From Kiritimatiellia bacterium (lineage in GTDB: Bacteria; Verrucomicrobiota; Kiritimatiellia; RFP12; UBA1067): a stretch of 64,000 nt of DNA. Shown here one piece after another: positions 1-64,000 of this stretch. The translations under genes were made by a program, and so were the position numbers. Location of the stretch: assembly GCA_050949565.1 (NCBI GenBank), contig JBMNFY010000017.1, forward strand, positions 1,216,001 through 1,280,000, read 5' to 3'. Below the pieces are notes generated by a model. The model was not told where the DNA came from, did not search any database, and was given only the letters and a program-made list of their open reading frames with translations. The stretch's first letter is position 1. Every line of letters starts with the position of its first letter.

Positions 1-909
1 TCCGACATCAAGAGCAATGGGGATAAGTCGTGCTTTGTAAAAGTAGGCCCTCAGACCTTCGCACTTCGGGATTCCACAGAAATAGAGGGTGACACGGCGT
101 CGGTTCTTGCACCTGTCGAAAAGCCCTCAAAACCTCATCCCATCAACGCGGGCTTTTCCTTCATCGATTGTGCTCAGAAGGTGCTTGAGGAGTTCAGCGG
201 CAAAAATCCGATGCACTACAAGGAAATCACCGAGAAGGCGTTGGAAAAAGGATGGTTGGTGACGAGCGGAAAAACGCCCGAGGCCACCATGTATGCCCAG
301 GTGATTACCGAGATCAAACGCCAGCAGAAACGCGGTGAGCGGCCCCGCTTCGTTCAGCACGGCCGTGGCTATGTGGGCCTGAGCCAATGGATGGGGCGTG
401 GACTCGCATTCCAAATCGAGCAGCACAACCACCAGGTCCGCAAGGTCTTGCGCGAGCGCTTGCTGGCCATGAAGCCCGGTGAGTTCGAGGAGCTCATCTC
501 GCAGTTGCTGGCGGAGATGGGTTTCGAGATGGTCGAGGTAACCAAGCTCAGCGGCGACGGCGGCATCGATGTCCGGGGCACCTTGGTGGTCGGTGACGTG
601 GTCCGCATCAAGATGGCCGTCCAGGTCAAGAAATGGAAGCTCAAGAATAATATCCAGGCTCCGGTGGTTCAGCAGGTGCGCGGCAGCCTCGGAGCGCACG
701 AGCAAGGTCTGATCATCACCACCAGCGACTTCAGCCCCGGAGCCGTCAAGGAAGCCGCCCAGGCAGACAAAACCCCCATCGCCCTAATGAACGGGGACCA
801 GCTTGTGATGCTCCTGATGGAACACGGCATCGGCGTCCATCGCTCGACGCCTGACTTGTTTGAAATTGATGAAGAGTTTGTAACAGGAGGCGAGTCAAAA
901 AATGAATGA
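1..909 (+). CDS. mrr: Mrr-family (type IV) restriction endonuclease with HARE-HTH domain(s); 5' end lies outside the window
   Basis: Frame is open from base 1. HARE-HTH-like MHYKEITEKALEKGW...GKTPEATM; Mrr catalytic FEELISQLL...GDGGIDV...VQVKKW...GLIITTSDFS. Confidence 0.85.
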   Translation, partial: SDIKSNGDKSCFVKVGPQTFALRDSTEIEGDTASVLAPVEKPSKPHPINAGFSFIDCAQKVLEEFSGKNPMHYKEITEKALEKGWLVTSGKTPEATMYAQVITEIKRQQKRGERPRFVQHGRGYVGLSQWMGRGLAFQIEQHNHQVRKVLRERLLAMKPGEFEELISQLLAEMGFEMVEVTKLSGDGGIDVRGTLVVGDVVRIKMAVQVKKWKLKNNIQAPVVQQVRGSLGAHEQGLIITTSDFSPGAVKEAAQADKTPIALMNGDQLVMLLMEHGIGVHRSTPDLFEIDEEFVTGGESKNE

Positions 910-3900
910 GAAAGCTTTGGTTCAAGTTCACGGTGCAGTTGCGAAGCATCTTAGCGACGTAGCCGGGCAACTCGCCGTATTTCTAGAAAGAGTTTTACCG
1001 CCGCTGTTTGACGACTGGTGGAACAAAGCGGTCGTAAACACCCTGTCGTTTCAGCAAAAGAGACGGTTGGAGCAACGCAACATCACGTCACTGGGTGGCC
1101 TTGACCTCGCTGGACTTCTTCGGGTGTTGGACCAGAACTGGTATCAGATTTCCAACAGCCTGGACCTGACCTCCGAAGCCCGTCACTTCGTCAAGGAAAT
1201 GCAAACGGTCCGTAATCACTGGGCACACGCGGACACAGAGGGTTTCCCCGTTGACGACATATACCGGGATCTGGACACCCTCCAGCGTTTTGCGGTTGTT
1301 ATCGGCGCGGATGACACGTTGATTCAAGATTTACGGAAAACAAAGGCGGCTCTTCTCGCGTCGGAGACCCAGCCGCAACCTGACCCAGGCGCAGAGACGC
1401 CCTCCGCGCCTCCGGAAAGGAAAAACGATGCGGCCGAATTCGAACCCGGGCAAATCGTCTTCGCCAAATCAAACCCATCAAGCCGTGGCGCTGTGGTTGC
1501 CGTGCTGGCCGGAAAGCCTGAGAACCGATTCAAGGTCTTCATAGACGGGACAACCCAAACGTTTTACGCGTCGCAATTACAAGCCGAAGACCAGCGTGAG
1601 GAAAAGGAAAACATCTTACCCTGCGACCAATTCCATGCCTATCTCACCGCGCTTCAGATAAAGTATCCGGGGCTATCCACCCTCTACTCACTCAACGCCG
1701 CCCGTGTCGACTTCATCCCCTATCAATTCAGACCGGTGTTGCGCTTTATCCGGTCGGATCGTCCGCGCTTGCTCATTGCCGACGGCGTTGGTGTAGGTAA
1801 GACCATTGAAGCTGGCCTCATCCTGCGCGAGCTTCAGGCGCGGCGTGAGGTACGTTCCGTGCTCATTGTCTGCCCGCGCCCGCTGGTTACCGAGAAAAAG
1901 TGGCAGAACGAAATGAAACGCTTCGAGGAGCGCTTTACCCATCTTGATGGCGCTACCTTGCGGTATTGCATTAACGAAATGGATCTGGATGGTGTCTGGC
2001 CGGAGCAACACCAGAAAAGCATCGTCCCGTACTCCCAGTTCGATGAAACACTCCTGTATGGCTCGGCTCCCGAAGGAAAGCGGAAGCGGAAAAAAGGCCT
2101 CCTGGACCTTGATCCGCCACCCCGCTTCGATCTGGTTATTGTCGACGAGGCTCACCACATTCGAAACCAGGACACATTCAGCCACAAGGCCGTGAAGTTT
2201 TTCTGCGATCATGCTGAAGCGGTAGTTTTCTTGACGGCCACCCCGATCCAGCTCGGCAGCAACGACCTCTTTGTTCTTCTGAATACGCTCCGCCCCGATC
2301 TCATCATCGATCAGGAGAGCTTCTCGCACATGGCTGAGCCGAACCCGTTTATCAATCAGGCGGTGTCGGCGATGCGGTCTCAAACGCCGGAATGGCAAAA
2401 CCTGGCGATGGAAGCTCTCGATCAGGCGGCGTCCACGCCCTGGGGCCAGGCCATACTCAGACACAATCCGGATTTTGGTCGGGTCCGCTCTGAACTCTTG
2501 GGAGGCGGGGTTACACACGAGGAACGCATAAGGATGATCTCCGACACGGAGGGGATGCACACCTTCGCCGGTATCATCAACAGAACCCGCCGCCGCGACA
2601 TTGGGAATTTCACGGTCAGGAAGCCCGAGACTGTCGTCGTGCCATTCACTCCGGCTCAGCAGCATTTGCATGACGAACTTTTGAGAATCCAGGCTGAAAT
2701 ATTCAGCCAGATTCACAATGGGGTTAACGTGAAGTTCATGATGACCACCATCAGGCGACAGGCGGCCAGTTGCCTCTTTGGTCTTGCCCCCTTTCTTGAG
2801 GAGATCCTCAATCGCCATCTCGATGAACTGTCCTGGGAAGAAGCGGATGACACCGGCGTCCCCGAGGACGAGGCCATCATTCCCATCCAAAGCCAAATCC
2901 AGAATCTGCTGAAGGCGGCTCGTACCCTTGAGGCAAGCGACCCCAAACTCGAAGCTTTACGCAACATCATCCGCGACAAGCAAAGCCTCCCGAACAACAA
3001 GGTCATGCTGTTCAGTAGCTTCCGGCATACCCTGAGCTACTTATTCGACCATCTGAGCAAGGACGGTTTTCGCGTCGGGTTGATCCATGGGGGGACACCG
3101 GATGAGGATCGCGTGTCCCTTCGAGCCCGTTTTGAGAAGCCGAAGGAGGATGAGGACTGTCTCGACCTGTTGCTGTTTTCCGAAATCGGCTGCGAAGGTC
3201 TCGATTATCAGTTCTGCGACTGCATCGTGAACTACGATCTTCCTTGGAATCCCATGCGGGTAGAACAGCGCATCGGCCGTATCGACAGAAACGGGCAGAA
3301 GAGCGAGAGCGTCGCCATCGTCAACTTGATAACGCCGGGAACCGTGGATGCGGATATCTACGAGCGGTGCCTGGTGCGCATCGGGGTCTTCAATAACGCC
3401 CTCGGAGGGAGCGAGGAAATACTCGGGGAAATCACTCGTGAGATCAAAAACATCGCCGAAAACTACGAGTTGAGTGAGGAGGAGCGCAAGGGGAAGCTCC
3501 AGCAACTATCCGACAACAAAATCCGACTCATCCAGGAGCAGGAAGAGCTGGAGCAGAAGCAGGCGGAGCTGTTTGGCATTCGCCTTCCCCAAGAGCAGAT
3601 GAACCGCGAAATTGCCGACGCGGCGAGTTTCTGGCTATCACCGGCTTCACTCCGCAGGGTGGTGACCCTTTACCTGCAGCGCGTGTGCGGTAAAGACCAG
3701 GAGTTTATTCTTGGCGAAAAGCCGCTCAAGACCCTCCGGCTGGCCCAGGAATCCCGTGGCCACCTTTTAAGGGATTTTCAGCAGCTCCCCAGGCAGAACA
3801 CTTCTGCTTACCGCGAATGGGAAAATTGGCTCAAGGGCGGGAGCCAGCATTTGGCCATCACCTTCGAGTCTGATTGCGCCATGCAGCATCCCGAGGCCGC

Positions 3901-4501
3901 CTTCATCATGCCCCTCCATCCATTGGTCAAACAGGCGGCTCTGTCATTTGATACCAAACAACGAGTCACAACCAACCTGAAGGCAGTATCCAACGAGATC
4001 CCCGCAGGCAGGTACGAATTCGCTATTTACCAATGGCGCTACCACGGCATCAGGGAGGACTTGGTGCTTAAGCCTATCGCCTCGAACGCCACGGTGACTG
4101 AGCATCTTGGTCGCCTTTTGGAGAGTGCGGCGGATTGTCCTGGCGCTATGCCAGACGGCCTTGGCGCTTCAGTTTGGGACGACTTGGACGCCCAGCACTA
4201 CAGCTTGTGGAACGACGCGAGAAGCAGACACCGGCAAAAGACCCAGGAACAGGCTGAATACCGGCGGGAGAGCCTATCCACCAGTCACCGAGCGCGAATC
4301 GCTCTTCTGGAAGAACAGCTTAGCCAAGCGACCAACGAGAAGATACAAAAAATGCGTCAGTCTCAAATTGCCGCCGCAGAGGCGGACTACGCAAGACGAA
4401 TCCAAGAGCTGGACATCGCTTTGGAGAGAGCGGACATCGTCGCCGGTCCTGTTGCGTATGGTGTGATTCATGTTTCCGGGGGAAGCGCCAATGCCGACTG
4501 A
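902..4501 (+). CDS. SNF2/RapA-like SF2 helicase with N-terminal Swt1-like HEPN domain
   Basis: ADGVGVGKT, DEAHH, TATP, EGLDYQ, YDLPWNPMRVEQRIGRIDR; N-terminal DLAGLLRVLDQNW...RNHWAH (RxxxxH). Start overlaps the mrr stop. Confidence 0.88.
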   Translation: MNEKALVQVHGAVAKHLSDVAGQLAVFLERVLPPLFDDWWNKAVVNTLSFQQKRRLEQRNITSLGGLDLAGLLRVLDQNWYQISNSLDLTSEARHFVKEMQTVRNHWAHADTEGFPVDDIYRDLDTLQRFAVVIGADDTLIQDLRKTKAALLASETQPQPDPGAETPSAPPERKNDAAEFEPGQIVFAKSNPSSRGAVVAVLAGKPENRFKVFIDGTTQTFYASQLQAEDQREEKENILPCDQFHAYLTALQIKYPGLSTLYSLNAARVDFIPYQFRPVLRFIRSDRPRLLIADGVGVGKTIEAGLILRELQARREVRSVLIVCPRPLVTEKKWQNEMKRFEERFTHLDGATLRYCINEMDLDGVWPEQHQKSIVPYSQFDETLLYGSAPEGKRKRKKGLLDLDPPPRFDLVIVDEAHHIRNQDTFSHKAVKFFCDHAEAVVFLTATPIQLGSNDLFVLLNTLRPDLIIDQESFSHMAEPNPFINQAVSAMRSQTPEWQNLAMEALDQAASTPWGQAILRHNPDFGRVRSELLGGGVTHEERIRMISDTEGMHTFAGIINRTRRRDIGNFTVRKPETVVVPFTPAQQHLHDELLRIQAEIFSQIHNGVNVKFMMTTIRRQAASCLFGLAPFLEEILNRHLDELSWEEADDTGVPEDEAIIPIQSQIQNLLKAARTLEASDPKLEALRNIIRDKQSLPNNKVMLFSSFRHTLSYLFDHLSKDGFRVGLIHGGTPDEDRVSLRARFEKPKEDEDCLDLLLFSEIGCEGLDYQFCDCIVNYDLPWNPMRVEQRIGRIDRNGQKSESVAIVNLITPGTVDADIYERCLVRIGVFNNALGGSEEILGEITREIKNIAENYELSEEERKGKLQQLSDNKIRLIQEQEELEQKQAELFGIRLPQEQMNREIADAASFWLSPASLRRVVTLYLQRVCGKDQEFILGEKPLKTLRLAQESRGHLLRDFQQLPRQNTSAYREWENWLKGGSQHLAITFESDCAMQHPEAAFIMPLHPLVKQAALSFDTKQRVTTNLKAVSNEIPAGRYEFAIYQWRYHGIREDLVLKPIASNATVTEHLGRLLESAADCPGAMPDGLGASVWDDLDAQHYSLWNDARSRHRQKTQEQAEYRRESLSTSHRARIALLEEQLSQATNEKIQKMRQSQIAAAEADYARRIQELDIALERADIVAGPVAYGVIHVSGGSANAD

Positions 4502-7500
4502 CTACGACAGGATACGAGAGGACAATATCCGTGAGTACGGTCAAGGGACACGCCACCTGTCCTTTCTGGGCCGACTGTACACAGATCGAACCCATTTCGT
4601 TTTCGAGCTTCTTCAGAATGCGGAGGATGCGGGCGCTACCCGAATACTCTTCAGCCTTTTCGACGACAGGCTGGAAGTTACCCATGATGGCCGTCTTTTC
4701 AATGAGCGGGATGTCAGAGGGGTGTGCGGTGTCGGAGAAGGAACCAAAACCGAAGATCTGACGCAAATAGGAAAGTTCGGAATCGGTTTCAAGTCGGTCT
4801 ACGCCTACACGGCTACTCCGGAAGTCCACTCCGGCGGAGAAGGTTTCAGGATAGAGAACTACGTGCGCCCTTACGCGGTGACCTCCAAGCCAGCCGGTAA
4901 CTCCTGGACCACGCTCTTTGTCTTCCCCTTCAATACTGAAGAAATAGCGCCAGAGACCGCATGCAAGGAAATCGGCGATCGCCTCCGCAACCTGAGCGCC
5001 AGAACACTTTTGTTCCTCAGAAGGATCAACGAAATCGAGTACAGGCTGCCAAACTCAACAGGCGGTGTCTACCTGCGAGAAGAGATTGCACGAGGACCCG
5101 CCCGACAAGTCAGCATCATCGGTCAAAACAACGGCAAGGACGAGGAGGAAAACTGGCTCATTTTTGAACGACCGGTACCCGTACCGGGGAATTCGGATAC
5201 TGTGCGTGTTGAAGTCAGCTTCCGGCTGGAGGCAGAAGACAAGGCCGGAAAGAATCCCGAACGTATAGTCAAGGTTAAAGATTCTCCCCTGGTCGTTTAT
5301 TTCCCGACAGAGAAGGCCACAAGGTTCGGATTCCTCATTCAAGGGCCATACAGGACAACACCATCTCGTGACAATATTCCAAAAGACGACGACTGGAATG
5401 AGACGCTGGTAAAAGAAACTGCTGAACTCATCGGAGATATTCTGCCTGAGATAAAGGATCTTGGCCTGCTCTCGGTATCCTTCCTTGAGGCGCTTCCGAT
5501 TAGAACCGAGGATTTTCCAGGCGACAGCATGTTTTATCCCATCGTCGAGTCGGTTCGGAACACGTTGATCAAAGAAGCACTCCTCCCGGCCGATGACGGT
5601 TCGTTCGTGTCCGCCGGGAACGCAAAACTCGCTCGCGGTGCTGACCTCAGAAAACTGCTGGGCCAGGTGCAGCTTGGTCAGTTGTTTCAGTCCCCATCCA
5701 CAATCAAATGGCTTACCGGGGAGATAACCCAGGACCGAACGCCTGACCTCCGTTCCTACTTGATTAGCGAACTTGACGTGGAGGAAGTGACTCCGGACGG
5801 TTTAGCCCGAAGAATCAGCAATGCCTTTCTGTCTATCCAACCAGATGAATGGTTTGTTGATTTTTATGGATATCTATCCGGCCAGGAGGCGCTTTGGAGA
5901 TCCAAAGGTGTTTATGGGTATCCTGCGGAAGGCCCCCTTCGCAGGAAACCGATTATTAGATGTCAGGATGGACAGCAACGCGCTCCTTTCGATGAATCTG
6001 GCAATCCCATCGTCTTTCTCCCTGTCGAGTCAAGGGTTGAGTACCATGTTGTCCGCAAATCTATCTACGAAAACGAGAAGGTAGCGGAGTTTATGCAGCG
6101 GCTTGGTCTAGTCGCTCCTGACATCTGTACGCGTGTGCTCAATGACATCATCCCTCTTTATCAGGACGACTCTGAAATAGAAGATGATGCCCACACCGAC
6201 CATGTCTCGGTCATCGCCTACGCCATGGTATTGGAAGAATCTCCGCATTACAGCAAAATGATATCCGCACTTAAGGATACCACTTGGGCGTTGGCTACTA
6301 ACGCAAAAACAGGTGAGCAATTCTACGACAAGCCAACTCATCTGTTCCTTCAGTCACCGGAGCTGCAAACCTTCTTCGAGGGGAACGTAAATGTTTGGTT
6401 CCTAGCCGAAGAAGTGGAGAACATCGACTGGCAGAAGCTGGGCGTCCGCACTGGCCCGGTCATCAATTGTCGTGGCCTTCATACAAGTCGCAATCACTTT
6501 GTTTCTTTGTGTTCGTTTCACGGATGGCATAAGCGCGGTGTCGACGGTTTTGACCCCGACACGAGTATCGATGAGCTGGAACACGCACTCATGCATATCT
6601 CACTTCCAAAGGCGGCATACATCTGGAACGAGTTGTTGCCGCCTCTAATTAGGTTTCTACACGGCCGCTACCAACGAGCCACCCACCAGAACTACGACAA
6701 TGCCACCACCTACGAAGAAGACTCGAAGTTGTGCCAAATGTTGAAGAGCCATGCTTGGTTACCCGTTGGCGTCGACGAATTCAAGAAGCCTTCTGAATGC
6801 ACAATCGCCGACTTGGTTGGTGAACTAAAGCGTAATGAAGATCTTGCAGAGGTTCTTGGGGTTCAACCCGACCCCGAAAAGCTGGCTCAGGAGGTGCTGA
6901 AGAGCGAGGATGCGCTGAAACGTGAACAAGCCAAAGCACTCGGGGTTGGCCCTGATGTGCTGGACTACATAATAAATAACCCTGAGAAAATTGAGCGTTT
7001 GATGCAGAAAGATATGGCTGCCCGCAAGGACCGCCCAACGTTTCCAACCAGGCCAGTCGCCAATCCGGAACGACGTCAAGAGCGTCTTGGCGAGCAACTA
7101 ACCGACGCGCCCGATAAGGAATACGAGAAACGCGAAAGAAGTGTTCGAACCACCAACGGTGCCATTGACCCGACCACATGGCTCCGGAATCAATATACGA
7201 ACGAAGCCGACCAAATGATCTGCCAGATATGCAAATTTGAGATGCCGTTCCGCAAGCGCGACGGGCAACACTACTTCGAGAAAAAGGAAGTGCTCTCCAG
7301 AGTTTTTCTTCCAAAGGAACATGAAGCCCAATATCTGGCACTTTGCCCTCTCTGCGCCGCTAAATACGATGAATTTGTAAAAACCGACGACGAGGTAATG
7401 GCCGAGCTAAGGGAAGAGATTGTCAGTGCGGAGGATTGTGAGATTCCAATATCACTCGGTGACGAGAAAACCAGCATCCGTTTCGTAGAGACACACCTTC

Positions 7501-7535
7501 ACGATTTGAAGGTCATTATGGATGAGGCGGAATGA
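4491..7535 (+). CDS. Sacsin-like GHKL ATPase with C-terminal HNH-like zinc module
   Basis: ELLQNAEDAGA, HDGRLF and IGKFGIGFKSVY GHKL motifs; C-terminal CQIC...ALCPLC. ATG at 4491 overlaps the helicase stop. Confidence 0.8.
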   Translation: MPTDYDRIREDNIREYGQGTRHLSFLGRLYTDRTHFVFELLQNAEDAGATRILFSLFDDRLEVTHDGRLFNERDVRGVCGVGEGTKTEDLTQIGKFGIGFKSVYAYTATPEVHSGGEGFRIENYVRPYAVTSKPAGNSWTTLFVFPFNTEEIAPETACKEIGDRLRNLSARTLLFLRRINEIEYRLPNSTGGVYLREEIARGPARQVSIIGQNNGKDEEENWLIFERPVPVPGNSDTVRVEVSFRLEAEDKAGKNPERIVKVKDSPLVVYFPTEKATRFGFLIQGPYRTTPSRDNIPKDDDWNETLVKETAELIGDILPEIKDLGLLSVSFLEALPIRTEDFPGDSMFYPIVESVRNTLIKEALLPADDGSFVSAGNAKLARGADLRKLLGQVQLGQLFQSPSTIKWLTGEITQDRTPDLRSYLISELDVEEVTPDGLARRISNAFLSIQPDEWFVDFYGYLSGQEALWRSKGVYGYPAEGPLRRKPIIRCQDGQQRAPFDESGNPIVFLPVESRVEYHVVRKSIYENEKVAEFMQRLGLVAPDICTRVLNDIIPLYQDDSEIEDDAHTDHVSVIAYAMVLEESPHYSKMISALKDTTWALATNAKTGEQFYDKPTHLFLQSPELQTFFEGNVNVWFLAEEVENIDWQKLGVRTGPVINCRGLHTSRNHFVSLCSFHGWHKRGVDGFDPDTSIDELEHALMHISLPKAAYIWNELLPPLIRFLHGRYQRATHQNYDNATTYEEDSKLCQMLKSHAWLPVGVDEFKKPSECTIADLVGELKRNEDLAEVLGVQPDPEKLAQEVLKSEDALKREQAKALGVGPDVLDYIINNPEKIERLMQKDMAARKDRPTFPTRPVANPERRQERLGEQLTDAPDKEYEKRERSVRTTNGAIDPTTWLRNQYTNEADQMICQICKFEMPFRKRDGQHYFEKKEVLSRVFLPKEHEAQYLALCPLCAAKYDEFVKTDDEVMAELREEIVSAEDCEIPISLGDEKTSIRFVETHLHDLKVIMDEAE

Positions 7536-7548
7536 CTCTGGGGGGATC

Positions 7549-8079
7549 ATGAAGTATCCGAAAAAGCACATATCAATTCGCGTGCCTTGGCACGATTCCG
7601 GATGGGATGGTCGAGTCTGTGCCAATCCACGGCTTAACGGGGCTTGCCTCAAGCTCAAACGGATTGGGCAGGAGAGAAACGATATCGCCGAGGAAGCGGT
7701 CGCCGGTCAATCGCTTGCGGACTTGCCTCAAGAAAAATGGCCTTGTTGCGTGGCTGAGCGGGTCGCGTTCATGTCGCCATTCGAATACACGAGGGTCGCC
7801 AACCACCCATACAAGCACACATCCGAGGGGAGTCACGGACACTTCGCTCCTACCGATTTACGCCATCCCGCCTATTCCGCTCCTGCGGTCCCATTCGCTT
7901 GGATGTTGCGGGAATCGATGGATGAGCTCGGCGAAACATATGGTTTGGATGTGCGGCCGCAGCGGGAGCCGGATTTAGAATTCTCCACACAGTGGATACA
8001 AGCCATAGAGAACCAAAAGGCCCTGTCAGATTGTTTTTGCGACCACATCAAGCCAGAAGAATCACTCTGTTTTTTGTAA
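7549..8079 (+). pseudogene. N-terminal fragment of a large RecD-like/AAA helicase, truncated by IS66 insertion
   Basis: HISIRVPWHDSGWDGRVC resembles the N-terminus of large RecD-like helicases of RM loci (recalled family knowledge). The ORF stops inside the IS end GTAAGCG at 8076. Confidence 0.6.
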
Positions 8080-8375
8080 GCGTTCACGGGGGGGGAGGGG
8101 TTCCTGCGACAAGTCGGTACTACCGTGCGCCTCGATTAGAACGGGCGTCTTCCCTAACCTCGATCAAGTGCACCGGTTAAGGGTGGCGGTTAAGAAGGCG
8201 ATGAAGTGTCCGCTTAAGAGTAAGAGCACAGACACTTCGCACCTGCACTTCGTCGCAACACTTCAACCCCACTCTTACTCGGTTACGCTTACTCGATCCC
8301 CGCTTGCTCGATCCCGTCTTGTCGCGCTAACGATGCGATCCGCCCGGCGTCCCTGCGGCGGGGGAGCCGGGCGAA

Positions 8376-9770
8376 TTAGCCCGAGGCGGGTAACAGGGAG
8401 GGTGCGGGTTCGTTATGAAAGTAGGCGCGGACGGCTGTGAGGATAAACTCGAAGGCGAAACGCTCCTGAAGTGAACAGGTGCCGACCACCGTCCATAGCC
8501 GTTCGTTGGTTTTTCGTCCTTTTTCGCTGCGCGTACCCTGTGTGATGAGGCGATCAATCACTATAAAACGAACCGCTTGCTCGGCCAAATTATTGGTGGG
8601 GCCGATGCCGGGTGTGGTGATGAACGCGAAGTAGGCTTTTCCGTTTGTGCGAAAGCGTTTGGCCATATTATACCACTGTCCAAAAGTATTTATACTAAAG
8701 GTTTTGGACGAAGCGTTTGCTTGAAGGTGCATCCATCCGGTACCAACCAGGCTCCTGATCATATCGGGCGCGTGGTACATGTCCCTGAGAACTCGGGCGA
8801 CCGCATCGTCCATCGCGGTGATCGTCCCGTGGACCTTGTTCGCGACCCTGTCGCGGACGATTTCCCAGAGCTTCTCAACCGGATTAAGCTCAGGGCTGTA
8901 CGCGGGCAGGGGGAGCAGTCGCACATTCGCCGGGAGCGTTCCGTCACCGGGCCGCTGGTGAAAGCCGGCGTTGTCCCAGATCACCACGTGATGGGCTTCC
9001 GGGTCGCGCTCGGCGATCTGCCGGAGGAACATCAGCGAGAAGCCGAGGTTCACTGACGGCAGGAGCAGGAACTCGCTCTCGCCGCTGACCACGTCGACCG
9101 CGCCGTACGCATACCCCCATTCGTAATCCATCTGCATGCGCTTGACCGTCCTTTGCCCCCGCAGGCTCCAGCACCTGCGGAGCCTGTCGTGCAACCCGTA
9201 CCGCGCCTCGTCCGCGGCCCAAACGCGGACGCGGGCACCCTGCGGAATGTCCAACGCCGCAAGCTTCTCATACAGGTGCGCTTTGAATTCCTCGGCGAGA
9301 GCCTCGTCCTTCTTTGCGTGGACGGGACGCGGCACCTTGTGCGCCCCTCCGAGTTTTCCCAGCCAGTACCTCACCGTGCTGCCGGATCTTTCGATGCCGT
9401 ACTCGTCTCGCAGCCACTCCCTGACCTGCCCGGAGGTGACCCAGGCCCCGTCCGCCAGCCCCTTCGCCAGCGCCGAGGCGATCTCCTCGCTCTTCATCTC
9501 GCTCGGCCGCCCCGGGCGCGCCCCGTCCCCCAGCAGCCCGTCAAGCCCCCCAGAGAAATAGGCGTTGAACCAGTTGATGACCGTCGCGCGAGACCGCATC
9601 ACGATCTCGCCAAGCCGCTGGTAGCTGTAGATGCCCTCCGTCGCGAGCAGCAGCACCTGGGCCTTCTGCCTGTCCTTTGCGCAAGACGCCTCTTTGTAAA
9701 CGCGCTCGAGTTCCTCGCGCGCGGCCGGATCGAGTACGACTTTCACGCATGGCCGTCCTTTTCGTTTCAT
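8376..9770 (-). CDS. IS630 DDE transposase reading through in frame into the C-terminal ~97 aa of the IS66 transposase
   Basis: N-terminal HTH, ADEARYG, WDNAGFH, LPAYSPELNPVE; continues WYN-MAKRF...TNNLAEQAVR. Confidence 0.85.
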   Translation of the reverse strand: MKRKGRPCVKVVLDPAAREELERVYKEASCAKDRQKAQVLLLATEGIYSYQRLGEIVMRSRATVINWFNAYFSGGLDGLLGDGARPGRPSEMKSEEIASALAKGLADGAWVTSGQVREWLRDEYGIERSGSTVRYWLGKLGGAHKVPRPVHAKKDEALAEEFKAHLYEKLAALDIPQGARVRVWAADEARYGLHDRLRRCWSLRGQRTVKRMQMDYEWGYAYGAVDVVSGESEFLLLPSVNLGFSLMFLRQIAERDPEAHHVVIWDNAGFHQRPGDGTLPANVRLLPLPAYSPELNPVEKLWEIVRDRVANKVHGTITAMDDAVARVLRDMYHAPDMIRSLVGTGWMHLQANASSKTFSINTFGQWYNMAKRFRTNGKAYFAFITTPGIGPTNNLAEQAVRFIVIDRLITQGTRSEKGRKTNERLWTVVGTCSLQERFAFEFILTAVRAYFHNEPAPSLLPASG

Positions 9771-9839
9771 GAGAAAAGTGTCTCAAAAAACCGTCTGACG
9801 TGCAACTATTATAGTATAATTATTTTTCATCGGAGGTAT
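8671..9839 (-). mobile_element. IS630-family insertion sequence
   Basis: Imperfect terminal IRs TACCTCCGATGAAAAATAATTATACTA / TACCACTGTCCAAAAGTATTTATACTA (20/27 identical), flanked by TA at 8669-8670 and 9840-9841. Removal restores IS66 ...REAFN-MAKRF. Confidence 0.85.
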
Positions 9840-10445
9840 TAAAGGCTTCGCGCTTCAGTTCTTTGCCGTTTTTGTCGAGGCGTGAGGGAACATCGTTGAG
9901 TGCGGCTTCTATGATGGTTTCGCGAGCACTTTCCAAGGCACGCGTAAAAGCCTCGGAAGAATAACGCTCACGATTATGGATGACCTTGAACATCTCTTTG
10001 ACGGTGGCAAGGAGCTTTTTCCCGTAGGCTTTCGTCTCGGCGTCATGCAACCCGGTCAGATATTTGATGTCGCGGATCAGGTGGGCGATGCAGAACTGCA
10101 CGGTGATGTTGAAGTCGCTCATGTACTTGTGGTAGGCGGAGAAGTAGTCGCAGCCGAGCACGCCGTCGAATTCCTCGCCGAGCACGTCGAGCAGGACCTT
10201 CGAGCCGCGGGTCTTGTCGATCTTGAAGAGCACGTACAGTTCGGCCCGGAACACCCAGGTCCAGAACTTCCCGCCGTTGTCCTTGTGGCCCGTCTCGTCC
10301 ACGTTGATCGCCTGCTCCAGAGGCAGCCGGCCGAGCAGTTCGGCGTAGGGTGCGTCGAGCGCGGCGGAGGCCTTCGCGACGACCTTGCGCAGGTAGCCGC
10401 GGGAGACGCTTTCACCCAGCACGTCGCGCACGAACTTGCGGATCG
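9820..10445 (-). pseudogene. IS66 transposase internal fragment
   Basis: VDETGHK, WTWVFR, CDYFSAY, QFCIAHLIRD; N-terminus absent. Confidence 0.8.
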
Positions 10446-12094
10446 GACCGGATGTCGCGAAGGAGCTTGGATGGAGCATCGGTAACGGCGGGCCGCTCTG
10501 CATGAAGGGATTCCGCGACCCCTATCCGCTTTCCGGCGACTGCTTTCTTGTGGCACGCGGCTACGACCTGCAGCTTGTGGACCGGCAGGGCACATGCGAG
10601 ACCGTCTGGACCGATAAGGTGATGGTGCACGATCCGCGGCCGCTCAAGCCGCGCCCGCGCGAGCCGGTTCTGGCGAGCAAACTCAACCTCTCAAAGGAAA
10701 CAGGCGTGTTCACACTCGCGGATGTCTACCAGAGCCGCAACATGAAAGGAATCCCGCGTGGAAAGATTAAGAAACTGCTGATCATGGAGGACCTGCCGAA
10801 AAGCGCGAGCCGCCACGGACCGCGCGGCGCACACGGGGGACACATTTCGCTGCACCGCATCATCGGAGAGGTGCCGGTTGAAGCGGACGGCAGCGCCTGC
10901 TTCGAGGCACCCGCGTTGCGTGCGTTGATGTTTGCCGCCCTCGATGAAAAGGGGATCGCCGTCAAACGCATGCAGAACTTCACGCAGGTGATGCCGGGAG
11001 AGGTCCAGGGCTGCGTAGGCTGCCACGAGAAGCGCACCGAAAATTCCAACCACGAGGTGTTGAATCGTCCGGGGACGTTGCTCGCAACCATGCGCGCGCC
11101 ATCCAGACCGCGCAAGCCGGAGGGCGTGCCCGACGTGTTTGTGTACCGCCGCGACATCCAGCCGATCCTCGACCGCCACTGCGCCTCGTGCCACTCTACC
11201 GAAAAAGCGACGGCCCGCGTGATCCTCTCCGCCGACCTCTCTGAATGGCGTTCGCTCAGCTATGACATGCTCTATGCGTTCGACCAAATCAGCCGTGCGA
11301 CAAGTTGGAAAGAAAACGGCAATAACGGCAGCTACGAATTCGGTACGGGGGCCTCGCCGCTCATGAACAAGCTCGATGGCTCGCATCACGGCGTAAAGGT
11401 GACGGTGCAGGAGTGGGACATGATGCGTCTGTGGGTTGAATCGAGCGCGCACTACACAGGCACGTACGCCACGCACAACCACTTCGAGAGCCAGATCGGC
11501 GCGCGGCGGAACAAGCAGCTCATTGAAAACGGAAACGTGGGCGGCGACTGGTGGTTCACCTCCTTCGATAAGCCGCGGCTGGCCGAACCGCTGGAGGAGA
11601 TCGCGAAGCGGAAGTGCTACACCTGCCACGGGAACATGTACAAGCTCGGACGCCTACGCCGCGAACAGCGGGACTGTAACAGGTGGACGAACGGTTGTCC
11701 CCCGGACTGGCTCAACAGCCCGAACTACTCCTACACGCTTTTCAACATGACGCACCCCGAGAAGTCTCCGTTCCTCGCGGCGGCGATGCCGCGCGAGTTG
11801 GGCGGTTACGGGTGGTGTACGAACGCGCTCGGTAAAACCGCGCACGCCTTCACGGGCAAAGACGATCCCGACTATGTGGCCGTACTGAAGTTGATCGCCG
11901 AGGCCGACGCGCGCCAGCGCGAGTTAGGCCGTCTGGAGTATCCCGGCTACCGTCCGAAGCCCTACTACGTGTACTGGATGAAACGCTTCGGCATCTTGCC
12001 GCCCGAGACGGATCTCAACACAGGCCCCATCGACTATTTCAAGGCCGACGAGGAGTATTGGCAGTCGCTCTGGTGGAAACCGGCATCAAACTGA
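10445..12094 (+). pseudogene. 5'-truncated protein with hydrazine-synthase-alpha middle-domain-like region and three CxxCH heme motifs
   Basis: RDPYPLS, GEVPVEADGSACFEAPA, MQNFTQVMPGE; CVGCH, CASCH, CYTCH. No signal peptide or real start; abuts the IS66 fragment. Confidence 0.65.
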
Positions 12095-12131
12095 AAACCC
12101 GCCACCAACCACTTTTCCGCGCAACGCGCGG

Positions 12132-12157
12132 GTTTAGGATTTAGGATTTGGGATTTT
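12132..12157. repeat. TTTAGGA heptamer tandem repeat next to a CCGCGC..GCGCGG hairpin
   Basis: Same unit and hairpin recur at 13587-13636. Confidence 0.6.
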
Positions 12158-12281
12158 TATCTGAGCGTTGAGAGTTGAATGTTTTCGCTATTCGTTGTCA
12201 TTCGTTATTCTCTCTCGCGTGGACGCCTCAAATATGGTTCAATAGGCCACATCATAAACGTCGGAGGAGGAGCGATATCGT

Positions 12282-12665
12282 ATGGCCAGCAACACATATG
12301 AAATGACCGGATCGGTCAAAACCATTTTCGAGCCCATGACTTTCCCCAGCGGTTTTTCAAAGCGTGAATTCCTGTTGACGATGGAGGATGACTATCCCCA
12401 AGACGTCAAGTTCACTTGCATCAAGGAGCGCGCCGCGCAACTGGACAATGTAACACCGGGTGAGCGCGTCAGCGTCTCTTTCCGCATACGCTGTCGTGAA
12501 TGGCAGGGTAAGTATTTCATCGATCTGGAAGCCTTCCGCATCAACAAGAAGGAGGGCGACGGTACGATGATCGAATACGAGAATAGTGGCGGTGGATTCG
12601 AGGACAGCGGCTTCGAAAGCGGCGGACTCGAACCGATCGACGATGACCCTCCGCTACCATTCTAA
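12282..12665 (+). CDS. DUF3127 family (OB-fold, SSB-like) protein
   Basis: GFSKREF...YPQDVKF...REWQGKYF, acidic tail ending LPF; GGAGGAG RBS. Confidence 0.8.
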   Translation: MASNTYEMTGSVKTIFEPMTFPSGFSKREFLLTMEDDYPQDVKFTCIKERAAQLDNVTPGERVSVSFRIRCREWQGKYFIDLEAFRINKKEGDGTMIEYENSGGGFEDSGFESGGLEPIDDDPPLPF

Positions 12666-12677
12666 GCCGGGGATTGA

Positions 12678-13547
12678 ATGAGCGAGACGCCCAAAACATT
12701 GCGTGAATTGATCGTTCTGGGCGAAGCGTATCTGCGCGGACGCGCGGTTGCCGATCCCCGTACGGTGTGCGAATTGCTGGCGGCACGCCTCTTCAACTGC
12801 GGGCGGCTGGGTCTGCATCCGCATCTCGACGTGGTCCCGCAGACGCGCATCGTGGATGCGCTGCGCCGCGGATTGCTCCGCGTGGCTGGCGGTGAGCCGG
12901 TGCAGTATGTGCTGGGACGGTGGGATTTCCGCGACCTGACATTGAAGGTCGACCGGCGCGCCTTGATCCCGCGCCCTGAAACCGAGCAACTGGTGGATCT
13001 CGTTCTGGCCTCGCGGCAGATCAAAGAGACCCCGAAACCGCTGGTGGTGGATGTCGGCACTGGCAGCGGCTGTATCATCCTCAGTTTGGCCCATGCGTTG
13101 CGCAACGGCGTATTCGTGGGGCTGGACATCAGCGCCGAGGCGATCGAACTGGCACAAGAAAACGCCGCCCTGACCGGACTTGCGGAGCGCGTGCTGTTCG
13201 CCGAGAGCGACGGCTGCGGCGAGTTTGACCCGGCCAGTGTCGATGTCCTGGTATCAAATCCGCCCTATATCCCGTCGCGAACCGTCGACGGCTTGGAGCG
13301 CCATATCCGCGACCATGAACCGCGCTTGGCGCTGGATGGCGGGCCGGACGGACTGTGCGTTTACCGTGCCCTGTTGCTAGATGCGGTCATGGTGCTGAAA
13401 GCCGGCGGCGGCGTGTTTTTCGAGATCGGCGATGATCAGGGCCCGGCACTGCGCGAGTTGCTGGACGCGCACGGCTTTTCCGAAGTGACCATCCATAAGG
13501 ACTACGCGGGCCGTGACCGTTTCGCGACCGGCGTTCTGAATGAGTGA
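12678..13547 (+). CDS. prmC: Release factor glutamine methyltransferase
   Basis: GEPVQY, LIPRPETE, DVGTGSG, SNPPY, ALDGGPDG. Confidence 0.95.
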   Translation: MSETPKTLRELIVLGEAYLRGRAVADPRTVCELLAARLFNCGRLGLHPHLDVVPQTRIVDALRRGLLRVAGGEPVQYVLGRWDFRDLTLKVDRRALIPRPETEQLVDLVLASRQIKETPKPLVVDVGTGSGCIILSLAHALRNGVFVGLDISAEAIELAQENAALTGLAERVLFAESDGCGEFDPASVDVLVSNPPYIPSRTVDGLERHIRDHEPRLALDGGPDGLCVYRALLLDAVMVLKAGGGVFFEIGDDQGPALRELLDAHGFSEVTIHKDYAGRDRFATGVLNE

Positions 13548-13586
13548 GCGCGCCCGCGCGGCTGTGCAGCCGCGCGGAGTTAGCAT

Positions 13587-13668
13587 TTAGGATTTAGGAG
13601 TTAGGATTTAGGAGTTTTCCGCGCATAGGCGCGGAGGTTTTTCATGAAGTTTCATGTGTTTCATGGTT
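13587..13668. repeat. TTAGGA-type tandem repeat, hairpin and TTTCATG repeats between convergent genes
   Basis: tttaggatttaggagttaggatttaggag; ccgcgcataggcgcgg; ttcatgaagtttcatgtgtttcatg. Confidence 0.6.
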
Positions 13669-13713
13669 CCATCCAAATCGGGATCGCCGCCGGGATCGAT
13701 CACTTAACCGCCA

Positions 13714-15168
13714 CTACAACTTAAGGTCTGCGAAGGCGTCGCCGAGCGAGCCGAAGCCGCCCGAGACCTTGTTCTTATTGGCGGAGCGCCAAGCCGCGAC
13801 TTCATCTTCCTCTGTCTCACCGCCGCTGCCGCCCGTCTCCCATTTGCTCGGCAACGTGAGCGAAATGCGGTCGCCTTCGACCGACTTGACCACCACCTCG
13901 ATTTTGCTCGACGGCGGGAAGTTGCGTTCCAGCTTCGCGGCCGGATTGCCGCCTTTGGGGATGTCGGTTTCGCTGATGTGCAACAAACCGGTCTTTTCTT
14001 CCGAAAGGCGCACGAAAATCCCGAAGGGCTGGATCGATTCGACGATCCCTTCGACCTTCGCGCCCTCACTCAACTCGCCGGGCTGCAGCGCCTTGACGCG
14101 CTCATCCACCGGCCGCAGACTGAACCGGCGGCGCTCAAGGTCTACGCTGTCGACCTGCAACAGGAGTTCCTGACCCTCGGTCACGACTTCGCGCGCGGAC
14201 ATCAAACGGCGCCCACCGCCCAGTTTGCTGATTGGGATCAATCCCTCGACACCAGGAACAAGCTGCGCGAACGCACCGAAGCGCTCGATCTTGGTGATCG
14301 TGCCGATGAAGGTCGCACCCTGCGGGAAACGCGCCATCGCGTCGTCCCACGGGTCGCCCTGTGCGCCGCGCAGGCTGAGCGAAATGCGGTTGCGCTCCCA
14401 GTCCAGCTCTTTGATCTGCACATCGACCTTGTCGCCGACCTTGACCACGTCCTCCGGCTTCACATCGCGTCCCCAGGCGATCTCCTTGAGCGGGATCAAA
14501 CCCTCCGCGCCGCCGAGTTCGACGAACACACCGAAATCCACGATGCGCGTCACCGTGCCGGTGACGATCATGCCGACATACAAATCTTCCTTCAGCTCTT
14601 CGCGCTGCGCCTCGCGCTCCTTCTCCAACAGGGCGCGGCGGCTGACGATCACGTTTGAGCCGCGCTCGTCGTCGCCATACTCGGTGATCAGAAAGTTAAA
14701 GGTGTGCCCGATGTACTCGGCGTCGTCTTGACGGAAAAGGTTGATCTGCGAGAAGGGACAGAAGGCGCGTTTACCGGCAACCGTCACCTCATAGCCGCCG
14801 TTGATCTCTTTCTCGACGCGTCCTTCAATCGGCATCTGGCGCTGGTAGGCGTCCGCCAGCGAGCGATCGACCACCTGCTTGGCGTCCATGCTGCCGGAAA
14901 AGAGGAACGCACCGTTCTGCATGCCGGCGAAGATCACCTCGACCGTATCGCCAATCGCGCAGCGCAACGTCCCGTCCTCTTGGGTCATGTCCGCGAGCGG
15001 CACCAGTCCCTCACGCTTCGCATTGACATCCAACGTCACATACTGGGTATTGATATTGCTGACCGTTCCGCGCACTCGCTCTCCCGGGTCGAACCCTTTA
15101 CGGTAGTTGCTCAACTGCGCGTCCAGCAATGACTCAAAATCTGCCATCGATACTTTTTTATCGCTCAT
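13714..15168 (-). CDS. rpsA: 30S ribosomal protein S1 or S1 paralog
   Basis: Tandem S1 domains (FGVFVELGG, FGAFAQL, FGIFVRL), AFCPFSQI, C-terminal FGSLGDAF. Confidence 0.85.
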   Translation of the reverse strand: MSDKKVSMADFESLLDAQLSNYRKGFDPGERVRGTVSNINTQYVTLDVNAKREGLVPLADMTQEDGTLRCAIGDTVEVIFAGMQNGAFLFSGSMDAKQVVDRSLADAYQRQMPIEGRVEKEINGGYEVTVAGKRAFCPFSQINLFRQDDAEYIGHTFNFLITEYGDDERGSNVIVSRRALLEKEREAQREELKEDLYVGMIVTGTVTRIVDFGVFVELGGAEGLIPLKEIAWGRDVKPEDVVKVGDKVDVQIKELDWERNRISLSLRGAQGDPWDDAMARFPQGATFIGTITKIERFGAFAQLVPGVEGLIPISKLGGGRRLMSAREVVTEGQELLLQVDSVDLERRRFSLRPVDERVKALQPGELSEGAKVEGIVESIQPFGIFVRLSEEKTGLLHISETDIPKGGNPAAKLERNFPPSSKIEVVVKSVEGDRISLTLPSKWETGGSGGETEEDEVAAWRSANKNKVSGGFGSLGDAFADLKL

Positions 15169-15331
15169 CTCTTGCTCCGAATAAGGCGTATAGGATACGC
15201 CATTCTGCCTCTCAGATGCAATCAGAACTACTCTTCCTTTCAGGCTTGTCACAGAAATCGGTATCGGAGATACTACTGGTGTTGGCGACGAACAATGGCA
15301 GTTAGGAAATTCGCACAAGGAGGCCGTTATC

Positions 15332-16744
15332 GTGTTCAGAACAAAATGTGTCGTTGTGCTTTTGGTTGTCTCCTCTTCAGCACTCTGCAGCGTAGCCCGC
15401 GCGGGTCTACTCGGCTATTGGCCGCTGGATGAAACCTCCGGTACGGTCGCGACCAATCTGGTGCCCGGCGGAACAAATGGAATATTGGTGGGGACCGGCA
15501 TCACTTGGATGAACGACCCTGAGCGCGGCCAGGTGCTGAGCTTCGGCGCGGCGGGCATCACGAATTATGTCGATGCGGGCGTCTTGCCGCCGATCGGCAA
15601 CACCACCGACTTCACCTGGAGTTTTTGGGCGTATCATCAGGATGCGGCGAACAACGATGTGATCCTAGGCAACCGCTATAACTCTGACTCTCAAGCCGGA
15701 AGCCAGTGGATCAAGTTCACGCCCACCAAATTCGAGTGCAACATCGACCCCTCGCCCCACTTGGACTACGCGGACCTCCCTAGGGACCAATGGATCCATC
15801 ATGCCGTCGTTAAACGGGCAGTAGACCGCTCACTCACCTACTATCGTAACGGCGTGGCCGTCATAACGACCAATGTCACCTTTACCAGCACGGCGACCGG
15901 GCGCCCCTTCTACATGGGCGGAGATAAGTTTGCCGAGTGGTGGATGGGACGGCTCGATGATGTGGCCATCTGGGACAGCGCCCTGCCTGCGGAGTCAATC
16001 GCAGGATTGGCGGATGGCACGCTTACACCGCTCACCGCACCGTTCTACCTTAAGGTTGGCGTGTTCGATCTAGCCGACGCCGTCGGTGGCGGTGACGGCA
16101 CTCTGCCCGGCCTGGGCGGCGCAGGCAATCTGGGCGTCACCATGGGGGTTTACAAAACCTTCCCGAACAATCGATTTGTTGATGGCGTCTTCGCGCCGAA
16201 CACGAACGATGTCGCCTGTGTTATCGACGGCGCGGGCCGCACATACGACTTCAATGACCAGAACAGCACCGGCGGCGCGGGGTTACCGTGGTGTAACGGG
16301 CTGAATATGGATACCGACCCCTCGGTGGCGGGCGGACTGCTGCCGGATTTCAACGGCGACCCCGATAACCATTCGCTGCTCTCCGGACACGCCAGCAAGG
16401 GAATCACCTTTGACCTGGAGGCGGTCCGTGCGGCAACCGGTCTGTATATCGAATCGTTCACCGCCACGATCGGCGATTCGCGGCCCAAGACTGGCGGTTC
16501 CATCAGTTACTATGTCTTTGTTGACGGCATATTGGTGACCAACCGCTTCAACGTTCGTGACAGCGAAGATTTCATAACCGTCACCGAAGTGTCGACCGGA
16601 CGCTATCTCTCAATCGCCATCACCGACGCCAACGATGACCCCTTCTGCGACCACGGCTATCTCGGCGATCCGTTCCTGCACTTGACGCTACCGCCGCCCC
16701 CCTCTCCGGTACACCCAAAAGGCACTATGTTCCTTCTCCGTTAA
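15332..16744 (+). CDS. Secreted LamG-like jellyroll protein with C-terminal GTMFLLR motif
   Basis: Signal peptide; GYWPLDE, FTWSFW, WIHHAVV, GRLDDVAIWDSAL. Confidence 0.75.
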   Translation: MFRTKCVVVLLVVSSSALCSVARAGLLGYWPLDETSGTVATNLVPGGTNGILVGTGITWMNDPERGQVLSFGAAGITNYVDAGVLPPIGNTTDFTWSFWAYHQDAANNDVILGNRYNSDSQAGSQWIKFTPTKFECNIDPSPHLDYADLPRDQWIHHAVVKRAVDRSLTYYRNGVAVITTNVTFTSTATGRPFYMGGDKFAEWWMGRLDDVAIWDSALPAESIAGLADGTLTPLTAPFYLKVGVFDLADAVGGGDGTLPGLGGAGNLGVTMGVYKTFPNNRFVDGVFAPNTNDVACVIDGAGRTYDFNDQNSTGGAGLPWCNGLNMDTDPSVAGGLLPDFNGDPDNHSLLSGHASKGITFDLEAVRAATGLYIESFTATIGDSRPKTGGSISYYVFVDGILVTNRFNVRDSEDFITVTEVSTGRYLSIAITDANDDPFCDHGYLGDPFLHLTLPPPPSPVHPKGTMFLLR

Positions 16745-16771
16745 GACACCCCCTATTATCTCCATTTCACT

Positions 16772-17602
16772 ATGAGCACCTACCAAGAATTCCAACACGC
16801 ATTACGTACGACGGGTCGTTACGAGACGGCCGCCGCCACCCGACCGGTAGAGACGCTGCGCATCTCGCCGCTCAACTCGTTCCGCTATGCGTTTACGATC
16901 ATCGGCATCGCCGTGCGCTGTGCCGTCAGACACCTCTTCCGCCGTCTGGATTACGACGTGTGGGGGCGCATCTGCATGAGAGCGGTGACCTTCGCGGAAA
17001 AGCTGGGTGGCGTGATGACCTTCGAGGGTTTTGAGCAGCGCGCCGCCTATGACGGACCGGTCGTTTATGTTTCCAACCACATGAGCACGCTTGAGACCTT
17101 TGTCTTTCCCTCGACGTTGCTCACCTTCGGCAAGATCGCGATTGTCCTCAAAAAAAGCCTGGCCGAGATTCCGCTGGTCGGCAAGGCCGCCTTGCGTATC
17201 GGATGCATTCCGATAACGCGCAAAAACGCACGCGAAGACCTGAAGACCGTGCTGGAGGTCGGCGCTCAGCGGCTGGCTGAAGGTCACTCGGTTCTGCTCT
17301 TCCCGCAGGGTACACGGCAGGCGGTCTTCGATGGCAAGAAGTTCAATTCACTGGGCTCTAAGCTGGCTGAACGCGCTGGCGTGCCAGTCGTGCCGCTGGC
17401 GGTCAAGACCGATTTCCTCAAGACCGGCAAATGGATCAAGGATTTTGGCGAGGTCGATCCCAACAAGCCGATCCGTTTCGCCTGCGGCCCCGTGTTGCCC
17501 GCCACACTCGGCGCACGCGCCACGCACGATCAGAGTATCGCGTTCATCGCGTCCAAATTGGAAGAGTGGGAGAAGGATGTCGAAGTAATAAGTAATGGGT
17601 AG
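16772..17602 (+). CDS. plsC: 1-acyl-sn-glycerol-3-phosphate acyltransferase family
   Basis: SNHMSTLE, FPQGTR, VPVVP. Confidence 0.85.
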   Translation: MSTYQEFQHALRTTGRYETAAATRPVETLRISPLNSFRYAFTIIGIAVRCAVRHLFRRLDYDVWGRICMRAVTFAEKLGGVMTFEGFEQRAAYDGPVVYVSNHMSTLETFVFPSTLLTFGKIAIVLKKSLAEIPLVGKAALRIGCIPITRKNAREDLKTVLEVGAQRLAEGHSVLLFPQGTRQAVFDGKKFNSLGSKLAERAGVPVVPLAVKTDFLKTGKWIKDFGEVDPNKPIRFACGPVLPATLGARATHDQSIAFIASKLEEWEKDVEVISNG

Positions 17603-17637
17603 ATCAGACGGATCGGACGGATCGGACGGATCGGACA
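17602..17637. repeat. GATCGGACG nonamer tandem repeat (~4 copies)
   Basis: gatcagacg gatcggacg gatcggacg gatcggac between convergent genes. Confidence 0.8.
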
Positions 17638-17657
17638 AAAGACCCATTACCTGTTGC

Positions 17658-18767
17658 CTATTCCACTATCTTGACCGGTGTGCCGTCCGGTAGCAGTACG
17701 CACAGTTCCTCAATGTCCGCATTCCGGAAGCGCACGCGTCCGGCATCGGAGATGCGGCCGAGCGATGACACGTCCCATGTGCCGTGCAGCCCGAGCAGGC
17801 GGGCGGGCGGAGTCTCGCCAGTTGCAGAGAGCGTCATCCAGCGTGTACCCAAAATATTTTGCGGGTGGCCGAACGGCACCTCGCCGCCGTCCGGCAGGCG
17901 GTAGGCAGGCTCCTGTACCTTGTTACGCACAACGTACGTGCCGACCGGAATGTCGGCAGTGGGCCCCAGTCCCACCACATATCGTTTGCAGAACTGGCCG
18001 TTAAGCATGAGGACTGCGGAGGTCGTCTGCTTGAAGATCGTCAACTCAAAAGCCGGTTTGTCGAGTACCCAGATCTCACGACCGACACGCAGGCGGTCGG
18101 GCCGGTCGATGCCGTTGGCCTGAAGCAGATATGCCTGCGTGGTACCGTAGCGTCTGGCCAGTTTACTGATCAGGTCGCCGGACACGACCCGATGGCGCGC
18201 TTTTTCGGGCATGGCGCGGTCTTTGAAAAATAGCGTCGTGTTGATCTCGCCGATTCGCCGCTCGACAAAAGTGCGCACGTCCTCCACGTCACGACGGGCG
18301 AGCAATTGGTGCAGAACCTGACGCGCGGCAACCAACTCATCTGCGGTCTCATGCCGGGACACCTGTTCAAGTAGACGCTGCACTTCGGCCGATTGCGCCG
18401 CGGCGGTGGGCACTGCCTTGCGTTCCGCATCCAACCAGCGCTCGGCTGCAGTCGCTGTTGTAGCGCTATCTTCTTTCGCAGCGTCCACCGCTTTTTCGCG
18501 TTGACCGAAATTGAGAAAGTGCCGCCAGAACGAGGGGCGTTCGCGCTGGGCCTCAACCTCAGGCATACTGTAGCGGGTCTGTCCGGGGGCCTCCTCTTCT
18601 TCAGCCGCCGCCTTTGCGCTCGAACGTCCGGCACAGCTACGCAACGCCAGCAACGGCACGCCGATCGCCAGAACCAAGATCGCCGGCAGCCACAGCTTCC
18701 GCAGCGGCGAACTCGTTTGTCCGTCGTGCTCAATGCCGTATATGCCGCGTTGTCGTCGAAAAGACAT
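17658..18767 (-). CDS. LysM plus YkuD L,D-transpeptidase-like membrane protein; catalytic Cys replaced by Arg
   Basis: LysM HRVVSGDLISKLARRYG; NILGTRWM, LHGT...SDAGRVRF. Confidence 0.8.
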   Translation of the reverse strand: MSFRRQRGIYGIEHDGQTSSPLRKLWLPAILVLAIGVPLLALRSCAGRSSAKAAAEEEEAPGQTRYSMPEVEAQRERPSFWRHFLNFGQREKAVDAAKEDSATTATAAERWLDAERKAVPTAAAQSAEVQRLLEQVSRHETADELVAARQVLHQLLARRDVEDVRTFVERRIGEINTTLFFKDRAMPEKARHRVVSGDLISKLARRYGTTQAYLLQANGIDRPDRLRVGREIWVLDKPAFELTIFKQTTSAVLMLNGQFCKRYVVGLGPTADIPVGTYVVRNKVQEPAYRLPDGGEVPFGHPQNILGTRWMTLSATGETPPARLLGLHGTWDVSSLGRISDAGRVRFRNADIEELCVLLPDGTPVKIVE

Positions 18768-18797
18768 GTGAACCGTTCCGCAGAGCCACCGCCCGGG

Positions 18798-19517
18798 CTA
18801 CTGGCGCTGCTGTAGTTTTTCCAGCATCTCGCGCGTGGCCTGCTCAATGCCGACAAACAACGCGCGACAAACGATGCTGTGCCCGATATTCAAGGTGTTA
18901 AGGTGGGGGATCGCCAGAATAGGATCGACATTATCGAGGGTCAAGCCATGCCCAGCGTTAACCACCAAACCGAGCGCGTGAGCGCGTTGCGCCGCATCTG
19001 TGAGGCGCGCCAGCTCCTTCTTGCGCTCTGTGCCCGTATGCTCAGCATACGCGCCCGTGTGCAGTTCGATTGTCGGCGCACCGATAGCAGAGGCGGCCTC
19101 GACCTGTTGCGCGTCAGGGTCAATGAAAAGACTCACCGCGATACCCGCTTCGCTCAATGCCTCCACTACCGGGACCAGCGCGTCGCGCTGCCCGACAACA
19201 TCCAGTCCGCCTTCAGTGGTCAGTTCCTGTCGCCGCTCCGGCACCATGCAGACCTCCTCGGGCTTGACTTCGAGTGCGATCCTCACAATGTCAGGGTTGT
19301 TGGCCATCTCCAGATTCATGCGCGTGGAGAGCGTCTCGCGCAACGCATAAACATCCGCATCCTGAATATGGCGGCGGTCTTCGCGCAGGTGGATGGTGAT
19401 GCCGTGCGCACCCGCCTTTTCACAAAGCGCCGCCGCCTCCAGCAGGCTCGGATAGTCGGTGCGCCGCGCCTGCCGCAGCGTGGCTACGTGGTCAATATTG
19501 ACACCTAGACGAATCAT
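18798..19517 (-). CDS. pdxJ: Pyridoxine 5'-phosphate synthase
   Basis: LGVNIDHVATLRQAR, HLREDRRHI, TTEGGLD, NAGHGL, LNIGHSI. Confidence 0.97.
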   Translation of the reverse strand: MIRLGVNIDHVATLRQARRTDYPSLLEAAALCEKAGAHGITIHLREDRRHIQDADVYALRETLSTRMNLEMANNPDIVRIALEVKPEEVCMVPERRQELTTEGGLDVVGQRDALVPVVEALSEAGIAVSLFIDPDAQQVEAASAIGAPTIELHTGAYAEHTGTERKKELARLTDAAQRAHALGLVVNAGHGLTLDNVDPILAIPHLNTLNIGHSIVCRALFVGIEQATREMLEKLQQRQ

Positions 19518-19582
19518 GACGTGAATCTCCTCTTTTTATTGTTAAGCATAGCATAGTTTGTCCTTAGTGAAAATAACGCATA

Positions 19583-19611
19583 TTGACGAGCTTCTCAGAA
19601 CGTGTTAATTT
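19583..19611 (+). promoter_or_regulatory. Candidate sigma70 promoter
   Basis: TTGACG-N17-TAATTT with extended -10 TG in an AT-rich intergenic region. Confidence 0.4.
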
Positions 19612-19680
19612 CAGCTTATCTGTTCGTGTGTTCGGTCACCGAACAGCACATGGTACGGACGCGAAAAAAGGAGATTCTAC

Positions 19681-20745
19681 ATGATTCGCACAACTCGGCC
19701 CCCGATCCGGATCGGCATCGCTGGCTTAGGACGGGCTGGACTCGAGATGCACTGCCCTGAGCTAGCGCAGATCCCGGAACTGTTCAAAATCATCGCAGTG
19801 TGCGATCCAGTCAAAGAGCGCCGCGACTTGGCCTTGGAGCGCTTGCCCGACGTGCGCACCTACCGCCGCTATGAAGACCTGCTGGCGGACCCCGATGTCG
19901 AACTGGTCGATATTGCCACGCGCTCCGACGAGCACGCCGCGCATGCGTTGCAGGCATTGAAAACCCGCAAGTGGGTGCATATCGAACAGCCCTTCTGCTG
20001 CGACTACGATCAGGCTATGATCCTGCGCGCAGCGGCGATCAAAGCTGGTAACCGCCTGCTGGTACGCCACAACTACCGTTACGAACCGGCCTTCGTGCAG
20101 GTGAAAGAGGTCATCCGTTCCGGTGTACTGGGACCGATCTACGACATCAAGATCCGTCGCGGCACCTACGAGCGGCGCGACGATTGGCAGACGGTCAAGC
20201 GTTGCGGTGGCGGTACGGCGCTTACTTGGGGACCGCAGTTCCTTGATCAAGCGCTGGACCTGCTGAACGCGCCGCCGATCAAGGTGTGGTCGGACTTCAA
20301 ACGCGTGGCGGCGGTCGGTGATGCCGAGGATTTCATGCGCGTGATCCTGCGTAACATGGCCGGCTTGACCGTTGATCTGGAAATCTCGGGCGGGCGCATC
20401 AATGAGATTCCGCAGTTTATCGTGACCGGAACCAAGGGCGAGTTCACGCTCTATCAGGGTGCGGCCGAAGGCACGATACGCCATCTGGACCGTAAGCAAA
20501 AGTTACCGCGTCGGCGCTCCAGCGTGCGGACTCCGCCGCTGGGTAGTTTCGGTACACCCGAGACGCTGAACTGGATCGAAACCAAGGTTCCGGTGGCGCC
20601 CAAGGACGATAACGGCATGGCGCTGATCTGGGAATATGTTTTCAACACGATCCGCGAGAACAAGACCTTCCCGATCCCGCTTGATCACACGATTGAGACC
20701 ATGCGCATTCTGACGTTGATCAAAAAAGAGAGCGCGTTTGCCTGA
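19681..20745 (+). CDS. Gfo/Idh/MocA family oxidoreductase-like protein
   Basis: IGIAGLGRAG, LLADPDVELVDIAT, RRDDWQT; EKP motif reads EQP. Confidence 0.85.
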   Translation: MIRTTRPPIRIGIAGLGRAGLEMHCPELAQIPELFKIIAVCDPVKERRDLALERLPDVRTYRRYEDLLADPDVELVDIATRSDEHAAHALQALKTRKWVHIEQPFCCDYDQAMILRAAAIKAGNRLLVRHNYRYEPAFVQVKEVIRSGVLGPIYDIKIRRGTYERRDDWQTVKRCGGGTALTWGPQFLDQALDLLNAPPIKVWSDFKRVAAVGDAEDFMRVILRNMAGLTVDLEISGGRINEIPQFIVTGTKGEFTLYQGAAEGTIRHLDRKQKLPRRRSSVRTPPLGSFGTPETLNWIETKVPVAPKDDNGMALIWEYVFNTIRENKTFPIPLDHTIETMRILTLIKKESAFA

Positions 20746-20767
20746 ATCCGCGCGCGGCGCGGAGGCA

Positions 20768-20854
20768 GGCTGTGAGACTGTAAGGCTGTGAGGCTTTTGG
20801 CATGGCTACGCGGGGGGCACTCAGAAACCTTACAGCCTCAACACCTCACAGCCT
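20768..20854. repeat. Inverted pair of GCTGTGAG octamer arrays; possible bidirectional terminator
   Basis: ggctgtgagactgtaaggctgtgagg opposite ccttacagcctcaacacctcacagcc; same unit at 31069-31092. Confidence 0.6.
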
Positions 20855-21464
20855 ATTCGCGGGCTTCGCCTGCGGCTGCCGCGCACTTGATCGCGCGCGT
20901 GTCCGTCACGATCCAGTCCATCGCGATGTCATGCGCGTCTAGAGGTAGCGGTTCGTCTTGCACCTGCCAATCGTAACAGACCGCGATCTTCAGCGTCGCA
21001 CTCGGGGCATGGCTGAGAAGGTCGTCGTAATGGCCAGCACCGTAGCCGAGACGCCCACCGCGCGTGTCGAACACCAGACCCGGCACGATGAACGCCTGCA
21101 CATCCCACGGCATCACGGGAATGCGCACTTCCGGTTCGCGGACGCCGTGACGGCCGGAGATCAGGCGCATCGTGGGATCAATCGCATACAGCCGGTACCC
21201 GTTCTCAGAGTTACTCCAAGCCGGCACGCACACCTCACGCCCGGCCGCCCAAATTTCGCGCGCGATGTAGCGCGTCGGGATTTCGTTGCGTGTGCTGAGA
21301 TAGATGCAGATACGCCATGTGCGCATCAGCAGATTAACCGGCGATCTGACCACCCGCTCGCAAATGGCGCGCCCGGCCTCGCGCCGCGCCTCTTGACTCA
21401 TGACACGGCGCTTTTCGCGCATCGCGTCGCGGATCGTCTGCTTGGTTTTTTTCTCGTCGCTCAA
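20853..21464 (-). CDS. 5-formyltetrahydrofolate cyclo-ligase
   Basis: [31 protein letters not shown]; TTG start overlaps the fhs stop. Confidence 0.92.
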
Positions 21465-23278
21465 AACAGCCCCTTGACCTTACCGGTGGCGGTGTCGATG
21501 TCGATACGGCGGAAGGCCGCGTTAGAGGCCGTGCCCGGCATGAGCTTGATATCGCCTGTAACCGGCACCACCAGCCCCGCGCCCTGATAGATCAACAGGT
21601 CGCGCACCGGCAACGTCCAACCGCGCGGACGCCCCGTCAGGGTAGAATCGTGCGAAAGGCTGTATTGCGTCTTGGCCATGCACACCGGCAGGCGCGCGAT
21701 GGCCGGATCGGCTTCGAACGCGGCGAGCTTGGCCTTGGCTTCGTCGGAGTAGGATACACCGTCACCGCCGTAGACCTCCTCGGTAATCGCCGCGATACGG
21801 TCTGACAACGGCTCGTCGAGGTCTGAGAGAAAATCAAAGTGGTTGGAATCTTCGCACGCTTCCACCACCGCCTCGGCCAGTTCGAGCGCACCTTCCCCAC
21901 CGCGCAACCAGTGATCGGAGACCGCGAAGCGCGCCCCGGCGGCTTCGGACACGCGCCGCACCAGCGCATGCTCGGCCGGCGTATCGGTGTGGAAGCTGTT
22001 GAGGCAGACCACCGGACGGATACCGGAACGCTTGACAATGCCGATGTGCGCCAGCAGGTTATCACACCCTTTCTCCAGCAGTTCCAGATTTTCGCCGGTG
22101 TAGACCGGATCAAGCGGCCGTCCGGCCTGTACCGCAGGGCCGCCACCATGCAGCTTGAGCGCACGCACAGTGGCCACGATCACCACCGCGTCAGGTTTAA
22201 GCCCGGAGCAGCGGCATTTGATGTTCCAGAATTTCTCGTAGCCGATGTCAGAAGCGAAGCCGCTCTCGGTGACCAGATAGTCGCAGAGCTTGGAGGCCAG
22301 ACGGTCGGCGATGACGGAACTCTGGCCGATGGCGATGTTCGCAAAGGGGCCGGCGTGTACCAGCATCGGCTGGCCTTCGAGCGTCTGCATCAGCGTGGGG
22401 TTGGCCGCGCGCGTCATCCAGGCGGCCATCGCGCCGTCCACCTCAAGGTCGGCAGTAGTGATCGGCTTCCCGGCTTTCGAGTAGGCCACGATGATGCGGC
22501 CAAGGCGCGCGCGCAGATCGGCGAGATCGGTAGCCATCGCCAGAATCGCCATGACTTCCGAGGCCACGGTGATGTAAAAACCGGACGCCATTTGGAAGCC
22601 GTCCATGCGGCCACCGCGACCGATCTCGATGTTGCGCAACGCCTGTGCGCAGAAGTCCATGGCCCAGCGCAACTGCACACGGTCGGGATCAATGTCGAGC
22701 CGTGCGAGGCGGCTCTGCGCGAGGCGCGCGTCATCGTAATTGCGCTCATGCTGCATGCGCGCGGTCAGCGCGACCATCGCCAGATTGTTGGCGTTGGTGA
22801 TCGCGTCGATATCGCCGGTGAGGCCGAGCGAGAGCGGCGCGAGCGGCACGACCTGCGCGAGACCGCCGCCGGCGGCCGATCCCTTGATGTTGAAGGTCGG
22901 GCCACCGCTGGGCTGACGAACCGTACCAAGCGCGCGCCGACCGAGCCGACCCAAGCCTTGCACCAAGCCGAGCGTGGTGGTCGTCTTGCCTTCACCCAGC
23001 GGCGTCGGCGTGATCGCGGTGACATCGATATACTTGGCGCGGCGCGGCGGATCGCCCAGACGCGCGTGTACGGCGTTCGCATCGATTTTGGCGAGCAGGC
23101 GTCCATACGGGATGATCTCATCCGGCAGCAAGCCCATCTCGGCGGCCAGGTCAGCGACCGGGCGCAGGTTCTGTTCAGCGGCTTCGGCGATTTCCCAATC
23201 GGCGAGTTGTGTGGGGTCTAGTTTCATGGACTTCAGCGTATCGTTTTTCCAGTTTTGCGTTTTGTCCGCATTCAACAT
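21461..23278 (-). CDS. fhs: Formate--tetrahydrofolate ligase
   Basis: [49 protein letters not shown]. Confidence 0.97.
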
Positions 23279-25479
23279 GTCGTCATAATACCAGCAGGGC
23301 GCTCTTTAAGCCACTGGATTTTGTCCTCTTCGTCGCGACGGATCACTTCCACGTAGTATTTCTTGCCGCGCACGAAGAGCCCATGCACCGCGTCCGCGCC
23401 TTCGGATTCGGCCACGGCCTGGACGATATCGATCATCGGCCGCGTGATGGTGAGGCCGGGCAGGAAGACCGGAATACCGGGCGGGTAGGGCACGAGCAAC
23501 TGGCTGCTGATGCGGCCCTCGGCCTGATCCAGTTCGATTAGCTCACCGTCGCACAGGGCGGCATCACGCGGCAACACGGTGGCCTGACCGTTCACGGCGT
23601 CGGCCACGCTGCTGTCGAAGGCGTCGCGCTCGGGACGTCCGATCGCCTCTTTCATCCGCATGATGGCACGGTAAAGGTATTCGAAATGATCTTCGACCGT
23701 GCCGATGGTGACCAGAAACAGCAAGGTGACCGGCGTTGACTTCTCCCACTGGATCTTGGCGTCGAGCAGCAGGTCCTTAAAGCGGCGGCACGCCTCAGGG
23801 TTCTTGAAGGAGAGTATGATCTTGAGCGGGTCGTGCAGATAGCCTTCGCGTTCATAGGCGGGGGCGTCCCCCGCACCGACAATTTCACGCAGGCCCGCAA
23901 AGCAGACTTCTTCGGGTAGACCACACTCGCGCGCAACACGCGCCTTGAAGGTCTTGACCCAGCGCAGGCGCTCTTCAATCAGCTTGAGCCCCTCCAGCCG
24001 CATCTGCACGCCGGCGCAGTCGAGGGTGGCCATCATCGGATAGTGAGGCGAGGTGGAGTGCCAGTAGCGCAACACCTCGTGCAGATTGTGGATGAACTTA
24101 TCGTAGGAACCACGGCCATTGACAGCGAAGCGCGTGAGCAGCCAGCGCCACTCGGCAGATTCGCTCTCGAAAAGCTGCTTGAACCGCAGCGAGACGTGGA
24201 TCATCGAGGACTGACTGAAGGCCGCCAGCGTCTTGTGGGTGGAGTGTACGGCGAAATGGGCACTGGAGGTCTCGTGGATAGCGTTGTAACGCACGCGTCG
24301 CCCGTTCGCGGTCACTGCCGTATAGTAGGGATGGAAGCTGAGATAAGATGCCCACGCCTCATCCGCATAAAAGAGAATACCGTGGCGCTCGCAGAGCCGC
24401 GCGACCTCCCAGACCGGATAGAGAATCCCTTCGTAGGTGCAGGTGGTGAGCACCAGCATGCGCGGTTTGGCATGTTCGGGATAGTGCGTGGTAAGGGCGC
24501 GCCGCAGATCCTCCATGGCGATCGGCGCCCAAACGCCAAGATGGGCATTGAAGCGTGCCGGCAGATAGTTGGGGATGGCACCGGCCATCACAACGGCATG
24601 ATGAACCGACTTGTGGCAGTTGCGATCGAGCAGCACGGTCTCACCGGGCCGCAGCAGCGTCATCAACATCGCCTTATTGGAGGTGGTCGAGCCGTTGGTG
24701 ATGTAATAGCTCTGAGCCGAGCCGAAGATCTCCGAAGTGAGACGTTGAGCATCGGCCAGCGGCGTGCGCGATCCCGGCGTAGAGAGGTCGCCCAGACTGT
24801 GAACCGAAACACTGAGGTCGGCGCGGAAAGTCATCGGGCCATACTCGTGGCGGAATCCCTGCAAGAAAAGCGAACGGCTGAAGGCGTGGCCGGCGTTATG
24901 ACCGGGCGTGTGCCAAGAGGAGCCGGCCTCGTCCATCACGTAGTGACGCAGAGCGTGCCAGAAGCGAGGTTCCCACAAGGCGCGGAACAGGTGGTGCACG
25001 CGGGACTGGTGCGCTTGGATATTGTCAAACACCTCGCGCGACTTGAGCACCCAACGGCGCGACGGCACGCGGACCCGTTCCGCGCCCGGTGTCGTCAACA
25101 CGATCTTGGGAATCGGCGGAAAGTAGGTGTAGAGCCACCGAGTGAGCGGTATGCCTTCGAGGTTTAAGGCATGTAGCGGCAGACGCCGCCCCGGTTGCGC
25201 CGGGTCATCAAAGGCGTCATCCAGCATAAAGAGGATGCAGGTCTTCCCGTCATCCGTCAGCATGCCCTCCACCGTCTCGTCCGAGAACAGCCCGCGCTGA
25301 AGCTCTTCAGGCGAGGCGACTGGCACAATCCTCAGCGGCGGCCAATCAATCGGCTCATCCGACGGGAAGGTCTCGTCACAGAAACGGCGGAAAATATCCG
25401 ACAGGCCGTGTGTCAGCGCCTGAAGACGCTCGTGCTCCAGAGAGGAACTCTGAAGGTAAAAAACAGTTAGTTCATTCAT
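23272..25479 (-). CDS. Orn/Lys/Arg decarboxylase (fold type I PLP)
   Basis: WHTPGH, NGSTTSN, DRNCHKS, TYEG, DEAW, HSTHKTL (PLP Lys), STSP, PYPPGIP. Confidence 0.92.
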
Positions 25480-25498
25480 CAGACGCGGGATCGTCCGT

Positions 25499-25678
25499 TT
25501 ACTCTAGCGGCATGGGGTTGCAGAGGTTCTCCTCTTTGTCGGCCACCCGACCGCAGTTGAAGCAGATGTGTGTCGGTTCTTTAGTCACTTGCTTGATCAT
25601 TTCAAATTGCGATTGGCTGGCCAGCACACAAAGATGCCCCTCGTGTTTTCCAATACAAACGCGGCTCTTTTCACTCAT
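25499..25678 (-). CDS. 59-aa Cys/His-rich putative metal-binding protein (absent from the ORF track)
   Basis: Manual translation MSEKSRVCIGKHEGHLCVL...HICFNCGRVADKEENLCNPMPLE; AAGGAG RBS upstream. Confidence 0.7.
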   Translation of the reverse strand: MSEKSRVCIGKHEGHLCVLASQSQFEMIKQVTKEPTHICFNCGRVADKEENLCNPMPLE

Positions 25679-25716
25679 AATTCGTTGTTTCTCCTTTCTT
25701 AATTGAAGTTCCCGTC

Positions 25717-25746
25717 ATTTTATCATAAGCCCCGCTCTCCGGACAA
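25717..25746 (-). promoter_or_regulatory. Candidate promoter for the small protein-decarboxylase-fhs operon
   Basis: TTGTCC-N18-TAAAAT with extended -10 TG. Confidence 0.4.
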
Positions 25747-25945
25747 CGGGTTTCAGGTTTCTGGGCAGGGCCGCAGAGTTAACATTTAGGAGTTTTTGCT
25801 CCTATGATTTCATAAATAACGTCGCGCAAGGGCTTGTCGCTGCTCCCCGTTTCTTGATACCATGACGCTATGGTGTGAAAAGGATCGTATGCCGTTGGTT
25901 GATACAACGGCACGGGCTTCGTCCACAACAGTCAGGGGAACAAAG

Positions 25946-26635
25946 ATGAAAACGTTATTGTCGGCAAAAACACTCATCGCCGCAATCGCGGCGTTCGTAA
26001 GCGTCCTCACCGTTCAGGCAGGCAACGCATGGTTGTATGACAACTCCGCAAAGACTCTAACCGAGCAGGTCACCGATGGTTCCATGCCTTGGGTGATTGG
26101 CGGGGTTTCCGCGTCCGGTACGGAACTCTCGGCAACAGCGACATCAAGCAACTTCGCGACTCTTACGACAACTGGTGACTCAACCGAACTCGACTTCACC
26201 ACCATCACCAATGCCTCCGGCACCGCTTTCACTCTAGTGAGACTTGGCGCCCATATTCTTAAACAACGCTCGACACTCACCAAGGTAACAGCGCCCGAAC
26301 TGGGCGAGGCTAGTAATTACGCTTTCATGGCTTGCACGGCACTTGTGGATGTCGTTGCGCCCAAACTTCCCAAAGTCGGTGTCCAAACCTTCAATGGTTG
26401 TACTTCGTTGTTCTTCCCCAGCCGATGGGACGTAGAACGTCAATGCACGGATCTTGACAGCATTACTACAATCGGCAAGGAAAATTTTAGAGGAACGGCT
26501 CTGTCCGGTAGGATTTCGTTCAAGGGCTGCACCATGGCTTCGACAGCCAGTGGTCTTTTCCAGAACTGTACCATCACAGAGATCGAGCTTAAGCCAGAGG
26601 GGGAGCACGATTTTGGGGCATATATGTGCGCATGA
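25946..26635 (+). pseudogene. Secreted BspA-type leucine-rich repeat protein, apparently truncated
   Basis: Signal peptide; AFMACTAL, TFNGCTSL, FQNCTITEI repeats that end abruptly. Confidence 0.6.
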
Positions 26636-26772
26636 CCGACCGCGTGATGGCGTTCAACAACAAGGTTGTGGCGCTCGTCCACAAGGTGATGCCAGAAAAG
26701 AAGTTCTGTTTTATAGCCTACAACAACTATAGCGGCCTTCCCTGTGCGATGCGGCACGATACAACAGGATGA
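26594..26772 (+). pseudogene. Short fragment resembling the DUF4838 domain
   Basis: Alternative frame MTDRVMAFNNKVVALVHKVMPEKKFCFIAYNNYSGLP. Confidence 0.35.
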
Positions 26773-26868
26773 TGGGGAAATGATCGGTGTTCTGACTCCG
26801 CAATTTTCGCATCTTCGCACCGTCGCGCGAGAAAAAACCACTTTTTGCAAAAAACCGCATTCTCCTGT

Positions 26869-26897
26869 TTGCCATAGCGGCGGGAATCGGGTATAGT
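26869..26897 (+). promoter_or_regulatory. Candidate sigma70 promoter
   Basis: TTGCCA-N17-TATAGT. Confidence 0.5.
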
Positions 26898-26971
26898 TGG
26901 GACATCAATTACGGTTCTCTTCTCGATTTCCGAGGTGGCCGTAGTGCCGTTTTCACATGTGACACGAGGTG

Positions 26972-27484
26972 ATCATGAAAAAAGTGTTGTTCGGTTTGCT
27001 GATGGCGGGGGTGATTGTGTTTGGCGCCAGTGCCGCTGAAAAGGTGCGTTGGCCGGTCTGGTTCGCTTTCAACGGCGTGGAGGATATCGATGTCGTCGGG
27101 CTTCGCCTGAACCTCCCTTCTGGCGAGTGTGAGCAGGTGACGGGCATCGACCTCGGTTTTATTGGCCGTTCCCAGTATTACAATGGCATCCAAATCAACC
27201 TGTTCCGCAATGACGTCGAGGACACCCTTGCGGGCTGGCAGATCGGTTGCTACAACTCGACAAGCCTGGGTGACGCGCTGGGCTTGCAGACGGGCCTTTG
27301 GAATGAGGCGCAGAGCCTCTATGGGTTTCAGGCCGGCTTGGTGAACCTCGCTGATTACGCGACGGGCTTTCAGATCGGGCTGATCAACCGCGTAGAGGAT
27401 ATGCACGGCTACCAGATTGGATTGGTCAACATTATCCGCAGCGGTCGCGTCCCCTTCTGTCCGATCATCAACGCGTGCTTCTAA
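26972..27484 (+). CDS. Exported protein with G-x-Q-x-G-x-x-N repeats (LA_2272-like)
   Basis: Signal peptide; GFQAGLVN, GFQIGLIN, GYQIGLVN; C-terminal Phe. Confidence 0.75.
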   Translation: MMKKVLFGLLMAGVIVFGASAAEKVRWPVWFAFNGVEDIDVVGLRLNLPSGECEQVTGIDLGFIGRSQYYNGIQINLFRNDVEDTLAGWQIGCYNSTSLGDALGLQTGLWNEAQSLYGFQAGLVNLADYATGFQIGLINRVEDMHGYQIGLVNIIRSGRVPFCPIINACF

Positions 27485-27581
27485 CCGTTGCTTTTTATCG
27501 TCCGGCAACGCCTGAGGCGCTGTCGTGTGCGCGGCGGGCAAGCCAAGGCCCGCCGTCTTCTTTTATTTCAGGAGAGTGTCC

Positions 27582-28805
27582 ATGCAGATCAAACCGTTTG
27601 CCGCCCTGCGCCCCGCCCCCGAAAAAGCCGCTCTTGTCGCCGCCGTGCCCTACGATGTGGTTGATACCGCCGAGGCGCGCACCCTAGCCGCCGGCAATCC
27701 CGACAGCTTCCTGCATGTTTCGCGCCCTGAGATCGATCTGCCGGACAGCGTGGACATCCATGACGATGCCGTGTACGCGCAGGGTGTCAAGGCCTTCCGT
27801 GACCTTCAGGCGCGCGGCGCGCTGGTGCGTGAGGCTGACGAGCGGCTCTATGTCTACCGCCAGATTATGGGTGGCCACAGCCAGACCGGCGTGGTTGCTT
27901 GCTGTCACATTGATGACTATGCTTGCGACATCATTCGCAAACATGAGAAGACCCGCAAGGATAAAGAGGATGACCGTACGCGTCATTGCCTTGAGTTGAA
28001 TGCCAATTCCGGGCCGGTCTTTCTGACCTACCGCGACACTCCCGCGCTCGACGCGCTGGTTGCCGCCACCCAGCAGACGACTCCGCTTTACGACTTCACC
28101 GCGCCGGACGGCGTGCGTCACACGGTCTGGCGCGTCGAGGAGGACGCCGCCCCGTGGGTCGAAGCGTTTGCCGAGGTTCCGCTGGCTTACGTGGCGGACG
28201 GCCACCACCGCGCGGCTGCCGCTTTCCGCGCCGGCCAACAGCGTCGCGCCGCCAATCCGGCCCATACCGGGCGCGAGGAGTACAATTGGTTTCTCGCTGT
28301 ACTCTTCCCGGGAACCCAGTTGCGCATTCTGCCCTACAATCGCTGCGTGGCGGATCTCAACGGTCTCGCGCCCGAAGCTTTTCTGGCGCAGGTCTCCAAA
28401 ATCTTTACTACCGCTCCGGCTGACGGTGCTGATCCGACCGGTCCGCGTGAAGTGCGCATGTACCTCGCTGGCCGCTGGTATGCGCTCACTTGGGACGAGG
28501 TCGTGGCCGACGACCCGGTGAGCCGCCTTGATGTCAGCGTGTTGCAGGACCGCCTGCTTGCACCGGTGCTGGGTATCGATGATCCGCGCACTAGCATGCG
28601 CATTTCATTTGTCGGCGGCATTCGCGGCGCTGCTGAGCTGATCCGCCGCGTGGACGGCGGACGCGACGCGGTGGCCTTTTCGATGTACCCCGTGACTGTC
28701 GCTCAGATGATGGATGTCGCGGATGCGGGCAAGATCATGCCGCCCAAGAGTACTTGGTTCGAGCCCAAGCTACGTTCGGGCCTGCTGGTTCACACGCTGG
28801 ATTGA
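27582..28805 (+). CDS. DUF1015 family protein
   Basis: PYDVV, IRKHEKTR, YVADGHHR, MPPKSTWFEPKLRSGL. Confidence 0.92.
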   Translation: MQIKPFAALRPAPEKAALVAAVPYDVVDTAEARTLAAGNPDSFLHVSRPEIDLPDSVDIHDDAVYAQGVKAFRDLQARGALVREADERLYVYRQIMGGHSQTGVVACCHIDDYACDIIRKHEKTRKDKEDDRTRHCLELNANSGPVFLTYRDTPALDALVAATQQTTPLYDFTAPDGVRHTVWRVEEDAAPWVEAFAEVPLAYVADGHHRAAAAFRAGQQRRAANPAHTGREEYNWFLAVLFPGTQLRILPYNRCVADLNGLAPEAFLAQVSKIFTTAPADGADPTGPREVRMYLAGRWYALTWDEVVADDPVSRLDVSVLQDRLLAPVLGIDDPRTSMRISFVGGIRGAAELIRRVDGGRDAVAFSMYPVTVAQMMDVADAGKIMPPKSTWFEPKLRSGLLVHTLD

Positions 28806-28811
28806 GTTGGT

Positions 28812-29351
28812 TCAAAGCGCCACGCGCTGGCCAGCCGACCGGCGTACCGGCTGCTGCGGCAGGAGGCCCGCCTCGTGGCGGGCGGCTTGCGGGTTATCAA
28901 CGATCACGCTGAAGACGCGGTAGCGCGCGGTGAGGCCGGAAGCCGACTTCAGCATCGGCGGCGGGTGGCCTTTGCCGGTGTAGGCCTTGCCGGTTTTGCG
29001 TGTCCGTTCGTTGAAGGCCGTCCAGCCTTCAGCATCTTCGGCTTCGAGGATTTCCTGCACATCCTCCTTCGAGAGCCGCGTGCGCGAATTTTCGAACGTG
29101 GCCTTTTCGTACCGGATGCGCAGCGTTACGTCGTTGACACTCGCCGCCGTGATGATCCAGTCGCCGTGGTAGTAGACGATGTTGCGCGCGTTCGCAAGAA
29201 TCATGTGCTCCGCATCGTCCAACTCCGTGCCGGCGCCACCGTAGCGCGCTTCACTCTGCTTGACACTTTCGCCCACGCGTGCCTGTGCCGCACAGACCAC
29301 GCTTAGCAAGCAAGCCATGGCCAAACTAACGATATCCATTCGCATCCTCAT
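28812..29351 (-). CDS. Hypothetical exported protein
   Basis: Signal peptide; start overlaps the stop of the upstream regulator. Confidence 0.55.
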   Translation of the reverse strand: MRMRMDIVSLAMACLLSVVCAAQARVGESVKQSEARYGGAGTELDDAEHMILANARNIVYYHGDWIITAASVNDVTLRIRYEKATFENSRTRLSKEDVQEILEAEDAEGWTAFNERTRKTGKAYTGKGHPPPMLKSASGLTARYRVFSVIVDNPQAARHEAGLLPQQPVRRSAGQRVAL

Positions 29352-29731
29352 CGGGCGACCCTCCTTTTACGTGTGTGCGTTTTGACGAAGTCAGCGATGC
29401 GAGTCAAGGTCTCGGGGCTGAGAAAATGCTCCATCGCGCAGGCATCCTTCTCCGCTGTTTCGTCAGAGACCTTGAGCAGCGTCAAGAATTCCTTGAGCAG
29501 CGTATGGCGACCGAGAATCTCGCTGGCGGCATGCGTACCGGCCTCGGTGAGATCTACGGCACCATACGGCTCTTGGGTGACATAACCACGTTTCTTGAGT
29601 TCAAGCACCGCCTTGATGACTGAGGGCATCTTGACGTGCAACGCCTGCGCCACATCGCGCACGCGGGCACTGCCGTTCGTCTGCGCCAGTAGGTAGATGG
29701 TCTCCAAATAGTCTTCTAGGCTGTTGGTCAT
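29348..29731 (-). CDS. DtxR/MntR family metal-dependent regulator
   Basis: SLEDYLETIY, ARVRDVA, RHTLL, DACAMEH. Confidence 0.92.
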   Translation of the reverse strand: MTNSLEDYLETIYLLAQTNGSARVRDVAQALHVKMPSVIKAVLELKKRGYVTQEPYGAVDLTEAGTHAASEILGRHTLLKEFLTLLKVSDETAEKDACAMEHFLSPETLTRIADFVKTHTRKRRVAR

Positions 29732-29788
29732 GTCACGTCCGCAACCTGAACGTTGGGCGTTGCCCCCCGTCCATTCACGGTGATGGGC

Positions 29789-30961
29789 TTACCGTTTCTT
29801 CTCGAAGCCCTGCTCGTTGATGATCTTCTGCAATCCGGCGCGCAGCGTGCAATCTTCCGGCAGAACCTTGTTGCGGATCAGGACGTTGAAGGCGTTGCGC
29901 AGACCGATGATCTCGCCTTTACGGCCCTCCAACTTCTGCTTGTCCATGCCGCCCAGTTCAGCGAGATAGGCATTCGCGATCGTCTTGATCTCGTTGATGC
30001 GGGGCTCCGTCTTTTCATAGGAGATAACCTCCAGCAAACGGTGGAGCGCCGCCGCCTTGTTGGGGTCGGCGGGGTTGGCCCGCGCATATAACTTGGCCGC
30101 AGTCTCGCGCCGCAGCGCCATCACGTCCGCCTCGTTGGCGGCCGGTCCGCCGTGCGTGGTATTAGCATAACGGGAAGGAATTTCGCGTAGCCAGATGTTG
30201 CGGAAGCGCACCGGATTGCCGTGGTCCTGAAGTTGCAGCGGCAACTTGTTCGCGTGCGGCTTCAACGGACGGCGGCGGCAATGCGTGGTCAGACCTTCCA
30301 TTTCCCAGTGATCCTGTACCAACACGCCGTTGTGGAAAACGGTGACCGATCCCGGCCACTTCAACGTCTCACCCTCCCAGATCGGCTGGTGAAATACGAT
30401 GTCATAGGTCTGCCATTCGCCCGGCTTGCGGCAGGCGTTCACCATCGGCGGATTCTCGGCATAGACCGACGCGGCTTGGCCGTCGGCATAGTTGGGATTC
30501 TTGTTACTGCCGTCAGGCAGGACTTCCGTCTCATAGGAGTCCAGCACCTGAATCTCATAGTTGCCCATCAGGAAGACGCCGCTGTTGCCGCGACCCTGGC
30601 CTTGCCCTTCGACCCGGATAGGTGCCGCCCACTCGATGTGCAACTGGCAGTCGCCGAACGACTGCTTGGTACGGATATAACCCGCGCCTTTGACCGACTC
30701 AAGCGCACCGTCCACCAGACGCCACTTGGTCGGCTCGCCCTTGGTGCTCTCCCAGTTGTCCAGCGAGGTGCCGTCAAAAAGGACAATCGCATCCGACGGC
30801 GGCTGGCCCGGCTCCGCCGTAATTTTCTTAGGCACCGGGCGATTCATGTCGTGTACCGCCCATGCATGCAATGCGTCAGGCGTATCGCCATACAATCCCG
30901 CCATCACTGTCGCCGCAGACCCTGCGGCCAGAGCCGCCACCATCATTCGTACGTGCTTCAT
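29789..30961 (-). CDS. DUF1080 (3-keto-disaccharide hydrolase-like) exported protein
   Basis: AIVLFDG, GNSGVF, YEIQVLDS, GEWQTYDI, LQDHGNPVRFRNIW. Confidence 0.88.
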   Translation of the reverse strand: MKHVRMMVAALAAGSAATVMAGLYGDTPDALHAWAVHDMNRPVPKKITAEPGQPPSDAIVLFDGTSLDNWESTKGEPTKWRLVDGALESVKGAGYIRTKQSFGDCQLHIEWAAPIRVEGQGQGRGNSGVFLMGNYEIQVLDSYETEVLPDGSNKNPNYADGQAASVYAENPPMVNACRKPGEWQTYDIVFHQPIWEGETLKWPGSVTVFHNGVLVQDHWEMEGLTTHCRRRPLKPHANKLPLQLQDHGNPVRFRNIWLREIPSRYANTTHGGPAANEADVMALRRETAAKLYARANPADPNKAAALHRLLEVISYEKTEPRINEIKTIANAYLAELGGMDKQKLEGRKGEIIGLRNAFNVLIRNKVLPEDCTLRAGLQKIINEQGFEKKR

Positions 30962-31231
30962 TCGCGTATTCCTCCAAAGATATAAACCGTCACTCGGTTG
31001 TTGCCGAACAGTGTGGCACAAAAGCACGCGGATGACAAACGTAATCACGGGCAAAGCCCGCGATGGGGTGTAAGGCTGTGAGGCTGTGAGGGGAAGTCAG
31101 GCGGCTCGTCCCCCAAAAAACTCCGTATCTCCGTACCTCCGTGGTGAAAAAGGCACGTTTCATGCTCTTTGTTGAGCGGAACTACGGACCGTGGTACTAT
31201 GCCCGTGAATGCGTAGGTGGCTCTGGTACAT

Positions 31232-31322
31232 TCTTGCAAAACCCCTCGTGGCATGGGCGTCCCGCCCATGAAACACGGGCAAGATGCCCGTGCCACACCT
31301 GAAAGCACTGGGTTTTGCAAGA
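31232..31322. repeat. MITE/REPIN-like element: inverted REP doublet inside 13-bp inverted repeats
   Basis: TCTTGCAAAACCC...GTGG-CATGGGCG-TCC-CGCCCATG-AAA-CACGGGC-AAGAT-GCCCGTG-CCAC...GGGTTTTGCAAGA; 31234-31301 is identical to 49672-49739. Confidence 0.85.
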
Positions 31323-31363
31323 GCCACACATCGTGTGATAAAATCTAAACTCGGACGGCAAAG

Positions 31364-34257
31364 ATGAAAAAGACGACATTACACGCTTTTATCAGTGACG
31401 CGCTCAGGGTGGCATGCGCAGTGATGGGTTTTGCGCTTGCGGCATCGGGTGCTCCTTTGACCGAACGCGAAGTGCTCGACAGATTATCCATCTGGATGGA
31501 CGGCCATCCGGTGATGGGCAGTCTGGCGGGAAGCACCATCGCGTCAACAGTTCGATTTCCGGAAAACGGCGATGCCTACAGCGTGTACGTTGTGGCGTTC
31601 TCGCCGATCGGCTATGCCGTGCTCAACAGTGATGACCGGCTGCCGCTTACCGTCGCCTTTAGTGCATCGTCAAGCGTCAATTTGGCCGACCTGCCCGATA
31701 ACGCCTTCCGCGCCGCTCTGCTGACCCATGCAGAAAAGGCACTGCAAGCGCTGCGCGGGATGGACGCCGCGGCCGCGCCCGACCTCTCCTACCGCCGCGC
31801 CGCGAGCCGCGGACCTCTGAGCATTGAGCAATACGGTCCCTTCCTGACGACTACTTGGAACCAGTGCAATCCGTACAACCTACTGTGCCCTGATGACCCC
31901 AACGGCAGTGATTACTACGGACACCGCGTGCCGTCCGGTTGCACGCCGACCGCCTACGCGCAGGTGCTCTACTACCACCGCTGGCCGCTCTACGGACAAG
32001 GCACGCACAGCTACACCGACAATAGTGGCTCGATCACCGGCACGCACAGTGTCTGCTTCAGCCCGCCGTTCGGCTGGGCGGCCATGCAGACCGCCTACGA
32101 CCCTTGGGCCGTCTCCCAGCCGGGGGACAATGAAGTCGCCGACCTTATGTACCGCCTAGGTGTCGCCGCCGAGGCCGATTATGAGAACGGCGGCACCAGC
32201 GCAAGTATTCTGACGCTGGGCAACCGCCTTAATACGTATCTCTTTTACGAGCCTATAGGCTACGCGGGGTCGCAGGCCGAGTTGCTGCCGGGCCTTAACG
32301 AGAGCCTGCGCGTAGGCTACCCGTGCGTCATCGCGGTCCCCGGCCACGCGATTGTGGCGGATGGATTGTTGGACGATAGCGGGACTATGTCGTACCACAT
32401 CAACTACGGCTGGGGCGGTTCAAACGACGGCTGGTGGTCCGCCGATAATGTGAACGGCAAGGCGATTAGCTACGGCTGCACCTCGCTCAAACCCATACTG
32501 ATGGCGTTCCCGGCCGCAGCGACAGTGCAGGCGGTAGCCGGCGAGCCCATGACCCTCGAGTGGTGGTTGCCATCCCGCCGTGAACAAGAGGCTGAGCACA
32601 TTCGGCTCCGTCGGCTGACGCCGCATAGCGCAGTCTGGAACTCTGCCGCCGAAACGCTGGACCATACCGTGTCAAGCGGCTGGCAGATCAAACCCGAAGG
32701 CCGCTCCGGCGCGTGCTGGTTCGCTGGGCCGCTCGGCTACAAAGTATTGACGCTCACCGACTTTTTTGTCCCCGATGCTTCGTCGGCACTCACCTTCTGG
32801 ATGCAATGTCGGCTGTCCAGTGCGCCTTTCCGGGTCGCGGTTTCTAGCGACGGCGGGAACACCTACACAACCCTGTTCGAAAAGAACGACAATTATACGT
32901 TGAGTTGGCAGTCCTACACGGTTCCGCTTGGCGCGTATGCCGGCGAGCAACTCCGGATCAGGTTTGAATTGATCCGGGGATCGTACTATCAGAGCGGCGG
33001 CGTCTGGCTCGACGACCTTAGCGTCACCTCCGGCACTTGGTGGCGCTGGCTGCCGTTCATCGAGGATACGACGCTCGCCTCGCGCCGGTATTCCGAACAG
33101 CGGACGCTGCTTGATAACTGTGCCGACTTCTCGATCTTTGAAGTAACGTCCTCATCGACCTACAAAGACTGGGCCGTCAGTACCACCGGTGGCGTGGATC
33201 AGTGCTTCTACAAGCAGCCGGGCGGTTATTCGAACCGCGAATATCATCTGACTGCAAAAGCACCGATCACTCCCGGTACTGGTACGCGGCTGTTGATGCG
33301 CTGGAAGCGTAACCTCGCGGGTGACGGTTTCCGCGTACTGGTCTCGCCTAACCGCTCGACCTTCACAGAGATCTGGAACGCGGGCGGCGCTTCGGATTGG
33401 ACAGAGCAAGCCATCCCGCTCGGTGCCTACGCCGGGCAACCGATCTACCTGCGGCTGGAATATACGACCGGCAGTTATTATTCCAGCGGCGGAGTCTGGA
33501 TCGACACCCTCTGGCTGCAAGATGTCACGAACCCGGAACTGGAGGGCCAGCCCGTACACCTCACGGTTACGACAGCCCCTCTGGAGGTCGGCAGCTACAC
33601 GCTGGCGTCGGTCGTGGAGGACACCAACGCGATATCCCACACGCTTTCGCCGCCATTCACTCTGAACGTCTCGCCGCGTTTCAATCACCGGCTCGAATCC
33701 GGCGGAAGCGTCACGTTGACCAGTTACAACGGTAGCTCCGAGCGGCTGGATATCCCGTCGGAGTGGGCAGGCCAACCGGTCGCGGGCATCGCTGCGAACG
33801 CCTTTGCCGGTACGCCGGTTGTTTCTGTGACTCTGCCTGCATCGATCGCGACGCTCGAAACCGGCGCTTTCGCCGACGCCAGCGCTTTGCAACGACTCTT
33901 TTTCGCGGGCAACGCGCCATCCGCCGCCCCCAACGCGCTGGCGGGCTCGGCGGCGACCGTCTACTATCTGCCGGGAAGGTCAAACTGGTCCGCCAGCTTT
34001 GGTGGCCGGCCGGCCTTGCTGTGGAATCCCGCGCCGGTTCCCGGCGCCGGATTCGGTTTTCAGGGCGGGATTTTTGGCTTCACGCTGACCGGCACGGCGC
34101 ACTGATCCCGGTGCATGTGCAGGCAACCACCAATCTTACATCCGCCGTCTGGTCTTCAGTCACCAACGCCGAGCTTAACGCCGCCGGCACGCTGCAAGTC
34201 CGCGATCCGGAGTCTCCGGCGCATGCGGGACGCTTCTACCGCGTTGTCTGGCCGTGA
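31364..34257 (+). CDS. Secreted C10-family (SpeB-like) cysteine peptidase with beta-sandwich and LRR domains; frameshift near 34098
   Basis: TTWNQCNPYN, SGCTPTA, GHAIVADG, HINYGWGG; C-terminal domain continues in another frame to RFYRVVWP. Confidence 0.85.
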
Positions 34258-34290
34258 GGCGCACACGGGAGGACTGTGGGTGTGGGCGGT

Positions 34291-34313
34291 GTGGCACGGG
34301 CATCTTGCCCGTG
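34291..34313. repeat. Single REP-like palindrome GTGG-CACGGGC-ATCTT-GCCCGTG
   Basis: Same palindrome at ~31274, ~49712 and ~51884 (opposite orientation). Confidence 0.8.
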
Positions 34314-34358
34314 GTGGCGGCGTAAACGCCGCCCACAGAACTGCCGCGCACACCCCTG

Positions 34359-35513
34359 TCACTGACCGGCTACCGCGCTGACGATCGCATCGGCGGCGCG
34401 CGTTGAGGCGTCGCCGGTGCCCAGCAGGGCGTTTGTCTCGTCGAGCGCGGCCAGGGTCTGCGCGCGTGCGTCGGCGTCTGTCAGATAGCGCTGGAGCTGG
34501 TCGGCGAGGCGCTGCGGTGTGAAAGCGTCTTGGATGAGTTCCGGCATGACCTCGCGGCCGGCGATGATGTTGGCGAGCCCCAGATGTTTCACGCCCTTGA
34601 TCAGCCAGCGCCCGATCCAGTAAGTCACGCGGCTGGCGATGTAGACCAGCACGGCGGGGCAGCGCATCAGGCAGGCTTCCAGCGTGGCGGTGCCTGAAGT
34701 GACCGCCGCAGCGTGCGCCTGAAGCATCACGTGGCGTGCCTGGCCATCGACAAAGGTGAGGCGCGCGGGCCGGGTGCGGGCGCGGGCGGCGACCGCCTCG
34801 CCGAGTTCGCGCATGGCCGGGGTGGGGGCGGGAATGATGAACGAGCAATCGCCCTCCAAACGTTCTTCAAGCAGGGTGGCGGCGGCCAGCAGGCGCGGCA
34901 GGATGCGCGTGATCTCACTGGCGCGACTGCCCGGCAGCAGCGCGATGCGGTGCGTGCCGTTCCACGGGAGCGCGACGGGCGGCGCGGCGCGTGTTTCGGC
35001 GGCGCGATCGACCAGTGGATGCCCCGTGAAGCGTGCGTCGAGCGATGTCTGCTTGAAGAGCGCGGGCTCAAAGGGCAGGATGCAGAGCAGCAGATCGAGT
35101 ATGCGCGCGAGTTTCGGGATGCGCCCGCGACGCCAGGCCCAGACCTGCGGACAGATGTAGTGAACCGTTTTGATACTGCGGTCGTGCGCGAAGCGGGCGA
35201 GGCGCAGGTTCATACCGGGATAGTCTACCGTGAGCACGATGTCGGGCTGCCAGACGCGGATCTCGCGCTTCATGTGTCTGATCATGCCCAACAGGAACGG
35301 CAGGTTGCGCAGCACGGGGGTGATGCCAATGAGCGCAATACGGTCGGTGTGATAAAACAACTCGGCTCCCTCGGCGCGCATAGCATCGCCGCCGAAGCCG
35401 CGGAAGACGATGGGACGGTCCACGGCAGCCCGCAGAGCGCGCATCAGGGCGGCGGCGTGCATGTCACCGCTCACCTCACCGGCGCAAATCATGATTTTCA
35501 GAGGGGTGTTCAT
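34359..35513 (-). CDS. lpxB: Lipid-A-disaccharide synthase
   Basis: AGEVSGD, VDYPGMN, PQVWAWR, GHPL, LLPGSR, SGTATLE, PELIQ. Confidence 0.96.
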   Translation of the reverse strand: MNTPLKIMICAGEVSGDMHAAALMRALRAAVDRPIVFRGFGGDAMRAEGAELFYHTDRIALIGITPVLRNLPFLLGMIRHMKREIRVWQPDIVLTVDYPGMNLRLARFAHDRSIKTVHYICPQVWAWRRGRIPKLARILDLLLCILPFEPALFKQTSLDARFTGHPLVDRAAETRAAPPVALPWNGTHRIALLPGSRASEITRILPRLLAAATLLEERLEGDCSFIIPAPTPAMRELGEAVAARARTRPARLTFVDGQARHVMLQAHAAAVTSGTATLEACLMRCPAVLVYIASRVTYWIGRWLIKGVKHLGLANIIAGREVMPELIQDAFTPQRLADQLQRYLTDADARAQTLAALDETNALLGTGDASTRAADAIVSAVAGQ

Positions 35514-36361
35514 ACGGGTCTGAGCGGTGCAGGCGGCAGGCCGGAATCAAGGCCGATGATCGCGATGTTCATGCGGTCGGCGGCGGCGATCACAGCCGGG
35601 CGGTCAAGCAAAACCAAGCGTCCGGCCTGATAGGCGAGCGCCGAGACACCGGCGCGGCGCAACACGGGGATGGTCTTCGCGCCGATCACGGGAATGTCAA
35701 AACGCATGTCGTGGCCATTCTTGGCGACCTTGACCACCACGGCACCGCGTCCGCCCAACTTGCCGCCGCGGCGGATTGCACGGTCGGTGCCCTCGAATGC
35801 CTCGACGGCCAGCACCATGCCGTCCTTCACGAGCAGCGTCTGGCCGATGTCCAGGCCGCAGATGTCGCACGCGACCCGGTGCCCGAAGGCGATGTCACTC
35901 GCCTCGCGTTCGTCCGGCGCGCGGCGGGTAAGCACGCCCACGCCGGGAATGTGCTCATCCATGTAACAGGAAGCCGGCAGCATGCGGATGCCGACACGTT
36001 CCACCTCGATTGCGATGCGTCCAAAAATCGTATGCGCGTTTTTGACGGGCAATTCCTTGAGCCAGGTGCGCGCCAGCGTATCGAAACGCGTACGAAAGAG
36101 CGCGATCGGGGTGATGCCGCCGGCCATAATGCCGTGGGAGAAGTCCATGCTCGTGACCCATTCGAAGATACGCTGGATCTCGCCTACGCCGAACCAGACG
36201 CAGGTGTCCGCCAGTGCGGCGGTGGCGCGGGCGGTCGAGCCGCGTAGCGCCAGCATGGTGATGCGTTGGACACCGGCTTTGCGCGCGCCGACGGCAATAC
36301 AAGCGGGGTAGGTGCCGTCACCCGCGACGATCAAAAGATGACGGATGGGTTCAGGAGTCAT
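35510..36361 (-). CDS. lpxI: UDP-2,3-diacylglucosamine pyrophosphatase
   Basis: LDIGQT, AVEAFEGTD, DMRFDIPVIG; directly upstream of lpxB. Confidence 0.92.
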   Translation of the reverse strand: MTPEPIRHLLIVAGDGTYPACIAVGARKAGVQRITMLALRGSTARATAALADTCVWFGVGEIQRIFEWVTSMDFSHGIMAGGITPIALFRTRFDTLARTWLKELPVKNAHTIFGRIAIEVERVGIRMLPASCYMDEHIPGVGVLTRRAPDEREASDIAFGHRVACDICGLDIGQTLLVKDGMVLAVEAFEGTDRAIRRGGKLGGRGAVVVKVAKNGHDMRFDIPVIGAKTIPVLRRAGVSALAYQAGRLVLLDRPAVIAAADRMNIAIIGLDSGLPPAPLRPV

Positions 36362-36443
36362 GTGTTCGGAGTATACCGGATGAGGAAAGGATGAGGGAAG
36401 GGAGAAGTTTGGGTGTAACGCGGTAACGTCGGTCGCCAACTTT

Positions 36444-36472
36444 TTGCTAACACTTCAGCGGACGGTTATGAT
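36444..36472 (+). promoter_or_regulatory. Candidate sigma70 promoter of the VTC-CotH operon
   Basis: TTGCTA-N17-TATGAT. Confidence 0.5.
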
Positions 36473-36509
36473 ACGCTGTACGGTTGTAACCTAGAGTTGG
36501 GGAGCGTGT

Positions 36510-37331
36510 GTGTTCAGAAAGGGCAGACAGTCTAGTCGGGATATGGTGACGCGGTATGAGGCGAAGTACATCATTCCGCGTTCACGTGTTCCTGAAATAC
36601 GGGCGTTTATCCGCCCGTTCTGTCGGCCTGATCCCTGCGCCCACGGCAACCCGCCGGAGTACACAATCACCACGTTGCAGTTGGACGATTCCCGTTATTC
36701 GCTTCACAACGCTAAGGAATTCGGGGCGCTGAATCGTTTCAAGCTGCGGGCGCGGACCTACGGCACGATCGGTTCGACGCCGGTCTTCGCGGAGGTCAAG
36801 TCGAAGTTGGAAGACACGATCATCAAATCCCGTGCGGCGATTCCCTTTAAGGCATGGAACAGGGAACTGGTGTTCGGGGTGCATCTGCCCAATTTTTTCC
36901 ATAGCGAGCGGCAGGAGATCGATTTTTTGCAGTTCAGGCGTTTGGCTTGGGAGATCGGTGCCGAACCCAAGGTGCTGGTGCGTTATATCCGTGAATCTTA
37001 CGTGGGGGCGATCGACAGCTACGTGCGGGTAACGTTCGATCGTAACCTGCAATACCAGATAACTGACTCCTGGACCGACTTTGGGCGCAGTGGTTTCTGG
37101 CGCGGCATGGATTCGACCGAGGCGCAGGGATTCGGACTGCCCTACTCAGGCGTGGTGATGGAAGTGAAAACGCTCTCCCAAACACCGGCCTGGGTGATGG
37201 ACTTGGTGGAACGATTCGAGTTGAGTAAGCGAGGAAACTGCAAGTATTCGACCGCCATCTGGCGCGAGGGGGTCTTTACGAAACACCCCGGAACAAATTC
37301 TGAAACTGAAGAAGCGTTGGTGAGCCTGTAA
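36510..37331 (+). CDS. VTC-domain polyphosphate polymerase (CYTH/TTM superfamily)
   Basis: RYEAKY, RFKLRARTY, EVKSK, YIRESY, RVTFD, MEVK, CKY. Confidence 0.85.
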   Translation: MFRKGRQSSRDMVTRYEAKYIIPRSRVPEIRAFIRPFCRPDPCAHGNPPEYTITTLQLDDSRYSLHNAKEFGALNRFKLRARTYGTIGSTPVFAEVKSKLEDTIIKSRAAIPFKAWNRELVFGVHLPNFFHSERQEIDFLQFRRLAWEIGAEPKVLVRYIRESYVGAIDSYVRVTFDRNLQYQITDSWTDFGRSGFWRGMDSTEAQGFGLPYSGVVMEVKTLSQTPAWVMDLVERFELSKRGNCKYSTAIWREGVFTKHPGTNSETEEALVSL

Positions 37332-37347
37332 AGGAGCAGTGTAAACC

Positions 37348-38043
37348 GTGAACGTGCATGACTATCTGGCCCTGTTTTTCGGGACGCAAGAGCCGCTAAA
37401 CCCGGCTCTTGTGGCGGGGGCGATGGTGCTGAGTTTCCTGCTGGCCATCCTCATCGCGACCGTGTACCAGGTCACCTTCCGCGGCTTCACCTACTCGCGC
37501 TCCTACATCCACACCATGGTGCTGGGCAGCATGGTGACCTGCATGTTGATCATGGCGGTTGGCAATAACATCGCGCGCGGCATGGGCATTCTGGGTACAT
37601 TGGCGATTATCCGTTTCCGCACGCCGGTACGCGACCCACGCGACGCCATGTTCCTCTTCGCTTGCCTCGGCGTCGGCATTGCCTGCGGTGCCGGCACGCC
37701 GGTGGTCGCGGTGATCGGTACCGGTTTGATCTGCGCTGCAGCACTGCTGTTGCACTGGATACCGTTCGCCTCGCGCCGCGACTACGAAGGCCTGTTGCGT
37801 TTCATCATGCCCGTCGATGACGCAGAGACCGCGCAAACTGCGCAGGAGATTCTCAAACGCTACTGCTCCTCGTTTTATCTGCTCGGCATGCGCGATGCGG
37901 AGCAGGGCGATGCCATGGAGTTTTCGTACCAGGTGCGGTTGCTGGATCCGGCCTATCAGCAAGATCTCGTCGCCGCCTTCAAAAAAGCGGGTGGCTTTTC
38001 GGACCCCGTGCTGCTGTTGCAGCGTACGACGGTAGAACTGTAA
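37348..38043 (+). CDS. DUF4956 family membrane protein
   Basis: YSRSYIHT, GNNIARGMGILGTLAIIRFRTPVRD, GIACG; several TM helices. Confidence 0.88.
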   Translation: MNVHDYLALFFGTQEPLNPALVAGAMVLSFLLAILIATVYQVTFRGFTYSRSYIHTMVLGSMVTCMLIMAVGNNIARGMGILGTLAIIRFRTPVRDPRDAMFLFACLGVGIACGAGTPVVAVIGTGLICAAALLLHWIPFASRRDYEGLLRFIMPVDDAETAQTAQEILKRYCSSFYLLGMRDAEQGDAMEFSYQVRLLDPAYQQDLVAAFKKAGGFSDPVLLLQRTTVEL

Positions 38044-38058
38044 GGACAGTGAATCAAG

Positions 38059-39264
38059 ATGAAGACCTCATATAGACGACCCATGCGGCTGCCCTTCAGG
38101 CTGATTCTGAAACGCCTGATGCGGGTCTGCTTCATATTGCTCGTGATAGGTCTGATTCCCTTTTTCCTCTGGTTCCAGACGCAAGATCCTAAAGCGTACC
38201 GTTTCAACGGCGTGGTCGAGAGTGAGGCCGAAACCGTGGGTCCTGTCGAGACCGCGCGCATTCTGTCGATCGAGGTCCAGTCCGGACAGTCCGTGAAGGC
38301 CGGCGACGTGCTGGTGCGCCTAGACCCCGCCGACCGCGCGATGGACTTGGCCATGAACGAGGCGCGCCTTAAGAACTACGAGCAGGATCTGTTACGCTAT
38401 GAGCAGGACATCGTCCGGCAGCGGCAGGACTTGCAGGACTCCGAGCGCCGTTGCCGTCAAGCCGTACGCGAAGCGGAGACCGCCATTGAGACCGAACGAA
38501 TGAACCGCACCCGTGACGCGGCCGAACTGGCTGGTCTGCAAGCCGAGATCAAACGCCTGCAGCCCTTGATCGACCGGCGGCTGGTCAGCGAAACCGAGCT
38601 GTCGCGCCTGCGCCCCGCTGCAGAGGCTCTCGCCACCACGGTCGCCGAATACACGCCCCTGCTCGCCACCTTGGAAAAACAGCACGCGCGCGCGATTGAG
38701 GACCTGAACGAGGTCAAGGCGCTGCTGGCCGAAACAGCAACGAAAGGCACCGATGCCGATCCGATCCTTACCACCATACGCCAGGCTGTGGAGACCTGCC
38801 GCAAGGCCGCCACCAACGACCCCTCTGTGCTGCGTGCCTCGCGTTCCGGCGTGGTGTCGTGCGTCCTACGCCAGCCCGGCGACGTGGTGACGGGCGGCGA
38901 GCCCGTGGTGCGCGTGGCCGCATCAAGCGCGCTCTATATCACCGGAATGCTGACACAGCACCAACTCCAAGACCTGAAGGTCGGTGACATCCTGCACGTC
39001 GCACGCGCGGCAGCCGGTCAGCGTGAGACGCTCAAAGCACAGGTCGAGGTCATCGCACCTGAGGTGATGGACCTGCTGGACCCTTTCAATCCAGTACCGC
39101 GCTTTCCGCTACGCGGCCGGCGTGTACGTATGCGCGTTCTGGACGAGAACAACGGCCTGATTCCCGGTGAGACTGTGACTTTGGAGTCGGGGCATCGCGA
39201 GACCTGGCTGGAGGGGGTCAAGCGCATCTGTTTTTTTTCTGGAACTCCGCCAGCAACGCCATAA
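38059..39264 (+). CDS. HlyD-type periplasmic adaptor (membrane fusion protein)
   Basis: N-terminal TM; lipoyl halves GQSVKAGDVLVRLD and LRASRSGVV...PGDVVTGGEPV; long coiled coil. Confidence 0.85.
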   Translation: MKTSYRRPMRLPFRLILKRLMRVCFILLVIGLIPFFLWFQTQDPKAYRFNGVVESEAETVGPVETARILSIEVQSGQSVKAGDVLVRLDPADRAMDLAMNEARLKNYEQDLLRYEQDIVRQRQDLQDSERRCRQAVREAETAIETERMNRTRDAAELAGLQAEIKRLQPLIDRRLVSETELSRLRPAAEALATTVAEYTPLLATLEKQHARAIEDLNEVKALLAETATKGTDADPILTTIRQAVETCRKAATNDPSVLRASRSGVVSCVLRQPGDVVTGGEPVVRVAASSALYITGMLTQHQLQDLKVGDILHVARAAAGQRETLKAQVEVIAPEVMDLLDPFNPVPRFPLRGRRVRMRVLDENNGLIPGETVTLESGHRETWLEGVKRICFFSGTPPATP

Positions 39265-39360
39265 ACGTGCGCTGAGCGGGCATTAGGTTGAACAAGGCAT
39301 GCGGCCATGCCGCGAGGGATCAAAAGGAACAACTTTCAACGTTCAAGTTGTAGGCACATC

Positions 39361-40849
39361 ATGGTGATAAGGCGAGTATGGCACACCGCAAAACGTTGCG
39401 TAGCCGGAACGATCGTTCTGGCTGTTGCTGGTTGCTCTACAGTCGAAGACCAGACGCTCGCCATGTCCAAGCCCGTAACCCAAACAGATACGGCATCCTC
39501 TGTTCCGGCGACACCACCAGCCGAGCCGCCAGCCGAAGGCTACGACTGGAATACTCTAGCCCGCATGGCGGCGGCTAACTGCAGCGAAGCCCGCGCCCTG
39601 CTGTTAGATGCGCAGGCGGAACGCAACAAGACGGCGGTGGACACCGGCTGGCGTAACCCCCGGCTCCGTCTGGGACACGGCTGGATCGACCAAGACAACG
39701 ACACGCCGGGACGATCCGGCATGCGGACCTACCCCGACGAGGCGGGCTCGCCGCAACGACCGTTTAGGAGCTACCGTGAATGGGATGACCGCTCGTTCAC
39801 GGAGCGATCCGTGGGGCTGCGCGTCTACACGGCCAACCCCTTTGTGAACCGTTGGCTGCGCAAGCGCGGCGAGGCCGCAGCGCGCGCGATCGAGAAAGAG
39901 TCAGAGGAGGAGGCCTACGCGATCTTCTGCGAAGTCAAGACGCTCTGTCTGGAGGCGGAGCTACTACGCGAGGAGAGTCGGTCTGTTAGAACGGATGGCC
40001 GAGATCCGCACAAAACTGCGCGACCTGCGCCGCGAACAGTCTGAAGCGGGTGTGACCAGTCCGCTCGACCTGGTCCACGCCGAGACGAAGTTAGCGTCAC
40101 AACGCTCTGAGCTTTTCGGCAAGCGGATGGCGCGGCAACAACTCGTGCGGCGCATTGCCGTGCTCGCCGGCGTACCGGCCGAAGGGCTCCGCCTGCGACC
40201 GCGCACAACGGACTGGGTGCCGGTGCCCGCGCATCTAGACGCCGCCGCGCTCACTGATCTCGCCTTCATGCGGCGTCCCGACCTCGCACGATTGGAGCAG
40301 GAGAAAGAGGCCGCAACGTACGCGCTACGTGCCGCGCGCGCCGGACAGATTCCCTGGTTTGAGTATGTCGAGGGCTCGGTTGAAGATACACACGGCGACA
40401 GCTATTCGCGCGAAGAACTCTTCACCGGACGCGACCACACAACGCGTGACGAGACCGAGTGGCAGGTACGGGTCGCCATGACCCTGCCGGTCTTCAACTG
40501 GCTGGGCGACGAGATCCGCCTGACACGCACGCAACTGGCCGCCGCTGAAACGCGCGTGCGCGGACAGTACGACTTGGTCCGATCGGAAGTCAGCGGTGTC
40601 TTGGAGGACTACCGGGCGGCGCAGGCCGAGTGGGCACGCCTGGACAGCGAAGGCGATCGGTTGCGCACCGAGATGTATGCCCGCGTCGAGAGCCTAGCCA
40701 AAGAACCGACCATCAAACGTGAAGAGGTGCTCGCCGTGCACGAGGAGTTGCTGGCCTTTCAGCGTGTCTGCCTCAAGGCCGAACGCGAATGTCTGTTTAT
40801 CGAGCAGTGCTTGGAGACCGTAAGCGGCGGAGCGCTGCCGACAGAATAG
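39361..40849 (+). CDS. TolC-family outer membrane lipoprotein; +1 frameshift near 39977
   Basis: Lipobox VAGC; WRNPRL, AGVTSPLDL, RRPDL, LPVFNW. Removing one G at ~39977 joins ORFs 39307 and 39995. Confidence 0.75.
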
Positions 40850-40859
40850 GAGGAACACC

Positions 40860-43800
40860 ATGAACATACCGACCACAAACACCGGCCGTCACAACCGCCT
40901 TCTGAGCTTGACCGTTTTCGCACTCGCAATGTGCATGAGCGCCCGTGGCGCACTCGTCGTTAACGAGGTCTGCTACGACAACTCGATGGTACCCGACGAT
41001 ACCGGCGATACCTCCTCGGACTGGATCGAGTTGTACAACACAGGCCCGGCAGCGGTGAACATCCTGAACTACGGACTGGGCGATGCCAACCCGTATGACG
41101 ATAACAAAGGGGTGCGGCTGCCCAACTACACCATTCCGCCCGGCGGATTCCTCGTGGTCTTTGCCAGCTCGGATCTGCCCGAATACACAGTCTGGACCAA
41201 CGCGCCGGACATCATCGCGATACCCGCCAACTCCGCTTGGCGCTACAACACACCGGCCAGCGCACCGCCCTCAACCTGGAAAGACAGCACTTTCGATGAC
41301 ACCGCATGGGCAAGCGGGATCACGCCGTTGGGCTATAACGACGCAACCCTCAACATGGATTGCGCGACGATCCTGCCATACGGTTCCAACCCCGCAAACC
41401 GCTACCCGACCGCTTACTTCCGCAAGACCTTCAAGATCGTGAACCCGTCCGTCGTGACCGGCCTCGTCGTCCGCGCACGCATCAACGACGGCATGGTCCT
41501 CTATCTCAACGGAGTGGAGCAGAAGCGCATCTACATGCCGGACGGTGCGATCGCTTACTCAACGCTTGCCACGGTGAGTGTACCGCCGACATTCTGGACC
41601 AACATCCTGCTTTCAGCCTCTGGCCTTGTGGCCGGCGATAACGTGCTGGCCGTTGAGACGCACCAAGCCGCAACAGACAGCGTCGACTTGATCATGGACA
41701 TGACCGTCACCGCGCTCGTCGAGGAACAGATGCCGATCGTTCACGGCCAGTTCGGGCTCAAAAAGACCGGCGAGAACGTCCACCTCTTCGATGCCGGATT
41801 GACACGCATCCACAAGTTCGACTCGCCATCCTCAGAGCCTGGCGAGAACAAGACCTACGGACTCGCAGTTGATGGCGTGACCGGCGTTTGTAAAATCTAC
41901 GACCGCCCGACTCCCGGCTTGCCCAACGCAACGTACGCGCAGAAATACTCGGTCGCGCTTTACTCCGAAACGCCGACTTTTTCGGTCGCGCCCGGTTTTT
42001 ATGCCGCCAACCAGTCCGTCGTGCTAAGCACGCCCACGGCCGGCCACAAAATTTACTACACGCTGGACGGCAGTGACCCTTGGGACAGCACCACGTATGT
42101 GTTCAGCGGTGCGGCCATCTCAATCACCGCCGAGGCACCGGCCACCTCCGGCCTCGCGTGGCTGCGCACGAATCCGATTGAGATCGACAGCAGGGTGCCC
42201 GGCACCGCTTGGTTGCCACCGATCGGTAGCATTCCCAAGGCAGTGGTGCTTCGTGCGATCGCCGTCGATAGTATGACCGGCACCACCTGTTCGCCTGAGA
42301 CGCGCGGCACCTACTTCATCGGCCCCTCCTTCACGACCCGCACCCTGCCCACAGTATCGCTCATTACCGACTCCAACAATTTGTTCGGTTTTACCTCGGG
42401 CATCTATGTGCCAGGCAAGTACTACGCCGATTCGCCGACAGGCTACGGCTCAAACAAGTGGGGCAAGCCCAACGCGAATTACCATCAAGACAACGACGAT
42501 GAGGCTTGGGAACGCCCGGTGCAGGTCGAGCTTTTCGAGACCGCACAGAACACCGCCGCCTTTGCCTGCACAGTCGGCATGGCCATGCACGGCGGCGGCA
42601 CGCGCGCCCTCCCGCAAAAGACGCTCTATCTCATCTCCCGCCTCGGCACATACGGCACAAGCCATATCGACTATCAGCTCTTCCCTGACGAGAGCGGCAC
42701 AAGTTACAAGCGCTTCCTGCTACGCAACAGCGGCAACGACTGGTACGGCCCGATGTCCGGCGGCATCGCCACGATGCTCAAAGACGCGGTTTTCCATCGC
42801 ATCGTCAAAAAACTGGACACCTCGGTCATGGCCTATCGCCCCGTCACCGCCTACATCAACGGCGAGTACTGGGGCATCCATAATCTGCGCGAAAGCTTTG
42901 ACAAGCACTACCTCGCCACGCGCTACGGGCTGGACCCCGACAACATGGACATCCTGATGCACGAAGAAGACGCGAAAGACAAGGTCAGAATCACACGCGT
43001 CGACGGCGATAAAAACAGTGACGAAGAGTATGAGGAGTTGATCGACTGGATCGATGTAAACCCGCTCTCCGAGAACATCAATTACGAGCGCGTGCAGACA
43101 GCCGCCGTGTTCACCAACGCACTCGACATTGTGATCACCGGCATCGATGTCACCAACCACGCCGACTACATCATCGCAGAGACGTTCTTCGCCAACACCG
43201 ACTGGCCGATCAACAACTGCGACTTCTGGCGGGCACACACCAACCAGACCGCCACTTGTGGCGCGTTCGGCGACACCCGCTGGCGCTGGATGCTCTACGA
43301 CCTCGACGTCGCCGGCGAAAAGGGCGCGGACTTCAACATGTTCACTTACCTCTCTTCCAAAAAAATGACCGGCCGTCGCGAACCCGGATTTCTGATCAAC
43401 CAGCTTTGGTCGAACTTGAGTTTCCGCAACTACTTCGTGATGCGCTACGCCAATCTGCTCAACACCACCTTCCGCCCCGAGCGCATGACCGCGATCATCG
43501 CCGATGCCACCGACACAATCGCCCCCGAGATCGAGCAACACTTCCGACGCTGGGGCCGCACCTTCACGCAGGCGCAGTGGCGCGCCGCCGTGACCAACGT
43601 GCTGATCGACTTCACCGCCACGCGCCATGCGGTCTCTTGGCAACATCTCGACAGCCACTTCGGCCTAGGTGGGACCGGCACCCTCACGGTGAACAACCAC
43701 GACGCCACGGGTACCGGCGGACGCTTCATCGTCAACGGGATCGACATCACGACCGGCACCGAAGGCGTCACCACGCGCGCCTCTTGGAGCGGCACCTTCT

Positions 43801-44411
43801 TCCGCAACCTGCCGGTCACCGTCGAGGCCGTACCCGACGACGGCTACGCTTTTGACGGCTGGGTCGGCACCGCCGTAGTGAATCCCGCCCCCAGCCTCTT
43901 CGTCGGCGATGCGCCGATCATCCTGACCGCGCGCTTCCGCCCGCTCGACGCACCGGCCTACCAGCCGACCGGCTACGAGCAGTGGCAACTCGCCAACTAC
44001 ATGGAGCAACAGATTCTGGGCACCGGCGAGGCCGCCGCAGACGCGCCGTCAGGTTACGCCGGCATGAGCAACCTTGCGTTGTACGCCTTCGGCATGAGCC
44101 GCTTCGACGGCTTGACCGACGAACAGCGAATCGCCCGCGCCCGCCTCTCCATCCACGCTCAGGACAGTGCGCTCTGGTTGGGTTACACCCGCCTCAACGA
44201 TAGCTTCAGCGATGTGCGCTACACCCTCAAGGTCGCCTCTTCGCTCACCGCGCCTGTGACTTGGAACGACGCCGTCACCGGCCTCGATCTCGACCCCGTG
44301 GCGCTGACCAACATTCTGGATGCCTCGATCTGGTTCTACGAAGTGCGCCTGCCGCAGGCCACGCCAGAGCGGGCCCAGCGTTTCTTCAAGCTGGAGGCAG
44401 AGTTACAGTAA
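40860..44411 (+). CDS. Secreted CotH-family kinase with lamin-tail and Fn3/CHB_HEX-like domains
   Basis: Signal peptide; LVVNEV...SDWIELYN; IYYTLDGSDP; LLRNSGND, YINGEYWGIHNLRE, NTDWPINN, WMLYDLD. Confidence 0.88.
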   Translation: MNIPTTNTGRHNRLLSLTVFALAMCMSARGALVVNEVCYDNSMVPDDTGDTSSDWIELYNTGPAAVNILNYGLGDANPYDDNKGVRLPNYTIPPGGFLVVFASSDLPEYTVWTNAPDIIAIPANSAWRYNTPASAPPSTWKDSTFDDTAWASGITPLGYNDATLNMDCATILPYGSNPANRYPTAYFRKTFKIVNPSVVTGLVVRARINDGMVLYLNGVEQKRIYMPDGAIAYSTLATVSVPPTFWTNILLSASGLVAGDNVLAVETHQAATDSVDLIMDMTVTALVEEQMPIVHGQFGLKKTGENVHLFDAGLTRIHKFDSPSSEPGENKTYGLAVDGVTGVCKIYDRPTPGLPNATYAQKYSVALYSETPTFSVAPGFYAANQSVVLSTPTAGHKIYYTLDGSDPWDSTTYVFSGAAISITAEAPATSGLAWLRTNPIEIDSRVPGTAWLPPIGSIPKAVVLRAIAVDSMTGTTCSPETRGTYFIGPSFTTRTLPTVSLITDSNNLFGFTSGIYVPGKYYADSPTGYGSNKWGKPNANYHQDNDDEAWERPVQVELFETAQNTAAFACTVGMAMHGGGTRALPQKTLYLISRLGTYGTSHIDYQLFPDESGTSYKRFLLRNSGNDWYGPMSGGIATMLKDAVFHRIVKKLDTSVMAYRPVTAYINGEYWGIHNLRESFDKHYLATRYGLDPDNMDILMHEEDAKDKVRITRVDGDKNSDEEYEELIDWIDVNPLSENINYERVQTAAVFTNALDIVITGIDVTNHADYIIAETFFANTDWPINNCDFWRAHTNQTATCGAFGDTRWRWMLYDLDVAGEKGADFNMFTYLSSKKMTGRREPGFLINQLWSNLSFRNYFVMRYANLLNTTFRPERMTAIIADATDTIAPEIEQHFRRWGRTFTQAQWRAAVTNVLIDFTATRHAVSWQHLDSHFGLGGTGTLTVNNHDATGTGGRFIVNGIDITTGTEGVTTRASWSGTFFRNLPVTVEAVPDDGYAFDGWVGTAVVNPAPSLFVGDAPIILTARFRPLDAPAYQPTGYEQWQLANYMEQQILGTGEAAADAPSGYAGMSNLALYAFGMSRFDGLTDEQRIARARLSIHAQDSALWLGYTRLNDSFSDVRYTLKVASSLTAPVTWNDAVTGLDLDPVALTNILDASIWFYEVRLPQATPERAQRFFKLEAELQ

Positions 44412-44421
44412 TGCCCACGGT

Positions 44422-47033
44422 TTATGGGGCGGCTATAAGGTCTATCCAGAAAGAGCGTTTGATGCGCAGGAGCCTGAATTCCGGATTGTTTTCCGACAGC
44501 AGGTAATGGCCCATCCCCTCCGGAAATTTAGCAAAATCCGGATGACGCACCTGAGTCACCACGCCCGCGAACGAGGCGCGCATTGACCTGTGCACCAGCC
44601 TCCTGCCGTTGTCGTAATCGTAATACTGGTTGAACCTGCCTTTGTAGATGCCGGTCATAGGCGAATAGCTCAACGTTGCAAGTGCGCTGTTAGCGCCTAT
44701 GTAGACGTAAGCGTCGCCATCCTTCACCGGCCTGATCCCCTTCTCGATCACAAGGCGTGTTCCCGTCGACATCACCGACACCGCGTACGGCAGCGCCTCA
44801 TATTGCGGCAGCACCGCGCTGCCGGACACATAGTAGGCGACATCGTTAGTTTGCGCACACAGCCAGTATTCGGTGGCCGGTAGCACCGCGCCTTTGCCGA
44901 AGTATCCGCCGCACGGCATAAGCAACGCCTCAAAACCGTCCGGTCCGCTGCCGGGCTTGTCCCAGCGCACGAACCAATCTTCTGACCAGTCCGTATCCAC
45001 AACACCCGTGTTCGGAGCGATCCAAAGCATAGCGCCAATTCCCCCTGCTCGTCTGTACAACGGCTGGAAGAACGGCACGCTTGCCATGCTGCCGTAATCA
45101 CCGAACAGCAGCAGCGTTGATGCCTGCGACACTCTGGTACCGTCCGCCAGCACGCCGGCGATCCTGACGCTTCCCCGAAGTCCTACGGTCATCGTCAAAT
45201 ACCCGCTGCCCTGCGGCTCTTCTTGCGCGGCCCCGTACGACAGTACATCATAAGGGTACAGTGAAACCGTGTAATACCCCCTCAGCCGCGCTAGATCGGC
45301 CTGAGCGTAATTGTCCTCACGATCAGCGAACACATGGTAGGCAGCCTCAATGAGTACTTCTTCGTTCCCCAGCGAACCACCCGACAGACGGCCGTACGCC
45401 ATAATCCAGTTGACCCAAAGCTCAAGAGTCTCGCCGCTCGACCTCTGCATACGGACATAGTAATCGTTGTCTTCCGTCACGCCCTGCCAACCCGTCGCCC
45501 TAAAGCTCAGCGAGCGTCCCTGCAGTACAACCTTCGCCGTGATCCGTCCGCGCTTGGTTATGTTCATTGAGAAGGTGCCACACACATCCGGCAAGGGCTC
45601 TCCGCCCCCAAACCTTTTGTCACGAAAAACCACGCCGGGGTAGGTGCCGAAAGGTCCGATGAGTTCAGGTTGTTGCGGCGTTCCGTTACCGGTGAGCCAG
45701 CCCTTAATCGCTTTATACGTGACATCGAAACGCCCGAAAGCGTCGATGCCTCCGCCCGTCTCACACGATGAACTCCCACCCACAAGCTGCCCGATCAGCT
45801 TCCCTGTCGCATCGAAGAGCGGTGCGCCACTACTGCCCGGCTCCGTCACGCCGTCCGTAAAATTCACGAACCAAAAATCTGGATCAATCGCGTCCAGCTT
45901 GCTGAAACTGATTCGTTTGTAAGCGCCGTCTGGGTGATGGATACAGGTGAGCGTTTCGGTATACGACGGCCTGCTCGTCGACCACCCGACATAGGTGGCG
46001 CCATCCGGTGACGGCGAGCGCAAACGCAGCAACGCAAAGTCATTGCCCGTCTCGTAGGTCTGTCCCGCGAGATAATCGGCGCCACCCTCCGTGACGGTCA
46101 CGGCGGCCAGCGATGGAGGCGCACCGTTGCAAGTCGCCGTCTGGAAAAACCAGTAGAACTCGGTATCGCTGGCCTGGCTCTGGTTGGCGACGCAGTGCGT
46201 CCCTGTCAAAAAGAAATCAACCCATGTGCTATCATCCAGATCGTTCGCAGGCACCCCGTGCAATAGAGATAGTTCGCTTCATAAAAGACCCCAATGCCTG
46301 CAACCCCCCGAGAAGCAGCGTCCCACCCCGGGTAGCAACTCACGTCATTGTGGCAATTTCCCTCCTTGAGCCTTATCGTGCCGGGCGTCCGATAGAGATG
46401 GACCACCTTCCCAATCGAAAACGCGGCGCGCGTAGGGTCGCTTCCCCGTGGCACCCAACACTCTACTGTTACCGTTTGCGCAAAAAGCGCCCCGGACCAA
46501 AACGCCTCGCGATTTCTCATGCTGACGCTGTTATACGGTCCCCGCACAACTGTCGGGTCCTCGGTGTCGAACACCCTGATCTCGCAGCCTTCCGGCAACT
46601 CAACATCCTCGAAATGGACGCGTATCCCATGCGCACCATCGGCACGGAGGGTCGTACACCACACACGCGAACCATCCGCCAGCACCGACCATCCGCCGAG
46701 CGACGCCGGAGCCGCTGATCCTCGCGCCGTGATGCGGTTCGGTAGCTGGCGCACCACACCGATCCGCAATGCTTTTTCGCCCGCCGCAACGGCTTCGGCA
46801 TCCTCCGCCGCAAGTGTCTGCAAGTCCAGTGCTTCAAGCACTATTTGGGGCTCGCACTCCCACTGTCCGGCGGCAAAAGAGTGCGGGAGCGATGGCAAGG
46901 CCTTTGGCACCATCGCCATCGGCCGCACAGCCGACGGTACGGAGATTCCGGATTCGCCCGCTCCGCTACTCAGAACCACCGACAGTGTCACAAGCCCCAC
47001 AACCCCGTTTCCTATCCACCACCGCATTTTCAT
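44422..47033 (-). CDS. Secreted trypsin-like (lysyl endopeptidase-like) serine protease; frameshift near 46246
   Basis: Pro-domain then CTGCL|NDL...LTGTHC (His), DFALL (Asp), IHHP, TEPGSSGAP (Ser). Confidence 0.8.
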
Positions 47034-47117
47034 TTGTCTACCCTTTCCACGACGGCATTCTACATGCCCATCCCTCAATTTTCCGGCCTCAGAAACCAAC
47101 AGGTTCGCGTAGCCCCA

Positions 47118-47146
47118 AGTATGCCACTGCATAGTAATAACGTCAA
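47118..47146 (-). promoter_or_regulatory. Candidate sigma70 promoter
   Basis: TTGACG-N17-CATACT upstream of the protease gene. Confidence 0.45.
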
Positions 47147-47296
47147 TCCGCGCGGTTTATTGTTTGGACTTTTGGGTTGATCAGTCGGATCGGCCTGAAT
47201 CAGTCGGATCTTCTTTGTGGCAAGCGGCAGAAAGCGGGATTGTCATGCCCTTCCAGGGCTGATACCATTCCGGTCTATAAATTCCTTGTAAACGTC

Positions 47297-48229
47297 ATGA
47301 GTAGCGCTGTCCTTAGTTCTATCCTGCCTGTCTGCCTGCTGATGCTGCTGGGCGCGGCGCTACGTCGATTCGGATTCCTGCCGGATCTGTTTTTCGCGCA
47401 ACTGAACCGTCTGGGCTTCTGGATACTCCTACCCTCGTTGCTGTTTTGCACCATCCAGCGGGCACCGCAAGCCGCCAGTGGCGACGGTATACGCGTCGGG
47501 CTCCTGCTCTGTGCCTGTTCGCTGGCCGTGACGGCGGCGGCCTGGCTGGCAGCCCGCGCCATGCGACTCCCCGGTGCTTCGGCGCGCGCACTGATGCAGG
47601 CGGCCATGCGCGGCAATCTGGCTTACACCGCCCTGCCGGTCATCCTGTATGCCTTTGGCGAAAACAGCCAAATGGCGGCAGTCGCCACGTTCGCACTCGC
47701 GCCGGCCATTCCGTTCTATAACTTTTGGGCGGTGGTGATTCTCACCTCGGCTCCGACGGACACCGCACGCGGAAGTCGAAGAGTGCGCGCATTGTTCGCA
47801 GTGCTGAGGAACCCGCTGATCATCGGTTGCCTGCTCGGCGCACTGGCGTGGAAAAGCGGTGTCCCGCTGCCGCAGGGCATCCTGAATGCTGTCACCGCGC
47901 TCGGCAATGCCGCCCTGCCGTGCGCACTGTTGGCACTGGGTGCCGGCTTGACGCCCGCACGTCTGCGCGCCCAATTCCGCCCGGCCTTGGTCGGCACCGC
48001 GCTGAAACTCCTCCTGATGCCTGCCTTCGGTTACCTGTTCGCATGCGCCGCAGGCTTCAACCGCGAGCTGACCTTGGTTGCCCTGCTTTTTCTGGCTAGT
48101 CCCTGTGCGGTCACCTCCTACGTGATGGCCGATCAAATGGGGGCGGACAAAGAACTCGCCGGTTCAGCTATCGTCCTCAGTACACTGCTGTGCCTGCCCG
48201 TCATGGCTGTTCTGTTGCTGGTGTTTTAA
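47297..48229 (+). CDS. AEC (auxin efflux carrier) family transporter
   Basis: LPSLLF, RGNLAYTALP, NPLIIG, LKLLLMP, SPCAVTSYVMA. Confidence 0.88.
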   Translation: MSSAVLSSILPVCLLMLLGAALRRFGFLPDLFFAQLNRLGFWILLPSLLFCTIQRAPQAASGDGIRVGLLLCACSLAVTAAAWLAARAMRLPGASARALMQAAMRGNLAYTALPVILYAFGENSQMAAVATFALAPAIPFYNFWAVVILTSAPTDTARGSRRVRALFAVLRNPLIIGCLLGALAWKSGVPLPQGILNAVTALGNAALPCALLALGAGLTPARLRAQFRPALVGTALKLLLMPAFGYLFACAAGFNRELTLVALLFLASPCAVTSYVMADQMGADKELAGSAIVLSTLLCLPVMAVLLLVF

Positions 48230-48230
48230 T

Positions 48231-51200
48231 CTACAGATCGCGCAACGCATCGGGATCGAAGCGCCGTGCGGCGGCGCGCGCCGCGCACCAGACGCAACCG
48301 ACGGCACAAAGCACCAGCACAAGAATCGCGACCGCCATCGTCCGCCATGGCAACGCGCCGCCCAGTGAACGCGCCGCCGGTTGGATCGCCACCAAGGCCG
48401 ACAGGATGCCGGACACCAGTCCCGCCATCACCAGCACCCCGTATTCTGCGGCCAGCAGACGCACTACACTCCGCCGCGCCACACCGACCGCCGCCAGCAG
48501 GGCAAATTCACTGCGGCGCTCCTCCACACCGCGCAGGATCACCAGCGACAATCCGGCCGTACCCAGCAGCAGCCCGAGCGCACCCAGCACCAGAAACAGA
48601 TCCAGATAACTCGCCTCCATCGCACCCAACATGCGCAACCGCTCCTCCACGGTTTCGATCGTCACTCCCGGCACCGGGTGGCGCAACACGGCGGCTTGCG
48701 CGCGCTGTTCGGCAGTCGGACGCCGGGTCACGTCCGTCGCTTCGCGCAAAGCGTAAGGCGCATAGTCGCAGAGCCACATCCGATAACCTTCTTCAGGGGA
48801 CATCTGCGCAAAGAATTGTTCGTCGATAATCAGCGCGCCCTGCAGGATGCCGCTGCGCACCGGCAATGCGCCCACGATCCGCACACGCCACGGCGTGCCG
48901 TCGCTCCCGGCGTAGGTGATGACCGCGCCATCGGTGACTCCCGCCCGAGTCTTGAGACTGTATTGCAGCATCGCCCGGTCGGCCGCCAGTGCCGGGATCG
49001 TGCCATCCGGTAGCGGTTGTTCGAGCGGCGACCAGACGCCGCCCGCCTCGCGCGGTTCGAATGCCCGCGCTCGCGCCATGACGCGCGCCTCGAGGCCCAA
49101 CAACTGCGGCGTTTGCGGTGCGTTCATGTTGAGGCATCCGGCCTCGTCGCCCTCCCGCATACGCACTGGAACAATGCCTTCCGCACCGCTTATTGCATGC
49201 GCCAGTTCTAGGCCGCGTGTGCGATCCAGCGACACTGCCGAGGTGACGATCGCACGGAAACCGCCGCTACCAGACCACGGATGCTCGCTGCCGGCTGCAG
49301 GATCATGCCGCATCGCGAAAATCCCGACCGACAAAAAGAGCCCCACTGCCAACAAAATCACCACCGGCGCACTGCGGCGCGGTATCGCCAGTGCCCGCGC
49401 CACGCCCGCCGCCACCGGCGACTGCACCGCCGACCGTCCGGCAGCGACGCGCCGCCATGCCTCGCCCATCGAGACCAAGAACAGCATGATTGACACCATC
49501 AGCAGGAACCCGGCACCGAAGAACGCCCCGTTCGCAGCCGCCCCCTCCGGACCCCACACCACGATCGCGATCACCGCCAGCGCCAACACACCGCCGACGA
49601 CGCTCTTAGCAGACGCCGACAAACGGTTGTTGCGCGTTTTTTTAACGCAGAGACGCGGAGACGCAGAGGTTTTGCAAAACCCCTCGTGGCATGGGCGTCC
49701 CGCCCATGAAACACGGGCAAGATGCCCGTGCCACACCTGCTCCCGACTCTCTGCCCCCCCTTTCACCAGAAACGCATTGTCTTCGCACCGCCACACCGCC
49801 GTGGGCAGACTCGACGCATAGCGCCGTGTGACGTGCAGCAGCACCAACAGGGTCAAGCCAGCACTGATTGCGGCAGCCAGCAACGCCGCCGGCATGGAGA
49901 AGATGAAGAGCGGTTCAGCACCGGCGAAGGCATCGCGCCAGAAACGGCCCAGACTCCACACAAGTGCGCGGGCGAGCAACGCCCCGCCCGCAGCCCCCAC
50001 CACGGTGCCCACGCAAAGCGGTACGCTCCACTCCGCCACCAAGACCAGTATCACACGATTGCGACGCCACCCCAGCGCACGAAAGAGCGCGATCTCATCC
50101 TTACGCGTTTCGAGCGCCAACGCCAGCGAGAGCCCGACCAGCAACAACGACGCGGCCATCACGATAAAAGCCATGCCGACAAAGAGCAGCCGAAAATCGG
50201 TGGTGCCGCGTGCGGCGGCGAGCCCCTCTTCCCAGATGGGACGCACCTGAAATCCGAGTCGCGTCGGCGGGACGCCTTTGAGAGCCGTGCGCACCGCCGC
50301 TTCGTCCGCCGCCACACTCAAGCACATGGCGTCGCCGAAGACCGTACCGAACGCCGTCTTACCGGTCGCGTGCGTGAAAAAGAGTTTCGGCGTTTCGCGC
50401 CACGCCTTCCAATAGGCCTCGTTCGCGGCATCGTTCAGTTGCTCCTCATCCAACGGCAGGCCGACATCCCAATCCGCACAACTGTCCACGTTCTCAAGTC
50501 CCGGAAACACGGGCATCGCGCGGCGCGCTGTCGTGGCTGTCTCCATCGGGATCACGCCACGCACGCGGAAGGTATCTTGCGTCTCGACCAGCCGACCGCC
50601 CGCTTCAAAACGACGCCAACTCACCGTCACCTCCGCATCGGTGGTGACGCCCAGCGTCTCGGCCAGCCACGCATTGATCACGATCTCGTCGTCGCGCAAA
50701 TCGCGCGGAACGAGCGCACCATCCGGCGTGACCGCCGCCACAAAGCCATACGGCGTGCCGCGTTCCCCCGCCGTGAACGCATCCGCCAAATGATAGGTCG
50801 CGGCACCGACCTTCAGTCCCGCCTGCTCCAACGCCTCACGCAGACCGGGCGGCAGAAACACACGGCGGCTCCTGATCACTGTGACTGTCTCTCCCGCCTC
50901 GGATTTCTGTTCTTCGATCTCCAACCCGCACGCTTCGGGCGTCAGCGTTTGTGCTAATGCACGTTCCAATTCCTGCGGCGACAGAGCGGAGAGCAGCAGG
51001 TTGGCCATCTTCGGCTCACCTACACTTGCCGCCAACGTATCCAGCGGAACGAAGAGATTCACAGGCGGTAACGACGCGGGGCGCAACGCAAAATCGGCGG
51101 GAAGCAGCGTGGTGTTCAGCGGGAGCGGAACGGATGACGGAGCAGACGCCAGATGGCGGCGGACAAGGCGCGACTCCTTCACCTGACCGAGCGGGAGTTC

Positions 51201-51638
51201 CGCCGCATGGAGCGTCGGCTTCACAAAACGCACCGCGCCTTCGGCTCCGCGCAACAGGTCGCGCGCCCGGTCGTTCAGCGTGGCTCGGAACTCTGCGCCT
51301 CCCGTTTCCTGATCACTGTACAGACCGATGATCTGCGCATCAGACGCACACACCGCGCCTTTTGCCGTCAACAACTCACCCCGCAACAGCAACGCGGCTT
51401 CTGTGTTGGGTAGGCGTTGCGCGAGGTCTGCCGGAAAGACCCCTTCGGCAAGCAGTACAGCAGAACGTGCGGCACCGAGACGGGCGTGCAGACGAGCGCG
51501 CAGACCGGCCTGCAACGATTCACCAGTCAGCAACGCGGCACCCAGTACCGCGGCGGTCAGCGCGGCCGTAGCCGCAAAGACGCCGTGCCGGGCGCGATAG
51601 TACCGCAGGCTGCGTTTGACCCAAGTTCCGGTTGTCAT
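48231..51638 (-). CDS. FtsX/MacB-like ABC transporter permease with an in-frame repeat insertion
   Basis: Two FtsX domains (RKDEIALFRALGW; ERRSEFALLAAVG). Confidence 0.85.
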   Translation of the reverse strand: MTTGTWVKRSLRYYRARHGVFAATAALTAAVLGAALLTGESLQAGLRARLHARLGAARSAVLLAEGVFPADLAQRLPNTEAALLLRGELLTAKGAVCASDAQIIGLYSDQETGGAEFRATLNDRARDLLRGAEGAVRFVKPTLHAAELPLGQVKESRLVRRHLASAPSSVPLPLNTTLLPADFALRPASLPPVNLFVPLDTLAASVGEPKMANLLLSALSPQELERALAQTLTPEACGLEIEEQKSEAGETVTVIRSRRVFLPPGLREALEQAGLKVGAATYHLADAFTAGERGTPYGFVAAVTPDGALVPRDLRDDEIVINAWLAETLGVTTDAEVTVSWRRFEAGGRLVETQDTFRVRGVIPMETATTARRAMPVFPGLENVDSCADWDVGLPLDEEQLNDAANEAYWKAWRETPKLFFTHATGKTAFGTVFGDAMCLSVAADEAAVRTALKGVPPTRLGFQVRPIWEEGLAAARGTTDFRLLFVGMAFIVMAASLLLVGLSLALALETRKDEIALFRALGWRRNRVILVLVAEWSVPLCVGTVVGAAGGALLARALVWSLGRFWRDAFAGAEPLFIFSMPAALLAAAISAGLTLLVLLHVTRRYASSLPTAVWRCEDNAFLVKGGAESREQVWHGHLARVSWAGRPCHEGFCKTSASPRLCVKKTRNNRLSASAKSVVGGVLALAVIAIVVWGPEGAAANGAFFGAGFLLMVSIMLFLVSMGEAWRRVAAGRSAVQSPVAAGVARALAIPRRSAPVVILLAVGLFLSVGIFAMRHDPAAGSEHPWSGSGGFRAIVTSAVSLDRTRGLELAHAISGAEGIVPVRMREGDEAGCLNMNAPQTPQLLGLEARVMARARAFEPREAGGVWSPLEQPLPDGTIPALAADRAMLQYSLKTRAGVTDGAVITYAGSDGTPWRVRIVGALPVRSGILQGALIIDEQFFAQMSPEEGYRMWLCDYAPYALREATDVTRRPTAEQRAQAAVLRHPVPGVTIETVEERLRMLGAMEASYLDLFLVLGALGLLLGTAGLSLVILRGVEERRSEFALLAAVGVARRSVVRLLAAEYGVLVMAGLVSGILSALVAIQPAARSLGGALPWRTMAVAILVLVLCAVGCVWCAARAAARRFDPDALRDL
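49645..49788. repeat. REPIN/MITE-like element inside a CDS
   Basis: 68 bp identical to 31234-31301; flanks match ~51656 and ~51948-51997. Confidence 0.85.
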
Positions 51639-51639
51639 T

Positions 51640-52135
51640 AGTGCGTTAGTTCATTAGACGCAGAGGTTTTGATGCATGCGGCGTGACCGCCGCAGGGAGG
51701 GGCAAGCGTCTGCTTGCCCGCGGACGAGCAGACGCTCGTCCCTCCCGGTGCTCCGCAATGGAACCCGTAACCATCCTTCCGCACAGCGGAAGGCGGCTCG
51801 TGGGGACACTCGCCCTCCAAATCATGTCAATCGTGTCAATCATGTCAGTCATGTCAATCATGTCAAAAAATGAAACCATGGAACACGGGCAAGATGCCCG
51901 TGCCACACTCTTTTGCAAGGCACGCTGTTGCGGGCGAGGACGCCCGCGCTCCCGATTCTCTGCTCTCCTTTTCACCAGAAACGCATGATCTTCGCACTCC
52001 CCTGTCACTTGCCTACAACTTACACGATCAAAGTTATCCTCATTTACATCCCAGACGAAACGCGGGCGGCGGGCTAACCGATTACAGTTATTTCACCCTC
52101 TCCTGCTGGGAGAGGGACGGGGTAAGGGTTGCGGG
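51640..52135. repeat. Intergenic cluster of several REP-like palindromes and an AATCATGTC x5 tandem repeat
   Basis: GGAG/GTGG-headed hairpins; aatcatgtc array at 51819-51866; CCCTCTCC..GGAGAGGG at ~52096. Confidence 0.75.
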
Positions 52136-52146
52136 CCCCGCCCGCG

Positions 52147-52761
52147 TCATTCTGTTCCCTCAAAGAAAGCATACCCGTTTTCTGGGCTTCGATATACTTG
52201 GAAGGCTAAGGAAATATCCTTGTGGCTGTTTCTTCCCAGATCGAGTTCAGGCAGGTTTTCAAGGGTAAAGAAACCGACTTCACTTGTTTCCAAGCTGACT
52301 TGCGGTTCACCTCCGGTCAATTCGCAGAGGAAATGAATCTTGTAGATATACTCGGGATGGGGAGGATATCCAGAGCGGTTTCTGTCGATGAGATTTATAA
52401 TCTTTTTTGCCTTGACCCTGTAGCCGGATTCTTCAAAAACTTCCCGCTCAACATTCTCAGCCGGTGTGGCATTCACATCGGCCCAACCGCCTGGCAGCGT
52501 CCATTTTTCTGTTGAAACCTCCTTCACAAGAAGGATTTCATTATCGTGAATAACAGCACCCCTTACATCTAGTTTCGGTGTGGGATAACCGATTTCATCC
52601 GGCCACACGAAATCCGGGCACCTCCCTTCGGCTTGAATGATAAGTGAAGACAACTCTTTGAGTCTGGCGAAACGCTCCTGATCGAACGGGTCTTTTGAAT
52701 AGGTCAACCCACCTTGAGCTATTGCTCGTAACTCCCGTGCTATGTCCAACAAGTTCATCAT
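52147..52761 (-). CDS. NUDIX hydrolase with Nudix_N domain
   Basis: IAQGGLTYSKDPFDQERF, GYPTPKLDVR, LPGGWAD...REVFEESG. Confidence 0.9.
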   Translation of the reverse strand: MMNLLDIARELRAIAQGGLTYSKDPFDQERFARLKELSSLIIQAEGRCPDFVWPDEIGYPTPKLDVRGAVIHDNEILLVKEVSTEKWTLPGGWADVNATPAENVEREVFEESGYRVKAKKIINLIDRNRSGYPPHPEYIYKIHFLCELTGGEPQVSLETSEVGFFTLENLPELDLGRNSHKDISLAFQVYRSPENGYAFFEGTE

Positions 52762-52774
52762 GTGGATACTCCTG

Positions 52775-53647
52775 TTACGAACCTCTTCCGAACAGCCCGC
52801 TGCGCCACTCGCCGAACAGCAGGCTGTCAACCTCAACTAGTCCCTGCGCCTCGTAAGCGGCGCGCACGGCGGCGTACTGTTCGTCCAGGATGCCGGAGAC
52901 CACCAAACGCGCGCCCGGCCCCGCAGTCAGCGAGGCGGCCACCTGCGGCGCGAACTGGATCAGCACCGGCGCGAGGATATTCGCCACAACGATATCGGCT
53001 GGCGGATGCGCGTGCGAGAGGTCGTCCAGCGCGAAGGGGATCGACACACCGTTCAATTCTGCGTTTTCCGCCGACACGCGCATGCAGTCGGGATCATTGT
53101 CAAAGCCGCGCACGTCAGTGAAGCCCAGCAGCTTCGCGCCGATCGCCAAAATGCCGGAGCCGCACCCCATATCGAGCACGGAGCGCTGAATGTCCTCTTC
53201 AGCCAACCGATCCAAGAAGCGGAGACAGGCCTGCGTGGTGGCGTGTTTGCCGGTGCCGAAGCTCAAACCGGGGTCAAGCGTGATCACGCACTCGCCGGGC
53301 TGCGCCGTGTACGGTTCCCACGAAGGACGCACCACCACACGAGGGGAGATTTTCTCGACGTGGAAAAAGCGTTTCCAACTCTCGGCCCAATCGGTCTGCG
53401 CGACGGCCGTGACCGTCGGTTCGACCGTCACGCCGAGCAGCGCGGCAGCGGCGAGCAACGCAGCCTGCGTGCGCGCCACGCCGTCCGGTTCATCCGGAAA
53501 GAGCGAGACACGGCAGACGCCGCTTTCCACATCGTACCACGAGGTCGGCGTAAAGCCATCGTTGCCGATGATCTCAAACAGCGCGTCCGCCGTCTCGGGC
53601 GGCAGCGTGGCGGTGACGCAGGGAACGGAAGCGGCAGAGTCGGTCAT
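52775..53647 (-). CDS. prmA: Ribosomal protein L11 methyltransferase
   Basis: DWAESWK, LDPGLSFGTGKHATT, LDMGCGSGIL, ANIL, SGIL. Confidence 0.95.
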   Translation of the reverse strand: MTDSAASVPCVTATLPPETADALFEIIGNDGFTPTSWYDVESGVCRVSLFPDEPDGVARTQAALLAAAALLGVTVEPTVTAVAQTDWAESWKRFFHVEKISPRVVVRPSWEPYTAQPGECVITLDPGLSFGTGKHATTQACLRFLDRLAEEDIQRSVLDMGCGSGILAIGAKLLGFTDVRGFDNDPDCMRVSAENAELNGVSIPFALDDLSHAHPPADIVVANILAPVLIQFAPQVAASLTAGPGARLVVSGILDEQYAAVRAAYEAQGLVEVDSLLFGEWRSGLFGRGS

Positions 53648-53664
53648 GTCCAGGCACCCCTGTC

Positions 53665-54542
53665 TTAGCGCAACTCAATCTGCGACAGGTAGTCCAGGCT
53701 TTTCGGCAACTGCTCCAGCACCGTCGGGCTTTCGTCTTCGATGAAGTAGTACTTGATGCCGATCTCTTGGCAGACCTTCAGAATCGCGGGGTAGTCCGCT
53801 TGGCCGGTACCGAGCACGACATCGTTCGTCAGGTCGGTCCCACCGCTGAGGTTGCCAACGACGCCCTTCTTCAAATCCTTGAGGTGCATCAAGACCCAAC
53901 GGTCGGGATATTTCTTGAGCAGCTTTACTGGGTCTTGACCGGGGAAGACTGTCCAGAGCACGTCCATCTCGAATTTGACGAGATCAGGATCGGTCTTCTC
54001 CATCAACAGGTCGAACAGCGTCCCGTCCTTGTATGGATAGAACTCAAAGCCGTGGTTGTGGTAAAAGAACTGGATGCCCGCCGCCTTGAGCCGCTTACCG
54101 ATCTCGTTGAATTCGGCGGCGATCTTCAAGGTCTGCGCTTCGTCGAGCGGCTTCTTGTGCGAGGCCCAGGCGACACCAAGATACTTCAGACCGAAAAAGC
54201 GTGCGGCGGCGATCGCCTCATCCGTCTTGTTGAGCAGGAAGCCTTGCCCGGCATGTGCGGCGATCGGGATCAGACCGCGCTCGTCCAGCGCCTGCTTCAT
54301 CTGCTCCTGCGTCAGACCGTAGTGGCTCTCAATGCCGATCTCGACATACTTGACGTTCAGGTCTTTGAGCACATCAAGCGCCTTCGCCCCGTCCTGCTTG
54401 AGCTGATTGCGCAGCGAATAGATTTGGACACCGACAGGCCCCTTGAAAGGTTGCGCTGGTACCGACGCCTTGGGCGGAAGCCGCGACAGAGAAGGAGTGC
54501 CGCCGTAACGGAAACAAGTAGGTTTTTCGAACTTTTCATCAT
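53665..54542 (-). CDS. Sugar phosphate isomerase/epimerase (xylose-isomerase-like TIM barrel); frameshifts at the 5' end
   Basis: GVQIYSLR, YHNHGFEF, FEMDVLW, HLKD, FIEDE; two apparent indels at ~54447-54492. Confidence 0.8.
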
Positions 54543-54556
54543 GTCGTCCTTTTTGT

Positions 54557-56134
54557 TTACACCACCGTGCAGAGGGTGTAGTGGGCGTTGACTTCGGTCT
54601 TGATCGCTTCGAGCATATCCTGCGAAATCGGTTGGTTGAGCTTGATGATCGCCAGCGAGCGGTGGGTCTTGGCGTTGTGCGGATTGCGCATGTCCTCGAT
54701 GTTGATGTGCGCGTCGGCCAGCTTGCGGCTGATCGCAGCGATCACGCCCGGCCGGTCGTCGTACAGGCAGAAGAGGGTGGCGCCGCTCGGCTCGAAGTAG
54801 AGGCGGTCGAACTCGTCGATGCGCGAAACCGTCTGCACGCCTTCGGTGACCGTGCCGCGCACGCTGAAACTCTTGAGACTCTTGCCGGACTTTTCGACTT
54901 TGAGATCGATCGTAATGGCGTTGCCGTAGCCCTTTTCGGGATCGGCTTCGCGGTCGATCAACTCGATGCCCATATCCTTGAGGAATTTGGTCGCGGCTTT
55001 ATAGTCGTTGTAGCGGTCGAACTCGCTCCAGATGCCGGCGAGGATCGAGACGGTCAGCCATTTGCCGAAGGGCGCGAGATCGCCGTAGAAGCTAGTCTCG
55101 ATCATCTTGATCGGCGCTTGGGTGCCGGACATCTGCCGCACGAGGCTGGCGAGGTTGAAGGCCAGCTCGCAGTAGGCGCGTTCGAGACCCTCGGGGATAT
55201 CGCGATTGACGATGCAGCTCATATCGGCCTTTTCGTCGAGGTCGATCAGCTCTTGCGCCGCGCGCTTCGCCGCCGTGAAGTTGGCCTCATGGGTGTTGGC
55301 ACCGAGGTGCGGCAGCATCAGGTCGGCGATGTCGGCCATGCTCTTGGGGCCGGCCTCGTCCTTGGGATAGACGTCGTTCAGATAACGCAGTCCCTTCTCG
55401 GCCTTGACCGCACGTAGCGCATCTTCGTCGACGATACCAAAGCGGGCGCAGTTGATAATCGTGGCGCCCTGCTTCATGAGACCGATCAGCTTAGTGCCGA
55501 CCAGACCGCGCGTGCTCTCGCCGCCCGGGACGTGGAGCGTGACGTAATCACTCTGGCTGAAAATCTCCTCCAGCGTGGCGGACTCGATGCCGAGATCGCG
55601 CAGGCGGTCGCGGTTGACCAACGGGTCGTAGCCGAGGATGCGGCACTCGAAGCCCCTGAGGCGTTTGGCGACCAGACGGCCGATATTGCCGAGACCGACG
55701 ATGCCCACGGTCTTGCCGGAGATCTCACGGCCCATGTAGTTCTTCTTCTCCCAGCCACCGGCGCGCGTCGTAGTGTCGGCCTGCACGATGTGGCGCGCAT
55801 CGGCCAGCATCATGGCGATGACCTCTTCGGCGACGCCGTTGGCGTTTGCGCCGGGCGTGTTCATCACGTCCACGCCTTTTTTGCGGGCGTGCTTGATGTC
55901 GATCGTGTCATACCCCGCACCGGCGCGCACGATTACCTTGAGCTGCGGGAGCGCGTCGATGATCGCGGCAGGCACCTTTTCACTACGCACGATCAGGGCG
56001 TAGGTATCGGGATGTGTCTTGATTTGCTCCTCAAGGGGCGTCTTCGCGTCTTGCACCACGTTGTAGCCGCCGTGTGCGTTCAGGATCTCGGCGGCTACGG
56101 CATCCAGCTTGGTCGGAATCAAAACTTTTTTCAT
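54557..56134 (-). CDS. serA: D-3-phosphoglycerate dehydrogenase
   Basis: RAGAGYDTID, NTPGAN, GLGNIG, INCAR, PHLGANT, C-terminal ACT DDRPGVI. Confidence 0.92.
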   Translation of the reverse strand: MKKVLIPTKLDAVAAEILNAHGGYNVVQDAKTPLEEQIKTHPDTYALIVRSEKVPAAIIDALPQLKVIVRAGAGYDTIDIKHARKKGVDVMNTPGANANGVAEEVIAMMLADARHIVQADTTTRAGGWEKKNYMGREISGKTVGIVGLGNIGRLVAKRLRGFECRILGYDPLVNRDRLRDLGIESATLEEIFSQSDYVTLHVPGGESTRGLVGTKLIGLMKQGATIINCARFGIVDEDALRAVKAEKGLRYLNDVYPKDEAGPKSMADIADLMLPHLGANTHEANFTAAKRAAQELIDLDEKADMSCIVNRDIPEGLERAYCELAFNLASLVRQMSGTQAPIKMIETSFYGDLAPFGKWLTVSILAGIWSEFDRYNDYKAATKFLKDMGIELIDREADPEKGYGNAITIDLKVEKSGKSLKSFSVRGTVTEGVQTVSRIDEFDRLYFEPSGATLFCLYDDRPGVIAAISRKLADAHINIEDMRNPHNAKTHRSLAIIKLNQPISQDMLEAIKTEVNAHYTLCTVV

Positions 56135-56315
56135 GCTTCTCCAGTCTCTCGGGGTTTGGTACGCTTAAAAGTGAATCGGGCTGATTCAGGCGTGGCGACA
56201 CCTCGCCTGTCGCCAGCCAAAAAAGAGGGTACTACTTTAATCCTGTTGCGGACGGGAATCAAGCTCCGTCGCAGCCATGAACGGACCCGGCGGCACAGGG
56301 CGGAATGGAAGAGGC

Positions 56316-57344
56316 ATGAAGAGACAGGTTACAACCATCGGCTTCGCGGTGCTCATCGCGGTGGCGACTGTCACGGCAGCTTGGGCGCAGGTCAGCCGTC
56401 ACGGCAGGACGCACGGCTACGCCACCGACCACTTCGAAGGGTTTGACGCGCTCGATGAGGACTCGCGTATCCCGCAGAAGAAAAAATCGTTCTGGTATTC
56501 GGTGGACGCCGAAACACCAGCCGCCCAGATGCAGATCGCGGAGAAAAAAGAGGCGCTGGGACGCAACCGTTCCGCGCGCAAAGCCTATGAGGCGCTGATC
56601 CGCGAGTGGCCCACCGCTCCGGAGGCGGCACAGGCCCAATACGCGCTGGCGCAACTTCTGGAACGCCAGGGGAAGTACGAAAAAGCCTTTGATGAATACC
56701 AGTATCTGATCACCCACTACGCTGGCCATTGCCCATACCAAGAAGTGCTCGACCGCCAGTTCCGCATCGCCAATTACCTGCTGCATAACAATACCAGTAT
56801 GTTCGGGTGGACTCTGAGCGGCAGCGACACGATCCGCGAACGCTTCGAGCAGATTGTGCGCAATGCCCCGCGCGGCGCTCAGGCACCGGAGATCATGCTG
56901 GTCATCGGCAGCATCCGGGTCTCCGAAAAAGAACTGCCGGAGGCGATCGCCGTCTACGAAGGGCTCCTCAACCGCTTTCCGCAGACTTCCCAAGCGACCG
57001 ACGCCGCCTATCTTGCAGCACAGTGCCGCCATGAACTCGCCGTCAAGCACAGCTACAACGAGCCGCGCTGCCGCGAAGCGATCGCCTTCATCAAATCCGC
57101 GCTCGTCCGTATACCGAACCACCCCCAGAAGGTGCAGATGACGACGTGGCTGAATGAGCTGACCGCCTTGCTGATTGAGCAGAACTACCAGCAGGCGGTT
57201 TTCTACGACACCAAGCAGCGCAATGCCGAGGCCGCCAAGGCCGCCTACCGCCGCTTTCTTACTGAGTTCTCTGACTCCCATTATGCCGCGCAGGTCCGCG
57301 AGCGCCTTATGCAGCTCGAAAAGGGCGCGGCTCCGTTGCGTTAA
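56316..57344 (+). CDS. bamD: BamD-like TPR outer-membrane assembly protein
   Basis: Signal peptide, TPR repeats, AVFYD...AAKAAYRRFLTEFSDS; upstream of lptE. Confidence 0.65.
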   Translation: MKRQVTTIGFAVLIAVATVTAAWAQVSRHGRTHGYATDHFEGFDALDEDSRIPQKKKSFWYSVDAETPAAQMQIAEKKEALGRNRSARKAYEALIREWPTAPEAAQAQYALAQLLERQGKYEKAFDEYQYLITHYAGHCPYQEVLDRQFRIANYLLHNNTSMFGWTLSGSDTIRERFEQIVRNAPRGAQAPEIMLVIGSIRVSEKELPEAIAVYEGLLNRFPQTSQATDAAYLAAQCRHELAVKHSYNEPRCREAIAFIKSALVRIPNHPQKVQMTTWLNELTALLIEQNYQQAVFYDTKQRNAEAAKAAYRRFLTEFSDSHYAAQVRERLMQLEKGAAPLR

Positions 57345-57359
57345 CCATTGGAGGTCACT

Positions 57360-57902
57360 ATGTTCAATATGCAAAAAACGCGGGTTGCTGGCCGTTTGGC
57401 CCTCTGTCCACTCTTCCTTTTCCTGACCGCAAGTTGCGCCTCGTACCGGATCGGCTCGGCTGTTCCCCAAGAGCTACGCACGATCGCGGTGCCGGTCTTC
57501 GAAAACGCCTCGGGATTCCCCGAGATCGATGCCACCGTCACCCAGTATGTGCTGCGTGAATTCCAGCGCGAGGGCACCTTCAAAATCGCCTCGATGGATG
57601 ATGCCTCGGTCAAGTTGCTCGGCAAACTGATCAGGGCCGACCTGCAATCGCTCAACTACGACCGCGGCTACGGCGCACGCACCTCGGAGTACCGCTATAC
57701 GCTTGTAGCCGAGATCACGCTCGTCGAGCGCGGTACCGGCAAGTTGCTGATCGATGGCGAGCGGATCAAGGCCAACACCACCTTCCTCACGCACGGCGAC
57801 ATGCTGACGGGCATGCAGGACGCCGGTCCGCGTATCGCCAAGGAGCTGTCCCGCTCCATTGTCGATGCCGTGCTCGCCTACTGGGCGCCCCCCCGCGAAT
57901 GA
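57360..57902 (+). CDS. lptE: LptE-family lipoprotein
   Basis: TASC lipobox, YRIGS, TIAVPVFEN. Confidence 0.75.
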   Translation: MFNMQKTRVAGRLALCPLFLFLTASCASYRIGSAVPQELRTIAVPVFENASGFPEIDATVTQYVLREFQREGTFKIASMDDASVKLLGKLIRADLQSLNYDRGYGARTSEYRYTLVAEITLVERGTGKLLIDGERIKANTTFLTHGDMLTGMQDAGPRIAKELSRSIVDAVLAYWAPPRE

Positions 57903-59062
57903 AGTTGCATGACACAGCCCGTGTCGAGCGCGCCGTTCTGGTTCAGGTCGTGCATGCCCGCATGGACGCGCTGGAAGCTGCCGACTCCCTCCTCGAATTG
58001 GGACGTCTCGCCGACACCGCCGGGCTGGAAGTCGCAGGCCAGTTGACCCAGAACCGCGACAAGCCCGACGGCGGCACCATGATCGGCTCGGGCAAAGTCG
58101 AAGACCTCAAGACGCTCATCGAAGAAACCGGCGCGAACACCGTAGTCGTCGACAACGAACTGAACGCCTTTCAAGCCTTCAATCTCGCCAAAGCACTGGG
58201 CGTACGCGTGATGGACCGCACCGAGGTGATCCTGGAAATCTTTGCGCGCCGCGCTCGTTCCGCCGAAGCGCAGCTCCAAGTCGAACTGGCGCAAACCCAG
58301 TTCTTGCTCTCGCGCATCCCGGTCACCGAATCGCAGCAGCGCTTCGCCGGCGGCGGTGGTGGCGCCTACGTGCGCGGCCCCGGTGAAAGCCACCTAAGCC
58401 TGCGCAATGAACCACTGCGGCGGCGCATCGCCGAACTGCGCAAGCGACTGGCAACAATCCAAAAACGGCGGACCGTGCGCGACCGCACCAAGCGCGAGTG
58501 GCCCGTCGTCTGCCTCGTGGGTTACACCAACGCTGGCAAGTCAACGCTCCTCAACGCGCTCGCCGGTGCGGGTGCCTACGTGGACGACCGCCTCTTCGCC
58601 ACACTCGACACCAAGACGCGCAAGGTCTGGCTCGCGCCCAGCCGCGAAATCTTGCTGACCGACACCGTCGGCTTCATCCGCAACCTGCCGCACGGGCTGA
58701 TCGCCTCCTTCCGCTCCACCCTCAGCGTCGCGACCGAGGCCGACCTGCTGCTGGTCGTGGTCGACGCCGCCTACCCGCGCGTAGCCGACCACATCGACGT
58801 CTGCTTCCGCACCTTGCGCGAGATCGGCGCGGGCGACGTACCGCACCTGCTGGTGCTCAACAAATGCGACACCGAGGGCGCGGTTTCCGCCAAGGAAGCC
58901 GCCACTGCGACGTTGCCGCTCCTTGCCGGAGAGCACCCCCAGGCGCTGCCGGTCTCGGCCCTGACCGGTTACGGGCTCGACTTGCTTAAACAGGCCATCA
59001 TTCAGGAACTCCAATCATGCTCCACGTTGTGGCGACTCCCATCGGCAACCTCGCGGACCTGA
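57899..59062 (+). CDS. hflX: GTPase HflX
   Basis: [40 protein letters not shown]. Confidence 0.96.
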
Positions 59063-59709
59063 GCCCGCGTGCGCTGGAGGCGTTGAAGAGCGCCGACCTC
59101 ATCGCGTGTGAAGACACGCGGCGCACGTGGGCGCTGCTCAGCGCCTTCGACATCCCGCGGCCGGAGATGATCTCATACCGGCAAGGCAACGAAGATCGCG
59201 TCGCCGAGCGCATCTTGCAGGCGGTCGCCGCCGGCCGCAACGTCGCGCTCTGCTCCGACGGCGGCTACCCCGGCATCAGCGATCCCGGCTACCGGCTCAT
59301 CCGGCGTGCCGTGCAGGAAAAGGTGCCGTTCAGCGTGTTGCCCGGCGCCTCCGCCGTGGACCTCGCACTACTCTTGTCCGGACTCTCCACATCGAGCTAC
59401 ACCTTCAAGGGATTCCCGCCGCGAAAGCCCGGCGCGTTGCGCCGTTTCTTCGAAGAGGAGAAAACGCTGCCGCACACACTCATCTGTTTCGAGTCGCCGT
59501 TTCGCGTGGGTGCCGCACTCAAGGCGGCGCATGAGGTGCTGGGCGACCGCGAAGCCGCCGTCTGCATCGAACTGACCAAAGTGCACGAGCGCGTACATCG
59601 CGGCTACCTCACCGAGTTGATCCCGCTCTTCGACGACAAGCCGATCAAAGGCGAAGTCACCCTCGTCATCGCAGGCGCCAACCCCAAATTCGCACGCGAT
59701 GCGGACTGA
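59017..59709 (+). CDS. rsmI: 16S rRNA C1402 2'-O-methyltransferase
   Basis: [36 protein letters not shown]. Confidence 0.95.
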   Translation: MLHVVATPIGNLADLSPRALEALKSADLIACEDTRRTWALLSAFDIPRPEMISYRQGNEDRVAERILQAVAAGRNVALCSDGGYPGISDPGYRLIRRAVQEKVPFSVLPGASAVDLALLLSGLSTSSYTFKGFPPRKPGALRRFFEEEKTLPHTLICFESPFRVGAALKAAHEVLGDREAAVCIELTKVHERVHRGYLTELIPLFDDKPIKGEVTLVIAGANPKFARDAD

Positions 59710-59755
59710 GCGTTCGTCAGCCCCTACGCCAGCACGTTTTAGTGACCGAAACAAC

Positions 59756-61914
59756 ATGATGAACCATCTAAAATCAATTGTTGCGGGCACAGTCATCGTT
59801 TTCCGCTTAAGGGGGCAAACCGCAACACGGGCACAACGCACGTCAAGGCCGGCACGCTCGCATTGAAACGCGACTTCGCCCGTCCCGGCCTCGCCGCGAT
59901 CTGGAGCTTCGAAGATGCGGCCGATATGGGCGTGGAACGGCGGGATGTGGCTCCGCTGCGAATGACGAACGAACTCACCTGCGCGACGGAAGACACGCTG
60001 GAACTCGTGCCCGGCGTCGTCGGCCAGGCCATCCGCTTCAAAGGCGGCACGACGACTGCACTCAAGATGACAGGTACGATCCTAAGCACGCCTATCGCTA
60101 CAGACGGAAAATTACCAGCGGGCAACGAACCCTTAACGATCAGTTTCTGGCTGCGGCCGGACATCGCCGGGTGCGGCGCCTATCCTAACTTCCTCCGGTT
60201 CTGGGACGGCAACTGGACCGGCCTTAACGGCATCTGGTTCCGCACGCCGAGCGACACGTTCCAGAGCCTCGTGATGAGCACGGAGCATGGGTGGAACGTC
60301 AAACAGACGAACGACCCCAGTCGGGCCGTGGTGGTTGACTTCGGTTCGAACGCCTATCTCGGCGACGGCGACTGGCACCATGTGGTGGGCACCTATGCCG
60401 ATCAGGTCATCACGCTCTACGTCGACGGCGTGTCGCGCGGCAGCAACAACCTCGGGGCGGATATGAATATCCCCGCAGCCTCCCAGTTCCGGGTCGGGAA
60501 CTTTTCGAGCACCGATGCCAACCATAAGTTCGCGGGCGACATCGACGAAATCCAGATTTTGCACGGTGCGTGGACAGCCGAGGAGGTAGCGGCGGAGTAT
60601 GCGGCAAAGCGCCCGGCTGCCGATGCGTCGCTGCCGGCCCCGATCGCGCGGTGGACCTTCGACGAGTTGGTCGATGAGGGCGGCATGAAGCTCTTCAAGG
60701 ATGCGGGACCAAACGGATGGGACCTCGTCAATACGCCATCGAACGGCGTGTACGTCGCCAACCCGGCGATGACTTATCCCGAAGATTTCGGCGGACGGTA
60801 TGCGGCGCTTCCGGCAACGGCGGGCCCCTACCTGCGGCTCAAGAGCGGCGTGACGATGACCGATGCCCTGCCGCAGGGCTCCTCCTTCACGGTATCTGCG
60901 CGGGTGCGTTATCCTGTGAGCGGCGTGGTGCTCATCTTCGGCGACGGCACAGAGGCGGGATCATACCGTCTCGGCTACTCCGGCTGCCCGCGTAACATTG
61001 TCGCCTATGTGGGCGCAAACACCTGCAAGCTATACGAGACCTCCATGTACGGCATCGGCGGCTCTACGACGGACGCCGCCTGGCAGCTTGTCACGGCGAC
61101 CTACAATGCCCAAGCCAAAATCGTGCGCACGTTCTTGGACGGTGTGCCGATGAACGAAGTGACGGGTCAAACAGTCACGATCAATCCGACGGACCTCGTG
61201 TTCGGCGTAAAGACACTCCCCGTCCCCGGACCGACCACCTACAGTGGTTTCACCCATGCGAGTATCGATGAACTGCGTATCTACGACCGCGCACTCGAAG
61301 CGGATGAGGTGAGCCGCCTCGCGCGTACATTCCGCTACGGTGACGGCACGACGGTCGATGATCAGGTGCTTTCGCCGGATTCGCCGGTGGTCGTGGATGC
61401 GGGCGCGACGCTCGAAGCCACGGATGGCGACCATGTGGCGATGTCCGTCTCGGGTGCGGGCGCGGTCAACATTTTGCTCACGGCCACCTTTGCGGCGGAT
61501 GACTGGAGCGGCTTCGCAGGAACGGTTTCGGGCGACGGTGCGCTCCTCGTGCGCAAGGGACAGACGGTTCCGCTCCCGATCGCGAGCGTGACCGCCGATG
61601 CAGGGTTCGAGGACAACACGGTGGTCCTTGACCGCGCGACTGCCGCGATACCGCGCGTGAGAGCCTCTGGACGAGTGCTCCTGCCCGATACGGGCACGCT
61701 GAAACTCGCCGATGCGTCAACACCTGGTGCTTGGTTCGGCAAGACCTTTGTAATCGCTGAGTGCGGATCGTATGAAGGGCCATCGGACACCACCGGGTGG
61801 ACCTTTGATCCTGCGGCCGAAGCGGGCAAGCCCATCCAAGGCGAGTTCAAGGTTATCGACGGCAGACTACTCCTCCAGACACAGGGCGGCGGCACCGCCA
61901 TCCTCATCCGGTAA
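59756..61914 (+). pseudogene. Secreted protein with autotransporter-associated beta-strand repeat and two LamG-like domains; N-terminus disrupted
   Basis: ATG at 59756 (MMNHLKSIVAGTVIVF) is out of frame with LKGANRNTGTTHVKAGTL; WHHVVGTY, GDIDEIQI, IDELRIYDRAL; ends GGTAILIR. Confidence 0.65.
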
Positions 61915-62580
61915 GGGCGCCAGATAGCTTTCGCGCATCCGTTTGAGATAGCGCGTGCAGCGGCGGCGCACCTTGTGGCGCACGTATATGGGGATCAGCG
62001 ACAGCCCAGGTATCAGCGCCCGCCCCATCGGCTCGAAATCAACAATGCGCAAACGGAACTCATCCGGTCCCGTCCACTGCACCATGGTATTCGGAGGATC
62101 GTAAAAGCACACCGAATGCTCCGCCAGTTGATCGAACAATTTCGCCATTGCCCGGTATAGCCGTTCGCACAAAGCGCGATCCTCGGCCTCACGCATTTCT
62201 ACGGCCACCGGGCGGATGGCCGAACCGTCAGCATTTTCAATGAGGCTCTCAATCACGCCCCAACCGCGCTTGCGGGAAAAGACCATGCGCATCTGCTCCG
62301 GGAACGCCGCGAAAAGATCTGGGGGCAACCGCTTCCGCAACCGCGCATGGTAGCAGGCCTCATGATAGTTCACGTTGAACCAGAGACAGAAACGGGAGAA
62401 GAAAATACTGGTCCGCACACTGCGACGGGTCTTCTTGGTATACTCCGCCGGCGTCCGGTAAAACTTCACGCAAAACGGCTGCCCCGAAATCCTGAAACAG
62501 CAACGCCGACTCCCATCGCCGATCCGCTCCAGATGATCCTCGTCGATCGTTATGTCTGGCTCTAACACAAACTCACTCAT
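61867..62580 (-). CDS. YrbL-like kinase-fold protein
   Basis: IGDGSRRCC, CVKF, YDPPN, IVDFE. Confidence 0.6.
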   Translation of the reverse strand: MSEFVLEPDITIDEDHLERIGDGSRRCCFRISGQPFCVKFYRTPAEYTKKTRRSVRTSIFFSRFCLWFNVNYHEACYHARLRKRLPPDLFAAFPEQMRMVFSRKRGWGVIESLIENADGSAIRPVAVEMREAEDRALCERLYRAMAKLFDQLAEHSVCFYDPPNTMVQWTGPDEFRLRIVDFEPMGRALIPGLSLIPIYVRHKVRRRCTRYLKRMRESYLAPLPDEDGGAAALCLEE

Positions 62581-62605
62581 AACCGCACAGTATCACTCGC
62601 GCTGT

Positions 62606-63898
62606 TCAAGCAAGCGACCACGGGCCACGCATCGCGCGCGTCAGCAGGCGGTTGGCCATGTCGTCGCCGTCAAAGCGTTCCTTGACCGGATCCCACTTCA
62701 GCTTGCGCTGGAGTTGCATTACGATGTTGCCGATGTTACAGAGGTTGTTGGTCTTGTGTCCGATCGCTAGATCTGAAACCGGACGCTCGCGTGTCTTGAC
62801 GCACTCGATCCAGTTGCCGAAGTGATCGCGGCTCTTGTAGAGACCAATCTCGTCATCGTCGATCTTCTCTTTGAGAATAGACTCTGGATTGGACTTCAGT
62901 TTACTGCGCGAAACATCCAGCGAGCCCTTGTCGCCGAAAAAGATGATGTTGCCGTCGGAAATGCCATCCGTGCGGGTGCGCATGCGCATGGTCACGCCGT
63001 TGGCGTAGGTATAGCGCACGTCCACGCGCGTGGGCGAAGTGAAGAGTCCGCTACTGGGATAGACGCCGTGACCGTCCACTTCGACCGGCCCGGACTCATC
63101 CATGCCCAGCGCCCACTGCGCGATGTCGAGATAGTGTGCGCCCCAATTGGTCGTCTGTCCGCCCGCGTAATCAAGGTTGAAGCGGAACTGGTAGTGGGTG
63201 CGCTGCGACGTGTACGGCGCATAGGGTGCGGGTCCCAACCAAAAATCGTAATCGAGTCCGGCGGGAACCGGTTCGGGCTTCCATGTCGCGCCGACATAGC
63301 GGTTGTTCGCGGGGATCAGCACGTCGATGTGCTTGATCGTACCGAGGCGTCCGTTGCGGATCAGTTCCGCCGCGCGGTGGAAGCCCTCGAACGAACGCTG
63401 CATCGTGCCGGTCTGCCCCACGCGCTTGTGCTTGCGTAGCTCTTCAACCAGCACCTGCCCCTCGCGGACGGTCAGCGTCAGTGGCTTCTCTACAAAGACA
63501 TCCTTACCGTTGCGGATCGCGTCGATCGCCGGAATCGCGTGCCAATGGTCCGGCGTAGCCACGGTGATCAGGTCCACGTCCTTGGAGCGTGTGACCTCGC
63601 GGAAATCGCCGATCATACGGCAGTCTTCGTTGCCATATTTTTTGTTGATGATCTGCGCCGCACGCTTCTGGTGGAAAGCATCGACATCAACCACGGCCAC
63701 AATCCGCACGGTCTTGCGGTCGACCAACTGCTTGATGTGCGAGAGCCCCATCCCGCCCACACCCACACACGCCACCGTCAACACCTTGGACGGAGCATCC
63801 TGCCCCAGCACCGAGGCCGGGATGATCGTCGGGAAAGCTGCGGCCGCCCCGGCCGCCACGCCTGCACACTTCACAAAATCACGTCTGGACACGTTCAT
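62606..63898 (-). CDS. Tat-exported Gfo/Idh/MocA oxidoreductase
   Basis: SRRDFVK, GVGGMG, ATPDHWH, VEKPL, WLGPAP, WGAHYLD. Confidence 0.92.
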   Translation of the reverse strand: MNVSRRDFVKCAGVAAGAAAAFPTIIPASVLGQDAPSKVLTVACVGVGGMGLSHIKQLVDRKTVRIVAVVDVDAFHQKRAAQIINKKYGNEDCRMIGDFREVTRSKDVDLITVATPDHWHAIPAIDAIRNGKDVFVEKPLTLTVREGQVLVEELRKHKRVGQTGTMQRSFEGFHRAAELIRNGRLGTIKHIDVLIPANNRYVGATWKPEPVPAGLDYDFWLGPAPYAPYTSQRTHYQFRFNLDYAGGQTTNWGAHYLDIAQWALGMDESGPVEVDGHGVYPSSGLFTSPTRVDVRYTYANGVTMRMRTRTDGISDGNIIFFGDKGSLDVSRSKLKSNPESILKEKIDDDEIGLYKSRDHFGNWIECVKTRERPVSDLAIGHKTNNLCNIGNIVMQLQRKLKWDPVKERFDGDDMANRLLTRAMRGPWSLA

Positions 63899-64000
63899 GA
63901 AACTCTCCTCAGAAAACAGTTTGATGACTGAAACCTCAACGCCCGCACCGGCTTCACTGCGCCCGGGTCCGTGCCGCAACCGCGCCAGCACAACCCTCTG

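Follow-up and report, generated by a model that had tools for sequence, protein, structure and literature searches.

A conserved VTC-DUF4956-adaptor-TolC cassette in Kiritimatiellia and their relatives as a candidate polyphosphate synthesis and export machine

Bacterial polyphosphate (polyP) is generally regarded as a product of PPK1 and PPK2, and we know of no route by which the polymer reaches the bacterial cell surface or the medium. Here we ask what is made, and where it is sent, when a gene for a VTC domain is followed by genes for a membrane protein, a periplasmic adaptor and an outer-membrane channel, as is found in the window, a stretch of 64,000 nucleotides from a Kiritimatiellia bacterium (contig JBMNFY010000017.1, positions 1,216,001 to 1,280,000). 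Open reading frame and Pfam scans (36510-44411) placed five genes on the + strand in the order VTC, DUF4956, HlyD-type adaptor, TolC and CotH, exactly where the sequence-only reading had put them, with successive intergenic gaps of 16, 15, 42 and 10 nt (Table 1). The operon is flanked by LpxI/LpxB genes (divergent) and a gene for a trypsin-like peptidase (convergent). As that reading had noted for ABC and RND pumps, no ABC, RND or MFS genes were detected by Pfam in the operon or adjoining it, and a PET inner-membrane transporter was likewise absent from the operon and its neighbours. The single promoter proposed to serve the operon does exist as a site, but such sites were no commoner in the region than in shuffled sequence (2 observed against 2.0 expected) and it is therefore a weak feature.

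Table 1. Positions of the operon features within the window
Feature	Position	Strand	Details
Promoter-like TTGCTA-17-TATGAT	36444..36472	+	70-nt divergent intergenic region 5' of VTC gene; 9/12 matches
VTC-domain protein, 273 aa	36510..37331	+	PF09359, E 1.5e-26
DUF4956 inner-membrane protein, 231 aa	37348..38043	+	PF16316, E 4e-12
HlyD/EmrA-type periplasmic adaptor, 401 aa	38059..39264	+	HlyD_3 E 2.8e-12, HlyD_D23, Biotin_lipoyl_2
TolC/NodT-type outer-membrane factor	39307..40849	+	OEP in both frames
Exported multidomain CotH kinase-family protein, 1183 aa	40860..44411	+	CotH PF08757 E 5.7e-42

The first four genes form a cassette which is conserved in many genera of Kiritimatiellia, Lentisphaeria and other Verrucomicrobiota. 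All eight loci from the same family (6 genera) had the order VTC-DUF4956-adaptor-TolC. Among the best 80 of 364 relatives found in genome contigs, which are related genomes and so not independent observations, DUF4956 followed VTC in 79/80, the adaptor followed DUF4956 in 71/79 with gaps of a few bases, and TolC followed the adaptor in 65/71. Two of the eight loci missing an adaptor were contig ends and one may hold an adaptor-TolC fusion, while five of the six TolC misses were contig ends. Lack of HlyD/TolC conservation with VTC/DUF4956 had been named beforehand as the main refutation of an export function, and the linkage was found to be conserved. In an even sample of the phylum (401 genomes with 73 VTC rows, of which the top 40 were taken) DUF4956 followed in 36/40, the adaptor in 28/36 and TolC in 14/28. 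Mostly unrelated or unassigned genes followed the adaptors without an adjacent TolC, among those examined; the duct may thus be a shared one or have its gene at another site. When 629 flanking ORFs from 117 loci were clustered, no pump or other family recurred beside the cassette in more than six loci.

In this assembly the TolC gene reads as two overlapping frames (39307-40044 and 39995-40849), and the sequence-only reading had suspected a frameshift at about 39977. Comparison with two congeners (G002 and G004) located one extra G at that position, and the base was left out in every covering contig from three DNA runs of three studies (depths for contigs without the base, 72.5/72.5, 10.2/10.2 and 21.3/21.3). 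Because the base is absent from the contigs of these other runs, the break is private to this assembly and probably an error. Removal of the base gave an open frame of 513 aa with no internal stop, and the gene is a single ORF in 7/7 relatives holding the whole gene; from these comparisons the TolC gene itself is most likely intact. An intact orthologue matched the NodT and TolC subfamilies, and a lipobox-like LAVAGC was read by eye near the N-terminus.

The adaptor has a basic N-terminal tail and a single membrane anchor, with one hydrophobic segment at about 11-42. Neither the tail nor the anchor stands out by its conservation, the block identity being 0.37-0.39 there and 0.5-0.6 in the lipoyl and barrel parts. 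The adaptor matched two subfamily models, EmrA/EmrK (E 3.7e-20) and type I HlyD (E 1.1e-18), without reaching the trusted cut-off of either, and its closest solved structure was EmrA 4tko (E 2e-5). The anchored, EmrA-like adaptor and the TolC/NodT-family factor resemble the EmrAB-TolC and HlyBD-TolC systems, whereas the MFS, ABC or RND partner is missing from the cassette and its sole membrane protein is DUF4956.

Our best reading, to which we give a probability of about 55%, is that the operon encodes a trans-envelope machine which makes and exports polyP. On the inner side of the cytoplasmic membrane the soluble VTC protein would polymerise polyP from nucleoside triphosphate, and DUF4956, a protein with a predicted five-helix domain, an invariant Arg-Phe-Arg and a cytoplasmic ACT-like domain, would move the growing chain across that membrane, probably as an oligomer. 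The EmrA/HlyD-type adaptor would link DUF4956 to the TolC-type lipoprotein channel and, through this bridge, the polymer would exit the cell without entering the periplasm. The co-transcribed CotH protein would be exported separately via Sec and, beyond the cytoplasm, would act on the exported polymer or together with it. Gene content, gene order, conservation and invariant residues are seen in the sequences; from them are inferred the polymerase activity, the binding of DUF4956 to VTC and to the adaptor, the direction and substrate of transport, and any part played by CotH. A published account of the cassette, or of polyP export of this kind, was not found in the literature searched.

The proposed coupling of synthesis and translocation is that of the eukaryotic VTC complex (Vtc4/Vtc3 or Vtc2/Vtc1; 3g3q, 7ytj, 8i6v), which shares a homologous catalytic tunnel domain and in which translocation of the polyP chain across a membrane is reported to be coupled to its synthesis on the cytoplasmic side (PMC9911596, 10.1101/2023.01.27.525886). 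The two differ in that the cassette has no SPX and no fused membrane domain, in that the eukaryotic membrane part is of DUF202 type and the partner here is DUF4956, and in the target, which is the vacuole lumen in eukaryotes and is proposed to be the cell exterior, via adaptor and TolC, for the cassette.

DUF4956 is the candidate translocase. In a structural model (pLDDT 84) residues 19-137 formed helices and residues 147-224 a beta-alpha-beta-beta-alpha-beta unit, a predicted architecture of a five-helix membrane domain followed by a C-terminal ferredoxin-like/ACT-like domain, and the motif IRFR (R89, F90, R91) was invariant. A match to the MgtC membrane domain fell below threshold (PF02308, 23.5 bits; cut-off 31.4), as did that to the NCBIfam MgtC model NF011912 (score 20.2 against a cut-off of 255, E 2.9e-4). 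By structure comparison of the model, the C-terminal domain resembled NikR/ACT/S6 folds (Z 9-11) and the MgtC C-terminal domain (7qa5, Z 9.1, rmsd 2.7, 90 aligned; 2lqj, Z 8.6, a range of Z 8-11 that many ferredoxin-like folds also reach).

This weak MgtC similarity, together with the MgtC-like/ACT-like C-terminal domain, speaks for a different reading, in which VTC and an MgtC-like DUF4956 form an inner-membrane module for phosphate/Mg2+ homeostasis or signalling, any polyP stays in the cytoplasm, and adaptor and TolC work with a pump whose gene lies at another site or export an unrelated substrate. We regard this as somewhat unlikely. It would accommodate the half of the phylum-sample adaptors that had no detected adjacent TolC, and polyP in Streptococcus has been suggested to be perhaps cytoplasmic (10.1101/2024.04.20.589940). 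However, the adaptor lies directly after DUF4956, a few bases away, in both surveys, and adaptors are normally encoded with their own pump, while no pump family recurs nearby. Cytoplasmic polyP is, moreover, already covered by PPK1 and PPX, whose genes adjoin each other in the host genome away from the cassette; since PPK1 is present, VTC is not the sole polyP synthase of the genome and would be a specialised addition.

The substrate may be hinted at by loci of another make-up, which also bear on that alternative. In four of the eight adaptor-less loci of the phylum sample a Porin_O_P gene, of the phosphate-selective porin family, lay directly 3' of DUF4956 on the same strand (E 2e-11 to 1e-7), and one locus from a second phylum read VTC-DUF4956-CotH followed by a Porin_O_P-type porin. 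OprO is selective for polyphosphate. An OprO/P-type porin in the place of adaptor and TolC is an independent hint from gene content to the substrate, and suggests that some phosphate species passes the outer membrane, against a purely cytoplasmic module; being a passive channel, such a porin fits uptake as well as release. In the window itself, unlike in those loci of the same phylum, there is no such porin.

The VTC protein appears from its sequence to consist of a triphosphate-tunnel domain alone, of the type found in the polyphosphate polymerase Vtc4. Pfam assigned VTC alone to this protein and DUF4956 to its partner, with no SPX or DUF202-type membrane domain, and no hydrophobic segment was found in its 273 residues. 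A profile of 41 homologues matched the catalytic domain of yeast Vtc4 (3g3q) with E 6.9e-25, against E 9e-14 for the non-catalytic Vtc2 and about 1e-13 for Vtc2/3. Fifteen residues, namely R15, E17, K19, R76, R80, R82, E95, K97, K106, R161, R173, D177, E218, K220 and K245, were invariant in 41/41 sequences. K19 aligned with Lys200 of Vtc4 (8i6v_E numbering), the catalytic Lys, and the basic tunnel residues are likewise kept.

Such tunnel residues are common across the CYTH/TTM superfamily, and their conservation is therefore no proof of polymerase activity. The protein could instead be another triphosphate-tunnel enzyme (a triphosphatase or a cyclase-like enzyme), with the cassette moving another anion or a small phosphate compound such as PPi, triphosphate or a nucleotide derivative. 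The Glu at position 17 in 41/41 bacterial sequences, where Vtc4 has Thr, is compatible with this, and no characterised bacterial VTC-domain protein was found in the literature searched. We nevertheless consider it quite unlikely, since Pfam calls the domain VTC, the profile favours catalytic Vtc4 over Vtc2/3 by eleven orders of magnitude, and a small phosphate compound would not usually be moved through an adaptor and a TolC duct. The Vtc4-like protein with its invariant tunnel residues, the porin replacement in some loci and the separate PPK1/PPX all agree with a dedicated synthase-translocase-duct system.

The CotH protein comprises LTD, CHB_HEX_C/Fn3_assoc, CotH (576-924) and Flg_new_2 (InlB B-repeat-like) domains. 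At its N-terminus basic residues precede a hydrophobic segment (14-34), which fits the Sec signal claimed for it. The CotH-domain profile matched B. cereus CotH 5jd9 (E 4.9e-11), and the invariant Asp of 'NTD' (D781) and the 'YDLD' (813-816) aligned with 'NFD' and 'WDYD' of 5jd9. By the 23-residue spacing only, they would correspond to D228 and D251 of B. subtilis CotH (PMC7821199). CotH linkage to the cassette is partial in the host phylum, where a CotH gene was within the fetched locus in 24/80 of the best cassette loci and after TolC in 6/8 same-family loci, and stronger in a second phylum (beside VTC-DUF4956 in 10-11/14 loci). The whole 4.66-Mb genome had only six CotH-family matches.

VTC, DUF4956 and CotH are also encoded together in Gram-positive pel operons, where CotH, a polyphosphate polymerase and DUF4956 are described as accessory genes, the CotH is a predicted secreted protein, and S. 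intermedius DUF4956 and CotH mutants had lower Pel levels and aggregated less (10.1101/768473; PMC12345266). The authors of PMC12345266 state that they saw this three-gene synteny nowhere but at pel loci. Here, in contrast, the host has two membranes, adaptor and TolC sit between DUF4956 and CotH, and the cassette is not contiguous with pelDEAFG, as no Pel-family genes were present among the 12 ORFs scanned (31364-48229).

A use of polyP by CotH is speculation drawn from gene linkage. In its fullest form, which we think unlikely, bacteria with two membranes would secrete polyP by a dedicated system, in which a Vtc4-like polymerase feeds the chain through a DUF4956 pore and then adaptor/TolC or, in other lineages, an OprO/P-type porin, and secreted CotH enzymes would take this polyP, not ATP, as phosphoryl donor or as the group attached to surface or matrix targets; fed in this way, kinase-fold proteins could work outside the cell. 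That CotH is itself the cargo of a type I-like route through adaptor and TolC is extremely improbable (the sequence-only reading, too, had called it unlikely): its gene does lie directly 3' of TolC here and in 6/8 close relatives, but it has a signal-like N-terminal segment and 1183 residues of folded domains, no ABC transporter is in or near the cassette, and about two-thirds of the four-gene loci (44/65) had no CotH in the fetched stretch. Overall, the interpretation made from the sequence is partly supported.

If polyP export by this cassette is true, it would provide a concrete and testable gene set for how bacterial polyP gets outside the cell, and a new kind of inner-membrane engine for tripartite export systems. 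DUF4956 and the bacterial VTC-domain proteins would also gain their first assigned function, and there would be a possible answer to the question of phosphoryl supply for secreted CotH kinases. The present bacterium is an uncultured digester organism, and anaerobic digesters and wastewater reactors, in which hosts of the cassette abound, are settings where phosphate cycling is of practical interest.

The operon in the window comprised five co-oriented genes with spacings of 10–42 nt, and LpxI and LpxB were its divergent upstream neighbours. No ABC, RND or MFS gene was adjacent, and the domain matches and neighbouring genes bore out the five-gene order without an ABC or RND pump proposed in the sequence-only reading. 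The candidate promoter of that reading fared less well, as a site matching 9 of 12 positions does exist but such sites were no more frequent at the operon than in shuffled sequence. A 613-aa trypsin-like peptidase gene is convergent with the CotH gene and is retained in the congener G002 (locus L008; 79% identity over 458 aligned residues, up to the contig end). On the upstream side, some 2.4 kb from the operon, a gene encodes a 913-aa Peptidase_C10 (streptopain-like) protein that carries MAM and LRR_5 regions and an I69 inhibitor-like prodomain. The host genome consists of 21 contigs (4.66 Mb, 92% completeness).

Positions of the operon genes and of related features (plain coordinates refer to the window, L-numbers to fetched loci and G000 to the host genome)
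Feature	Position	Remarks
Promoter-like site	36444-36472	
VTC-domain protein	36510-37331	PF09359, E 1.5e-26
DUF4956 protein	37348-38043	PF16316, E 4e-12; MgtC under cut-off
HlyD-type adaptor	38059-39264	
OEP/TolC gene, two frames	39307-40044 and 39995-40849	
CotH protein	40860-44411	1183 aa; LTD, CHB_HEX_C/Fn3_assoc, CotH, InlB-B-repeat-like
Trypsin-like peptidase	44422-46263 (-)	
Peptidase_C10 protein	31364-34105	
PPX and PPK1, side by side	G000:C17:1574722-1577181	outside window
ORF matching TolC profile	L062:3581-6259	893 aa
Adaptor gene split in two ORFs	L005:12881-14085 (G020), L034:7356-8647, L102:2225-3451, L112:11529-12820	
Porin_O_P after DUF4956	L018:11008-12216, L024:7522-8787, L029:7073-8461, L043:7507-8748	
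Porin_O_P after CotH	L138:6178-7281	second phylum
RIO1-type kinase	L131:10331-11080	second phylum

The TolC gene is broken by one extra G at 39977, as seen in alignment with two congeners. When this suspected frameshift was checked in three DNA runs, each from a different study (bioreactor, anaerobic digester and wastewater metagenomes), every covering contig lacked the base, deletion depth and total depth being identical in all three (72.5, 10.2 and 21.3). An open frame of 513 aa resulted once the base was taken out. Since TolC was also a single ORF in all seven relatives holding the entire gene, the break is most likely an assembly error or private to the window assembly. Contigs from an RNA library (run X15) spanned much of the operon, excluding 39732-40006; such libraries may contain DNA, so these contigs are no proof of transcription. 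The adaptor gene was split in two ORFs at four fetched loci, in G020 by one TGA, and these splits in several MAGs may, like that of the window TolC, be assembly errors rather than decay.

The sequence-only reading required that the adaptor and TolC be conserved with VTC and DUF4956 in other genomes, and this proved to be the case. Among 40 relatives, strong adaptor and VTC matches were found on the same contigs, approximately 0.7 kb apart, in nine genomes of six genera. All eight fetched close-relative loci carried VTC, DUF4956, adaptor and TolC in the window order and six had CotH after TolC; of the other two, one stops within TolC and one keeps only about 1 kb downstream. A genome_contigs scan with an alignment of 19 VTC sequences returned 364 relatives, the best 80 of which were kept; these closer query sequences biased the set towards PVC bacteria, to which almost all belonged judging by record titles, the nearest being Kiritimatiellia, Lentisphaerae and Verrucomicrobia MAGs. 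Using local profile HMMs built from the close-relative loci, in these best 80 we found DUF4956 adjoining VTC in 79, an adaptor adjoining DUF4956 in 71 of 79 (the misses include two contig ends and L062), TolC adjoining the adaptor in 65 of 71 (contig ends being five of the six misses) and CotH anywhere in the locus in 24 of 80. At L062 the ORF straight after DUF4956 matches the TolC profile and is possibly an adaptor-TolC fusion, by its length, or a read-through artefact. Contigs with the cassette include L108, from a MAG titled Treponema sp., and L125, from one titled Bifidobacteriaceae (G430). Because the G430 genome groups in the window's own phylum, its title probably reflects faulty binning or labelling.

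In an even sample of the phylum VTC was present in 63 of 401 genomes. The best 40 of 73 VTC rows were fetched, the 33 omitted being weaker or already included, and yielded DUF4956 in 36/40, an adaptor in 28/36 (including one locus assigned by visual inspection because its ORF had been called too long) and TolC in 14/28, counts which share several contigs with the genome_contigs set and come from related genomes that are not independent. Where no TolC was detected, unrelated or unassigned genes followed the adaptor in most cases examined. Clustering of 629 flanking ORFs from 117 loci gave no additional family in more than six loci, and thus no conventional pump that accompanies the cassette.

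The most economical explanation, with a probability of roughly 0.55, is that the operon encodes a synthase-dependent trans-envelope polyphosphate (polyP) export system. The VTC protein would polymerise polyP, DUF4956 would translocate the chain, the adaptor and TolC would take it outside, and CotH would be an exported partner with a putative tie to polyP.

The least unlikely alternative is an MgtC-like homeostasis module beside an unrelated duct. In the DUF4956 model (pLDDT 84), five membrane helices are followed at the C-terminus by a beta-alpha-beta-beta-alpha-beta domain resembling those of ACT, NikR and the MgtC C-terminus (Z 9–11). Compared with the PDB by Foldseek, this model had no match reaching E ≤ 0.001; ACT, S6, PduA and MgtC C-terminal folds were among the weaker matches. 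R89-F90-R91 is invariant in two phyla. Modelled alone (pLDDT 84), the membrane domain had archaeal virus coat helices as its best PDB match (Z 8.3, in the noise range for helical bundles), and no VTC membrane subunit was among the 50 listed matches. Complex prediction from DUF4956 and VTC alignments (score 0.00, mark 0.32) was run without controls and gives no verdict either way.

It is improbable that the VTC protein is a non-polymerase tunnel enzyme with a different substrate. A 41-sequence profile scored the catalytic domain of yeast Vtc4 (E 6.9e-25) well ahead of Vtc2/3 (about 1e-13). In the alignment K19 falls opposite Vtc4 Lys200 (8i6v numbering), and several Arg, Lys and Glu residues are invariant; at position 17 the bacterial sequences carry Glu and Vtc4 carries Thr. 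Neither an SPX nor a membrane domain is present in the VTC protein of the window. The host genome also encodes PPK1 and PPX, and PPK2 was not detected in it; the PPX/PPK1 pair lies about 320 kb from the operon, placing the canonical pathway apart from the VTC cassette.

The adaptor is closest to EmrA and combines a basic tail with a single anchor; its N-terminus showed no special conservation. CotH as type I cargo of the adaptor/TolC route was rejected and is scarcely credible. Although phmmer with the window CotH domain alone matched no solved structure, a CotH-domain profile matched B. cereus CotH (5jd9), with which two retained Asp motifs align; by spacing these correspond to the catalytic residues D228 and D251 described for B. 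subtilis CotH (PMC7821199). Six CotH-family matches were found in the whole host genome. Gene linkage and the secreted location of CotH are compatible with the earlier proposal that polyP, once exported, would serve CotH as phosphoryl donor, a proposal that is nevertheless distinctly unlikely.

Our comparison with monoderms draws solely on two papers (10.1101/768473; PMC12345266, also 10.1101/2024.04.20.589940). Both describe Gram-positive pel operons whose accessory genes encode CotH, a polyP polymerase and DUF4956, and S. intermedius DUF4956 and CotH gene mutants had reduced Pel and aggregated less (PMC12345266). No mechanism is given for the effect on Pel, and the authors of PMC12345266 report having seen no such three-gene synteny outside pel loci. 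Our literature searches found nothing joining polyphosphate, Vtc4 and TolC, or polyphosphate polymerase and membrane fusion protein, and, subscription-only papers aside, no characterised bacterial VTC protein.

In four of the eight adaptor-less loci of the even phylum sample a Porin_O_P phosphate-selective porin gene (E 2e-11 to 1e-7) came straight after DUF4956 on the same strand. These four loci, and L138 of the second phylum, lack TolC as well, and the porin may offer the VTC-DUF4956 pair another way across the outer membrane. In a second phylum, that of a MAG titled Treponema (G429), VTC was found in 15 of 301 genomes. One locus there without CotH has a RIO1-type kinase gene adjoining VTC-DUF4956. 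DUF4956 was beside VTC in all 14 fetched loci of this phylum and CotH beside the pair in ten, an eleventh having only a weak local match (E 5e-4); an adaptor was present in one locus and Porin_O_P followed CotH in one. CotH thus belongs to a wider VTC/DUF4956 theme in which the outer-membrane parts vary.
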